A stretch of DNA of 64,000 nucleotides from the human T2T-CHM13v2.0 reference genome, Homo sapiens. The DNA lies in assembly GCF_009914755.1 (NCBI RefSeq), contig NC_060940.1. One strand, 5' to 3'. Shown piece after piece: positions 1 to 64,000 of this stretch (position 1 is the stretch's first letter; every line of letters starts with the position of its first letter). A program made the position numbers and the translations under genes. The notes beneath the pieces were generated by a model. The model had not been told where the DNA came from. It was given only the letters and a program-made list of their open reading frames with translations, and did not search any database.

Positions 1-80
1 GCCATAGTGCTGAGTAATTGCTACCACAAATCAGGCTGAATGGCACCAAAGCCTGAAATATTTACTATCTGGATCTTTAC
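1..80 (+). mobile_element. MER58-like hAT-Charlie fragment (3' part, truncated)
   Basis: GAGTAATTGC...AAAGCCTGAAATATTTACTATCTGG resembles the MER58 terminal region; the terminal inverted repeat is missing. Confidence 0.55.
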
Positions 81-163
81 TACAAACAATCGAACTACAA
101 ACAATGTTCCTGTTAACAACGATGGCTAGATTTTCTAGGAAGGTTGGAGTATGGCTTGAAAGA

Positions 164-350
164 TTTCATTTATTCATTCAAGTATTCAGTCAGTCAGTCA
201 ACAAATATTTTCCCAAAGGACAGTCATGTACTAAAAGCTGTGCTAAGTACTAATTATCTGATACTGAACAAAAGACACACACACCCTCCCAAGATACTTA
301 AAACCTGTCGGAGACATAGACGTTAAACAAATAACTACATATTTGTGCCA
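164..350 (-). mobile_element. L2 3' end fragment
   Basis: TTCATTTATTCATTCA...CAACAAATATTT...TGTGCTAAG...TGAACAAAAGAC pattern of the L2 3' end. Confidence 0.55.
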
Positions 351-399
351 TGCTAAGCTGAGACAAACTCAGTGTTGGAGAATTCAAGAAGCTATTAAG

Positions 400-880
400 G
401 TATATCTTCTGGTTCCTCCAGAAGCGCACCTGTGATAAGGGTGCAAAGGTAATTAGTTTACCGGGAAGATGGTCCCAGGAAGTACCAGCAGGGGTGTGGG
501 GAGGTGATGCAGGGAAGGGAAGGACCCCAGTAAGAGTGGGTAATTGAGCAAGTGCCTTTGTGGCCCTCTGAGGACCTCAGTGACACAGTGGAGAATGTCC
601 CGCAGCTATCTCATCACTCAAGGGCAAGAGAGGAGAACTGTTAACCCCATCCCTATCATTGGTTGAGGGCTGCTCCCCTGACGTATTTACTATCTAGATC
701 TTTACAGAAAAGACTGTTGCAGGGCATGAGGTATCTTGCCCTGATCTGGTGGAATTGCCTTCATGCCAGAAAAAAACACCCTTGGACAGAGAATTGCAGG
801 TGATCCCTAAGCAGCTGTCTCTGTGCAGAGGTGAATACAGAAGGAATAAGGGTGTCTGGGTTTAGGGTCGCATTTGAGCT
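400..880. mobile_element. ERVL LTR (LTR33-like)
   Basis: CCAGAAGC...GGTCCCAGGAAG...CAGGGAAGGGAAGG...TCATTGGTTGAGGGCTGCTCCC...CAGAGAATTGCAGGTG. Confidence 0.55.
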
Positions 881-911
881 GCCCTGAGGTCCAAATGAAG
901 AGTAGAAGCTG

Positions 912-1062
912 GGCTGGGCAAGGTATCTCACACCTGTAATCCCAGCAGTTTGGGAGGCTGAGGCAGGGGGATCTCTTGTGGCCAGGAGTTCAAGACCAGC
1001 TTGAGCAGCACAGCGAGATCCTATCTCCACAAAAATAAAAAATTAAAAAGAAGAAAAGAAAA
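912..1062 (+). mobile_element. Alu left monomer (FLAM_C-like)
   Basis: Single Alu arm with A-rich tail; TAGAAG(C/T)TG flanks both sides. Confidence 0.85.
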
Positions 1063-1552
1063 ATAGAAGTTGACTAGTTGGAGGGGCCTTAGAGAGGACT
1101 ATTCCTGAAGAGGAGACCTGTGCCCCTCCCCCTAGGCACAACAAGCTGCTCTTTCCTTGGGGTTCTGAGAATTTCTTACCTCTATCAAGACACCTACTTG
1201 AGGAGGTTTGCTCAGTTGTCTGGTTGGAGAGGATAGTTCGTGCCAAATCCATTATTCTGGGCCCAGGGCCTAGTTCTGTAGCCAGCACAGAGTGGGATAA
1301 CAGAGAATGAAGGGTCAGCCTCCTTCCAGCATTGCTGGCTACCAAGAGCTCAAGCTCATCCTCCTTTTGTCTAGTGCTTCCTACAAACAACTCCTAAGGG
1401 TGCCAGGGCTATGAACTATGGGAGATGGATGCCCTGCCAGCATGTAGGGCAGAGAGGAGGGAGGAGCTCGGGCTCAGGAAAGTCTTGGTTACAGAGGACA
1501 TGATCTAGGTATTGGCTTTTGTCTGACCACTGACTTCTTCTGTGTGTTACAG

Positions 1553-2268
1553 CACCTGTTCCCAAAGTGAGGTCAGGGAACCCCTGGGAGTTCCTAAAAG
1601 CTGCCCACGATTTTCAAGTGCTACTAAAACATTATTTGCCTTTCTTACTATCATTCTCTTATGAGTGTACAGGTAAGTTTGCCAGAGGCTACATGATGCG
1701 GGGTGACCCACTGGATTAGTACAGGAGCAAACAGAATCCAGCTGCCCTCTGTTAAGAAAGACAGTAAAAAACTGTGAAAATGTACAATGCCACACATCTC
1801 ATTAAATTGGCTTTATGTAAATATGTAGATATTTACCTAAATAAAACTGTGTATAAATGTTTCTGTAAATATGCAGCAGGTTTGTTATTGTTATTTTAAT
1901 TTAATTATGGAATAATTATTTCTTATTAATAGATATAACCTACTTAAACAGAAGTTTTCTCAATAAGGATAATTTTTTAATGGTGTCCTGGCTGGTCAGA
2001 CTCCCTAGGCTGAAGCAATTCTCGTGCCTCAGCCTCCTGAGTACCTGGGACCACAGGCTTGTACCACAATGCCCAGCTGATTTTTGTATTTTTAGTAGAG
2101 ATAGGGTTTCACCATGTTGGTCAGGCTGGTCTCAAATTCCTGGACTCAAGCAATCCACTCACCTCAGCCTCCTAAAGCACCGGGATTACAGGCGCAAACC
2201 ACGGCGCCTGGCCCTAAAAGATAATTTTAAAAGATAGTTCTGAGGCCAAAATGTTTGAGGACAGCCAT
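1553..2268. mobile_element. hAT-Charlie DNA transposon (Charlie1b-like), interrupted by an Alu
   Basis: TTCCCAAAGTG...TTATTTGCCTT...CCAGAGGCTACATGA...AGAATCCAGCTG...TGAGGCCAAAATGTTTGAG. Confidence 0.6.
2000..2213 (-). mobile_element. Alu (J/S-type), lacking its 3' end
   Basis: Antisense left arm, A-rich linker and part of the right arm; GATAATTTT on both flanks. Confidence 0.85.
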
Positions 2269-2438
2269 GCTCAGGAATTCTTCAACATGTGAATCATAAC
2301 AGGGCAGAGCCCTCATCCTGCTGTGGATGTTAAGGTGGCTGGCCAACCACCTTCCCAGTTGTTGCTGCAACTGGGATGTGGTTGTATGACCTGGGTCCAG
2401 CCAAATGGATGTTTCTAGGCCTGTCTTGGATCGAGAGC

Positions 2439-3280
2439 TGTTAGAAATGGCAAAAGCGTTCTTCCTACTCTCACAGAGTCACTCAACACAACGCTTCTTG
2501 CAACAGATGTGTGGGAGGTTTTCCTCACACACCAAACAATCTATCCTCAGGTTGAGGGCTCAGTTCCAAAGACTGCCCCCCACTCCAGATGTCAATTTCA
2601 AGCCCCAGATTGATTTACCTGTGCTTCTGACCAACTGGCTAGAAATCAGGATCCCCACAACCCCCTCCTCAGGTTCAGTTAGTACACTAGAGTGGCTCAC
2701 AGAACCCAGGGAATCGCTTTACTTACATTTACCCATTTATCCTAAAGCATGTTACAAAGGACGCAGGTAAAGAAACAGAAGAAAGAGAGCACAGACCAAG
2801 GCACAGGGAAAGGGGTGTGGAGTGTCTATGTCCCCTTTGGCTGTACCACCCTTCAGGACTCTCCTCATGCTCAGCAATTTGGAGGCACTCCGAACCCTGT
2901 CCTTTTGGGTCTTAATGGAAACTTCATTACATAGACATTTTTCATTAAACCATTGACCATTGGTGATCAACTCAACCTTTAGCCCCTCTCCTCTCCCCAG
3001 AGGTTGGAAGATGGGGCTGAAAATTTCTACACTGCCTCTAATCCTTCCTTGGTCTTTCTGGTGACCAGCCCCTATCCTGACACTACCCAGGGCCACCGGC
3101 CACCAGTCACCTCATTAGCATACAAAGGATGCTGTCATCACTCTGGTGATTCCAAGGGCTTTAAGAGCTGGGCCAAGTAATTAGGAAGAAGACCAACTAT
3201 TAATACATCTATCTAAATATACATCTATGTACAGCTATGTAGATAGATATAGATATCTTATTACAAATCACAAGATCATA
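2439..3280 (-). mobile_element. MER21-family LTR
   Basis: GGTTGAGGGCTCAG...AAGACTGCCCCCCACT...CTAGAGTGGCTCACAGAAC...CCATTGGTGATCAACTCAACC...GAAGACCAA. Confidence 0.75.
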
Positions 3281-3504
3281 GGAGCTAACGATCCCAAGTA
3301 GGGCACAGAGTAGAGGTGTTCTGACAGTGGGAGCCACAACCTGATTAAAGGTCAGTGGAGCCCACAGGGCTGCAACGGTGACCCAGTTTTCCTGGTGGTA
3401 TCTTCCCTGGACAAGGACTGTGGCATGATTCAGCTGTGTCCTGGCTACTGCCTGGTCTCCTCTCTCTGAGCCATTGTCCAAGCCTGTTTCTCTAGTCAGC
3501 CTGG

Positions 3505-3675
3505 CAATGCAGTGTGAGCTTGGGCAACTTGCTTGTCCCCTCTCTGCCCCAGTGGAAATAATAAAGACAACCATCCCATAACTTGATTGTAAAGACCATA
3601 AAGATTAAATGAAATAATACACATCGCATGCTTAGTGTCTGGCAAGTAATAATATCTCAACATGTTAGTTGCTGT
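3505..3675 (+). mobile_element. MIR
   Basis: TGTGAGCTTGGGCAA...GATTAAATGAAATAAT...GTGTCTGGCA...ATGTTAG. Confidence 0.65.
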
Positions 3676-3678
3676 TAA

Positions 3679-3711
3679 GATGATAATGATGATGATGATG
3701 ATGATGGTGAT
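3679..3711. repeat. (GAT)n microsatellite
   Basis: Directly visible. Confidence 0.9.
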
Positions 3712-4264
3712 TGTTATCCTTATGATGATTTGCCATCAGTAGCTTTATTGTTTTATTGTGGAGTCATTGATGAGGACCTCTTGGGACCCAAGGCCTTGGC
3801 CCTGACCTTGGCACTCTATGCAGAGGTGTAGATGGCACTAGCCAGGAACATTCTTCCCGTAATTCCTCTGCTCCTTACATCAGAAAAAGTTGGTTTCTGT
3901 TGCCTGCAACTGAGAATGGGGATTGATCCAGAGAAAACCAGATTCTATCCCATTCAACAGGTCTCCATCGAAGAGCCAGTACTTACCCATATATTATGTA
4001 TAATATTTACACAATGTTCTTTCTTATAGTAGCTCACATTTTTACTTAAATGAATTTGCATTAGAAGTTTGATGTACTCGTTTTTACTTTTCTCCTGACT
4101 CACACTGAAGTCAATGCACAATCATTTAGCAAGATCTCTTGGTCTCCATACACTCTAAAATCCTTTCCCCTACCACGAGCACCACAATTTGGGGAAATCT
4201 GCTCTGATTGTCTTGGCTTCCTGAGTAGGGTGGTAGAGTAGGACAGATGGGTGTCATGATTTTG

Positions 4265-4375
4265 TCCCTCAGTCCTAATTTCTTCAACAGAAAAATGAGA
4301 TAGTTATAGCTTTTCTATGGGTATTGGGACAATTGAATGAAATAACAAATGCAAAGTGCATGGCCAGAAGTCTTG
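4265..4375 (+). mobile_element. MIR fragment
   Basis: TTTCTTCAACAGAAAAATGAGATA...TGAATGAAATAACAAATGCAAAGTGC. Confidence 0.5.
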
Positions 4376-4547
4376 TGTCCAATAGGGTCTAGATAGAAGT
4401 TTCCTTCCTCCTTCAACAGGTGACATTTTTCCATGTGACTGCTGCCCAAACCTTGCCTCTCACAGTATGGTTCTACTCTCCCTTCTATACCCTGCACTCT
4501 AAGACCCCAGGCTCCCTCATGAAGAAATAGAAAGGCCTGGGAACCCA

Positions 4548-4974
4548 GAAGAGGAGAAGCTGAAGAAGACGATGAGGGAAGGAGGAGAAGAACAGGAAGG
4601 AGGGAGGAAGGGGAGGAGGGGTGAGGAGGGAAAGAGAAGAGGGAGAAGGTAGAAGAGAAGGGGAAAGGAGGATGAGGAGAGGGGAGAGGGGAGAGGAGTA
4701 GGTAGGGAGAGGAAGAAAGAGGGAGAGGGAAGGAAGAAAAGAGAGGAAGAGAAGGATGGAGGGTTGGGGAAGAAGGAGATGGAGAGGAGGGGGAAGGAAG
4801 AGAGGAAGAGAGTAAATCAGAAGGGAGGAGGAGAGGAGGACAGGAAGGAAGAGGTGAAGATGGAGAGAAAGGAGAAAAGGAGGGAGGAGGAAGGGAGTAT
4901 AAAGAGGGACGAGGAAGACAAGGAGAGGAAGGAAGAGGAAGAGGAGGGGGAGGAATGAGGAAGAGGAAGGAGAA
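4548..4974. repeat. GA-rich polypurine low-complexity tract
   Basis: About 420 bp almost entirely G and A. Confidence 0.95.
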
Positions 4975-5059
4975 CTAAGTTTTTAGCCTGAGGCCATTCA
5001 GTGCTTAGCTCCACTCCTTTCCCTTCCCCACCCCGCGTCTACTCAGACCTTGGCTTCCT

Positions 5060-5505
5060 TTCCAGAAATGTCCAACAGTTCACATTTAATTACTTCATAA
5101 AAAAACTGGAAAATAGAAGAGGAAGAGTTAAATGTTCTCCTAAAAGGAGGAAGCTGCAGCTAATCCCAATTAGGAGGAAGTCCCAGGCTATTGAAACGCT
5201 ACAATCCAATTACATCAGGTAAAATGAATTACTCCTTTAATGCTGACTTATTATGAAGACACCTTCTTATTGCTCTCATTAATAATCTTTAGACATCATT
5301 TTAGCGCATATTGGCTGCAATAACATTTCTATTAGCATCATGGTGGAGCAGGGCTGACAATTAAAATAAAAAATAAATCAACCCAAGGAGCGAACAAACG
5401 TAATTATAGTTCAGAGAGAGCTTTTATGTGTATTTGATTAGTCAAGGGGACAGCGCCTCCCTTCTTGCCTTAAATTTGAGTTAGCCTCAATCTATGCAAA
5501 TTCCT
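5060..5505. promoter_or_regulatory. Candidate conserved non-coding element / enhancer
   Basis: Repeat-free; dense TAAT/ATTA sites, TAATCC, ATAAATCA (5373-5380), octamer ATGCAAAT (5494-5501). Confidence 0.4.
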
Positions 5506-5520
5506 GGGGTTGGGGAAGAG

Positions 5521-5528
<8 letters not shown>

Positions 5529-5561
<33 letters not shown>
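5529..5561. repeat. (GT)16 microsatellite
   Basis: Directly visible. Confidence 0.95.
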
Positions 5562-5562
<1 letters not shown>

Positions 5563-5871
5563 TCATGTGTGCAAGGGTAGGGGCTTGTCCATCAGCTAAT
5601 GGTTCAGACCCCAGGCCCTGGCTTGCTGTGTGTCTATGCAAGCTCCTTCTCCTCTCTGGGGCTCAGTTTCCCCATCTCCGAAATTGGAAATTTTCAAATT
5701 TTATAATTTATGAATATCTACTTTAATCTAGGGTTCTACAAAATTTTTCCACTCAAGTGGACTAAAGATCCCCAAATACTGAATGCTAGGTGGCAGAGGC
5801 CAAAAGAAGAAAAGTTGTTATTTCCACAATGGCTGCTATTATATATGCCTGGAGTTTGGTGTCTTCTCAAG

Positions 5872-6058
5872 CAGAAATTCTCAACTGGGGGCAGGTTGCT
5901 TCACAGGAGACTTTGTTGAGCAGGAGGGCGGAGCTCCTGGCATCTCATGGGTGGAGACCAAGGATGCTGCTGAACATCCTACAGTGCCCAGGACAGTACC
6001 CATCAAAGGAGAGATATCCAACTCCAAGTATTCATCGTGCCGAGGCTGAAAATCCATT
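5872..6058 (+). mobile_element. MER20 (hAT-Charlie)
   Basis: TTCTCAACTGGGGGC...CTGGCATCT...GGATGCTGCTGAACATCCTACAGTGC...GTGCCGAGGCTGA. Confidence 0.8.
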
Positions 6059-6527
6059 TCAAATCCTTCCTCCGACTGCATATCTTTGCACAGTTGGGAC
6101 CAGACTTCCAGGGCAGCCTTGACAGATACCAAACCTCTTTAGCCTCCTCGATGAGATGACCTCCTTCACCAAGTACAACAGGAAAATTCAGCAGAGGATT
6201 GAAGTTTCACTTAAATACAGTAATATTAAATTCTCAAGTAATTGTGTATATAGTCTCAAATAGTTATATGTAATATACACACACAAATGAGCTTGTATCC
6301 ATCAATGACCTGAGCTCTACCCCTTACTCAGACCTCAATTCCCTTTCCAGAAACTTTAGATACACAGACATATTTTATATATATATATATGAGATATATA
6401 TGTAATGCCTCATATATATAGATATATAATGCATCGTGTGTTTGTGTATGTATAAATATTTATAACCTAACACTTATTTAAGGTACTATGAAAGAAGGAA
6501 TAAGGCACACTGACTAAGGTAAAGTGA

Positions 6528-6685
6528 TTTTTTTTTTCAGAGCCAAGGTCTCATTCTCTCACTAAGTTAGAGTGTGGTGGCTCAATCATAGCTCATTGAG
6601 GTCTCAAACTCCTGCTCTCAAGCGATCCTCCCGCCTCAGTCCTCCAAAGAGCTGAGATTACAAGCACGAGCCATTGTGCCAGGCC
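6528..6685 (-). mobile_element. Alu monomer (FRAM/FAM-like)
   Basis: Poly(T) followed by a single antisense Alu arm. Confidence 0.8.
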
Positions 6686-7265
6686 ATAATTTTAGATCAA
6701 TAAGAAATGTGCACCTAGAAGGTCCTTGGGTAAACTGCCAGTGCTGGGATTTTGCCTATGTCTTCTGGAACCCTAAGATTTGGTGAAAGCCATGCTGCTT
6801 CCAGGGATTTCTCAAACATTTGATTGAAAATTATTTTTTAAAACATAGGTTTAGCTATTTTAAGAACTGTAATATAAAAAAATCCCTATAACTCTCAAGA
6901 TGTTGGATACCAAATTTAATATACCTGGGACCACCAAGTCATTAACATGCACTGCCAGGCATAGTCATTCTTGGACAGGCTGAACTGAAGCCTCTCTTTC
7001 CAGATCTACGTAAGTGACCAGAATTTGAAAATTGAGTTGTTCATAGCTACTCCTCTGAGGGAATCCAGATATTCTTGATACTGAGCAATATTTGAGAAAA
7101 AACTGGATATAAGATTAAAATAAAATTTGTTATTGTCACCCACGATTTCTAATTTCAAATGGAGAAAGGTCTGTTAAATGTGGTCTGTCAAATGAAGAAG
7201 AAGAAATCTGTCCAAAAAAACCCTCCTTGATTGACTTTTAAAAATTAAGTGTTGCATGTGAACTT

Positions 7266-7925
7266 TTTATTAGTTTTCTATTGCTGCATAGCTCTTTACG
7301 AAACACACAGTGGATTAAAATAACACGTGTTCATGATATCAGTTTATTATCCATAGTTTCCAAGACTCAAAAGTCAGAACACAACATAACTGGGTTCCAC
7401 TCTCAGGGTCTCTCAAGGCCAGAATCAAAGTGTTGGTCCCCACGGTGGTCTCAGCTGAAACTTGGGGTCTTCTTCCAAACTCATTCAGGTTGTTGGGAGA
7501 TTTTAGTTCCTGGCAATCACAGGACCAAGGTTTCCATTTTCTTGTTGGCTGGTGGCTAAGGGTTGCTGTCCACTGGTAGAGGCAGCTTCAGGTCCTGGAC
7601 ACATGGCCACCCCATAGGCAGTCCACAACACAGCTGTTTGCTTTTTTCCAAACCAGCAAGAGAGAATCTGCTGCTGCTTCACATCTCTTTTAAGGAGTTG
7701 CCTGATTAGGCCAGGCCCACCCAGGATAATCTCCCTTTTTATTAACTCCGAGTCAGCTGATTAGAGACTTTAATTACACTTGCAAAGTTTTTTTTACCTT
7801 GGCCACACTGCATTGGCTAGAAGCAAATCACATGTTCCACCTGCACCCAAGGAAGGTGATTACACAAGGGGATCACCCCAGTAGATAGAGATCATGAAAG
7901 CCGTTTCAGAAATCTGTCTACCACA
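7266..7925 (-). mobile_element. MaLR LTR (MLT1E-like)
   Basis: TATTAGTTTTCTATTGCTGC start; GGCCCACCCAGGATAATCTCCC; ends TCTACCACA. Confidence 0.75.
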
Positions 7926-9670
7926 GAGGTATAAAATCATTATATGCTAGTAATAAAACAATTTCATTTGTTTCCATTTTATTCAGATGCCACATAAGAT
8001 TTCATCTGAAAATAGCTGGTCTGAATCAACCCTGTCACTCTCCAAGTGGTAAAGAAAGACCCAAAAGTAGAAACTTGCCCAAAGTTAAATAAGCAAGGGC
8101 AATACTAGCATAAGTATGGAATTCTATTGTCGTCAGGCCCCAGGTCATCTACAGGTGAACTAGGATGGAGGCCTTAAAGGTATTTTTTCTGAGCACATGG
8201 TTTTCTGCAAGGTTCTTGGAAGCCCCTTGTAATGTATCTCTCCGGGTGACCCACATACAGTATTATTTCCATTACTGTGGACATAGGTCCTTCATAGCCC
8301 CTGAATTTCCCTTGTGACATTGTTCCTTGTTGAAATGTAATGCTAGGAAAAAATAAGCCACTAATAGAATGCCAGCTCTTAGTGTGCAGGAGTCTCTTAT
8401 CTGAAGACAATGGAAATCAGGACCCTCTTGGGATGGGGGATAGGGAAGAGGGTTGTGATGGAAATGAGGTACAATTGGGCAGGTGCGTTGATCACAGAAT
8501 ATTGGGAAGCGACTCTAATGTAGGGGGGACTGAGTAGGCTTCAAGGAGGAGGCAGGGAACGCCCAAGGCCCTCTTCCTGGCTATGGGTTATCTATGGGGA
8601 GATGGTACTCCCCATCCCCAATACTATGTCTGAGACCTCTAGGAAGCCAAGACCCAGCTGCCTGGAAGTGTGTGGGCTACATTCAGAATCCTACATGGAG
8701 CTGGTTCCTTTTGCTAGAGAATGCAGTGATGTGGCTAGAACGTGTGATGGAGATCTTAGACCTTGGTGGATTCACTATCTGGGTGTTTGGTGAAGAACAG
8801 AGGCCAATTCTACTGGATGTTGGTCCTAGACAAACACTCAGATTATCTGTATTAAAAGTACTATTAATACAGAGACTATTACCTTTAATATTAATAATAG
8901 TATTATTAATACAGAGACTTTCAATAGTAATATTAATATTACCATTACTTAAGGGGTGATGGTAAAATCAGCCCCTCCATTAAAAAGAAAAAAAAGAAAA
9001 AAGCACTACCTGTCAGAATGAGAGAAGGAAAGGGAAAATCTTAACAAATGGCAGATCCTTACTTTGTAACTGGAAAAACCCCAAACACTCTTTAAATATT
9101 TATTATCAGCAGTCTTTCAAACAGCTGTTAAAAATTTTTGAACTACTTTTAACCTACAGAAAAGTTGCAGCAATAGTACAGAGTGGGAACACTTTACATA
9201 CCACACCCTTATGTTAGCATCTTATAGAGCCAGAGTGCAATCACAGTACAAGAATAATCAAATAGCTTCTGAAGTTTGCTTTTCACACTGGCAAGGTCCA
9301 CCTTCCCCTTACCTGCTGAGCATTAGGTGGTCCCCCGTCTATCCCAAATGTCAAGAGACCCCTCTGCCCTGAAGATAGCAAGGCTAACCTTGGAGGAGGT
9401 CTGAAATTATATTTCTCTAAGAAACAGTCTGATGTGTTAAGGAACTGAAATGAGGGAGCCTCCAGCCTCTGACTAGTGAGCGCTCCCTTTCTTTGTTCCC
9501 ACACTTCAGTCCTTATAAACAAGATAATCCTGTTTTAAACTTAAAATTTTAAAATTTGACATCTTCTGATTATAGTTTTTATTTCCCCCACAACAGAATA
9601 TACCTAGTTTGCTCCTAGTTAATCCCACTCAGCTGCGTATACGATCTGCATGAACTTTTCTAAACCTCTT

Positions 9671-10219
9671 TGTATTAATTATCTATTACTGCTTTCAAAG
9701 TACTCAAAAATTCAGCAGCCGAAAACTATAAACACGAATGCTCTCACAGCTTCTGAGAGTCAGGAATGTGGTGGCGACAGCTTAGCTGGGAGGTTCTAAC
9801 TCAGGATTGAGGCTGTGGTCAAGCTGTCCATGGCGGAGTGCAGTCATTTGAAGGGTGGATCGAAGCAGAGGATCTGCTTCCCAGCTCACCCTCATAGTTG
9901 TTAGCAAGAGGCCTCACTTCCTCACCACATGAGCTTCTCCATAAAATAAGACTGCTTGTGACAGGCAGGTGGCTTCTCCCAGAGCAAGTATCCTGAGAGA
10001 GAAAACAAGTCATATGTGAGAGATAGACAGTGTGAGAAAGTAATCAAGACAGAAGCCGAAGTGTCTTTAATTACCTAATCATGATGGTGACATGGTGACA
10101 TGCCACCATCTCTACCATAGTCCATTGGCCAAACAGATCAAGCATGGGAGGTAGTCCGCAATGGCATGGCAACCAGAAAGCAGGGAGCATTTGGGGCTGT
10201 CGTGGAGGCTAGCTATCAT
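9671..10219 (-). mobile_element. MaLR LTR (MLT1F-like)
   Basis: TGTATTAATTATCTATT...CTCACAGCTTCTGAGAGTCAGGAAT...CAGCTTAGCTGGG...GGAGGCTAGCTATCATA. Confidence 0.75.
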
Positions 10220-10224
10220 ACTTC

Positions 10225-10345
10225 CTGTGCCACAGTTTACTCATCTCTAAAATGGGGTTAATGATGATTTAATAAATACGTATATGTAAAAGTGGTTAGA
10301 ATAGTTCCTGGCATATAATAAGCACTAGAGAAATATTAATTATCA
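10225..10345 (+). mobile_element. MIR 3' part (apparently split by the MLT1F-like LTR)
   Basis: CTGTGCCACAGTTTACTCATCTCTAAAATGGGG...TTAGAATAGTTCCTGGCATATAATAAGCAC. Confidence 0.7.
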
Positions 10346-10519
10346 TGACTATCACTATCAATTTTGTTCAGCTGGTAAGTTGCAGAGTAGGAGTCAAAAC
10401 CCTTTAAATTTTTTCTTACTAGCCACTATAAATGCAGGGCCTACAATCTTAAAAATTTAGGCCAGAATAAAAATTATATGCAACAAAATATGAAAACTGC
10501 AATATTATAATTAATACAT

Positions 10520-11400
10520 GCCAGGCTTCCATGTCTGACTGTGAGTTTGTAGAATACTTTTCTATTGAGAATAAATAGGAAAACTGGATCAATTTTTTAA
10601 AAAATACCATTTGAGAGAAACACCAAGCAGCCAAGACACAAGGGATGAATATCTCAACGAAAAGAGAGAAATTTTGGGGGGTAAATTTAACATTCTATAC
10701 CACTCCAAGAAACCTACTAATTCTTAAGTGACGTGGATGAAGAGGCTGGTACTCAATCTCAACTCATCTCAATGCCTGATTGGATTAAGGCAATCTGCTT
10801 CTACTCTGCCTACCAGAAGCTAAACTCCCTGAGACTCCCTGATGGTTCAATAAAAAATTATTAGACACACCAGGAGGCAGAACCAAAACAATAAGAAAGA
10901 CAATAGAACAGACTCACAGGTAATCTAGATATTGAAGTAATCATATACAAACTTTAAAATGACTGTGATTCTTATGTTAAAAAATAGATTTAAGAAATGA
11001 AGAATTTGACCAGAGACTTTGAACCCATATTCAATAAATCAAATGAAAATTCTAGGGCTGGATAATACAACTGTATATGTTTATTAAGAATGCAATAAAT
11101 TGATTTAACAGAAGATTCGACACAGCTGAAAAGAAGATTGAGGGACTGGAAGGTAAGTGGGTAGAAAACATCCACCCTGAAGATTTTCAGAAAGGGAAAA
11201 GAGAAAGAATAAGGAAAAAGCAATATTTAAATATGCTTCAAAAATGGCTGAGAATTTGCCAAAGCTGCAAGAGACATCAAAAGAACACACTCAAGACTTG
11301 CTGTGAGCCACAAGCAGGATTAAATACAAAGAAAAACACACATCATAAAATAACTGCTGAAAACCAAAGACTAAGAGAAAAATCTTAAAAGCATCTGAGG
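10520..11400 (+). mobile_element. Old L1M 5'/ORF1 region, decayed
   Basis: A-rich strand; TTTAACAGAAGATTCGACACAGCTGAA, ATGGCTGAGAATTTGCCAAA, AAAACCAAAGAC...AAAATCTTAAAAGCA ORF1 remnants. Confidence 0.7.
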
Positions 11401-12031
11401 ATACACACACACATGCACTGTCATCTAGTCAACTACATCTCAATTAAAATCTTGAGGTTATTAATATATTTATTTAACTACATTAAATGAAAAATGAGTG
11501 TTCCTTTTAATATGTTTGCTACTAAGTAGGACTACCAACCAGTGTGAAGCTTAGAAGCCTGCCCAGATTCAAATCCAAGACAGCAGACCTGATCCAAAGC
11601 TCCCTTTGGTCTGTGTTGCCTCCTACAAGACCACTTTGCCTCTCTGTTTCCTATCTCCTCGCCTATAAATTGTCCATCCCACAAGATTGTTAAAAATATT
11701 ACATAAGATACTACATATAAAAATTCTATGTAAACTGCAATTCGTGCTTTAAAGGTAAGGTTCCTCTTCTCCAGGAAGCCCTGCCTGATACCAGCACCTC
11801 TGAAACCCCTCTTGGGGCTAAAGACTCTTCCACCCTTCTCTCATTGCACCTGTTCTTACTTTTCCTGCAGCTCTGTAATGAAATGGTTTACTTCCCTACC
11901 TTCCACACTATCAGTGAGGCCCTGGTAGCAAGGTAGAACTAAGTCCGTATTTACAATATCCAAAACATAGTTCTCAAATTAAATATGCATTGACATAGTT
12001 ATAGTGTGGTGGCCCTGAATACTTCTCAATT

Positions 12032-12230
12032 AGCTAACACTTCTGGGAGGTGACCACGTGCCAAGCTTGATGCTAAGAGTTTGCAAACATTTTCACATAT
12101 AATCTTCACAGCAGCCTCAGGGAGATACTATTATTATACCCATTTTATGGACAGAGAAACTGAGGCTTAGAGAAGTGAAGTAAAACATCCAGAGTCAGCG
12201 AGCTAGGAAGTAGAAAAGCCAGGATTACAG
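12032..12230 (-). mobile_element. MIR
   Basis: CCCATTTTATGGACAGAGAAACTGAGGCTTAGAGAAGTGAAGT core. Confidence 0.8.
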
Positions 12231-12559
12231 TCTGTGACCATCAGGCACAACTCTTAGTAATTCTTTTCTTCCACCTGTCACAGGCTGGCCTCTGCGACCT
12301 CAAGGAAAAATAGTTACTTTCACATCCTCACCTACAAATGAGTCCTGAAAGCTGCTGGGGGCCACACACAACTAGAGTACCCCTGAGAGGCACTGGCCAG
12401 GACGACCCCAGCAGCCAGCTGCTCTGGCTGAGAAACTGCAGAGGAACTCAGAGCCTGAGGAGCTCACAATGAATTCCCTTTATACCATCCTAAGAAAGAG
12501 AAATCAAAAATCTGTCTCTTGTCTCCAAAGCTCGAGGTTAAAGAAAAAAATCCCCAGCC

Positions 12560-13330
12560 ACAGGTAGTTAAGTGATTATAAACTGTAAAAATAAATCAGC
12601 CTGATATAATTGCTTGAAGGAAAAAGATGACCAACATATTTAAAATGTCCATGGTGCCCCCTTTCCCATCTCCATTTGGCATCCTCTAATTACCTTCACA
12701 TTTCATTTCCATCAGCAAGATGACCTGTATTTCCTTCGAGAAGTGATGGGGAGGGGCCTGGTGGAGGAGCAGGGCCCCTGGTGATAAATCAGGCTTGCCA
12801 TTAGGAGTGAAGTGCTCATCTCGGCAGCGCTAAATGCAGGATTTATAAAGATGTCTCTGCCATCCAGCCCAATTGTGGACACCATAATAAATTCATGAGC
12901 GGGTGCCAGGGTAGCGCACTTCATTATGTGCGAGGCTTCTGGCCATTAATCTAGCCAGGAGGCGGGCAGGATTCCTGGGGAAGGAAGACAAATTTATGTG
13001 GCCCAAACTTACTCATTCCATTATGGATTTAATCGGCCCAGGCTCCGGGCTGCACAGAGGCGAGAGGACCGTTTTTTACACTTTGGATCAAGTGTTTGTA
13101 ACTCCCTGTTGTGTCTTATTTCTTCACAATAACGCCCTAATTTTATCCTTCACTCCGCTCTCAGAGAAAGTCTTCCAGAGACCTTCATTGCTGCCACTTA
13201 CTCCAGATAAAATATTTATACAATCAATTGACAGAGAGCATTTTCCCTTAAATGTTCTATTAACATGGAAATGCTTATATGCAAAATGGGCCTGGGAGCC
13301 TCTCTAGACACTTAACCCTTCACTTTACTG
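12560..13330. promoter_or_regulatory. Candidate conserved non-coding element / enhancer
   Basis: Repeat-free; CpGs retained; ATAAATCA x2, TTTATG, CCATTAAT, CAATCAATTGACAG. Confidence 0.45.
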
Positions 13331-13764
13331 CAAAGAAAGTTCACAAAGAGTGTAGAGGGGGAAAGAAAACGTGAGTCACAAAATTGAAAGCATTTTCATA
13401 ATCACAGTCTGGTTGCACATGTGCCTGATGTGTGTGCAGTGTTTGTACGTGCACATGCAGTCATTTCTACGATGAGGGACTGGGAATGCCTTTGGCATTT
13501 CCATGGAACTAAACTCTAGAAATTGACTAGAAGTTGGCAGATCTATACCATGTATGTCCACGGAATCCCACTAGAATAAAAACTTTTCAGTTTCCTATTG
13601 CCCTATAGCGAGGTCAACAAACACTTGGTCCATGAGCTACCACTTCTCCTTCTTGCATACTTGACAGTATATTTTTTTTTCTAGCTAAGCCCAGATAAGT
13701 CCTCCAAATCCTTCTCAACACAGGTAGGCAATGCCAATCTATCTTCATCGATGAGAATAAGCAT

Positions 13765-13950
13765 AATTGCATCACATATATAGCACTTACTATGAGCTAG
13801 CACTATGCTTAGAGCTTTACATCTAGTAGGTCATTTAATCTTTACAACAATCTTACAAGGTAAGTACTAATATTATTCTTATGTTACATATGAGACTGGG
13901 AACAGTGAGTAATAAGCGTGACTGAGAGCACAACCAGTGAGTGGTGTCAT
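13765..13950 (-). mobile_element. MIR
   Basis: TAGCACTTACTATG...TCATTTAATCTTTACAACAATC...GGTAAGTACTAATATTATT. Confidence 0.7.
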
Positions 13951-14259
13951 TCTTACCTTCCCCAAACTCTGGAGCGCTGCATTCGACGCCTTCCATGATG
14001 CACTAGTGTTTCCCCACAAAACTGATCATGTTAAACAGACCACACTTAAGGAGCTTCCCAAAGAGAGGGGTAGCACCCTCAGGGAATTACTGGGTTAGCA
14101 ACACCCCTCATACCACTGGACTGCCAACAGGTGCACCAAGGCCTGATCTTATGACATTAGGACCTTCTAACTTGAGACTTGCTTCTGACACCAACTTGAT
14201 AAGAGACTTTGGGCAGTCCAGTCAATTACCAGATACAAGACAGGCATTATCAACCCCTT

Positions 14260-14645
14260 CGACAAACATTGACATTGATATGTCAAGCACTGTGTCAAGC
14301 CTAGGCCTTGCCAGGGGTGGGGGTAAAAGGGTGAATAAAGTCAAACTTTCGTCTGTGAGGAACTTGCCGTCTTTCAGAGAGCTAGATGGCAACTAAACAA
14401 TAGTTAAAATAGATGATGGAACGAGCTGTATAAAACCGGTTCAAATCCTATGGGAGAACACAGCAGAGATGAAAACATCAGAACAAAGTGTGAAGAGGAA
14501 AGATGGTGACATTTAACTGGTTCTTGGGAGATGAGCAGGACTTGACCACGTGGGCTGAGTGATGGGAATGTGGAAAACAGGCATCCCAGGAAGAGAAACG
14601 AGCACAAGCAAAGGTGTGGGGAGGTGAAGGAGCTGTGCTTGGGAG
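14260..14645 (-). mobile_element. L2 fragment
   Basis: ATGTCAAGCACTGTG...CTATGGGAGAACAC...GGCATCCCAGGAAGAGAAAC...GCAAAGG. Confidence 0.6.
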
Positions 14646-14941
14646 TCATGAACAGAACAACCCTCACAAGAGCATCTAGAACCTTCATCTTTGGTAAAGT
14701 TTTGTTGACATTGAGGAAAGAGAAGTGAGGGGTGTTTGCCTTTAAGGAGCCCTTCCCCAGATCCCTCATGTTGGCTCCTCTTTGGAGGAAGTGTCTTCAT
14801 TTTTTCTCAAATGACTGTTTCTTTATCTGTTGTCCTAATCCTAGAACTTTGTGTCTACGTGCTGAAATGAAGCTCCAAAGGGTGTGGGAGAAGGATTTGG
14901 AGACAGAAAGAGGTTTGCAAACATTCAAATCAGGAGAAGAT

Positions 14942-15256
14942 GGCTGGGTGAGGTGGCTCACACCAGTAATCCTAGCACTTCAGGAGGCCGAGGCAAGAGG
15001 ATCTCTTGAGGCCAGGAGTTCAAAACCAGCCTGGAAAACATAGTGAGATCTCATCTCTACAAAAATAAAAAATAAAAATAAAAAAATTAGCCAGGGGTGA
15101 TGCCACATATCTGTGATCCTAGCTACTCAGGAGGCTGAGGTGGGAGGGAGTTTGAGGTTGCAGTGAACTATGATTGTATCACTGAACTTCATCCTGGGCA
15201 ACAGAATGAGACCCTATTTCTAAAAACTTTTTAAAAATAAAAATAAATTTAAAAAA
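14942..15256 (+). mobile_element. AluJ
   Basis: Dimeric diverged Alu; TSD AAAT(C/T)AGGAGAAGA. Confidence 0.9.
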
Positions 15257-16135
15257 TTAGGAGAAGACTCAGAGAGAGGGAGGAGATGTCTCTGTTTGGG
15301 TTTATTGGAGCCATAAGAGATGAAAGTCAGCTAGTGTTGTGATTTAGGTTAGGCTAGGCTAAAATTAGGCACATCAACATGCCATTCAGCTCAGATTAGG
15401 GGTGGGATTTTCCTATAATGCTGGTGAAAGAGAACTGGGTAAAGATATGCAACAATTCTTTGTGTCTGGAAAAAGCTTTCCTGAGAAACAGAAAGAAAGC
15501 TAACACTGTGGATTACCAAAGCCTATAGAGGAGAAGGCAATGAGACCAACATTCTGACGACTCTGAAGATGAGCAGGTCTTTCAAAACACAATCTACAAA
15601 AAAAGAGATAATAATAATAGAGAACTGTTTGGTATAGAACACAAAGCCCGAAGAGTATGAGTTAAGACCAACAGAATGAGATGCGAATAAAAATAAATGA
15701 GATCAAGAAGAAGTATATGAAAACTAAAAATGCATTAGGAGAAGTAAAATCCATATTTCATATGGAATAGAGAAGAATTGCTACCGTAAATATTAAGTCA
15801 TGAAATGGAGGGTAAGCTAGAGAAACTCCAGAATGTAGAAGAAGTAGTAGGGAAAAGTAGATAAAAATGATAGAAGAAAGATGATAAATGTGGAGAAAAG
15901 ACAAAAAAAAAAGCGAGGGAAATTGCCTCTCTACTTTTTGTTGGTTACAGTTTGTTAACAGAATTCCTAGTACAGTGTTGCTTAAGCCCAGTTAATAAAA
16001 GCAGATTTCTCTGGATTGTATTTTTTGCTGTCCATATAGTACTGAGACATACATCAATGCAGGGCTGGGTTAGAAGAGAAAAGTGAATGGTTGTGACCAC
16101 TCAAAATCATTAATCCCCTCCAAGATCAAAGCTTC

Positions 16136-16625
16136 AGTGTCAGTTATCTATTGCTGGTTCACAAACTACTCCAAAACTAAGTGATTACAAAACTAAGTGA
16201 TTATTTTGTGTATGATTCTGTGAAAAGGAATTCAGGAAGGGCTCTGCCGGATGGTTCATCTCTGAGTTACATGGTGTCAGCTGGGGTGGCTGGGACCGGA
16301 CCTCTTCCAAGATGGCTTCTCTACGCACATACTGGTTCCTTGGGGATACAGCCAGGAGACTGGGCTCAGCATGGTTCCTTTCACTCTCTGTGCGGTACAG
16401 CATTTCCTCATGTGAAGCAAGGAAGTCATACTTCTTACATGGCAGCTTAGGTTGCCAAAAGTGAGACAGGAAGTGAAACTTGCCTAGGCTCAGAAATGCA
16501 CAATGAATCTTTCACCATATTCTATTAGTCCAGCAGTCATTGATCCCACTCAGGTTCACAGGAGATAACATAGATCCCCAGTTCTCAATCCGAGGAATGT
16601 CAAAATTTCTGGCCATCCTTCACCA
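16136..16625 (-). mobile_element. MaLR LTR (MLT1H-like)
   Basis: TCAGTTATCTATTGCTG...TGGTGTCAGCTGGGGTGGCT...CTTCCAAGATGGCTTC...CTTCTTACATGGCAGC. Confidence 0.7.
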
Positions 16626-19036
16626 TTGTCTCTCTTTTTCCTTAGGATCTTTTCCCCTATGTTTTTCCCTTAGGATGATTTCTTTTCCAGGACACCCCTC
16701 AGTCCCTTATGAAAACAGATTCCTGGCAGATGCCCCTGTGAAGCTCACTAGGCTCATCCAAACCCCTGCATAGCCCATGGTTCAAACTCAACCTAGACCC
16801 CTTTCTTGAAAAAGTAATGGTAAAAAATTAAATATTTTTTAAAGAAATTTTAAAAAGTAAACTTTCCAGATTTTAAGAAGAGAAAAAGAAAACCCATGGG
16901 ACTTATAGCAAAAAATCAATAAACACATCATTTAAAACAGAAAACACAAAATAAAATGAAAGAAATGAGAACAAGAATGCTAATTATAAAAAATAAATCT
17001 ATATTTCCCCAGGCAACACTAACCTATGATGTAGCAAATAGTGTACTGGCTATAGTAACTACCCTTGTGTTTGCTTTTGTCTCCACATGCAGGGTTCTAG
17101 GTCCCAGAAATATGCCCCTTAAGTTGTCAAATTTGTCCTGAAGTCTTCTGGGGGAGTTCCTTATAGGCTTATTAGAATATGAAGTTCAAACAGCTGCTAG
17201 TTTACAACCTCTAGGCTCCAGCGCTGCGTGCCAGGCACCTACCAGGGCCAGTTGATATTACTGCTACCTCCCCTAGTACCTGCTGACAACCACAGGCACC
17301 AAGGTCCTTGAGGCATCTCATGGTGGGTGTGGCAAAAGTGAGACAAGGTTTGTCCCACCCTTTTGGGATACAGTGTGTTATAAGGGCTGTGAGATAATGC
17401 TGCTTGAGGGGCTACACCCTACAAAGTTGGTAGCCATGTTAGCTCCACCTCCCTTTCTCCCTCCCTCCTGCCCTCCTTCCCTCTCTCTTTCTCTGTCTCT
17501 CTCTCTCTTTGTCTTTTCCTACCTCCATCCTATTCCTTTCCTATTTCTCTGTCACACATGACCTGGCCCCAGCCCCATGTGGATGAGAATACACAAAATT
17601 AGAAGGTATTATATTGCCCTAAATAAACATCACCTCCCCTCCCCAATCTCTAAGTCTTTGCCTGTAGGTAGTTTCTCTCACAAGTGACTTTCTCTTTTCC
17701 TGAGAAGGACTTTATCCCCAGGGCATCTGTCAGCCCCTAAATATATACCATGGGCTGCCAGGTGTGCTCAGACCCAGCCGCAGCTCACTGTGGCTCCCAG
17801 TATATGGAAATGATTTTAAATACCCCATTAAAAGACTCCCTGATGGGAGTAAAAGTAAAATTTGATTACACGCTACTTCCATGAATTATGCGTAAAGAAA
17901 ATGGGACGGAGGGGTATATGAAAAGTGTTATAAAGAAGAACAAGGCAAATTGAAACAAAAAGAAAGTGAGTTATAATTCAAGTCTTTAAATTTAAGAGTC
18001 ATTTTATTATGATAGAAGTAACATCTTCAATGAAGATAAAATAGACCTTTATGAAAATTCAAAACATTTAAATTTTTTTGAAATGTAAGGAGAGTTAGAC
18101 AGAGATGTAATTGTGAGAAGGTTAACAAACCTTGGATGCCTTCAATACATCAAGTAAACTGAGAACATTTGAATAATACAGTTAATAAGACAAAAGATAT
18201 GTAGTATTTCCAACTTTGTTCCCTATACATACTTTTTCAAGTATTAGGAGAACATTTTCAAAAGCTTACTATGTACTACATCATCAAGAAAACCTTAATT
18301 AAAAAAAAAGTTTATAGGGCAAGTTTTCTGATAGAACTAAAATAAATGGAAACATTTCCAACAACCACAAAGAAAATGATAGAAACTTGGATAGTAAATA
18401 AATAAGTAAAAAAAAGTTCTCATAAGTAGTTATTGAGTCAAAAGGGAAATAAAAACCTGAGTTGCAGACTATTTAGAAAATAATAAAAGAACAAAACAAT
18501 GCTTCCTTAAAGCCTATGAGCTGTTGCCAAAACTACATTTCTTCAGAGCAAAGAAATGTAAAGCAATAAATTGTTTCATTATTTAAAAAGAAAGAGAAAA
18601 AATAAATGAATTAAAATTTGCCTTCAAGAAATTAATAAATGCACAACAAATACAGCAAGCCTAAAGAAAGCTGGATAAAAATTAAATTGATAAAAACAAA
18701 AAGGGATTGAATTAACAAAGAGAAGCATAATATAAATGTATGAGCTGACTCTTTAAAGCTATGAGAAAACATATTGTACTCCAGCACATCTAACAATAAA
18801 AAAGAAAGCAAGATTAAACTCAAATAAAACTAGAATGAGAAAGAGAATATAATAAAAGATAAGAACTTTTAAAATGAAATAATGAAGTCCTCTATGTATA
18901 GAAATAAAGGAGGAAGGCATAAAGGAAAAAATAATAGACTACATAGAAAAGAAACGTTTTTGCACTTCCACAAAATTAAAAATCAGAAGTATATGACAAC
19001 CTAGGAAAAATACTTTTAATATCCACAGTTGACAAA

Positions 19037-19453
19037 TGATATGGTTTGGATCTGTGTCCTCACTTAAGCCTCATGTTGAATTGCAGTCCCCAGTGTTGAA
19101 GTTGCAGCCTGGTGGGAGGTCGTTGGCTCATAGGAGTGCATCCTTCCTGAATGAGTTAGCACCATCCCTTTGGTGCTGTTCTCGTGATAGAGTTTTCATG
19201 ACATCTACTTGTTTAAAAATGCCTAGTACCTCCCTCTTTTCTCTCTCTTTCTCTTGCTCTGGCCATGTAAGACATGCCTGCTTCCTCTTTGCCTTCTGCC
19301 ATGATTGTAAGTTTCCTGAGACCTCCTCAGAAGCAGATGCTGCTAACTTTCCTGTACAGCCTGCAGAACCGTGAGCCAATTAAACCTCTTTTTTTAAATA
19401 AATTACCCAGTCTTAGGTATTTCTTTATAGCAGTGTGAGAACAGAACAATAAA
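19037..19453 (+). mobile_element. MST solo LTR (MSTA-like)
   Basis: TGATATGGTTTGG start; CCATGATTGTAAGTTTCCTGAG; CCAATTAAACCTCTTT; 5-bp TSD ACAAA. Confidence 0.9.
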
Positions 19454-21266
19454 ACAAATCTTCTAAATTCATAAGAAAAATATAAACACCCATCAGAAAA
19501 TGGGAAAGAAATATGGGTAGACAACTCAGAAAATAAAAACTCTAAATGCCCAATACATATAAGAAAAAAATGCTTAATTTCAATAATAATGAAAAAATAA
19601 AAACACAAACCATGATGCAAATATTTAAAATGTAGTAGTCTGAGCTGCTGAGCGAGCAGGCAAGCTGACCATCCCATATGCTGTTTATAGATCTGTAAAT
19701 TGCTTTAAATTTTCTAGGAGGAACTTGGAGTGTAGAACCAAAAAGATTTCAAATATCTATAACCTTTCACTTAATTATATTTCTAAAAAATATACATTGG
19801 GGCAATAATCACATATGTACACATATGTATATTTACAAACTATATATCCTAGCATTATTTGTTAGAAAAAAATAGAAGTAACTTGCATGTCTAACAATAG
19901 ATTGAAAAAATAAACTATGGCACATGTATATAATAGAATATTATGCAGTCATTAAAATTACATATTTGGTAACTGATGACAGAAAGTTCTTCGTGTCTTA
20001 TTAAGCAAAACAGTGAGCCAGCTAGCCAAATAGATAGTTAATAGACTGAAATATTAAAAGGAACTTAGAATTCATATGATTTTTATTTTTCAAATTTACT
20101 TTTGTATACTTTTCAAATGTTCTAAAATTAATACATATTTATCATGGTCATCAAATTAAAAATATATAGCTGTATTTTATAAATTTCAATATTAAGTAAA
20201 GTTTCCTGAAAAATCTTAATAAAATAGATAGTTTCTAAGAAAATATAATTGGTCAAAATCGATTTAAAACATTTCAAAAACTATCAGAGTTGCCTTTGAA
20301 AAACTCTCCAGGGGTAGACTGTCTTATTGTAAATATTTTCACACTTCCATGGGGCCAAATTAGTTCCACACTAATAAGTTTTCCAAAGTTAGAAAAAACT
20401 TGAAAGCTTTCTGATCCATTTTATAGCACAGTGAAATATGACAAAGATAACAAAGAAATAGCCCAATCTCACATATGAATATAGATGCAAACATTTTCTA
20501 AATTAAAAAATAATAATAACAAATTGAAACCAGCAACACATTAAATATAAAAACCAAATATTATATCATTCCAAATATTACTTATATCAGGAAATAAAGA
20601 ATGGTTTAATATTGGTAACATCTAAGACAAAATGTTATATCAATAAATCAAGGAAAAAAACATACAATCATTTTAATAGATGCCAAAAGAGAATTTGATT
20701 GAATTCAGCACCCAGTTCTTAGTAATCTGGAAAGAGAAGCATGCTTTTTTACTGTATTAAAATCTTGTATAGTGGTTTCAAACATGTGTTCTGGCACCAA
20801 AGTCCATGGATATGAATCTTGGCACTTCTACTTGTTTTGAGATGAACAGCAAAATCTGGATTATTCTGGATGTTCTAGCCTCAGTCAGAACTTGAGAGGA
20901 GCAAAGATATTGTTTTTGCAGATGACATGAAGTTTACCTAAAATATAGAAGAGAAAAATATATGTGACATTCTTGAGGCAGAAGTACTTGGACCTCAGAA
21001 AAGATGTTAATTCACTTTGTATTGCGCATAGCTTTCTACTGCTTGAAATTTTTTAAACATTTTATCTTAAACAAGTATTATCAGTTTAATCAAAAACAAG
21101 GATGAAACCATACTGGGACAGCCAAGACAGGTTTTCTGAACATCTACAATTTGGAAAATTAAAATTAAAGAAGGAGAAATTGTGATTAAGGTTAAAATTT
21201 TGATATATGAAATACAGATGAAGTGATATGATCTTGCAGGGTTTGCTTCAGAATCATTCAGTGCAA

Positions 21267-21268
<2 letters not shown>

Positions 21269-21302
<34 letters not shown>
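21269..21302. repeat. (GT)17 microsatellite
   Basis: Directly visible. Confidence 0.95.
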
Positions 21303-21304
<2 letters not shown>

Positions 21305-21355
21305 TGGGTAGAGGTTGGGTTAGTATAGATAAAAAGATTGGTGATGTGTTAAATA

Positions 21356-22048
21356 TTTTTTTAATTTTTAATTCATAATTTTTCTGTGTACATACTAGAT
21401 ATATATATATTTATGGGTTACATGGGATATTTTGATACAGGCATGCAATGTCTGATAATTACATCAGGGTAAATGGGATATCCATACCCTCAAGCATGTA
21501 TCCTTGGTGTTACAAATAATCCAGTTATACTCTTTTAGTTATTTTTAATGTACAATTATTTTTTATTCACCCTGTTGTGCTAGCAAATACTAGGTCTTAC
21601 TCATTCTTTCTATGTTTTGTACTCATTTACCATCCCTACATCGCCCCAACACTCACTCCCCATCCAACAACTACCTTTCCCAGCCTCTGGTAACCATCCT
21701 TCTACTCTCTATTTATGTGAATTTAGTTGCTCTAACTTTTAGCTCCCACAAATGAGAACATGTGATGTTTGTCTTTCTGTGCCTGGCTTATTTCACTGAA
21801 CATAATGATCTCCAGTTCCATCCATGTTACTGCAGATGACAGGATTTCATTCTTTTTTATGACTGAACAGTACTCCATCGTGTATATGTACAATTTCTTC
21901 ATCCATTCTTCTGTCGATGGACACTTAGGTTGCTTCCAAATCTTGGCTATTGTGAATAGTGCTGCAACAAACATGAGAGTGCAAATATCTCTTCAATATA
22001 CTGATTTCCTTTCTTTTGGGTATATACCTAGGAGTGGGATTATATGTT
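21356..22048 (-). mobile_element. L1MA-type 3' end
   Basis: Antisense 3' UTR and ORF2 C-terminus (ORF track 21732..21974 [19 protein letters not shown]). Confidence 0.85.
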
Positions 22049-22124
22049 GAAAAATTTTAAAGCTAGGAGATAAGCCCATGTGAGTTCATTATACTATTGT
22101 CCATGAAGAGATAAAAGTCATGCT

Positions 22125-22184
22125 TTAGGTTGGCGCACAAGAAATTGTAGTTTTTGCCATTAAACTTCTTTTGTACCAACCAAA
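22125..22184. mobile_element. MADE1 mariner MITE, internally deleted
   Basis: TTAGGTTGGCGCACAAG...TTTTTGCCATT...CTTTTGTACCAACC matches Hsmar1/MADE1 TIRs. Confidence 0.7.
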
Positions 22185-22887
22185 AGCATTTAACTTTAGA
22201 AAAACAATAATAATATATAAATTATAATTCTAAATTAATAAATTCAAAAATAATTTATGTCTTACTTGATCTAGTCACAGTGTCATTTCTAATTGTCATA
22301 ATAAAAAATTGTTCAAATTAGAACATACAATTTCAATTTGAAAAGTAAAGATTTTGAAAAACTATGCAAAACAATGAACTGAAAAATTTATTAGAACCAA
22401 TTAAAATCCAGTAAGATAGCTGAATTCATAACAAAGGTACAAAATAAAAAGCTTTCTTAAATAGCAGTAAAAACCAGTTAGAAAAGAGTATTGATATGAT
22501 GACCTCAGACACAAAACAACAGTATACATAAAATATTTAAGAAAAATGTTATAACATATGCAGAAATCTATACAAAATATTTTATGAAAGTACACAAAAC
22601 AGTATATTAACAAAATGAATATGATGACATGTTTCTGGATGGGAAGGTGAAATATTGAACGGATGTCAATTATTTCTGAATTTAATAATATAGTTCATAT
22701 AATTCAAACAAAATCTCATTGAGATTCACCTTGGAGAGAAAGGAGCAGCAATATTTGAACAATGAATCAAAAAGTTTCCTGGAAGTACAGATAGGCAAAA
22801 TCATTCCGAACAGTTTTTGGGAAGGAAGCAAAAAAGACTGATTTACTTGACCATGTATTCAAATGTATTCAATTAAAACAAAATGTT

Positions 22888-23537
22888 CAGCAGGACCTTG
22901 AATAGCATCATTTTATTCAACATCCTTTCATTGTAACATTGATGAGGGAAAAAAGTCAATTCCCGGCCAGGATCCTTGTCGGTGTCAAGTTTACACGTTC
23001 TTCCCATGTCTACGTGGGTTTTTTTCCAGGTACTGTGGTTTCCTCCCACATCCCAGAGCTGTGCCCATTTGGTGAACCGGCATGTCTAAATGGTCCCAGG
23101 ATCAGTGATTGTGGGTATGTGTGAGTGCAACCTATGATGGGAGGGCATCCTGTCCGGGGCTGGTTCCCACTTTGTGATTGACAGCTGGGTATTTACACTC
23201 AGCTGTAAATGGGCAAATCAATCCCTGAGCTTCTGGGATAGGCTACAGTGATCCATGACTTGGCTGGCATAATTGGGTACATAATTCTCTCACTTGTTTT
23301 TATTAATCTTTCTTACACGTATGTATATATCACATTTATTTCACTATTTAATATTAGACGTGTTTTGGGTCTTGATTTAGAAATTTAGTGATGTTTTTGT
23401 GACCAGAAATATGCCATAGGAGCTCAACTCTTATTTATGTCAATTAGGCTATGGTAAAACTGGTTTTCTTATGCATTATTTTGCCTAAAGATCCAGTTTC
23501 CAAGAACCTATCAATGACATTAAGTGAGGACTTACTA
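22888..23537 (-). mobile_element. MER82-like TcMar-Tigger DNA transposon
   Basis: Ends CAGCAGGACCTTGAATA and CAAGAACCTATCAATGACATTAAGTGAGGACTTACT; internal GGTTTCCTCCCACATCCC and GGGATAGGCT. Confidence 0.75.
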
Positions 23538-23547
23538 TTAATATATA

Positions 23548-23909
23548 TGTCTCAGTCAGCACACACTAGGTTCTGCTAGCAGTAACAAACAACCCCCAAA
23601 CGTCTTTTAAACAGACTTACATCTTATTTCTGATTCATGTCCATTACAAGTTGACTGGGGACACTGCTCCACTTCTCCTTACTCCAGCTGATGGGGTCAC
23701 TGGTGGAGGAGAAGAGTTCTGAGTGGTTTCCTACAGACAGGTAAAGCCTACCTGGGAAAAGACTCACATCACATCTGCTCATATTTCCATGACCAGAGCC
23801 AGCCACATGACTTCATACAACCCTAGGAAGGCAAGGTAATGCAATATAACCACATTCCCAGAAGCCAACAAGCCAGACATTTTGGTGAATATCATTAATA
23901 ACTACTACA
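23548..23909 (-). mobile_element. MaLR LTR (MLT1J-like)
   Basis: CTAGGTTCTGCTAGCAGTAACAAACAACCCCCAAA...CTGCTCATATTTCCATGACCAGAGC...CTACTACA. Confidence 0.65.
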
Positions 23910-24367
23910 GACACTTGCAGAAAAAAGAACAAAGCAGCAGCTAACCCACAAAAAACCCTATTAAGTATAAGAATACCATATGTGATGGCATCATGTCAGA
24001 GGAAGAATGCAGAATTAGGTAATAAAAACCACTGAAAAAACTGGTTAAATACTTGAAGTGAAAAAAATTGGTTTCTTACTTTGGCCCATAATAAAGTTCA
24101 GATGCTAACTAAACAAACAAACAAACAAAAACCTTTAAGAAGGTAGGAGAAACTCTATATATGTATCTATTTGTATATACACTATATAATCAATTATATT
24201 TATATAAGTAAACACCTCTCTCTATGTGTGCATATATACAGATCATGTTTATATGTGATTAAGAAACAGAAGGAATGACTAACCTTAAAAGTAATGTAAT
24301 AAATATCAAAAGAAAAAAAAGGATTTGATCAGACATATTAAAATTTCTCAACATAACCACACAGGTG

Positions 24368-24373
<6 letters not shown>

Positions 24374-24450
<77 letters not shown>
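24374..24450. repeat. Compound (TA)~23(CA)~16 microsatellite
   Basis: Directly visible. Confidence 0.95.
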
Positions 24451-24456
<6 letters not shown>

Positions 24457-24504
24457 GTTAAACAATAGACAGGAGGAAATATTTATAACAAATATACTAA
24501 TTTT

Positions 24505-25004
24505 TTTTTTTATTCCAAACATAAAACACTTTATTTTGTGTAAGAAGAGTTATCCCTTGCCTATCCAGGGTGACACCAGTGACTGCACATGTGTTCTTTT
24601 TTTTTTTTAATTTGTTTTATTTTACTTTATTTTTTTCTTTTTCATTTTTTTTTTTAAATTATACTTTAAGTTTTAGGGTACATGTGCACAACATGCAGGT
24701 TTGTTACATATGTATACATGTGCCATGTTGGTGTGCTGCACCCATTAACTCGTCATTTACATTAGGTATATCTCCTAATGCTATCCCCCCCCTCCCACCC
24801 CACAACAGGCCCCAGTGTGTGATGTTCCCCTTCCTGTGTCCAAGTGTTCTCATTGTTCAATTCCCACCTATGAGTGAGAACATGCGGTATTTGGTTTTTT
24901 GTCCTTGTGATAGTTTGCTGAGAATGATGGTTTCCAGCTTCATCCATGTCCCTACAAAGGACATGAACTCATCATTTTTTATGGCACATAGTATTCCATG
25001 GTGT
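24505..25004 (-). mobile_element. 5'-truncated L1PA (PA4/5-like) with 3' transduced sequence
   Basis: L1PA 3' UTR 24657-25004; two poly(T) tracts flanking ~85 bp of unique DNA; TSD at 24489-24504 and 25005-25020. Confidence 0.85.
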
Positions 25005-26446
25005 CAAATGTACTAATCTTAATAAAGACCAGTGTGTTCAAAGAGTTTATACAAAATAAAACCAGAAAAAATATCCTAAAGAAAAAATGGGTAAAGGATA
25101 CAAACAATTCACACAAGAGAAATATACAAATAATTACAATCATTTTAAAAATTTCAACCTCATTAATAAATGCAGTCTTAAAAACAATATACTATTTTAT
25201 TTCTTAAAAGACAGCAAGTTTCAAAAATTGTCATTTTTGATAAAAATTTAGAGAAACTAGCCCTCGTATTCCTTCTCAAGAGATGTATAATCTAGAGTCA
25301 TTTTTCTAGAAGAAACCTGACACTATGTATCAAGGACTTTCATAATAATTCTTATAACCTTTAAGCCAGTCATTCCTCCACTCATAAAAATGGAGTGTAG
25401 GAAAATACTCATCCATGTTCAAAAAAAATGTGTATAAGTTGTTTATCTTGTAACAATAGCAAAAAAAAAAAAGAGAGAAATAAATAAAAGAAACCTGGAG
25501 GAAACCCACGTGTCCAACTACAGGATATTTATTAAATAAATGTTAACAATCCATTGTGCAGTGTATCATTACAGCCTTTGAACTAGCAAGGCTTACAAAA
25601 ATATTTAATGACATGGGTTATGCACATATTTTAGTGTTAATTTAAAAAACAGCAATAAATCATCATGAATTCAATTTCAGAAAAATTTAAGAGAAGAAGA
25701 GATACTTTATAGAATAAAAGTCTAAAGGAAACTATCAAACTATCCTTTGTGGATATAGAGGATTTGTATGTATGGGATATAGAGGATTTGTATTTTCTTC
25801 TTTATTTGTCTTTATTTTCTACAACAAGCATGCATTACTAAAAATTGGATAATTTTATTTTTCAGAAGAGTATGTTAAAAGCATGTCTTTTAATGCAGCC
25901 TAACAAGATTCTAAATATGTTTTTAAATGGCCTTAAATATGTTTCTCTATGGATAGTTGAGGCTAAGAAAAATGGTGAAGTACAAGGAAGGTAAATATGT
26001 TTCCCAAGTGCCATCATTCCTCTTACCTGCATCTGTGGCAGACATCACAAATCAATCCCAGTACTCTTTTCTGCTAGGTTCAGGTGCCTGCTGGGCACAT
26101 GCACTGGAAAGCTGCTACCAGTTAATCTCTTAAAATGATTGCCTATCTCTGATTTTGAAAAGAGCCCTGATGTGCTTTTCAAGAGACAACGATCCCGATT
26201 CTATATATTAGCCACCACCTGAGCCTTAGAACCTATCTCTGTAAACTGAGGGTTATAGACAACTGCGTCAGCACTGGGAAATCCTGACCAGCTGTTCCAT
26301 TTCCGAAGACCACCACCACGCTCATCCATCCCCCCAAACTCCTGCCTTTCCACAGTAGTCTTGCAACAAATCATCACATACCTGTAGAAGTTTCGTTGAG
26401 CCGTCTAGTACCCCATTTTGATTAACGTTCGCTCTTCCCTGTAGAT

Positions 26447-26658
26447 CTGAGTTTCTTGATGGTGGCATTATTGATGCTTTGGACCTCACAATTCTTTAAC
26501 TGGGGGCCTGTCTTGTGCATTTTAGAATGTTTAGCAGCATCTCTAGACACCATTCACTAGATGCTGGAAGCTCACCCCTAGCCAAGACGTTCAAAAATGT
26601 CTCTTGACATTGCCAAATGTCCCCTGGGGGGCAAAGCGGCATTTTTTGAGGACCACTG
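26447..26658 (-). mobile_element. MER20
   Basis: GTGCATTTTAGAATGTTTAGCAGCATC...AAAATGTCTC...GACATTGCCAAATGTCCCCTGGGGGGCAAA...GAGGACCACTG. Confidence 0.85.
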
Positions 26659-26914
26659 TTGTAGATCCTCCTCCTCTGTAGGAAGAAATTAGTTCCTTTA
26701 GATTCTGAGGTTCACTGAAGGTCACTCCCTACCCTCAGCAGGGATGGAGTGAAAAAGGGATCTGAGAAAGCTTCCCACCTTTCAGTCAGGCCTCTCTTCG
26801 GGAAAAGACCACGTCCCTGAGGGTCTAGGGTGGAGACCCTGGGGATGCAACCTGCTGCACTTTACTCTCCCTACTGTGCACATGGCACAGCTGCCAAGGA
26901 CCAGAGCCATCCAT

Positions 26915-27025
26915 TGGAGAGCATAAATCACTATTCAGGGCCGGCTGGGCACTTAGCATAATGGGGTGATTGACAGGTGGATATTTACACTCAGCCGTCT
27001 TTAAGTGGGCAAATCAATCAGCTGG
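26915..27025. promoter_or_regulatory. TALE/HOX motif cluster (candidate enhancer core)
   Basis: CATAAATCA (26922-30), TGATTGACAG (26967-76), TATTTAC, ATCAATCA (27013-20). Confidence 0.5.
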
Positions 27026-27641
27026 TGGCAGTGTAGAAAGGGGGTAGCAGAAGGAATTAACAGGCTCCAGGACCACTGTGTCCACTCCCTGCGGGTACCA
27101 CAGAAGATTCTGGAAAATTTTTGTACAGAGCCCTGCTTTGAGGCATTTATAATGAGGCTCCTTTATGGCCTCCTGGCTTTCCAAGCTGTTACCTTACACG
27201 GGCAAAGTCTCCATTTTCTCCATCTCATGGTGAGAAAACTGAGGCCCAGTGAGGTAAAGAGATGGGGTCAACCACTGGTGATAAAGTCAGGCTTGCTGAC
27301 TTATGTTCAAAGGGTCTAGTTCTTCAAATTAAACAAAGAAAATAAACATGCCCCATTTTTGTCAGAGCCAACATGATTTCTAACTTTCAGTTCATCATTT
27401 TGGGCTGAGGGGGATGTAATTCAATTAAAGACAGAAACATTAAGTACACAGTAAAACTATCACACGTTGAGGATTTATAGGGGTATGGATTAACAGCATC
27501 AGTAAAGTATTTACCTTAATCAATAGGAAAAGGTGATTTAAATGTTTAGGAGCCTCCTGCACTTCTGCCGGCCAAGGCTTCTTTTAAAAGCTTGTATTTG
27601 GTTGACACACTCCTCAGTTTCCCCCAATGTGCTCCCCTTAG

Positions 27642-27706
27642 CAAAGTTAATTACCATGGTTGACGTCCTTCCCTTCAAAGTTAATTACCATGGCTGACGT
27701 CCTTCC
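27642..27706. repeat. 34-bp tandem duplication
   Basis: CAAAGTTAATTACCATGG(T/C)TGACGTCCTTCC twice, one mismatch. Confidence 0.9.
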
Positions 27707-27744
27707 TTCCTTTCCATACCACCATGGCTGCCTTTGACCCCTCT

Positions 27745-28065
27745 TTTAGGTTCTCCTAAAGGAGATGCTGCAATCAAGTTCCGGGTACAAGATTTTTTTA
27801 AGAATCAACATCTGTGATACTTAGGAGGAAACAGGATTGAGCACAGGAAGGATCTGAACTCTGGTGCAGCCCAGCAGAGACACAGCCAATCTGGCAGGGA
27901 GCTCTGGAGTGGGAGCGCTGCTCTCAATGGCTCCAATTAAATTAAGGCACAATGACCAGGCCTTTGTACCGTCCCTCACCCAAGTGCCCACTAACCCAGG
28001 AAGGGCATAACCTCAGGCAAGGTGGTTCTCTGCAGCTCAGACAGACCCTAAAGGAGCTGCCACAA
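27745..28065. mobile_element. ERVL LTR (LTR16-like)
   Basis: ATCAACATCTGTG...CAGGATTGAGCA...GGGAGCTCTGGAG...GGCCTTT...GGAAGGGCATAACCT. Confidence 0.55.
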
Positions 28066-28714
28066 CCCCTCAAGGTCCTATGAGAGAGTGTCTGTGCTAT
28101 GTGAAACCTTGATTGCTAAAGGTCTGTGTTCAAAAGAGGTAGCAAGTCAGAAGCCATTGTAAATCAAGCTTGGGGTGATAAACTATGACTTTTTTTTCTA
28201 AAACACTCAATTCCATTGAGTCTTTATGGTGACCGAGTTAAGGCATAGACATTTTTCTAGTTATTTTGGTATATTGGAAAAGATACCTGGCCAGGTGGGA
28301 GCTACATCACCTGAAGTCAAGCTGCAGTTGGAACCTTCTTTCTGGGTGACTTTTGTCACTTCCTTTTCCCTTTTTTGGGCCTCAGTCTTTATATCTAAAA
28401 AAAAAACCAACAGGAATTGCATGACAGGTGTGTTTCCCAGCTTTCCAAATCAGTGGCTTTCCCTCATGGGGAACTTGTTAAAATCCAGGTTCCCGGGCTC
28501 TCCAGGAGAGTGGCCCAGGAGTCTGATCTGTTTCATCAGTGTCTCAGATGATCCTTAAGATCAGTTGGTTTTACACCTGGAGTAGGATTCCCTAAGTCAG
28601 ACCTGCTGCAACAGAATCACCTGGGAAAGTGTGTAAGGTGGAGATGCTCCAGCCCCAGCTGGAAGATCGGATTCAAAGTCTGCATTTAAATAGAAACAGG
28701 GCTGATGATAATCA

Positions 28715-29207
28715 ACATAATAGATCAATTGCATTAATGGCCCCTATTCTTCACCTTGCCTGCACCCATGCCCTTCTCATGTGACATTGGAGTTCCTCCA
28801 AAAAGGGAGAGTATATGTTTTCCTATCCCCACACGATTTGTTTGGCCAATAGAAGAGATAAAACGGACTGTGTGCCAATCTCTATTCTTGACTTCCAGAG
28901 GCCCTGCATGTTTCCATTTACTCATTTACACTCCCATCATTGCCTTGAGAAGTCCATTCCTGGATCAATCCACTGATGCCAGGAGAAGGATGAGAGATGT
29001 GTGAGGCAGAACTGCCCAGCTAAGATGTCCCAGCCAACCCAGCCTACAGCACAGCCCCAGCTGACCTGCAGATATGCAAGTGTGCAAGCCTAGATCAGCC
29101 AACCTCTAGCTGACCACCATAACTAATGGGAAACAAACTATCCTGGTATGCCACTAAAGTGATGTGATTGTTATATAACATTACTGTGGTCCCAATTAAT
29201 CAATACA
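28715..29207 (+). mobile_element. MaLR LTR (MLT1H-like)
   Basis: TTTGGCCAATAGAA...CCAGCTGACCTGCAGA...ACATTACTGTGG...AATACA end. Confidence 0.65.
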
Positions 29208-29219
29208 ATTAACATAATA

Positions 29220-29370
29220 GATGCTAATAGTTATTGAGCACTTACTATTTGCCAGGCCATGTATTAATTATTCCGTATATGTTAGCCATTTAATTTTCAC
29301 AGTGACCATAAGACACTGGGACTGTTATCCTCATTTTACAGATGAAGAAACTACAACACAGATTATTGAC
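29220..29370 (-). mobile_element. MIR
   Basis: TTATTGAGCACTTACTATTTGCCAGG...CATTTTACAGATGAAGAAACT. Confidence 0.75.
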
Positions 29371-30231
29371 ATCTGTGCTGAGCTCCAGGAACCCCAGAAG
29401 ACTTGATTTGGGGGAATGGCATATTGAAGGGTCATTGACAGGGCTGAGAAGGGGAAAACAGAAAGTTGGAAAATAGTTGACTATGCTATGAGTCTGAGTG
29501 CAGAGAAGAAAAGGAATAATTATTGCCATGATTATAATTATGCCAGAGTCTCAAAAACATACCATTTGCAAATCCTTCCCTCACAATGCAAAGATGATGA
29601 AATCCAAATCATCTATGGTTATGATGGAGGAAGCCTGTTGTGTTTTCTTCTTCCTTTCATGTAGGGATCATAAAAAGGGAAAGTTGGGGCAGAACAGCCA
29701 GGCACAGAGGCCCCCCATCCCTTTGCATACAGGAGCCTCTGAACTTCGGAGGCAGACCCCGCACTAACAATTTCTTGTCAACCCTACCCAAATTATAGTT
29801 ATAACAGGGCTCAGCGATTACAGAGAGCAAGTGTTTTGTGGCATTCCAAAGGAGTTCAGTAAACCAGGTTTGTCTCTGAAGTAACTTACAGGTGTCTTTT
29901 GTTATGTGGGGGTAAGACAGGTAATAAGGTCTTTTGCAAAGTGTGTACCCCCCAAATCTAGGATAATCTCCCCTTCCCCACCCTGTGGGGATGTTAGGCT
30001 TTCTCTTGATACAGAGCCTTTTTTCAGTTCCTTTTTTTGGCCAGCACTGGGGACTCTCCTGGGGCCTTTCCCAATTTCTGGGTACTGACTGGGGGCCCCA
30101 GGGCATGCAGGCCTCTCCCTCCCACCTCACTCAGCAGGAAGCTGGTATTCCAGGGCTGACCTGGACAATTGACCATTGCTGTAGGCAACCCCTGTGGTGG
30201 AGAAGCCCAAGCTCAAGTGCCCTGGCCTATA

Positions 30232-30442
30232 GAGAGGCAGTACGGTCCAGCTGTTAGGAGCCTAGACCAAGAGTCTCATGGTTGTGCACTGCCCCTGGGC
30301 AAGTTCCTTAATCTCTCCATGGCTCCATCTCATTATCTATAAGGTGGGGATGATAACAGGATCATTATACAAAGATTGGGTTAATTCATATAAGATGCTT
30401 AGAATAGTATGCGGCACAGGGTAAGGTCTACAACAGTATTAG
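30232..30442 (+). mobile_element. MIR
   Basis: GAGAGGCAGT...TGGGCAAGTTCCTTAATCTCTC...GCTTAGAATAGT. Confidence 0.65.
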
Positions 30443-31321
30443 CCTTACTTGGTGTTGATCAATCTCCCCTTCTCCCCTCTCTTTTGACCCTCTTTCCTCT
30501 CTTCAACCCCTGCACCTGGAAAATATGCCCAGGGAGTTAGGAAATACGCTACCCACTAGAAAAATGGGAATGCTGCTTTGGGAGAAGGAAACTCAACAGA
30601 TCAACAGATGAAATATGGAGCCTTCAACGGAAGAGCTGGGATTTCAAAGTCACCCTCCCATGACCAGAGGGGAATGTCAAAATCTTTCCATCCTTAGATC
30701 CCAAAGGTCTGTGCTACCCACCCCTATGATCACTCTTTAACCTGGCCTGCCTCAATCCCTCCTCAGCCAGAGGGTCTAACATCATTTCTGCATCTCCTCC
30801 AGGTCCCTTCTGTTTTCTCAGGGGAGACCATGGAGTTGCCTAGATCTCTTTTATTTTAAATCCATTCTTCATCTGAAATGAGCCTTTAATGCAAGCCATA
30901 TCAAATTCTTTTGGAAAGTAGGAAGCTAGACATCATAAATAAACACATTTGGATTAAGTGGGGAGCAGGTCAGAGAGAAGGCGGAATTACAGGATAATTT
31001 TTAAGTGGATGCAGCTTTATTCCTCTCAAGAATTTACAGTGACTCTTCCCGCGCTGTCATCCTATGAATCTAACTGCTGACAAATTATCTCTAAGTTGAG
31101 GTCCTGCTGGGACTTCTTTGTTGAGTAAATTAGAGGACAGGTTTCCATACTAATTGTAGGCTAGCAATTGTACTAATGACAAAGGAATCCTCCCTATTCA
31201 TCATAAGTAGGTTGAAGCAGGGTCTGCCTCATTCTCCATCCCCTTCACATAACTGATGCATTGCTCAGGGAGCCTCGGCTTCATGGCTTCAGCAAAAGCC
31301 CTGCTCAGCTGGGGCAGCTTT

Positions 31322-31762
<441 letters not shown>

Positions 31763-31914
31763 AGCCCTGGGTTTTTAACCAGATTTGGCACCTGTGACTG
31801 TAGTCAATGCCCTTTGAAGGTGCTCTCTGCTCATTTCTATTTTTCTGAGAACTGCTCACCAAAGCAGGATGGGGAGGTGGTGGGGAAATGATGGTTCGTA
31901 CTACATGGCTCACT

Positions 31915-33400
31915 CCTTTTTATTCACTCAGCACTGAGCAGCTACTATTCACCAGTCATTATAGACTACTGGGTGCTGGAGATACAGTACTAACCAACAT
32001 AGGGCAAGTGCTTTGTCCTCCTGGAGTTTGCCTTCTGCTCCAAGGCGAAATAAGACGGTTCATATAGTGGCAAGTGCTATGGAAAAGTGAAAGCAGGAAA
32101 TGGAATTGTGAGTGACAAAGGAGCCAGGAAGAGGCCACTATGGCATCAGAAAGAAGGATGGCGACTTGGACCCAGATGGTGGGGGTGGTGCAGATGGGGA
32201 GAAGTGAATAGATTTAACTGATATTTTGGTTATAATATTTGCTGGATTTGATGATGAGTTGATTGAGAGGGTGAGGGATAGTGATACAGAAGAAGGGCAG
32301 GGAAGTGCTGGGTAGAGAAGGGCAGGGTCCCTGGCACGGTCTTCACCCTTGGGCCTGTGCCCACAGACCTAAGCGAGGACAGGCACTCCTGTTTTTGCAC
32401 CCAAAATTTGCATTTTCCAAAACAGCTCCCGCTTGCCATGCCCTGCCAACCCTGTGCCTATAAAAACCCCAACACTCTAGCAGGCACACACACAAGTGGC
32501 TGGATGCCGAGAGGAGCAAAGGAACAGAAGAGCACACCGACAGGCACCAGCAGATGAGTGCAGGCCGTCAACTATGAGACAACGTGGAATTTGGCCGGAG
32601 GCAGTCAGAGCAGAGTCAGGCCACTGGGCAGCCCAATACCAGGGGAAGATCACCTTCCCACTCTATTCCTCTTCGGGCCTCCCCATCCATCTCACTGAGA
32701 GCGTCCACAACTCAATAAAACCTTGCACCCATCCTCCAAGGCCACATGTGATCCAATTTTTCTGGTACAGCAAGGCAAGGACCTGGGATACAGAAAGCCC
32801 TCTGTTCTTGGGATAAGGCAAAGGGTCTAATTGAGCTGATTAACACAAGCCACTTGCAGATGGCAAAACTGAAAGAGCACACTGTAACACATGCCCACTG
32901 GGGCTTCAGGAGCTGTAAACACTCAACCCTAGACATTGCCATGGGATCGGAGCCCGATGACCTGCCTGTCTGCATGCTCCCCCTAGGGGTTTGAGCAGTA
33001 GGGCACCAAAGAAGCGAGCCACACCCCTGTCACACACCCTAGAAGTAAGCCACTTCTGTCACATGCCCTGCCAGGGGGATAAGGGAAAACTCCTCCCATT
33101 TCAATAAGAAGAATGAAAGATGATTGAAATGTTTAGCCTGTACATGTGTGGCTGATGGTACCATTGATCAAGCTGGGGAAGGAAGGAAAGGAAAAGCTCT
33201 AAGGGGAGAATCAAGGTTCCAAACACATGGGCACAGTTCGAGAGGCTGGGATGAGTTTGTCTCTCCCAGGAATGTGAGGTTAGGACGCACACTATTGGGA
33301 TAGTGAATGATGTGGCAAGCCATGAAAAGCCAGGGTTGTGAAGTTCAAGGAAAGGCACAAAGGCACAAAAAAATGTGGTCAAAGTCAGCAGAGAAAGCCA
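31915..33400 (-). mobile_element. L2 fragments split by the LTR1-family insertion
   Basis: GGGTGCTGGAGATACAG...AAGTGCTATGGA...GATGGGGAGAAGTG; resumes after 33103. Confidence 0.55.
32282..33103 (+). mobile_element. ERV1 solo LTR (LTR1 family)
   Basis: TG...CA termini, TATAAAA 32459-65, AATAAA 32714-19, GGGTCTAATTGAGCTG; near-TSD ATAG/ATAA. Confidence 0.8.
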
Positions 33401-33569
33401 CTCTGTGGAGGAAGAAAAGTGTGAAGAAGATGCTCAGCTTGCCATAGAGATGCGACACCACCTGGCTTCCAAGGGGCAGCAGCTGCCTTGGTTTAAGATG
33501 ACTTCCAGTTTTGATTCCTGATCTGCAGAGACCCTATTCTCCTTCCTGCTCTTGGGTTCTGTAATAAGT

Positions 33570-34051
33570 TGGTTGAATTAAGGGCACCTCTCTGTGCTGA
33601 CACCCTTTGCTGTGTTAACTCTGTTGTGTCTTCCCACTCCGAGTGGGGATGTACTACGCTACCCTTGACTCTGGGCTCCATTGTCAGACTTGTTTTGGGA
33701 TGTTAGCAAGTGACCCAGTAGAAGCTTGAGAAAGCACTTGGGCATTTCCACATATGCTGTTGCTCCTCAGCCTTTGACATGAGAACACGCCCCAGCTATC
33801 CTGTTGGAGGATGAGACACACAGAACACACCTGGGCCACCCAGGCTGCCCAGCCAAAGCCATTCTAGATTAACTGACCTGCAGCTGACCCAGACGTGTAA
33901 GTGATCTGAGCCCAGAAGGACTGCCCTGCTGAAGCAAGCCTAAATCGCTAATCCAGACTTATCAGATAAATTCATGTTATTTGTTTCAAATTAGATAATA
34001 TTTTAGCTGGTTTGTTACACAGCATTACTGTGGCAATAGGTAACTGACACA
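33570..34051 (+). mobile_element. MaLR LTR (MLT1H-like)
   Basis: CCATGAGAAC-like, CAGCTGACCCAGAC; ends TTGTTACACAGCATTACTGTGGCAATAGGTAACTGACACA. Confidence 0.7.
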
Positions 34052-34624
34052 GGTTTCATAAAATTCCTCCACAGCTTTCAGAATAACTCCCTAATTTGGG
34101 GATTTCTTTTTGCTTAAATTAGTTAGGTCAAGTAATCCCTGCCTAAATCAGTAGAGACCATGCCAAAATAAGATCACACTTCACAGCATGCTGGTATTTG
34201 CAGGTGGTGTAAGGACATGGGAATGCTCTCAGTTGCCTGTTATGCCTCAAACTGGGAAGAAAAATATATACTGGGGTGGAGTAGGTAAAGCATTCTAATC
34301 ATAGCCCTCAAAGAAGAAGAAATATTTAATATTTTATGAACTTTCTCTTCTCATCATTTAAACAACAATAAATGTAACATATCAATTTACATTATGATCC
34401 TTTTATTGCATTATAATCAGGTGCCAAGTGGTTAAAGATTTATGAAGAGATATTATTACAAAGGCAGTAATGAAAATGAATGGGCAGTGGGTAGAACCGC
34501 TTAGGGGTGAGGGGAGCCTCATAGAAGGTGCCCTGTAGCAAAATGGGTTGCCAGGGAGGTCACGAAGGCTACAGTCATGAAATGAATGGAAGGAAAAAGA
34601 ATAGCTTGGGGGTAAGTGCAGAGA

Positions 34625-34810
34625 ACACGGAGGAGGGTTTGAGTCCCAACTCTGGCACATAGTAGGTCTGTGATCTTTGAAAAATCATTCAACTCAGCCT
34701 CAGAGTTGATCCCTGAAAAGGGCATGATACCCACTCAATGCACTTCATAGGTTCATGGTAAAGATTTTATCACATCCTGGAAGTAAGCACCCAATATGCT
34801 GTTTGCTTTG
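34625..34810 (+). mobile_element. MIR
   Basis: GGGTTTGAGTCCCAACTCTG...TGTGATCTTTG...GTAAGCACCCAATA. Confidence 0.55.
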
Positions 34811-34872
34811 TTATTTATATTTTTAATGCTGTTATAATTATTATTACCCATAGTAATATTTCAAATTATTGA

Positions 34873-35205
<333 letters not shown>

Positions 35206-35594
35206 TCCCAGAGATATTCTTGGGGCCGCTTCCTTTTATTTACTGAGATGGAATCTAATGGTCCAGCTATAATTGTGGTGTGTGGAAAACCATACTGCAA
35301 TCCCTTGCCTGGTCCTGGAAAATCCATGAATGAACTGTAATTAATGTCACATGGATTGAACTGTCAGGCCCTGAAGAGGCTCCAACACCCAGCCCTATTC
35401 ACCTGTGTCCATTCAAGCATTGCCTAAACTGTGGGCACCTCAGTTTCATTTGTGAAATGGGGATAAAGCCATCTCTGCCATAGCGGTAATGAGGAACAAA
35501 TGTGATAACATTTGCAGCAACATCAAAGTCAGGTTTTTAAATGCAAGGCCATATTCTTTTGTGATATTTTTTTGAATCAGTACAATATGAAGCC

Positions 35595-35815
35595 AGTCAA
35601 GATTGCGATGTCTGGAATCAGAGTTCCTGGGTATGAATGCTGCCTTCACCACTCATATGTCCTCGAGCGAAGGGCTTAACCTCTAGGCTCAGCTTCCTCA
35701 TCTTTGAAATGGGAGCAGTTCTAGCACCCAGCTCATGTGACTGCCCTGAAGCTTACACGAGGTGGTTCTGGTAGAGTCATGACCCACGCTTGGCACAGCC
35801 CATAAGCTCAATAAA
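35595..35815 (+). mobile_element. MIR
   Basis: TCTGGAATCAGA...CTTAACCTCT...CAGCTTCCTCATCTTTGAAATGGG...TGGCACAG...CTCAATAAA. Confidence 0.6.
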
Positions 35816-36192
35816 ATCTCAGCAACCACAGAGAGCTGCATTTCCAGAAAAGTGAGAGAAAACCCAGAGAGTGATGTTGGTCTTGTCTGGGAAGAATGGT
35901 GTGTGTATTGAGTAGGGAGGTGTCACTTGCAGGCACAGGGTACTCCATTTGAACAAGCCTACATGAGGCTTCGGGAGACTCCCCCAAAAAAGAATGCACA
36001 CAGACCATGATGCATAGATACCCCCTCTCCCCCAGTGTGTGACATCAGTTAAACATGGTGAAACACAAAAACAGAGAACATCCAGTTCTTAAAATCAGGG
36101 ATACCTACTAAAAGATCAGGAGTAATGAAATGTTCTCTTAAAATACAAGTCAGTGGGAAACTAACTCTGTCAAATTTTCTGGACCATTTCTA

Positions 36193-36510
<318 letters not shown>

Positions 36511-36537
36511 TAGGGGTGTCACCAGCAGGCTCTAAAG

Positions 36538-36688
36538 CAGTGGTTTTCAAAGTGTGGTCTTCTGGACAGCTGCATATATCAGGCTCCACCCAGAGTTATG
36601 CAATCAGAAATTCTGGGGGTGGGGTCCAGGTATTTTTGTTTTAACAGCCCTCTGGGTGATTTGATGTGTACTCATTTGAGCATCACAG
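36538..36688 (+). mobile_element. MER5A
   Basis: CAGTGGTTTTCAAAGTGTGGTC...AATCAGAAATTCTGGGGGTGGGG...TGTTTTAACA. Confidence 0.75.
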
Positions 36689-37119
36689 CCCTAATGGAGA
36701 GGAATGGAAGCAACTCACAAACATGCCTGTGGCAATCCTTGGGGACCCAACCCTCCCATTTCACACCCACTTCTGTCTCTCCATCCTCCCTCCTCACACT
36801 TATAGATTGTCTTTCTCTTCTTCAAAACTGATCACAAGCCAGTTTGGAGCATCAATTTCTGCATCAAGTTTTTTTGGATACAAGTGGATTTGTTAAGAGT
36901 TGTGGGCACATCAGGTGTCTCTGCTATTTTCTTTCCAAGCCCATGGCTTTATGGCACTGTTCTGCCTGTGTCACTGAATCACAATGCATTGTCACAATAA
37001 GCTCTACTTTGAGTATTCATCCTATAAATACTTCATATGGCTTGTTTCTTTTACCCCTCATAACAATGTGGTTTGATATCTGGTTTGACATCTGTCAAAA
37101 GAGGATGATACTTATGTGG

Positions 37120-37275
37120 TAGGTGTCATTATCATCCCTTTTGATATATGGGTAAACTGAGGTGCAAAAAGGAAAAGAGTATCTGAAACCACAGAGCTAG
37201 TAAGCAGCCCAGCTTGGGCTTTAGCTCATGTAGTCTGAATCCAAGGCCAGTTCTCCTGCCCACCAGGCTATGTGG
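37120..37275 (-). mobile_element. MIR
   Basis: GGTAGGTGTCATTATCATCCC...TGGGTAAACTGAGG...AGAGCTAGTAAG. Confidence 0.65.
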
Positions 37276-37769
37276 CCTCCTGAAGATGGGATCATTCGCA
37301 TTCTTACTAATGAATTAGGAAGAACAGTAAATTTATAATATGAGAACATACACACAAGTCCTGACCCTGTGACTGACCAGGTATATGCCTTGGGCAGAGG
37401 CCTTCAGATCTTAACACTCGGTTCTTCCATCTATAAACTGGGGATACTAAATTCTGCCCGGCTTTCCCTCCAGAGTTGCTTACAGGAGCATCAACGGTGA
37501 TGTGCTGGAAGATACCTTACAAACTGGAGAATGCCTGGTAACTGTAAGTGATTATTATTCTCATGAGATGCCCAAGACTGAGATTGGCTGGTCCTCTGGG
37601 TGAAGGTAACATACACGTAGCTAGTGACAATAATTGCTTCCACTTCCTATGGTCACACCCACCAGCATTCCCCGAGCTGCATCCCACCAGACTGCTCCCC
37701 TGCTCCTCAAAACTAGAATTGTTTAATGAGGTGGCTAATTTTCCTGGGGTGAGTCTGAAGGTCAGGTGC

Positions 37770-38570
37770 TACATTTTTCACTTGCAAAAGACAAATCAAG
37801 GAGACTGGTGGACTTCAAGTGCAGTGTGATTCAGGCTCCAACAGTATCAGCAGAATTCGTCTTGATTCTGTTTCCCATAGGTTGACTCCATTCTCAAGCA
37901 TCTGTGTGTATTATTCCATTCTCATGCTGCTGATAAAGACATACCTGAGACTGAGTAATTTATAAAGAAAAAGAGGTTTAATGGACTCACAGTTCCACAT
38001 GACTGGGGAGGCCTCACAATCATGGTAGAAGGTGAAGGAGGAACAAAGGCATGTCTTACATGGCAGCAGGCAAGAGAGCATGTGCAGGGAACTGCCCTTT
38101 ATAAAACCATCAGATCTTGTGAGACTTATTCACTGTCATGAGAACAGCACAGGAAAGACTCGCCCCCATGATTCAATTGCCTCCCACCAGGTCCCTCCCA
38201 CAACACATGTGGATTATGGAAGCTACAATTCAAGATGAGATGTGAGTGGGGACACAGCCAAATCATATCACTGCAGTAGTTTCAGGCTCATATATTCCCA
38301 GTGCCACTTCAGAGAAAAAGAGGCCCTCTCTCTGATACCTCAAACAAAGGCCCCAGGGTTGAGTCAGCTTGGTTCTCTGATTGGCCCAGCTTGAGTCATG
38401 TGCCCATCCCTAAACCAAACTCCATGGCAAGAAGGATGGAAAGAGTTGATTGGCTTATCCTTGGTCACAGGCCCCTCCCATGGAATTCTGAAGCATATGA
38501 ACCAAAAGTAAAGGAGGATGAGACTCCCCAGAGCAAAATCAGGGTGGTTTTTGCCTCAAGAAGAACGTAT
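37770..38570 (-). mobile_element. Old MaLR LTR (MLT1K-like) split by THE1
   Basis: CTCTGATTGGCCCAGCTTGAGTCATGTGCCCATCCCTAAACCAA...GATTGGCT. Confidence 0.6.
37907..38270 (-). mobile_element. THE1 solo LTR (THE1C-like)
   Basis: TGTATT...ATAAAGACATACCTGAGACTG...GACACAGCCAAATCATATCA; TSD CTGTG/CTGCA (consistent with CpG-decayed CTGCG). Confidence 0.9.
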
Positions 38571-39169
38571 AGAAAATAAAAAAAGAATTGCAAATGATTT
38601 TTTTGCCAACTTTTTAGGGAGCAAAAATTGCAAAAAAATTGCCAGAGCCTCTGTGGCCTGGCTCCAGTCCCTCCGCATTCATCACTGAGGGCAGGTGACT
38701 TAAGCCTGCAGAGGCAGTGCATGCTTCTTCCTTCAGCAGCTCTCAGAGGCCAGCGGGGGCCCCACAGTAGCGCAACGCTAGATAGGGGCGGATGTGTTTC
38801 CTGGCCTTTCTGGAAGGTGGCATCGAGCAAGATAAACAGAGTCTGCTTTTCCTTATTGCTCTGTCATTGTAATCCAGAAACAAACACACCCTCAGATGCC
38901 CTGTCAGTATCTTACCAAAGCCACTATAAGTTACTTTATCTCCTCCTTGGGATTTCCTGCTTCTTTTGCTGAGCTCCGTGTGTGCGTGTCTGTGTGTGTT
39001 TGTGTGTGTGTGTGTTTTCTCTTGAGGCATCACGATTCAGCAGCATTTTTCAAAGTGTAAGAAGTGTGAACTACAACACTACACAGGATAATTTCAGGTG
39101 ACACATGATACTTTTTTAGTAGTTGGTATCTATTTTAAAATGTACTAAAAAAAATTTACTGGTGTTAAA

Positions 39170-39730
<561 letters not shown>

Positions 39731-40654
39731 GACAAACCTGTGATTTCACAGCTATCATGATAGTGATATCAAGTACCCCTTTCCAGTTAAATTAAAATAT
39801 AGGAAGTCAATTTATAGGAAATATTAAATAAACATTGGAAAAGGAGATATGGGGATGTGTTAAAATGTTTCTAGGTGGTAAAAAGCATTTGGGAAACCCC
39901 AAAATACTTCATGGAAGTCATTATTAAGCCGAACTCCATGGATTCCTAGTGGGTGCAGAAGTGGCCTTCGGGGGAGCCTGGGAACCCCATTATCATGCAT
40001 AATTTTGTATGTATATGCGCATTTTTCTTAGGAGAGGGCACATTGCTTTCATCTGTCTCAAAGGAGTTTCTGACCAGAGCTGTTGCTAATCTATATAACA
40101 CCTTTGAGAAAAAGGTGCTCCCTTGGGGAGAATGAATTAGAAAAAGATGCCACATCTTCCTCTAGGATGACATGACCCTGAGCCAAGACACACAGCTCAG
40201 CGAGCAGTGCAAGGCCTGGTTTCAGTCCCTCCTTGCCCTCATCATAAGCCCTTGTGATGGGCAGAAATTTCATGGTCATTACTGTGGAACTCCTCTTGAC
40301 CAAAAACAGATTGAAAAGCACTGCTGAATCCAAAGATAGCCAGGAATTTTCAGAGGGGAACATGAAGGCACTTGGGTATCACAGGATCCTGTCAGAAACT
40401 GGAATGATGTCTGGAAGGGGATCAGGGCTGAAGAGTGTGGTCTTTAGGGTTGGATTTTAACACCATGGACTTACTGTGTCACTTAAGGTAAGTCCCCTGC
40501 CCAAACTGAGCTGCAGCCCAGATGAGAATCTGTAAGGTGAGGACAGCGTCTTCTATTTCTTCTGTTTGCTCATGGGGGAATCACTGGGTTCTAATGAGAT
40601 CTGATAACATGAGGAAACAGGATGCCCTCAAACTTTAAAGGAGGATACATTGGT

Positions 40655-41050
40655 CAGGGTCTGATTTGGAAAATGGGGCCCATTCCAGAGACTCTAATCA
40701 ATGGAATTGAATGCAGAAAATTAGATACAAAAGTGGTGGAGAACTGCAGAGCCAAATAGAGGGGGCAGAGGCAACTCAAAGCTGGTGGCAGCAGTGCTGG
40801 AAGGCCAATGGTAGTGTTACCAGAGTCCACGGCCTGGAGGCAGAGGTTGCCTAGCCCCCAAGCTGGAGCCACAGAGCCCAGTGGAGAAGCCATCCAAAGC
40901 AAGAGGGGGTGGGGTGGGAGAGAAATGCCCAGGCTCTTCACTTTCTCCTGTCCTCCAGCCTCCCCACATTCCCTCTCCCTTCTCCCCACAGTTGGCCCAC
41001 CCCATCCAGAAGTCAGTTGGCAAGGGAACCTGGAAAATGTAATTTTCCAG
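40655..41050. mobile_element. Old ERVL-type LTR fragment
   Basis: CCAGAAGTCAGTTGGCAAGGGAACCTGGAAAATGTAATTT motif typical of old ERVL LTRs; family not determined. Confidence 0.4.
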
Positions 41051-41312
41051 AGAAGGACAGGAAATGAAGCAGGCACATGGCCAGCATGCCCTGCTTGAAC
41101 ATCTTGAACCAGGGATATGATTTTAGTTGCCTAACTACACATGGAACTAAATTCCTAGTGGTTGAAGTTGATGATACAAAGCAGCTGGTTAGAGTAAGTC
41201 TCACAGCAATCAGTCTTCTTTCAACAAATACTGACTGAAAGGCCTACTGTGTGCGTGGCACCACCCTAAGCTCTGAAGCCTACAAACACCTTGTTCCTGC
41301 TGCCCTGCAGGA

Positions 41313-41862
41313 CATAGTAGGCTGCCTTCTAACATGACTCTCAAAGATCCCCACTTCCTGGTGTTCCTGCTCTTCTGGAAACCCTTCCCCCTTCAGCATC
41401 GGCCATACCTGGTAACTTGCATGTAACAAATGGAATATGCAAAAGTGATGGGACATCACTCATGCCTAGGTTATAAAAGACTGTGATTTCCATCTCTCAC
41501 ATGCTCTCTGATTCTTCTCTCTTGCTCTGATGAAGCCAGCTGCTCTGTTGTGAGCTGCCCTACGGAGAGAACTACTTGCCAGGGAACTGAGGGTAGCCTA
41601 CACCTGACAGTCTACAAGGAACTGAATCCTGACATTACCACACCAGGGAGTGTGGAAGTGGATTCTCCCCAAGTTGAGCCTTCAGATGACTGCATCACAG
41701 CCAGGACCTTCACTGCAGCCTTTGAGAGGCCTTGAGACAGAGCACCCAGTTAAGCCATGCCAAGATTCCTGACACTCCGAAACTGTGAGATGATGAATGT
41801 TTGTTGTCTTAAGCCACTAAGTGTGGGAATAATGTGTTATGTAGCAATCAATAACAAATACA
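41313..41862 (+). mobile_element. MaLR LTR (MLT1F-like)
   Basis: AGATCCCCACTTCCTGGTGTTC...GTTGAGCCTTCAGATGACTGC...AAACTGTGAGAT...TAAGCCACTAAGT...AATACA. Confidence 0.8.
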
Positions 41863-41929
41863 CCAGATCATGCCAATAAGATGCAGTAGACATTGATGAG
41901 TGCCTATGGACAAGAAAAGTAAATAACTG

Positions 41930-42180
41930 ACATTAACATTTCACCCTATACTTTCCAGAGCACTTTAACAGATCTGCTCATTTCAGTCTCATATTCAGTA
42001 CTATTGACCTTCCACAGGGTATGGGGATAATATCCCCATTTCTCAGATAAAGAGAAGAAGCTCAGAGAAGTTGAGTGATATTCCAGAGAGGTTAAGTGAC
42101 ACCACTAGTAAGTATGAGGCTAGGAAATTCGGGTCTGTCTGACACCCAGTCTTTCCAAGCAAGTGTTCTTTCCGTTAAAT
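41930..42180 (-). mobile_element. MIR
   Basis: TCCCCATTTCTCAGATAAAGA...GCTCAGAGAAGTTGAGTGA...GGTCTGTCTGAC. Confidence 0.6.
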
Positions 42181-42303
42181 AATATCACCTGAAAGTGCTA
42201 CTGTGAACCATGGTTGAACTGACAGCTTAGACTTAGGGAAAGCAAAGTCAGAGCACCAAAAGAAAAGATTTCTAAAATGTCAATACTTCAGAAATGCATT
42301 GAG

Positions 42304-43573
42304 TCCTAAAACAATGAAGGAAAGGGTAGTCTTTTCAGGAAATGGTGCTGAAACAAGTGGGTATCCACAGACAAAAGGATGAAGTTGTACCTTCCTTACA
42401 CCATTCCAAAAAAAAAAAAATTTAACTCAAAATGGATTGTAGACCTAAATGTAAGCACTAAAACTATGAAACTCTTAGATGAAATCATAGGAGAAAATCT
42501 CCATGACCTTAAATTAGACAGTGGTTTGTGTCTTAGCTATGACACCAAAAATACAAGCAGCAGCAACAACAAAAATAGATAAACCTGACACATCAAAATC
42601 AAAAGCTTTTGTGCTAAAAATAATACCATCAAGAAAGTAAAAATGGCATTCACAGATGGGAAATATTTGAAGATTGTACATCTGATAAAGGACTAGTATC
42701 CAGAATATATAAAGAATTCTAGCAACTCAAAAGTTAGAAGAAAATCTAATTTTTCAAATGGGCAAAGGATTTAAATAGACACTTCTCTAAAGAAGATATG
42801 CAAATGGCCAATGAACACATGAAAAAATGCTCAAAATTATTAGCCATTAGAGAAATGCAAATTGAAACCACAGTGAGATGGCACTTTACCCCACCCCCAC
42901 TAGGAGGCCTAAAAAGATAGGCAATAACAAGGATGTGAAGAACTCTGAACCCTCATACACTGTTAGCTGTAAGGTAAAATGGTGAAACCACTCTGGAAAA
43001 CAGTTAAGCACTTTCTCGAACATTAAACACAGATTTATCATAAGACCCAGAAATTATTCTAGGTATATACTGACAAAAAATAAAAACATGTTCACAAAAA
43101 AACTTGTACGGGAATATTCATAGCATCATTATTCATAATAGCCAAAAGGCAAAAACAACACAAATGTTCATCAACTGATAAATGGGTAAATAGAATGTGA
43201 AATATATATACAATAGAATATTATTTCTCAATAAAAAGGAATGGAGGGCTTATACATGCTACAACATGAATGAACTCTGAAAATACTGTACTAAATGAAA
43301 AGTCAAAAAAAAAGACCACATATTGTATGATTCCATTTATATAAAGTGTCCAGAAGAGACAAATCTATAGAGACACAAAGTCAATGAATTGCTGCTAGGA
43401 GAAGAGAATGAGAGTAATTGTTAATGGATGTGAGCTTTCTTTTTGGGGCGATAAAAGTGTTCTAAACTTAGTGATAATGATTGTGCAAAGCTGTAAATAT
43501 ACAAAAACCATTGATTCTTATGGTTTAAAAAGGTAAATTTTGAGGTATGTGAATTATATCTCAAAGCTTTTTT
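42304..43573 (+). mobile_element. L1MB 3' portion
   Basis: ORF2 C-terminal remnant (NSKWIVDLNV) and 3' UTR; 11-bp TSD AATGCATTGAG at 42293-42303 and 43574-43584. Confidence 0.85.
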
Positions 43574-43660
43574 AATGCATTGAGAGAACTGTACATTTAA
43601 AAATGAATAAGATGGTAAATTTTATGTTGTATGTATTTTACCACAATAAAAAATTAATTG

Positions 43661-43696
43661 AGATAGATAGATAGATGGATAGATACACAGACAGAC

Positions 43697-43742
<46 letters not shown>

Positions 43743-43750
43743 AGGTAGAT
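43661..43750. repeat. Compound (GATA)n/(GACA)n tetranucleotide STR
   Basis: Directly visible. Confidence 0.95.
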
Positions 43751-43751
43751 A

Positions 43752-44385
43752 CTTTCCTCCTCTAAGAAGTAGATCTTAAATCTCTTTCCCTTGAGTATGG
43801 GCTGGACTTAGTGACTCCTTCCAAAGAATAAAGTATGAAAAGGAAAAGTATTAACCTTACAGTGGAGAAACCTAGCAAATACTACCTTAAGCAAGTGGTG
43901 AAGGTTAGCATCACCAATGACAAATCATGGTGATATCATAAACTCCTGATATGAAGTGATGAGAAGGGCATCTCACCTCTGTAATATTCCCCCTCTCCCT
44001 AGACAAACCATAACTCCAGTCTAAACATCAGACAAACCCACAGGAAATTCTGCAAAATACCTGACCAGTATTCCTCAAAATTGTCAAGGTCACACAAAAC
44101 ATGAGAAGTCTGAGAAACTGTTATAGATTGGAGGCATAAGAGACATGACAATTAAATGTACTGCAAAAATTTGTATTCTACATTAGTGGGGAAACAGTGA
44201 AATGCTAATAAAGTCTGGAGGTTAGTTAATAGTAACTGTAGCAATGTTAGTTTCTTAGATGTAACAAATGTCTCATGGTTCTGTAAAATGTTAACATTAG
44301 GGGAAGCTGGATGAAGGGCATACAGGAACTCTCTGTACTATCTTTGTAAGTTTTCTGTAAATTTAAAATTATTTCAAAATAAATA
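43752..44385 (+). mobile_element. L1MC/L1MD 3' UTR
   Basis: TGGGCTGGACTTAGTGACT...ACAGTGGAGAAACCT...GGAACTCTCTGTACTATCTTTG. Confidence 0.75.
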
Positions 44386-44389
44386 AATT

Positions 44390-44564
44390 TAAATTTAATT
44401 TTATTTTAGATTCAGGGATTACATGTGCATGTTTGTTATGTGGGTATATTTTGTAGTGGTGGGGATTGGGCTTTTAGTATACCCATTAACCAAATAGTAA
44501 ACATTGTACCTGATAAGTAACTCTTCAACCCTGACCCTCCTCTGACTCTCCCCACTTTTGAAGT
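44390..44564 (-). mobile_element. Short L1PA(old)/L1PB 3' end
   Basis: TTTTATTTTAGATTCAGGG...TACATGTGCATGTTTGTTA...AAATAGTAAACATTGTACC. Confidence 0.75.
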
Positions 44565-44869
44565 GAAAATGAAAAGTTTGCTTAATGAGTAAAAACCATA
44601 ACTTTGTTAAACTTCTGTATACTTAGTTCATAGTTTAACACATACATAGAGAATGTATGACATGTATGTGTGTAATATATGAAGTAGGAATGCATATATA
44701 ATTGTTTCAGTTTTAGTAACATGTAGTGATAAGGGGCCTTCTTTTTGGACCTCAGGGGTAAGAAGTTGAGTTAATTTTATTCTCTGTTCATGATACCTTG
44801 CCATCATTGGTCTGGGCAAGACCTCCTTCACTGTACATGTTTGGTTATCTGATTATTCCCATTAACTCC

Positions 44870-45320
44870 CATTTCCCTCCTCCCCCATAGGCAACTCTTC
44901 TAATGTGTATCTTCATGATTGTTGCATGTATCCTTACAAAATCTGTATTTTTTGTTTGCATGAATATTTAATCTACATAAGTGGCATCGAGTTACCTATC
45001 TCATTATATTTCTTACTTTTTTAACCTAATACCATGCATTGAAGCTCTAGCCCCAATGCTGTCCATACACCTAGTCTGTTGCTTCTATCTGCTTCACAGT
45101 TCTCCATGGTGAATGTTTTCAGTTTTCCCAGTGGTAAATCCCTGGACTTTCTCCAAGTTCCCACCACCAGAAAGTAGAACACAATGAATTTCCTCTTGAT
45201 AGCCCTTCACCATGGACTTGCGTGGGAATTTCCTTGGGGCATATACACAGGGGCAGAATGACTGAGGCTTGATTATACATATGCTAAAGTTGACCAAGTG
45301 CTGCCATATTGCTTTCAGAA
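44870..45320 (-). mobile_element. L1ME fragment
   Basis: CCCCATAGGCAACT...TTTCCTTGGGGCATATACAC...TTGCTTTCAGAA. Confidence 0.5.
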
Positions 45321-45449
45321 TTATCTTACATCATAGAAGGAAGTTTCTCTACAGCCCAGTCCTCTCAGCATCATGTTTTCAATGCTTAGTGCCTCAATAC
45401 ACCTGGGTATGATTTAAGGAGTGACATGGATGAAAATAGGAAACAGCAT

Positions 45450-45660
45450 CCTAATATTTGCTAAGATTCATTGAGCAGCACTAGCTTTGGACCAAGTATT
45501 GTTCTAAGCTTTATATGGGGGGGTAAAATTAGTTCTTGCAACATCCTTTTTGGTAAGTACTATTATTATCTCCATTTTACCCATGAAAGAATGAAGTCGC
45601 CGGGTAGTAACATGACGTAGCTGGATTCATTCAGCTGTAACCATAATGTTCTATGGTTCT
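45450..45660 (-). mobile_element. MIR
   Basis: GGTAAGTACTATTATTATCTCCATTTTACCCATGA. Confidence 0.6.
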
Positions 45661-45919
45661 GGACAGCCTGGCTCTGCTCTCCCATCTCAATCCAGAGCCA
45701 GCCCAGACTTCATGAATCTTCCCTCCCAGCCAGGCTACATGGGCTTGGGGCCTCTGAGCAGCACTTAAATTAATTCTGAGGTTTATTTAAAACATAAACC
45801 ATGCTCAGAATAACATTAGCAATTCAGCTCTTCCAAGGCACCTTTTCTGCCCAAAAGGGGTAACATACCGGATTCTGGAGTGGTCAGAAAGTTGTTCTGA
45901 GGTCTCTGAGACAGGTGGA

Positions 45920-46130
45920 CTCACTGTTGACCCCAATTTATAATGCTAAGAAGCGGAGCACAGAAAAAGGTTGCTGGAGAAATAGTAGGGGCGGGAATAC
46001 TGCCCATGCTGGCGCCGGCTGCACCACGTGCCAATCAATAGTGCTTTATTAGGAGACATAATCAATGTGCAGCAGGCAGACCCAGCCAATTAGGCTTATC
46101 GGCTGACAGAGAGGAGCAGGAAGTCTTCCT
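45920..46130. promoter_or_regulatory. Candidate promoter/enhancer module
   Basis: GC box 45988-95, CACGTG 46025-30, CCAAT at 46031 and 46086, AATCAAT x2, TGACAG 46104-09, CAGGAAGT 46117-24; CpGs retained. Confidence 0.4.
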
Positions 46131-46310
46131 TTCCTCCTGGTTGTTTTCCTGCTCCATGGAAGAAGTCAGTTCCCGTTTTTTTATCTCTGGGTTCCCACCA
46201 CGCCATCTCAGTGGGGAGGGAGTTCTGACAGAAAGCAGGTTTAAGCTATCTCAGTCCCCTTGAGCCCAGGGTCAGACCAGCCAGCCCTTAAGGCCAGCTT
46301 GCAATAGGAG

Positions 46311-46312
<2 letters not shown>

Positions 46313-46351
<39 letters not shown>
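46313..46351 (+). repeat. A39 homopolymer
   Basis: Directly visible; no retroelement body upstream. Confidence 0.95.
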
Positions 46352-46354
<3 letters not shown>

Positions 46355-46889
46355 GAAACACAATCTATGGGCTTCTTGGCAAAGAAGAAATACCAATTAG
46401 GCCTGACCTGGTCATTCTCTCTTTCCTCTTTATCCCCCTCATCCTCCCTACAGGCTTGAGAAATTTCTCACTGGGCTCCTTAAGTGTCTCCTGGGCAGAC
46501 AGAGGTGGGGGCGGGGAGAACGCACCCCAGTTGGGGCACTTCGAAATATCAGTTTCACAGCAAAAAGGCAGCCCTTTAACATTTAACTGAGACTGATTGT
46601 ACGCTGGAAAATAGTGTATTTATCAACTGCATCTGTCTTTGCCGCTGCTTTCTCCTTCCAAAAAGATAAATTACTGCAGCAGATAAGGATCCAGCTTTCA
46701 GGGCGATCAAATGAACGCCAGGAGTCCTCAAGATAGGAACGGTTTATGAAACCCGGCTCCTGCCCACTTGAGTGAGCCAACTAAGAGGGTGCCAAGAATG
46801 TAATGGCCACATGGGTTATTGGCCTTTCCTCCCTGCCGTGGTACATTACATGGGGGTAAGAGAATTTGCTTTTAAAGTATCTTTTGCAG

Positions 46890-47012
46890 TCTCTTCTAAT
46901 AAATCACTGAGCAATCCCTGGTGCTTGTTGTGGTCGGTGGTGGTGATCCATGGTGAAACGACAGGCGGGTTTCAGGGCCGGATTTTCCACCAGTGCAGCC
47001 TGCGCGTGGTAG
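46890..47012 (+). other. Candidate 123-nt exon (unsupported by expression data)
   Basis: Acceptor TATCTTTTGCAG and donor TAG|GTGAGT around CpG-richer unique DNA. Confidence 0.25.
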
Positions 47013-48542
47013 GTGAGTGGCAAATGCAGCAAAACAAGATGGTGGCCTCCAAGCAATGAGAGATCGAGAGACACTGCCGCATGCAAGTATCGGGATCTCC
47101 TTGACCTTGGCTGGGACTTCACGGGAGGTTTCCGGAGCAGCCCCATGGACTCCCCAGCTTATGATTTAGAACCAGTTGAGCATTTCAGTTAGCAAATTGT
47201 ATTTAATGCTGTGTAACCTCAGGGCTCTTAATGTAAGATTTGTAGATGCAGAATTCAGAGCTTTAAGAAAGCTTGCCCAACCTCTGGGAAACCAAGAGGG
47301 ATTTTCAGTCTCTGTAGAGTATTACCTGCCTGTGCATAGGGAAGATGCATAGGAAATGTCTTAAGGGTTCAAGTGTCTATTGTGTCCCTTAGGCGGCTCT
47401 ACCTTAGTTAAGTGCTAGCTCTTGTCAGTCACGATTGTGTGATATTTGTCGTAAATGTTCTTTATTATTATTATTATTGCTGTTATTATTATTTAGGTCA
47501 TTTAATTACTCTTAATCTGACCTTGTCTCCCTGTGTAAATATCCCCCTTCTTCCTTGCCATGTGTCTCTGTGCAGATTTGTAGGCAGTTATCAAATCAAT
47601 CCCTTCTCCGCACCCCACCCCATGCCAATCACCACCTAACCAAACTACATACATATATATTTAGCTCTTTTAATCTTTTTTCTCATAAGGTTCTAATTTT
47701 ACATTTTCTGGGGTATTTTAGATTTGGCAGAATGGCCTTCGTCTGTGAAGAGTAGAACTTAATTATCAAAAGCTGAGCCGGAGTGAGCTATCCATCACTG
47801 GGTGACATATCCTTGCCTGTGTTCATTTGAAAAACATTTTTTTTGTAGCTCTTGGAAGAAGAAAAAAAACAAAGCTGCCAGAAGGAAAAAAGAAAAAAAG
47901 GAAGGAAAAGAGAAAAAAGGAAGAAAAAGAAAAAGAAGAAAAAACTTCATTCTGACATTCATCATCCTGCAACACAACCACATAACATATCAAAATATCA
48001 CAACGTGAGGTATCAAGTGTTGAGAAGGCTCATTTGATTTCTCTCTTGCTTTTCTTTTCTTTTTCTTCTCTTTTTTATTTTGTTGAAAACTGAATCTAGC
48101 ATGTGAAAGTTAGTCCTGTAAAATGCCTCCTACAGTAAACATCATCTTTTTGACAAGGTTTGCATTATAATTAAGGCCTGTCTGAGTAGCTACGCAACTG
48201 CGTGTTGCACTGTTTTCTTTAAGAGACGGGGTTTTTTAACAGCCAGATAAATGCTCAGCGTGGCCCAGCCCAGTGGGACAGCGACACCCTGTGGCCGTGT
48301 CTGCTCATGGACCCAGGGTGGGGCCACACAAGGCTTGGCTGGAGGAAGGCCTGTTCAGAAGGGTTCCCAGGGTGAATTCTGGTATTATATTGCCATGTGA
48401 ATGCTGACAAGATTCGCCAAGAGGGGGCCAGTTTTGAGGCAGAGGAGCCTGTCCTGTGTGATTTAAATGAGATACAGAAGACAAAAGTACCTGGCAGAGG
48501 GCCCCACCACAGCAGGCTCTTACCCTGTGCCATACCCCAAAT

Positions 48543-48624
48543 TGCCAGATGCAGAATGAGAGGCCAACTCTTTTCTGACAGGTCCGATTCAATGACACAC
48601 TAACTCCAAAAGGCTGCCCCTGGA
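48543..48624 (+). repeat. Duplicated block A, copy 1
   Basis: 71/82 identical to 49238-49318 by manual alignment. Confidence 0.9.
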
Positions 48625-48839
48625 ATCTTACCAGAAAGCAACCCTAAACCCCATGTCAGGAACTTCTATCAGCGATCAACAAGACTGGTGACAAATCCAC
48701 TCAGTCATCCAGAGGCTTCCAAAAGCCTTTGAATAATGAATTCAAATATTTCATCCTTGAGAGGAACGATGGTTTTTGTCAGTTGATTTGTATTCCAGCC
48801 ATTTATTTAAATAACCAACCGATAAAATACACGTTTTCA

Positions 48840-48913
48840 TAGTAAATAAAATCTGCAGATCCTCACCCCATAATTGGTTAGTCCATCAGCACTTTTATCC
48901 ATTATATATGGAC
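48840..48913 (+). repeat. Duplicated block B, copy 1
   Basis: 66/74 identical to 50188-50261, ungapped. Confidence 0.9.
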
Positions 48914-49237
48914 TTAAATGCAACAAGATGAGGTGGCGTGCTCCCTCCTCTGCAGGAGGACGGCAAATGTTTACAACGGTGGTTGCAGTTTCAGCTAATA
49001 TTTTCCGGAAACATATATTTGTCATCTCTCTTCTCTAAGTTATTCCAGGTTTCTTCAAAACACATGAATTGAGATCGCTTTGTCCAAATTTATTTATTTT
49101 TTCTCTTTTAGTTTGTTGTACTTACCGGGCATAACCAAAAAAGACATTCCCTCTGGCATGCCAAGGCCTGGCGGGTCCTCAACGGCCAATGGCTATTTCC
49201 ACTCTTTGTTGATTGAGTCCTGGCGCCGTACCCTGAA

Positions 49238-49318
49238 TGCCAGATGCAGAATGAGAGGTCAACTCTTCTCTGGTGGGTTCAAGTCAATGACAAACTAACT
49301 CCAAAAGACTGCCCTGGA
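49238..49318 (+). repeat. Duplicated block A, copy 2
   Basis: TGCCAGATGCAGAATGAGAGG...TCAATGACA.ACTAACTCCAAAAG.CTGCCC. Confidence 0.9.
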
Positions 49319-49350
49319 GTTAACAAACACTCAGAGAAAATACGCAATGA

Positions 49351-49791
<441 letters not shown>

Positions 49792-49904
49792 TGTTGAGTG
49801 TCTTTTACACAGAACACACCAGTTGGTGTTTAAGGGACATCTCTCAAATCCTAAGGCATAAGAAGAGAAAAAAGAGGCCAATGAGAAAAAAATGACGATT
49901 ATGG

Positions 49905-50110
49905 TCAAAATACCTAACATTTATTGAGCATTTACTTTCTGCCAGCTACTGTTTAGGCACTTTAAGTTCATTAACTCATTTAATTTTCACAAGAACTCTA
50001 CAAGGTGGCACTGCTATCATCACTGATGTAAAGATCAGAAAACTGAGACACGAAAGGATTAATTTTTTAGCTGCAGGTCACCGGCTTACTCGGGAGCAGT
50101 GGTGGGTTCC
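49905..50110 (-). mobile_element. MIR
   Basis: AACATTTATTGAGCATTTACT...AACTCATTTAATTTTCACAA...AGAAAACTGAGACAC. Confidence 0.75.
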
Positions 50111-50187
50111 TATTCTGAGAGGACTCCAGTGACTAACTGCAAGGTGGCGATGCTGCAGATAATCAACACATGAAATAAACATTTTAG

Positions 50188-50261
50188 TAGTAAATAAAGC
50201 CTGCAGATCCTCATCCCGTAATTTGTTAGTCCATCACCACTTTTGTCCATTACATATGGAC
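50188..50261 (+). repeat. Duplicated block B, copy 2
   Basis: TAGTAAATAAA..CTGCAGATCCTCA...GTTAGTCCATCA.CACTTTT.TCCATTA.ATATGGAC. Confidence 0.9.
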
Positions 50262-51319
50262 ACAAACGTAGCAATCTGGAGATCAAATCCATTTTAAAGG
50301 TGGGGAGACTGGGAGCCAGGGTGTGGATGTTGGGTGTCCACCGTCACACCAGGTAGCAATGAAGTACCAGGGCCCAGCTTGGCTAATTTTCATGATACTG
50401 CACTTGATGTTGCGTGTCAGCCACCCAGGTGCCTGCCAGATGGCATCCACGTTGTGGTACCTTCACCTTGACAGCAAATATGTAAATCTCTGCTCTCAGC
50501 CTTGCAGAATCACCATCATTAGAGCCTCAGGAGGGTTTCAAGTCCATTCTTCTTTCCTTTTCTCTGGATCTCATTGTCACCATCAAAGAAAAATAATTAC
50601 CATGTTAGAGAACAACTCTTTGTTACATGATACAAAAATAGGGCCTCAGGGCACAGTGAGCAAGTGAAAGATGAGAGTGCTCAGTTTTGAGATAAAGCAA
50701 ATGGGAGGATGTCCACTTGGGACTGATTCAAGAAGGGCCTGGAGATGGTGGCCCTGATTGCACGGATATCCTAAATTCCCTTCTCGCCCCATTAATTCAC
50801 CTCCACACAATGTCTGACCCCAGATGCATCTCTTCCAATCCCACAGGGCACATAGTGTTTGTCCTACTGTCTTCCCTTCTCACAGTCTCTCTCCTCCTTC
50901 AGCTCTCTCCACCATGATGGCATTAGTCTACACTACAATTGCTGCCCACCAGGTCTTTCCAAAGCAATTCAGACCTTTCCATCCCCTGCTCCAAAGCTTT
51001 CAATAGTCCCTCACTGCTTATAGAACAAAGTCCTAGGTCCTAAACCTAAGCCCAACTTTTCACTCTTTTTCAACCCCCTCCAAGTCCCCTATGCTCCAGC
51101 CAAAGCTAACACAAATTGTCCTGCCTTTGAGCTTTGCTCATGCTTTTCCATCTACCTGCAGGGTTGTTGCACTGCACAACTCCAGGAGGCTCATCTCCAT
51201 CAGAGGCAATGTGACTAGCACCCAGTGGGGTTGGTCAGTATACAACCTGCACAACTATACCTGGCCACCTGGCCATCTGGATCTTATATCCCACCACACC
51301 CATGTCCCTCCATCTAAAG

Positions 51320-51541
51320 CAAGGTTGTCCAACATGTGGCCTCTAGGCCACATGTGGCCCAGGATGGCTTTGAATATGGCCCAACACAATTTCATAACCT
51401 TTCTTAAAACATTATGAGATTTTTTTGCAATTATTTTTAGCTCATCAACTATCATTAATGTCAGTGTATTTTATGTGTTGCCCAAGACAATTCTTCTTCT
51501 TCCAATGTGGCCCAGGAAAGCCAAAAGATTGGACACCCCTG
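51320..51541 (-). mobile_element. MER30 (hAT-Charlie)
   Basis: CAAGGTTGTCCAAC...GGCCCAGGATGGCTTTGAAT...AAAAGATTGGACACCCCTG; 8-bp TSD ATCTAAAG/AACTAAAG. Confidence 0.85.
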
Positions 51542-51549
51542 AACTAAAG

Positions 51550-51744
51550 CAAGATTTCTTTAGAGCAGCACTGTTGACATTTTAGAACAGATCATTCTTT
51601 GTTATGAAGACATGTCCCGTGCATTGGAGAATGTTTAGCTGCATCGCTGACTTTTTCTCCTCCTAGTTGTGACAACCAGAAATGTCTCCAGGCATTGCCA
51701 AAGGTCCCATAGGAGGCAAAATCATCTCTGGTTGAAAGCTGCTG
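51550..51744 (-). mobile_element. MER20
   Basis: GCACTGTTGACATTTT...GTTGTGACAACCAGAAATGTCTCCAGGCATTGCCAAA. Confidence 0.8.
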
Positions 51745-51889
51745 CTCTAAGTCCTACCCGAATTTGAAACTTCACCCTCAAAGCCACCTATTCCACTGAC
51801 CTGAGAGTGCACTCACTTTCCAGGGAGTATCCCCAGAACTGTGCCCACTCCTCCTCCATTGAAGCACTGAGTTTTTTCTACTTCAAATT

Positions 51890-52830
51890 ATGCAGATATA
51901 TATGTATGTGTGTCTGTGTATAAATACATATACGTATGTGCAAGTGTACATATGTATGTGTGTATATAAGTATGTATACATATATTTATGTGCATGTGTA
52001 TATATGTGTGTATGCAAGTGTGTATATATGTACATATGTGCGTATATATCTCTAAGTGTGTGTGTGTATATATACTTATGTGTATGTGTATATAGGTGTG
52101 TGTATATATCTAAGTATGTATTTATATATTTATATGCATGTGTATTTGTGTGTACAAATGTGTATATATGTGCATGTGTACATATGTTTGTACATATATA
52201 AGTATGTATATATATTTATGTGCATGTGTATATGTGTTTGTGTGTATATAAGTAAGCATATATATATTTTTGTGCATGTATATCTAAATATGTATATGTG
52301 AGTGTGTGCATATATGTGTGTACATATAAGTATTTATAATTTATGTGCATGTGTACATGTGTGTGTACAAATGTGTATATATGTGCATGTGTATATATGT
52401 GTTTATGTCTAAAGTATATATGTTTATATGTATGTGTATATATGTATATGTGTATATATAAATATGTATAATTACATGTATGTGTATATACGTATGTGTG
52501 TTTATATATCTAAGTATGTATATTTGCATTGTATATATGTATATGCGCATATATATGTGTATATATTTACATGTATGTGTATATATGTTTGGGGGCATGT
52601 ATCTAAGTATGTATATATGTGCATGTGAATGTATGTATATGTGTGTATATAAGTATGTATATATTTACATGTATGTGTATATATGTATGCGTGTATATCT
52701 AAGTATGTATATTTCTATTACATGCATGTGTTTGTATCATGTATGTGTATATTTATCTAAAGATGTATATCTTTATGTACATGTGTATATATGTGTGTAT
52801 GTGTGTGTGTGCATGTGTGTGTGTGTATAT
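51890..52830. repeat. ~940-bp degenerate (TA/TG)n purine-pyrimidine tract
   Basis: Directly visible; recurring TAAGTATGTA anchor. Confidence 0.95.
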
Positions 52831-53709
52831 CCCTTACCAGAATGTAATCTCTTTGGGGGCATGCTTTTTAATCGCATATCCCTCAAGGACTTACATATAG
52901 TAGAAGCTCAACAAACATTTATCAAGTGACTGGGGGCAGTGAACCAAACAGCTTGCTGTGCCTCCCTCCCAGTAGGAAAACAAGTTTCAAACCTGCCTTG
53001 TGACGGCTGCCGTACCAGTCACATAGAAGTACAGCCTGTTGCTCAGATGCAATAGAAACTTAATATTTTACCTGAAACCCTGATTTATGTGTAACCACTC
53101 TTCTCCTTGTGAAAAGAGAGCTTGTTTTAGCAAATGGGTCCAGATTTAGTCCATTAGCTTAAGATAAGTGAAAAACTCTAGGGTTTGGTGAAATCATGCA
53201 ATAAAATATCATTAAGCACTACAGCTTGTCAAGGCAGACGGCAGGTTTGAGTTGAAAGTCAGGAGACCGTCTGAAGTCTGAAGTGAAGCAAAATGCACAA
53301 TGGATGAGATGGGGGCAGCTGGCTTTCATTTGGGGAGGTCGTCAGAGGACTCTCGAGGCTGTGATGTAAATGAACAACAGAGGCCCTGACAATTTAACTG
53401 TCATCGGTGCAAATGCTGGGACTGGCACGGCCACAAGCTCTGGCCTTCACTCCATCTGGGCAGCTCCTGGCCTGCATTATAGGATGGGACCCCAGGGCTG
53501 GAAGATGAAAGAGCTGAGTCCGGCTTCTGGAAGCCCAAAAGATCCTGCTGGTGTGCCCGGCTGAGGACTCATGGGCAGCTGGTATCCAAGCGACAAGGGC
53601 CACTACCACTTCTGGTGGTCCCTGGGTGTAAGATCCAAATCCCCACATAGGCTGAATGAACTCCATTCCCTGCTGCATCCGGCTTTGGGAACCATGGGCA
53701 GCCACTGAA

Positions 53710-54130
53710 CTCTCCCTCTTCTCCTTCCTCTCTCCGTCTCTGTTTATCTCTCCATCTCTCCTACCCTATCTCTCTGTGCTCCTATTTCACTCACTATATG
53801 TGTGTCTCTCTCTCCCTCTGTATGGCTGTCTCTGCATTTGTGTGTGTCTGTCCGTCTCTGCATTTGTGTGTGTCTGTCCATATATGTGTCTGTCTCTGTC
53901 ACACCTTCTCTGTGTCTTTGTCTCTCTGTGTGTTCCTCTTTTTCTGTCTCTCTTCAACTTTAGCTCTTTCTTCTCTGTCTTCTCACTCCTTGTCTCTTCC
54001 TCTTCCCTATTTTCCTTTCTTTGTCTCTGTTTCCTATCTGCTTCTCTGTCTGCCTTCCTTAGTCTCATACTTCTGCATGCTCTCTCTCTCTTTCTCTCCT
54101 CTGTCTCTGTCTCATCTCTGTCTCTCTCTT
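53710..54130. repeat. CT/TG-rich low-complexity tract
   Basis: Directly visible. Confidence 0.9.
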
Positions 54131-54814
54131 GCTCTAAGAGAATCAACCTAAAATAGACTGTTTTCCTGGAACCTCCCCAGCCTGTTCCTGGAGATGCCAG
54201 CAGCACAGTGGAATTACAATCCAAGCTATGGCTTCATTCCACCTCACTCCTTCACCCTGGGTGTCTTCTCTCTTTACCAGCTGACCATGTGCAGGCAGCA
54301 GTTTTAATGCCTTTTTGCTAGAGTCTAGGGTCAAACACGCTCTTGTGTCCTCACTCCTCGCCCTTCACTCCTGGCAGAAAGTGCCAATCTCTCTTTCCCA
54401 ATGAGGCCCGCAGAGCTTCTTCTGAACAAGCTGCTCCAGACATCTCCAACCAAGCAACCAGAGCAAATGCAGGAGACAGATGGATGTGCCATCCCAGACC
54501 TAGAGAGTAAGGGGCTCAAACTCCTTCAGAAGTAGCCCAGCCATGGCCATTGTGGAAAATAACAGTGGCATTCATTGTCGGTGCTTGATATGGTGCTTCG
54601 TTTTCTATATAAGGTGCTTCATGTAGTCGTTATAATCCATTATTTCCCCCATTCTCCAAATTGAAGAGGCTCAGAGAGAGAGAAAAAAAAAACTTTCCCA
54701 AAGTTGTTTCCTAAAGAGCAAGTCAACTAGTTGGGGTGCAACCCCACAGCTATCTGACTCTGCACACCAAATGAAGCAGTTCTTCCTCTCATTTTGGAAA
54801 AAGACTCTATTTTC

Positions 54815-55010
54815 TTCTATTTATTGAGTGCATACCCCATTTGAGTCCCTGTGCTTAGCACCTTATATGCATCATTTTGTTTCATATGTGTAATTCCATA
54901 AGGTAGCTACTATGCCTATCATCTCCCATTGAATAGATGCAAAAACTAAAGACCAGAGAGTTTAATTCATCTGCCCGAGGTCACACAGCCAGTTAAGCAG
55001 TAGAGCTAAG
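54815..55010 (-). mobile_element. MIR
   Basis: ATTTATTGAGTGC...TGCCCGAGGTCACACAGCCAGT. Confidence 0.7.
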
Positions 55011-55629
55011 GTGATGGGCTGCAAACAAATTAATAGATTCCAACTGGCATACCTAAATTTATATTTCCGCCTCCGCCAAGGTCCCTACCACTGCAAGTAA
55101 TCCTGAAAATTCGTCATGAAGCTTTCAAAACAATTTATGCAAACAAACCTCAAGTGGGGCTATTTGTATTGGCAGCCCATTTCATTTAACCACCCACAAC
55201 AAGGAACAGATGGCCAGAGAACTGGAATCTACAGCAAAGAAAACAGGAGGGGCAAGGGCATCCAAAGCTGCCTTCCTTCCCCGATGCCCGCCCAACTGCG
55301 TGACGATTACAGGCTTGTTCTTGTTTATGTCTTTGATTCTGTTGTTATTTTATGTACTTGTGAAACCGACCCAGCATTTCATGAGACAAGTTTGTTCAAA
55401 GACCATTTGCCAACCATCTTTGGTTACCAGGAGCCTGGCTTTCGACACCAGACTTGGAGGCCTTTCCTCACTGAGCCTTCTGGCAAGGGGGCACGGGAGG
55501 AAGGAGAAACAGCCTGAAGATGTTGGATTAGGGATTGCCGAACAGTTCGAGACACACGTGGAGGGAGTCATATTTACCTGCCTGTTTTCCCACCTTTGTT
55601 TCAACTGGGTATCTCCCACTCTGCGAGGG

Positions 55630-55800
55630 GACAAGTCCTGAACTGGAAGGTAAATCCTGGGTTCAAATCTGCCCTCCAGCTGTGTTGACATTAGACACAT
55701 TGTCTAACTTTTCTGAGGCCCCAGTGAGCTCATGGGTGAGGCTACCCTTGCCTCCTTGGCAGGGCTATTGTGATACTTAAATGACATATGAATGATGCAT
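55630..55800 (+). mobile_element. MIR
   Basis: CCTGGGTTCAAATC...GCTGTGT...AGGGCTATTGTGA..TTAAATGA. Confidence 0.55.
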
Positions 55801-56049
55801 ATATCTGGGTGACTTGTCAATGATATAATGCTATTCAACTCCAATTGTATTAACGTATGATATTTATGTGGCTGGCTCCGTCACAGGCCATTTCATCAAC
55901 CAATAAATATTATTGAGCATGTATTACTTTTAAGGTACTGTGATGGGTCTGGAAAAGTTCAAAGAGAAATAAGTCATGGTCACTGTCCTGGAGGGAGTTC
56001 CTAGACCAGTGGCAAAAGGTATTTTTTTAAAGATTACTGATCTTATAGT

Positions 56050-56540
56050 GTGTCATTAATACTCTTTCTGCTGAGAGGTGGGGTCTGTTTCTCCTTCTTG
56101 AATACTAGACTTAAAGTAGAAGTGGTAATATGTGACATCCAAGACTAAGTCATAATAGACAGTAGAGCTTCTACCTAGTTCTCTTAGGGCATTTGCCTTT
56201 GGAGCCCTGAGATGCCATAGTAAGACTTCTGTGGCTGCCATAATGGGAGGAAGCCCAGTCCACATGAAGAGGCCATCTGAACATTTTCCTGTCAGTAGTC
56301 GGTGTCAAATGCCAGACACAGGAGTAAAGACATCTCCAGATGATTCCTGTCCCAGCCATCAAGTCACCACCATCCTCGGGTTCTTCCCAGAAAGACCCCA
56401 GACATTGTGGCACAGAGACCAGCAATCTCAGCAATCCCTTTTCCCAATTACTGACCCACAAACTCCATAAATGTAATAAAATGATTTCTTGAAGTGCTAA
56501 TTTTGGGGGTAGGTTGTGTGCAGAAATAGATAACTAGAAA
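56050..56540 (+). mobile_element. MaLR LTR (MLT1G-like) within L2
   Basis: GAGAGGTGGGGTCT...CTCCAGATGATTCC...CCCAGACATTGTGG...AATAGATAACTAGAA. Confidence 0.7.
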
Positions 56541-57724
56541 AAAAAGCAAAAGGAGATGTATACACATGAAAAGCTCATTTAAAATACATATTACTATATA
56601 TCACAGATAGTAATCAAATAGGAGATGAGAGGAGGGGAATGTTTGGGCTGGAGGTCAGGAAATACTGTTTGAGGCAGGAAGGAAAAAGTTGAGCTTTAAT
56701 TATATGGGTATTATTTGGATTGGGGAGCTCAAGGTGCAGGAGTAAAGTTATTAATAAAAGAACCCATAACTCAATATGTCTGTAATGATTATAGTAATAA
56801 CAATTACAGTAATAGCTAATGATGTAGGGTGGTGATTTTAAATGCTTACCAATTATTATTTTTCCTTGGTATTTCCTGTTACCCCATGACCCCTTCTTAG
56901 CTTTTAGGCAGCTGCACCATGTGGCATCCATTCCCTCTAGAAAAAGATGTGAAAACAAAACTGGTGAAAAGTATTGGTGAGCCAGGAACGCAGGCCTCAA
57001 AATCTCCTTGGAAAGGAGCTTATGAGCTGCCGCCCTATTTACTGTCCCTGAGGTTAGATAAATAGCCCCTGGTGGTGAAGGATAATCTGAAGAAATAAAG
57101 AGCATTTAGATACCCTGGGGTGTGAGTGAAGGACATTGAAGCTTGACTCACCTATCCCACTTCCAAGCAGATATGTTTAAGGAATTCCAAAGCTGAAGAT
57201 GCCAGGGTCTCTGTTCCCACAGAAGGAGCAAGACCCCCCACCCAGTATAGCGGAAGAGTAGAAGAAAGAGGGGTAGGTCTGACCAGAGGATACACACAGC
57301 CTCACAGGGTCTCGTGTGGTGGCCGAAGACAATGGCTCCCTCTACTTCTATGGGGAGGGTTTCCAACAGCGAAGAGACAAGAGGCAGATGCAGTCTTCTC
57401 AGACCTTCTGAGCAGCCCAGCTGCAGCCCAGGGAGCTGACAAATAGAGGAGGCCTTGCTTAGGAAGGAAGGTCACAGTAGTGACCAGTGTAGACAGGTGA
57501 CCAGAGGCCAGATGAGAACGAGAATGACTTACCAGATGCCAGCAAGCTTACTGATGGCCACCCTTGTCCCCCTAGCACCCTGTTGGCACAAAGCCTATCC
57601 CCAGGGAAAGTGGACAACACTAAATTGGCTGGTTTCTAACTCTTGCCTTAAAATAAAGATTGAGCTGTTTAACAAAGCAATGACATTTATGCTCAATGAA
57701 CTTTGTAAAATACATTTCACTCTG

Positions 57725-57965
57725 GCTGCATCAACATTTATTGAATATTTACTAAACTGGAAGCACTTTGCTAGGCCCTTTGTGTTTTCTAATTCACCCC
57801 TTACAACAATCTTATGAAGTGGGTCCTGTCCCCATTTTTTGGAAAGGGGAAATGAGGCCCAGAGATGTTAAGTAGTTTGTCCCAGATCACTCAGCCTCTA
57901 AGTGGCATAGCAGAAATTCAAACTCGAGACTGTCTGGCTTCAGAGATTCTGCTCTCATCACCAGC
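57725..57965 (-). mobile_element. MIR
   Basis: AACATTTATTGA...TGAGGCCCAGAGATGTTAAGTA...TGTCTGGCTTCAGAG. Confidence 0.7.
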
Positions 57966-58064
57966 TCCAGAACGCCTCCTCTGGATGTCTGTTGTCCACT
58001 TGGAGGCCTAGTTCTATTCAAGCTCCTAAATCAATGTTGTAACTTCTGTTCTAAAATAATCACA

Positions 58065-58459
58065 TGTACCAGGCAGGATAGAGCAGGGAATGCTGCAGTA
58101 GCAAATGGCTGAAAATTTCAGTGCCTTAACACAACAAAGACATGGTTTTTGCACACACTGCATATCCACTGCAGGTCCGCTGGAGGGTTATGTCCCTCAA
58201 GTTCCTCATTCAGGGATTTGCACAGCTGGAGCTTCTGGAGCATTACAAACTGTGTGGCAGGGGAAAGAAGCAAAGACTAAATTGCACATTGGCTCTTAAA
58301 GTTTCTGCCCAGAAGTGACATGTGTCACTTCTGCTCACACCCCATTGGCTGAAGCAAGTCAATGGCTACACTGGCAGGGGGTGAGGAGATGTAGCTCTAC
58401 CATGCGCTCAGATGGAGGAGAATTTGACTATAGTAGTGATGTTGCTAATGACCAACACA
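58065..58459 (-). mobile_element. MaLR LTR (MLT1J-like)
   Basis: TGCTGCAGTAGCAAA...TTAACACAACAAAG...GGCTCTTAAAGTTTCTGCCCAGAAGTGAC...CCATTGGC. Confidence 0.7.
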
Positions 58460-59279
58460 TCTGAAAACTCCATTTATCATAAGATTTTGTTTAACAACGG
58501 GGAGGATGCAGGACATGGCCTCTGAAGAATCTCAGCCCTCAGCAGTTCAACCAATCAACAAGACCACGATTATTGTGACCTATTGTAAACCTTCTTTATG
58601 GTGACTTCTCACAAAGTGTCAGAGCTACTGGGGCAAGTGGGTTATTTAAATGAAGCTGCAGGTGATATTGAAAAGAATTTGCAGTCTTGAGAGGAAAAGA
58701 GATTGCAAAGGATTAGCATCTCCTTCCTCCTTCAGGATCACCCTCCACATATTGCAAAGCCATCTCTCCCTGGAATGGACCCCAGACTCCTCCTCAGCTG
58801 TCTCAAAAGCAGATCCATTTCAATGCCACATACTCTTTCAGAGTGGGAAGCACATTTCCTGCTGATGTCCCAAATGTGCCACTTATCTCTCTGATCTCAT
58901 CTATGCTCAGATACTATGAGCCAAGGATTGCTACTGTAGCATGGTTGAGGTGAGTAGCATTTCCCTGGTGGTGGCTTCACACATTCCTATTGCCCTTCCC
59001 AGCCACAAACAGGACCAGCATGTCAGCAAGGCAGGGGCTGAGTGAAGAAGTGAGACCTTAGTTCTGAGATTACAACTTCTCCTGGGGATTTTGGTTGCAT
59101 CTTTAACACCAAATGGCAATTAATTCTCTGAAAAGGTCTCAGATGTTAATCCCCTAGGAAATGTTAATTAACTCTTATTAGGATTATACTAGTTCTGAAA
59201 CTTGGGAGAAAACAACAGACACATCTAAGGAATGATGAATTGTGAATGTGTCATCTTTCATACAAAGGGCTCACTATCC

Positions 59280-59760
59280 TTTCATTCCTCCAGCCACCCA
59301 TCCATCCATACACCTATCTACCTATCCATTCTTCCATCCATCCATCCACCCATCTACGTATATATCTATCAACCATCCATCCATCCTCCACCTACCTATC
59401 CACCTATCTGTCCATTCATCCATCTATCCATTCATTCAACCAGCCACCTATCCATCCAACCACGTATCTATCCACCCATCCATCCAGCCACCTATCCATC
59501 CACCTATCCATGTATCCATCCATCCATTTACTTATTTATTCATCTATCCATTCATCCATCCATCTACCCATCTATCTATTTATCCATCTACCTGTCCACC
59601 CATCTGTCCATCTATCCATCCATTTATTCATCCATCTAACCATTTACCTATTCATTTATTCATCCAACCATCCATCTATCCATGCATTCATTCACCCATC
59701 TACACATTTTACTTATCTATTCATTCATTCATCCATTTATCCATCCACCCACCCATTTAT
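59280..59760. repeat. Degenerate (TCCA/TCTA/TTCA)n tract
   Basis: Directly visible; runs into an L2 3' end. Confidence 0.95.
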
Positions 59761-59935
59761 TCAACAATAAGCAAATGTAGACATGGTTTCTGCCTCATGG
59801 AAGTTACATTCTAATGGAGATTGGGGGAAGGATGGACATTTATCATATAATCACACAAATATGCAATTACAAACTGTTATAAATAAGGTGCATGAAGATA
59901 TGAGAGCAATAAAAAAAGAGACCTGGTTTAGTTTG
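59755..59935 (-). mobile_element. L2 3' end
   Basis: ATTCAACAA...AGACATGGTTTCTGCCTCATGGAAGTTACATTCTA. Confidence 0.6.
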
Positions 59936-59959
59936 AAAGACATGACTAATGTTCACTCA

Positions 59960-60293
59960 CAACCAATTCTCTTCTGCTGCCTGGTCCTTCAGGAAACTAA
60001 CTTCCCAGCCCTTTGGGGTCATGTGAGAATAAAATGTGAGCATACATGAACCATTGAAACACCTCTCCATGATTCTCCAGCCTCTCATTCCCCTTTGAGG
60101 CAAATGTGTTGAGAAGGTACAGCCACAAGGTGGAAATAACTTGGAGTTACCACGTGGAGGAACAGAGCCCAGGAGAATTGCCTGGACCACAAGCAACTCA
60201 GCATGATTGAAGTATAAACTTTAGCTGTGATGAATCATTGAGATTTTGAGGTTGTTTGTTACTGCAGCATAACCTATTTTAGCCTGACTAACA
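59960..60293 (+). mobile_element. MaLR LTR (MLT1I/J-like)
   Basis: Ends GAGATTTTGAGGTTGTTTGTTACTGCAGCATAACCT...CCTGACTAACA. Confidence 0.6.
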
Positions 60294-60631
60294 TCCCCAG
60301 GGTGGGGCAGGGCAGAGGGTTAATAAAACTTCCTAAGGGGATGGTAATTCCATTGAAATCTGCAGGATGAATAGGCACTAACTCTAAAAAGGAAGATAGG
60401 TCTGCTGCATGAAGTCACCGATGGCCTCCTGTGACCAAGGCCAGGTCTCTGCACTGGATGATGCCAGATGAATGCATACTCCTACAGAGGAGCCCTGCAG
60501 TCCTTGTCCCAAAGTCTGACAGAATAAGCCCATATATGCAGGGGTATTGGAACAAGGAAGCACTCATTCCCCAGTGAGACCCAATCTAATCACCAGAATG
60601 ACATTAAAAACTGAAGCTTTCACTTAAAGAA

Positions 60632-60890
60632 AGAGGCAGCATGACTGTAGTGGTTCAGAGCCTCGATTCTAGAACCACAATGTTTGGCTTCAAATCTTGA
60701 TCCACCACTGACTAGCTGCATGACCGTGGGCAAGCTCCTTAACCTCTCTGCCCTCCGTTTCCTCATCTGTGAGATGGGGGTAATAATTGTACCTACCATC
60801 TTGGGTTTCTCTGAGGATTACTTTAGTTAGTGTTTGGAAAGGAATTACAATCCTGCCTTGTACACAGTCAGTGCTAGGCAAGAATGTGAT
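60632..60890 (+). mobile_element. MIR, near full length
   Basis: AGAGGCAGCAT...GTAGTGGTT...TGGGCAAG...CTTAACCTCTCTG...GTTTCCTCATCTGT. Confidence 0.85.
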
Positions 60891-61561
60891 AGATAAATAA
60901 ATAAAAAAGAAGAAAGAAGAGATGGACAAGGCAGCCTTCAGTTCTAATGGCCCTTTCTCCAGTCTAGGGGTGAACACTGTGCCAGAGAGTGAGCCAGGCC
61001 TGCATGGATGCCCTGTGGCTCAGCCGGTGCCCCATAGCCTGGAGAGGCCCTGAGTCAGCCTCCATCTAGATTAGTGTTCCCTTCTCTTGAAATGGATTAA
61101 AGAGGCAGGAGGGAAGAAGAACATCTCCCACTTATAAGCAAAATATCTTTAGCATAGAGTAACATATTAAAATGGGCCTTAAAGTTCAAATAATAGAACT
61201 TCCCCTTTTAAAGTTTTAATTCTCTCTAAAATATTCCTATGAGGCAGTCACAGTTCCTTTGGTTACACACATCCAATGTCAGGGAATTCACTACTTTATG
61301 AGTGAGACAGCCCATCCTTCACTTGAGCAAAAGTTTTGTCAAGTAGTTTCTATTCATGGGTTTAACTCCCAATCAAGACCACATAGATTGAATGTGTTCT
61401 CTCATCTGCACTATATTAACAATCATAAAGGTAGCCAGGGTCAGAGGTGGTAGGATAGGCCCTGATAAGAAACCTAGATGCTAGCCTCGTATAATGGGAA
61501 GTGCAGGGATATAGAAAGAAAACAATAACCTCTCAGCTTTTTTATTTTAAAAAGATCTCTT

Positions 61562-62153
61562 TGGAAGTAACCAAGATGCTCTTCCATAAGTTAATGGATA
61601 AATAAACTATGGCACATTCCGACAATATAATATTATTCAGCATTAAAAAGAAATGGGCTATTAAGCCATGAAAAGACAGCATGGAAACTTAAATGCATAG
61701 AAGTGAAAGAAGCCCATCAGAAAAGGCTATGTACTATATGATTACAACTATGCGACATTCCAGAGAAGGCAAAACCATGGAGATGGTAAGAAGATCATGG
61801 TCATCGAGGGCTAGGAGGGGGGAAGAGATGAATAGGCAGAGCAAAGAGGACTTTTAGGGGAGTAAAACTACCGTGTGTCATGCTATAATGGTGGATACAT
61901 GTCATACACATTGGTCCAATCCCTAGAATGTACAACACCAAGAATGAACCCGACCGTAAACTGTGGACTTTGGGTGATCACCACGTGTCAGTGTAGGTTC
62001 ATCAACTGTGACAAATCCCTCTAGTGGGGGATGTGGATAATGGGGGAGCCTGTGCATGTGTGGGGGCAGGGGCATATAGATATTCTCTGTACCTTCCTCT
62101 CAGTTTTGCTATGAACCTAAAACAGTTCTAAAAAAATGAAGTCTTAAAAGAGA
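61562..62153 (+). mobile_element. L1MC (L1MC1-like) 3' end
   Basis: 3' UTR motifs; TSD AAAAAGATCTCTT on both sides, with TT|AAAA endonuclease site. Confidence 0.85.
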
Positions 62154-62648
62154 AAAAAGATCTCTTTTGGCAGCTGTGTGGGGGATAGGCTGCAGGGGAG
62201 CGAGGGTGACAGCAGGGGGCCCAGGTGCCCTATCACTGTTCATTAATTAATATTGAACACTGAGGAGAGACTTGCCTGCAGCAATGGCCAGTGATAAAAA
62301 GACACTTCTTGGTGGGGCTCCCTGAGCCCTGGGCTTGCTTCTCTCCAAGCTCTAATCACACTGTGCTATAATTATCTGCTTACTAGTCTGTATCCCCTCA
62401 GAACAGAGTTCCCTGGATGTAATGCCTCAGTCTTACTCAACACCATAGCTTCCCCCTCACCCCTGTGCCCAGAATAGTGTCTGGCAGAACTTCACAAATG
62501 CCAGTGGTTCCCTGGTTGTTGGTGCAACCAACGTCAGGACCATAAGAGCAGGCTGTGATTACAGCTGGAAGGATGTAAGTTAGATGACACGCAGCCTTTC
62601 CAACGTCATGGAATATGTTGACGGCTCAAATACAATGTGCCTGAAGAT

Positions 62649-62780
62649 TAGAGGTGACAACACAACTTGTCACCTGAATTGGTATACTTTTTTTAGGGAC
62701 AAAGTCCAAACCAAATGGGACACCAAGGCAAGAGGTGCACACTGGGACTGTCTTGGGCAAGCCAGGATGGTGATGACCCC
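62649..62780. mobile_element. MER94-like hAT-Blackjack MITE
   Basis: AGAGGTGACAA...GGGACA...CTGGGACTGTCTTGGGCAAGCCAGGA...GACCCC. Confidence 0.45.
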
Positions 62781-63064
62781 TCCGAAGACTCACCATTGTT
62801 TTCCCCTCTTTAAACCAGTTTTCTGGTTTGAAATATTAATAATTATGTTAATGGCACCACCAAGCTTCCACTGCTGACCCTTTGATTCCACACTCAGGCT
62901 CAAAATTTGCATCTTTTCTTACTGCCTCCACCAATCACTTGGCAGGGTCTGTGCACCTTGCCAGGCTGATATCCCTCCTTCCTATTTCAGTGCTACTCTC
63001 ATTGGGTCCTCTACTGCCTTCCTCTTAAACAACCACAGCCACAACTAACAGTGTGATTCACAGA

Positions 63065-63465
63065 TGTGATGTTAATCTTATGTGTCAACCTGACTGGGTC
63101 ACAGAGTGCCTAGATATTTGGTCCAATGTTATTCTGGGTGTGTCTGCAAGGGTGTTTCTGGGTGAGATCAACCTTTGAGTCTGTAGACTGAGTCAAGACG
63201 ATTGTTCTTGCTAATGTGGGTAGTCCTTATGCATCAGCTGAAGACCTGAACAGAACAAAAAACTGACTATTGCAAGTAAGAGGAAACTCCGCCTGCCTGA
63301 GTGCCTTTGAGGGGGATATTGGTTTGTTTCTGGCCCTTAGATTTGAACAGAAATGGCTCTTCCTGGGTCACAGGCATGCTGGTCTTTGAACTGGAACTCC
63401 AGCACTGGCTCTCCTGGGCCCTCAGCTTGCCGACTGCTCTTGGTTCTGTTTCTCTGACTAATACA
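63065..63465 (+). mobile_element. MLT2 (ERVL) solo LTR
   Basis: TGTGATGTTAATCTTATGTGTCAACCTGACTGG start; TGGTTCTGTTTCTCTGACTAATACA end; near-TSD ACAGA/ACAGC. Confidence 0.85.
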
Positions 63466-63622
63466 ACAGCTACATCCCAGTACCTAGCACAATACTTGGC
63501 ACTACGCATTTGATTCATACATGCTTAATGTGGGACCAGATTTAGATGTTTCTGAATCCCTGAGCCTTCAAAATATAATGAATTCCTCAACTGTCTATAT
63601 ATAATTCAAAATAAAAACAATA

Positions 63623-63775
63623 TGGCAAGTGCCTGTAGCCCAAGCTACTCAGGAAGCTGACGCAGGAGGATCACTTGAGCCGAGGAGCTCAAGGTTGCAG
63701 CAAGCTATAATCGCACCACTGCACTCTAGCCGGGTGACAGAGCGAGACTATGTCTCAAAATAAATAAATAAATAC
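63623..63775 (+). mobile_element. Alu right arm (AluJ/FRAM-like)
   Basis: GCCTGTAG...GCTACTCAGGA...GCACCACTGCACTC...(AAAT)n tail. Confidence 0.85.
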
Positions 63776-64000
63776 AATAGTAAAACACAAAATGTATATG
63801 CATGTTAATTTTCTTTATTATTTGTAGATTTTTGGATTTAACAATTCCGTGAAAGTCTATTGAAACTGAACCTCGAGGGAAGAAAAGTTCTCCTACTTTG
63901 CTCATGCCTTAAGCATAAGTTTAGTCTACAATTGGGCAATCCCACAAGAATAAATATAAGAATGAATGAATGAGCATACAAATGTCTCAGGTAATAAAGA

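What the first reader, a model, noticed from the sequence alone, without database searches (positions are those of the whole stretch)
23174..23223. A TALE-motif enhancer core copied into a DNA transposon 3.8 kb away
Seen: GTGATTGACAGCTGGGTATTTACACTCAGCTGTAAATGGGCAAATCAATC (23174-23223) matches unique DNA at 26966-27019, with 46/50 aligned bases identical plus a 4-nt indel. By my recollection of the MER82 consensus (...TTGTG|CCCTGAGC...), 23177-23222 is a clean insertion into the transposon, with GTG and C microhomology to the donor at the junctions. Both copies keep the PBX-MEIS/PREP decamer TGATTGACAG, a forkhead-like TATTTAC and GCAAATCAATC. The segment is bounded by inverted GATTGA/TCAATC. 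The inserted copy also has internal inverted repeats (ACAGCTG..CAGCTGT; TTTACA..TGTAAA). Inference: a locally templated insertion (template switching or theta-mediated repair) moved a complete TF-site cluster into a TE, a possible route to enhancer birth.
Basis: partly seen in the sequence, partly recalled or inferred. Interest (0 to 1): 0.72.

Follow-up and report, generated by a model that had tools for sequence, protein, structure and literature searches.

The report
Short DNA copied into old transposon
A 46-base stretch of unique human DNA carrying a PBX-MEIS binding motif was copied into an old transposon remnant 3.8 kb away by a known kind of copying error, and nothing yet shows that either copy works as an enhancer.

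Summary
Window 23174-23223 matches 26966-27019 at 46 of 50 aligned bases plus one 4-nt gap. These are the only two such sites found in the 3.1-Gb genome.

The first site lies in a roughly 650-bp transposon copy (22888-23537) with terminal inverted repeats. Sibling copies mostly have TA flanks. All 29 of 29 aligned siblings lack the 46 nt and read straight through the junction. No transposon base is lost. The junctions overlap the donor by GTG on the left and C on the right.

So this is a clean, templated, direct-orientation insertion from 3.8 kb downstream. A microhomology-primed template switch fits best. It is too long and too distant for typical polymerase-theta insertions.

The "enhancer core" part is untested:
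- The donor is not an annotated element.
- The copy loses one base of the donor's TGATTGAT site.
- The copy changes the E-box.

All five differences between the two copies make the inserted copy a better hairpin. Random change from a donor-like state rarely achieves this (48-127 of 20000 simulations). The reverse direction does not stand out (4522 of 20000).

The insertion is real, belongs to a known mechanism class, and is of moderate interest.

The parts
22888..23537 (+). Old non-autonomous DNA transposon copy (short form of a family with roughly 580-bp and 830-bp forms). Terminal inverted repeats begin CAGCAGG and end ACTTACTA. It is the recipient of the insertion.
   Evidence: 485 first-look candidates genome-wide, 40 scored, all 40 at E<=0.001 (39 besides the window's own copy); full-length alignment to siblings; ends, with TA flanks in most siblings; 41 of 270 sites (15.2%) differ from the majority of 30 copies.
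23177..23222 (+). The 46-nt templated insertion. Its placement is ambiguous by the 3-nt and 1-nt overlaps.
   Evidence: absent from 29 of 29 sibling copies; absent from 9 of 9 short-form copies; the only private insertion of 12 nt or more in 30 copies that is neither a local duplication nor Alu-like.
23174..23176 (+). Left junction overlap GTG, shared by the transposon family sequence and the donor.
23223..23223 (+). Right junction overlap C. One base is chance level.
26966..27019 (+). Donor (template) stretch of 54 nt in DNA that is single-copy at the sensitivity of the genome search.
   Evidence: only the donor itself and the insert match..
23175..23184 (+). PBX-MEIS/PREP-type decamer TGATTGACAG in the copy.
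   Evidence: Motif identity from PMC3261376 (passage).
26967..26976 (+). The same decamer in the donor.
27013..27020 (-). TGATTGAT (fits the PBX-HOX consensus TGATNNAT), in the donor only. Its first base lies one position outside the copied stretch.
   Evidence: Consensus from PMC3261376 (passage).
23181..23206 (+). 10-bp stem (one G-T) with a 6-nt loop in the copy. The donor has three mismatches and a 4-nt bulge in the corresponding place.
   Evidence: the copy with flanks folds at -10.3 kcal/mol, z -2.77, with 2 of 200 shuffles as good; the donor folds at -7.3, z -1.50, with 12 of 200; simulations.

Best explanation
A germline copying error pasted 46 nt of nearby single-copy DNA, in direct orientation, into an already resident and decaying Tc1/mariner-type transposon copy. 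A 3' DNA end at the transposon site ending in GTG paired with the GTG at 26966-26968, 3.8 kb downstream on the same chromosome. It was extended for 46 nt along that template, then returned to the original site with a one-base overlap. No original bases were lost, duplicated or added. Shown: the insertion, the single donor, the orientation, the overlaps and the intact donor. Inferred: the direction of copying, from the homology ending exactly at the transposon breakpoints. Inferred: a date later than the transposon. Inferred: the enzymology, where a replicative or break-induced template switch (FoSTeS/MMBIR type) is favoured over polymerase-theta end joining or a cDNA patch. The event duplicated a PBX-MEIS decamer and a forkhead-like heptamer. 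Whether either copy regulates anything is unknown. The default reading is a neutral scar.
For: The insertion is absent from 29 of 29 sibling copies, which read through the junction without a gap (9 of 9). None of the 39 other genomic matches of the transposon query covers the insert; most end at query 190-240 and the furthest at 250, where 237 corresponds to window 23176. The donor region matches only itself and the insert in 3.1 Gb (pattern search). Both copies are on the + strand. The junction overlaps GTG and C come from reading. There is no target-site duplication and no A-tract. Insert and donor differ at 4 of 50 sites, against 41 of 270 (15.2%) for the transposon copy versus its family majority. 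P(4 or fewer of 50) is 0.0005 if both sides had drifted since the transposon arrived. Literature passages: polymerase-theta templated insertions are 3-30 bp, come from flanking DNA, and have primary tracts rarely above 10 bp (PMC7165422). cDNA-patch insertions draw donors from 18 of 24 chromosomes without preference (PMC5110952), so a donor 3.8 kb away in cis argues for a DNA template close by.
Against: No outgroup or orthologous sequence could be consulted. The empty site is therefore inferred from sibling copies, not seen at this locus, and the date is loose. If the donor is fully constrained, P(4 or fewer of 50) is 0.105, so an insertion as old as the transposon is not excluded. The right overlap is one base, which is chance level. 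The published operational survey of MMBIR-type insertions covers only inverted templates within 100 bp (PMC8421209), so this event lies outside what that survey documents. All five copy-donor differences favour a hairpin in the copy. Random change from a donor-like state reaches that stability in only 127 of 20000 simulations, or 48 of 20000 with the real deletion kept. Simple copy-then-drift from a donor-like template is therefore not the whole story. Either the donor drifted (4522 of 20000 in the reverse simulation) or the changes were not random.
Confidence: 0.8

Rival explanations
1. [quoted passage not shown] One resected end primed on the distant GTG, copied 46 nt, dissociated and was joined to the other end.
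For: The 3-nt overlap at the priming junction and the templated, intact-donor nature of the insert. Insertions up to 157 bp were seen in the cited experiments (PMC7165422 passage).
Against: The same paper describes typical scars as 3-30 bp identical to flanking DNA, with primary tracts rarely above 10 bp and longer ones built from several rounds. Here there is one uninterrupted 46-nt tract from 3.8 kb away and no loss of flanking bases.
Confidence: 0.12
2. A cDNA or RNA patch (class 2 templated sequence insertion). A transcript of the donor region was reverse-transcribed and captured at a break in the transposon.
For: No target-site duplication, no poly(A), and microhomology at the junction, which are the stated class 2 features (PMC5110952 passages).
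Against: Donors of such patches are scattered over the genome (18 of 24 chromosomes). A donor 3.8 kb away on the same strand would be a coincidence unless a local nascent RNA was used. No transcript is annotated in the window (hub annotation). Rfam finds nothing at either site.
Confidence: 0.04
3. Both copies are insertions of one tiny mobile or palindromic element bounded by GATTGA/TCAATC, or both come from a third source now lost. In that case the 26.97-kb site is not the donor.
For: The shared segment is bounded by a terminal inverted repeat, which only 878 of 200000 random 54-nt window segments show. No empty site is available for 26.97 kb.
Against: Only two copies exist in the genome, 3.8 kb apart. 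A mobile element would be expected to leave more. There are no target duplications. The terminal repeat is also explained as two PBX-type half sites in inverted orientation.
Confidence: 0.03
4. Chance resemblance, or part of the transposon family sequence (which would make the copy direction transposon to 26.97 kb).
For: None found.
Against: E is 2.5e-7 against the whole genome, and the match lies 3.8 kb away. The segment is absent from 29 of 29 siblings. Homology stops exactly at the transposon breakpoints.
Confidence: 0.01

Closest known systems
FoSTeS/MMBIR-type templated insertions (MMB-TI) in human germline variation (PMC8421209, passages read)
   Same: A short insertion copied from an intact nearby template, with microhomology at the junctions and return to the original site without gross rearrangement. 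About 100 germline events of 25 bp or more per person are reported there.
   Different: That survey's definition is an inverted template within 100 bp. Here the template is direct and 3.8 kb away, so such events would not have been counted.
Polymerase-theta locally templated insertions (TINS) (PMC7165422, passages read)
   Same: Microhomology-primed synthesis that leaves a copy of other DNA at a repaired site.
   Different: Typical size is 3-30 bp, the template is in the immediate flanks, and tracts are rarely above 10 bp. Here there is a single 46-nt tract from 3.8 kb away with no flank loss.
Class 2 templated sequence insertions (PMC5110952, passages read)
   Same: No target-site duplication, no poly(A), junction microhomology, donor left intact.
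   Different: Those are described as RNA-derived patches from anywhere in the genome. Here the donor is in cis, 3.8 kb away.
Short template-switch mutations that perfect inverted repeats (PMC5453318, PMC8794818, PMC13100816; search listing and abstract openings only)
   Same: Clusters of nearby changes that turn an imperfect inverted repeat into a perfect one, which is what separates the copy from the donor.
   Different: Here the changes sit on both arms (two on the left, one on the right, plus the 4-nt gap and one more base). A single switch does not explain them, and the polarity is unknown.

Membership tests
Templated insertion by template switching (FoSTeS/MMBIR type) | Inserted sequence is absent from the pre-insertion state of the recipient | tested here: met
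   29 of 29 sibling transposon copies lack it. This is a proxy for the empty site; orthologues were not available.
Templated insertion by template switching (FoSTeS/MMBIR type) | An identifiable, intact template elsewhere | tested here: met
   26966-27019, with 46 of 50 identities. It is the only other match in the genome.
Templated insertion by template switching (FoSTeS/MMBIR type) | Microhomology at the switch points | tested here: met
   GTG on the left and C on the right. The right one is chance level.
MMB-TI as operationally defined by MMBSearch | Template within 100 bp and in inverted orientation | tested here: not met
   The template is 3792-3796 nt away and in direct orientation. The definition is from PMC8421209.
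Polymerase-theta templated insertion (TINS) | 3-30 bp copied from DNA flanking the break | tested here: not met
   46 nt with a donor 3.8 kb away. The definition is from PMC7165422.
L1-mediated (class 1) templated sequence insertion | Target-site duplication of 5 bp or more and a poly(A) tail | tested here: not met
   Neither is present at 23174-23230.
Class 2 templated sequence insertion (cDNA patch) | RNA origin of the patch | not testable with these tools
   The junction features fit, but no expression data are available. Cis proximity argues against it.
   Siblings have TA on the left in 6 of 8 readable 5' ends and on the right in 5 of 7 readable 3' ends. The window copy has TT on both sides. 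Repbase lists MER82 under Mariner/Tc1 (PMC5753468 table passage).
No Dfam or Repbase sequence is on hand.
PBX-MEIS-dependent developmental enhancer | Presence of the TGATTGACAG motif | tested here: met
   Present in both copies. Motif identity from PMC3261376.
PBX-MEIS-dependent developmental enhancer | Evolutionary conservation, open chromatin, factor occupancy or reporter activity | not testable with these tools
   No other vertebrate genome and no epigenomic data are held. The 24-nt donor string is absent from 9 supplement files of PMC3261376 and from all held papers. Line wrapping or the opposite strand could hide it.

The most novel reading that the evidence does not exclude
Kilobase-range, direct-orientation templated insertions may be an uncounted route by which ready-made transcription-factor site clusters are copied into new chromatin. 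Under this reading, the event seeded a lineage-specific TALE/forkhead/E-box element inside a transposon in the IRX5-IRX6 desert. The five hairpin-perfecting differences would then record a second, structure-directed template-switch step rather than drift.
Probability: 0.08. Interest if true: 0.65.

Novelty: new member of a known kind. Interest (0 to 1): 0.33.

Why it matters
This is a cleanly documented human example of a templated insertion whose donor is kilobases away and in direct orientation. The empty state is vouched for by 29 sibling transposon copies. The surveys whose methods I read look only within 100 bp and for inverted templates, so events like this one would not be counted there. 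Using transposon siblings as a stand-in for the empty site could be turned into a genome-wide screen. The event also shows that a factor-binding motif can be duplicated as a unit without any transposon moving it. That is a plausible but here untested source of new regulatory DNA near the IRX genes.

Tried and rejected
1. Dispersed repeat: rejected. Only two sites exist in the genome.
2. Part of the transposon family: rejected, 29 of 29 siblings lack it.
3. A multi-template complex event: no other shared stretch between the two neighbourhoods stands out. Family D8 (35 nt, 71%) is at chance level by my estimate.
4. A paralogous copy of the donor elsewhere, for example in the other IRX cluster: none found at E<=10 with 301-, 401- and 2501-nt queries. 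This search is word-based and would miss weak similarity.
5. A known RNA family at either site: none.
6. The donor in published element sets: the 24-nt string was not found. This is a weak negative.
7. A CpG-decay argument to polarise the C/T difference: dropped, because the 4-nt gap can be placed so that this difference disappears.
8. A single short template switch to explain all copy-donor differences: rejected by inspection, since both stem arms differ.

Full report
**1. The observation**

A script finds 46 of 50 identities with one 4-nt gap. Several gap placements are equally good. The repeat finder lists the pair as D6 (33 nt, 91%) and D13 (21 nt, 90%), both on the + strand and 3792-3796 nt apart.

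The match is far beyond chance:
- With 301 nt and with 401 nt round the donor as query against the whole 3.1-Gb assembly, the first look gave 2 candidates and both were scored. They were the donor itself and the transposon site, with E 2.5e-7 and 3.3e-7 for the genome.
- A 24-position pattern with up to 2 mismatches hit only these two sites, both at 0 mismatches. The reversed control pattern had 2 hits, as expected for near-matches in a genome of this size.
- TGATTGACAG occurs twice in the 64 kb, only at these sites. The expectation is 0.24, and 3 of 100 shuffles reached 2.

**2. The recipient is a transposon copy, and the 46 nt are extra**

A 341-nt query round the site found 485 first-look candidates in the genome. 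Forty were scored and all matched at E<=0.001. None of the 39 matches other than the window's own copy covers the insert. Most stop at query 190-240 and the furthest at 250, where 237 corresponds to window 23176.

I aligned the window copy (22888-23537) with 9 short-form siblings over the full length. I also aligned it with all 29 fetched siblings round the junction. In 9 of 9 and 29 of 29 the 46 nt are absent. The siblings read straight from ..CCTTGTG into CCCTGAGCTGCTGGGATAGG.. with no gap. The window copy keeps every flanking transposon base, so nothing was deleted, duplicated or added.

The left junction overlaps the donor by GTG and the right by C. The first is unlikely by chance (about 1 in 64). 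The second is not.

In a full alignment of 30 copies, private insertions of 12 nt or more fall into three groups:
- this 46-nt one;
- two local duplications, 17 nt in L021 and 24 nt in L014;
- Alu-like pieces in L009, L012, L013, L015 and L027.

**3. The family**

Copies begin CAGCAGG.. and end ..ACTTACTG. Siblings are flanked by TA at 6 of 8 readable 5' ends and 5 of 7 readable 3' ends. That is the Tc1/mariner pattern. The window copy has TT on both sides.

A Repbase overview lists MER82 under Mariner/Tc1 (PMC5753468, table passage). Another paper describes one MER82 copy as shared by human and mouse (PMC6979391, passages).

The family has forms of roughly 580 bp and 830 bp.

**4. Direction and date**

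The segment is not family sequence, so the transposon site is a recipient. Homology with the 26.97-kb site ends exactly at the two transposon breakpoints. Copying from the transposon to 26.97 kb would have had to pick precisely the earlier insert, so the direction is 26.97 kb to the transposon. A lost third source is possible but unparsimonious.

The window copy differs from the majority of 30 copies at 41 of 270 sites (15.2%, K2P 0.17). This is biased low because the siblings were chosen as best matches to it. Insert and donor differ at 4 of 50 sites. If both had drifted since the transposon arrived, P(4 or fewer of 50) is 0.0005. If the donor were frozen, it is 0.105. So the insertion is probably younger than the transposon, but this is not proven without orthologues, which no tool here provides.

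**5. Mechanism**

What is shown:
- a single uninterrupted 46-nt tract in direct orientation;
- an intact donor 3.8 kb away in cis;
- a 3-nt priming overlap;
- an exact return to the original site;
- no target duplication and no A-tract.

A microhomology-primed template switch (FoSTeS/MMBIR type) fits best. The alternatives fit less well:
- Polymerase-theta scars are described as 3-30 bp copied from flanking DNA, with primary tracts rarely above 10 bp (PMC7165422, passages).
- cDNA-patch insertions share the junction features, but they draw donors from 18 of 24 chromosomes without preference (PMC5110952, passages). That makes a cis donor at 3.8 kb a poor fit.
- The published germline survey of MMBIR-type insertions looks only for inverted templates within 100 bp (PMC8421209, passages). 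Events like this one fall outside it.

The enzymology is an inference. The sequence cannot separate a replicative switch from break repair.

**6. What was and was not copied**

Both copies keep TGATTGACAG, called a Pbx-Meis motif in PMC3261376 (passage), and TATTTAC.

The donor also has TGATTGAT on the minus strand at 27013-27020. It fits the Pbx-Hox consensus TGATNNAT of the same paper, though not its full KR extension. Its first base lies one position beyond the copied stretch, so the copy lacks it. That octamer is not enriched in the window: 2 were found against 4.73 expected.

The donor's CAGGTG is CAGCTG in the copy, and the copy has a second CAGCTG. So the copied "cluster" is not complete or identical.

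Neither site is a RefSeq functional element. The only one in the window is at 30830-31419 (hub annotation). I could consult no conservation, chromatin or occupancy data. The donor's neighbourhood holds old repeats: 26442-26665 has 1157 first-look candidates. The enhancer reading is therefore untested, and a neutral scar is the default.

**7. An unexplained asymmetry**

The copy folds into a 10-bp stem (one G-T) with a 6-nt loop at 23181-23206. The fold results are:

| Stretch, with flanks | + strand | - strand |
|---|---|---|
| Copy | -10.3 kcal/mol, z -2.77, 2 of 200 shuffles as good | z -1.75 |
| Donor | -7.3 kcal/mol, z -1.50, 12 of 200 shuffles as good | z -0.31 |

Three of the four substitutions turn a stem mismatch in the donor into a pair in the copy. 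The fourth improves a 3-bp extension of the stem, and the 4-nt gap removes a bulge.

Simulations give:
- Donor-like start, random 4-nt deletion plus 4 random substitutions: the copy's stability (-8.5 kcal/mol on the 50-mer) was reached in 127 of 20000 runs.
- Donor-like start with the real deletion kept: 48 of 20000.
- Copy-like start, random changes: as weak as the donor in 4522 of 20000.

Either the template was copy-like when copied and the donor has drifted since, which would argue against strong constraint on the donor. Or the changes were structure-directed, as in inverted-repeat homogenisation by template switching. For that literature I saw only listings and abstract openings (PMC5453318, PMC8794818, PMC13100816). 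A single switch cannot explain it, because both arms differ. An outgroup would settle this.

The shared segment also begins and ends with a 6-nt inverted repeat. Only 878 of 200000 random 54-nt window segments show this. The comparison is post hoc. The repeat may simply be two PBX-type half sites in inverted orientation.

**8. Verdict**

The templated insertion is supported. The enhancer-birth reading is open and unlikely on present evidence. This is a new, well-documented member of a known kind of mutation. Its value lies in the clean proxy for the empty site and in the donor distance and orientation, which the surveys whose methods I read do not cover.

Noticed in passing
window 27642-27747: Three head-to-tail units of 34 nt. 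The first two are 97% alike over 31 nt. Each carries TTAATTACCATGG followed by TGACGTCC, a homeodomain-like core next to a CRE-like core (motif names recalled). The array lies about 620 nt downstream of the donor.
   Followed up: no
window 26442-26665: An old high-copy repeat with 1157 first-look candidates genome-wide and 70-79% identity to the 40 scored. It lies about 300 nt upstream of the donor. By recollection it looks like a MER5-type element in reverse orientation.
   Followed up: partly
window 27205-27300: A stretch containing ..gagaaaactgaggcccagtgaggt.., which by recollection resembles the core of a MIR element. The genome search did not score it.
   Followed up: no
window 24357-24444: A (TG)n(TA)n(CA)n simple repeat that folds on itself. 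It gives matches well below gathering score to several microRNA families, the best being mir-297 at 50.8 bits against a gathering score of 90. These are most likely composition artefacts.
   Followed up: no
window 25751-25793: An exact 19-nt direct repeat (GGATATAGAGGATTTGTAT) with 24-nt spacing, which is a small local duplication.
   Followed up: no
loci L014 and L021, within about 30-50 nt 3' of the family position where the window copy is interrupted: Two sibling copies carry private local duplications (24 nt and 17 nt) in the same part of the element as the window's insertion. Three independent insertions in one short stretch of 30 copies may be chance or a fragile spot.
   Followed up: partly
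loci L004-L030 versus L002, L003, L018, L019, L021, L023, L025, L026: The family exists as a form of roughly 830 bp and a form of roughly 580 bp that differ by an internal block of about 300 bp. The long form carries a GAATGAATGAAT-type run there. Which form is ancestral was not examined.
   Followed up: no
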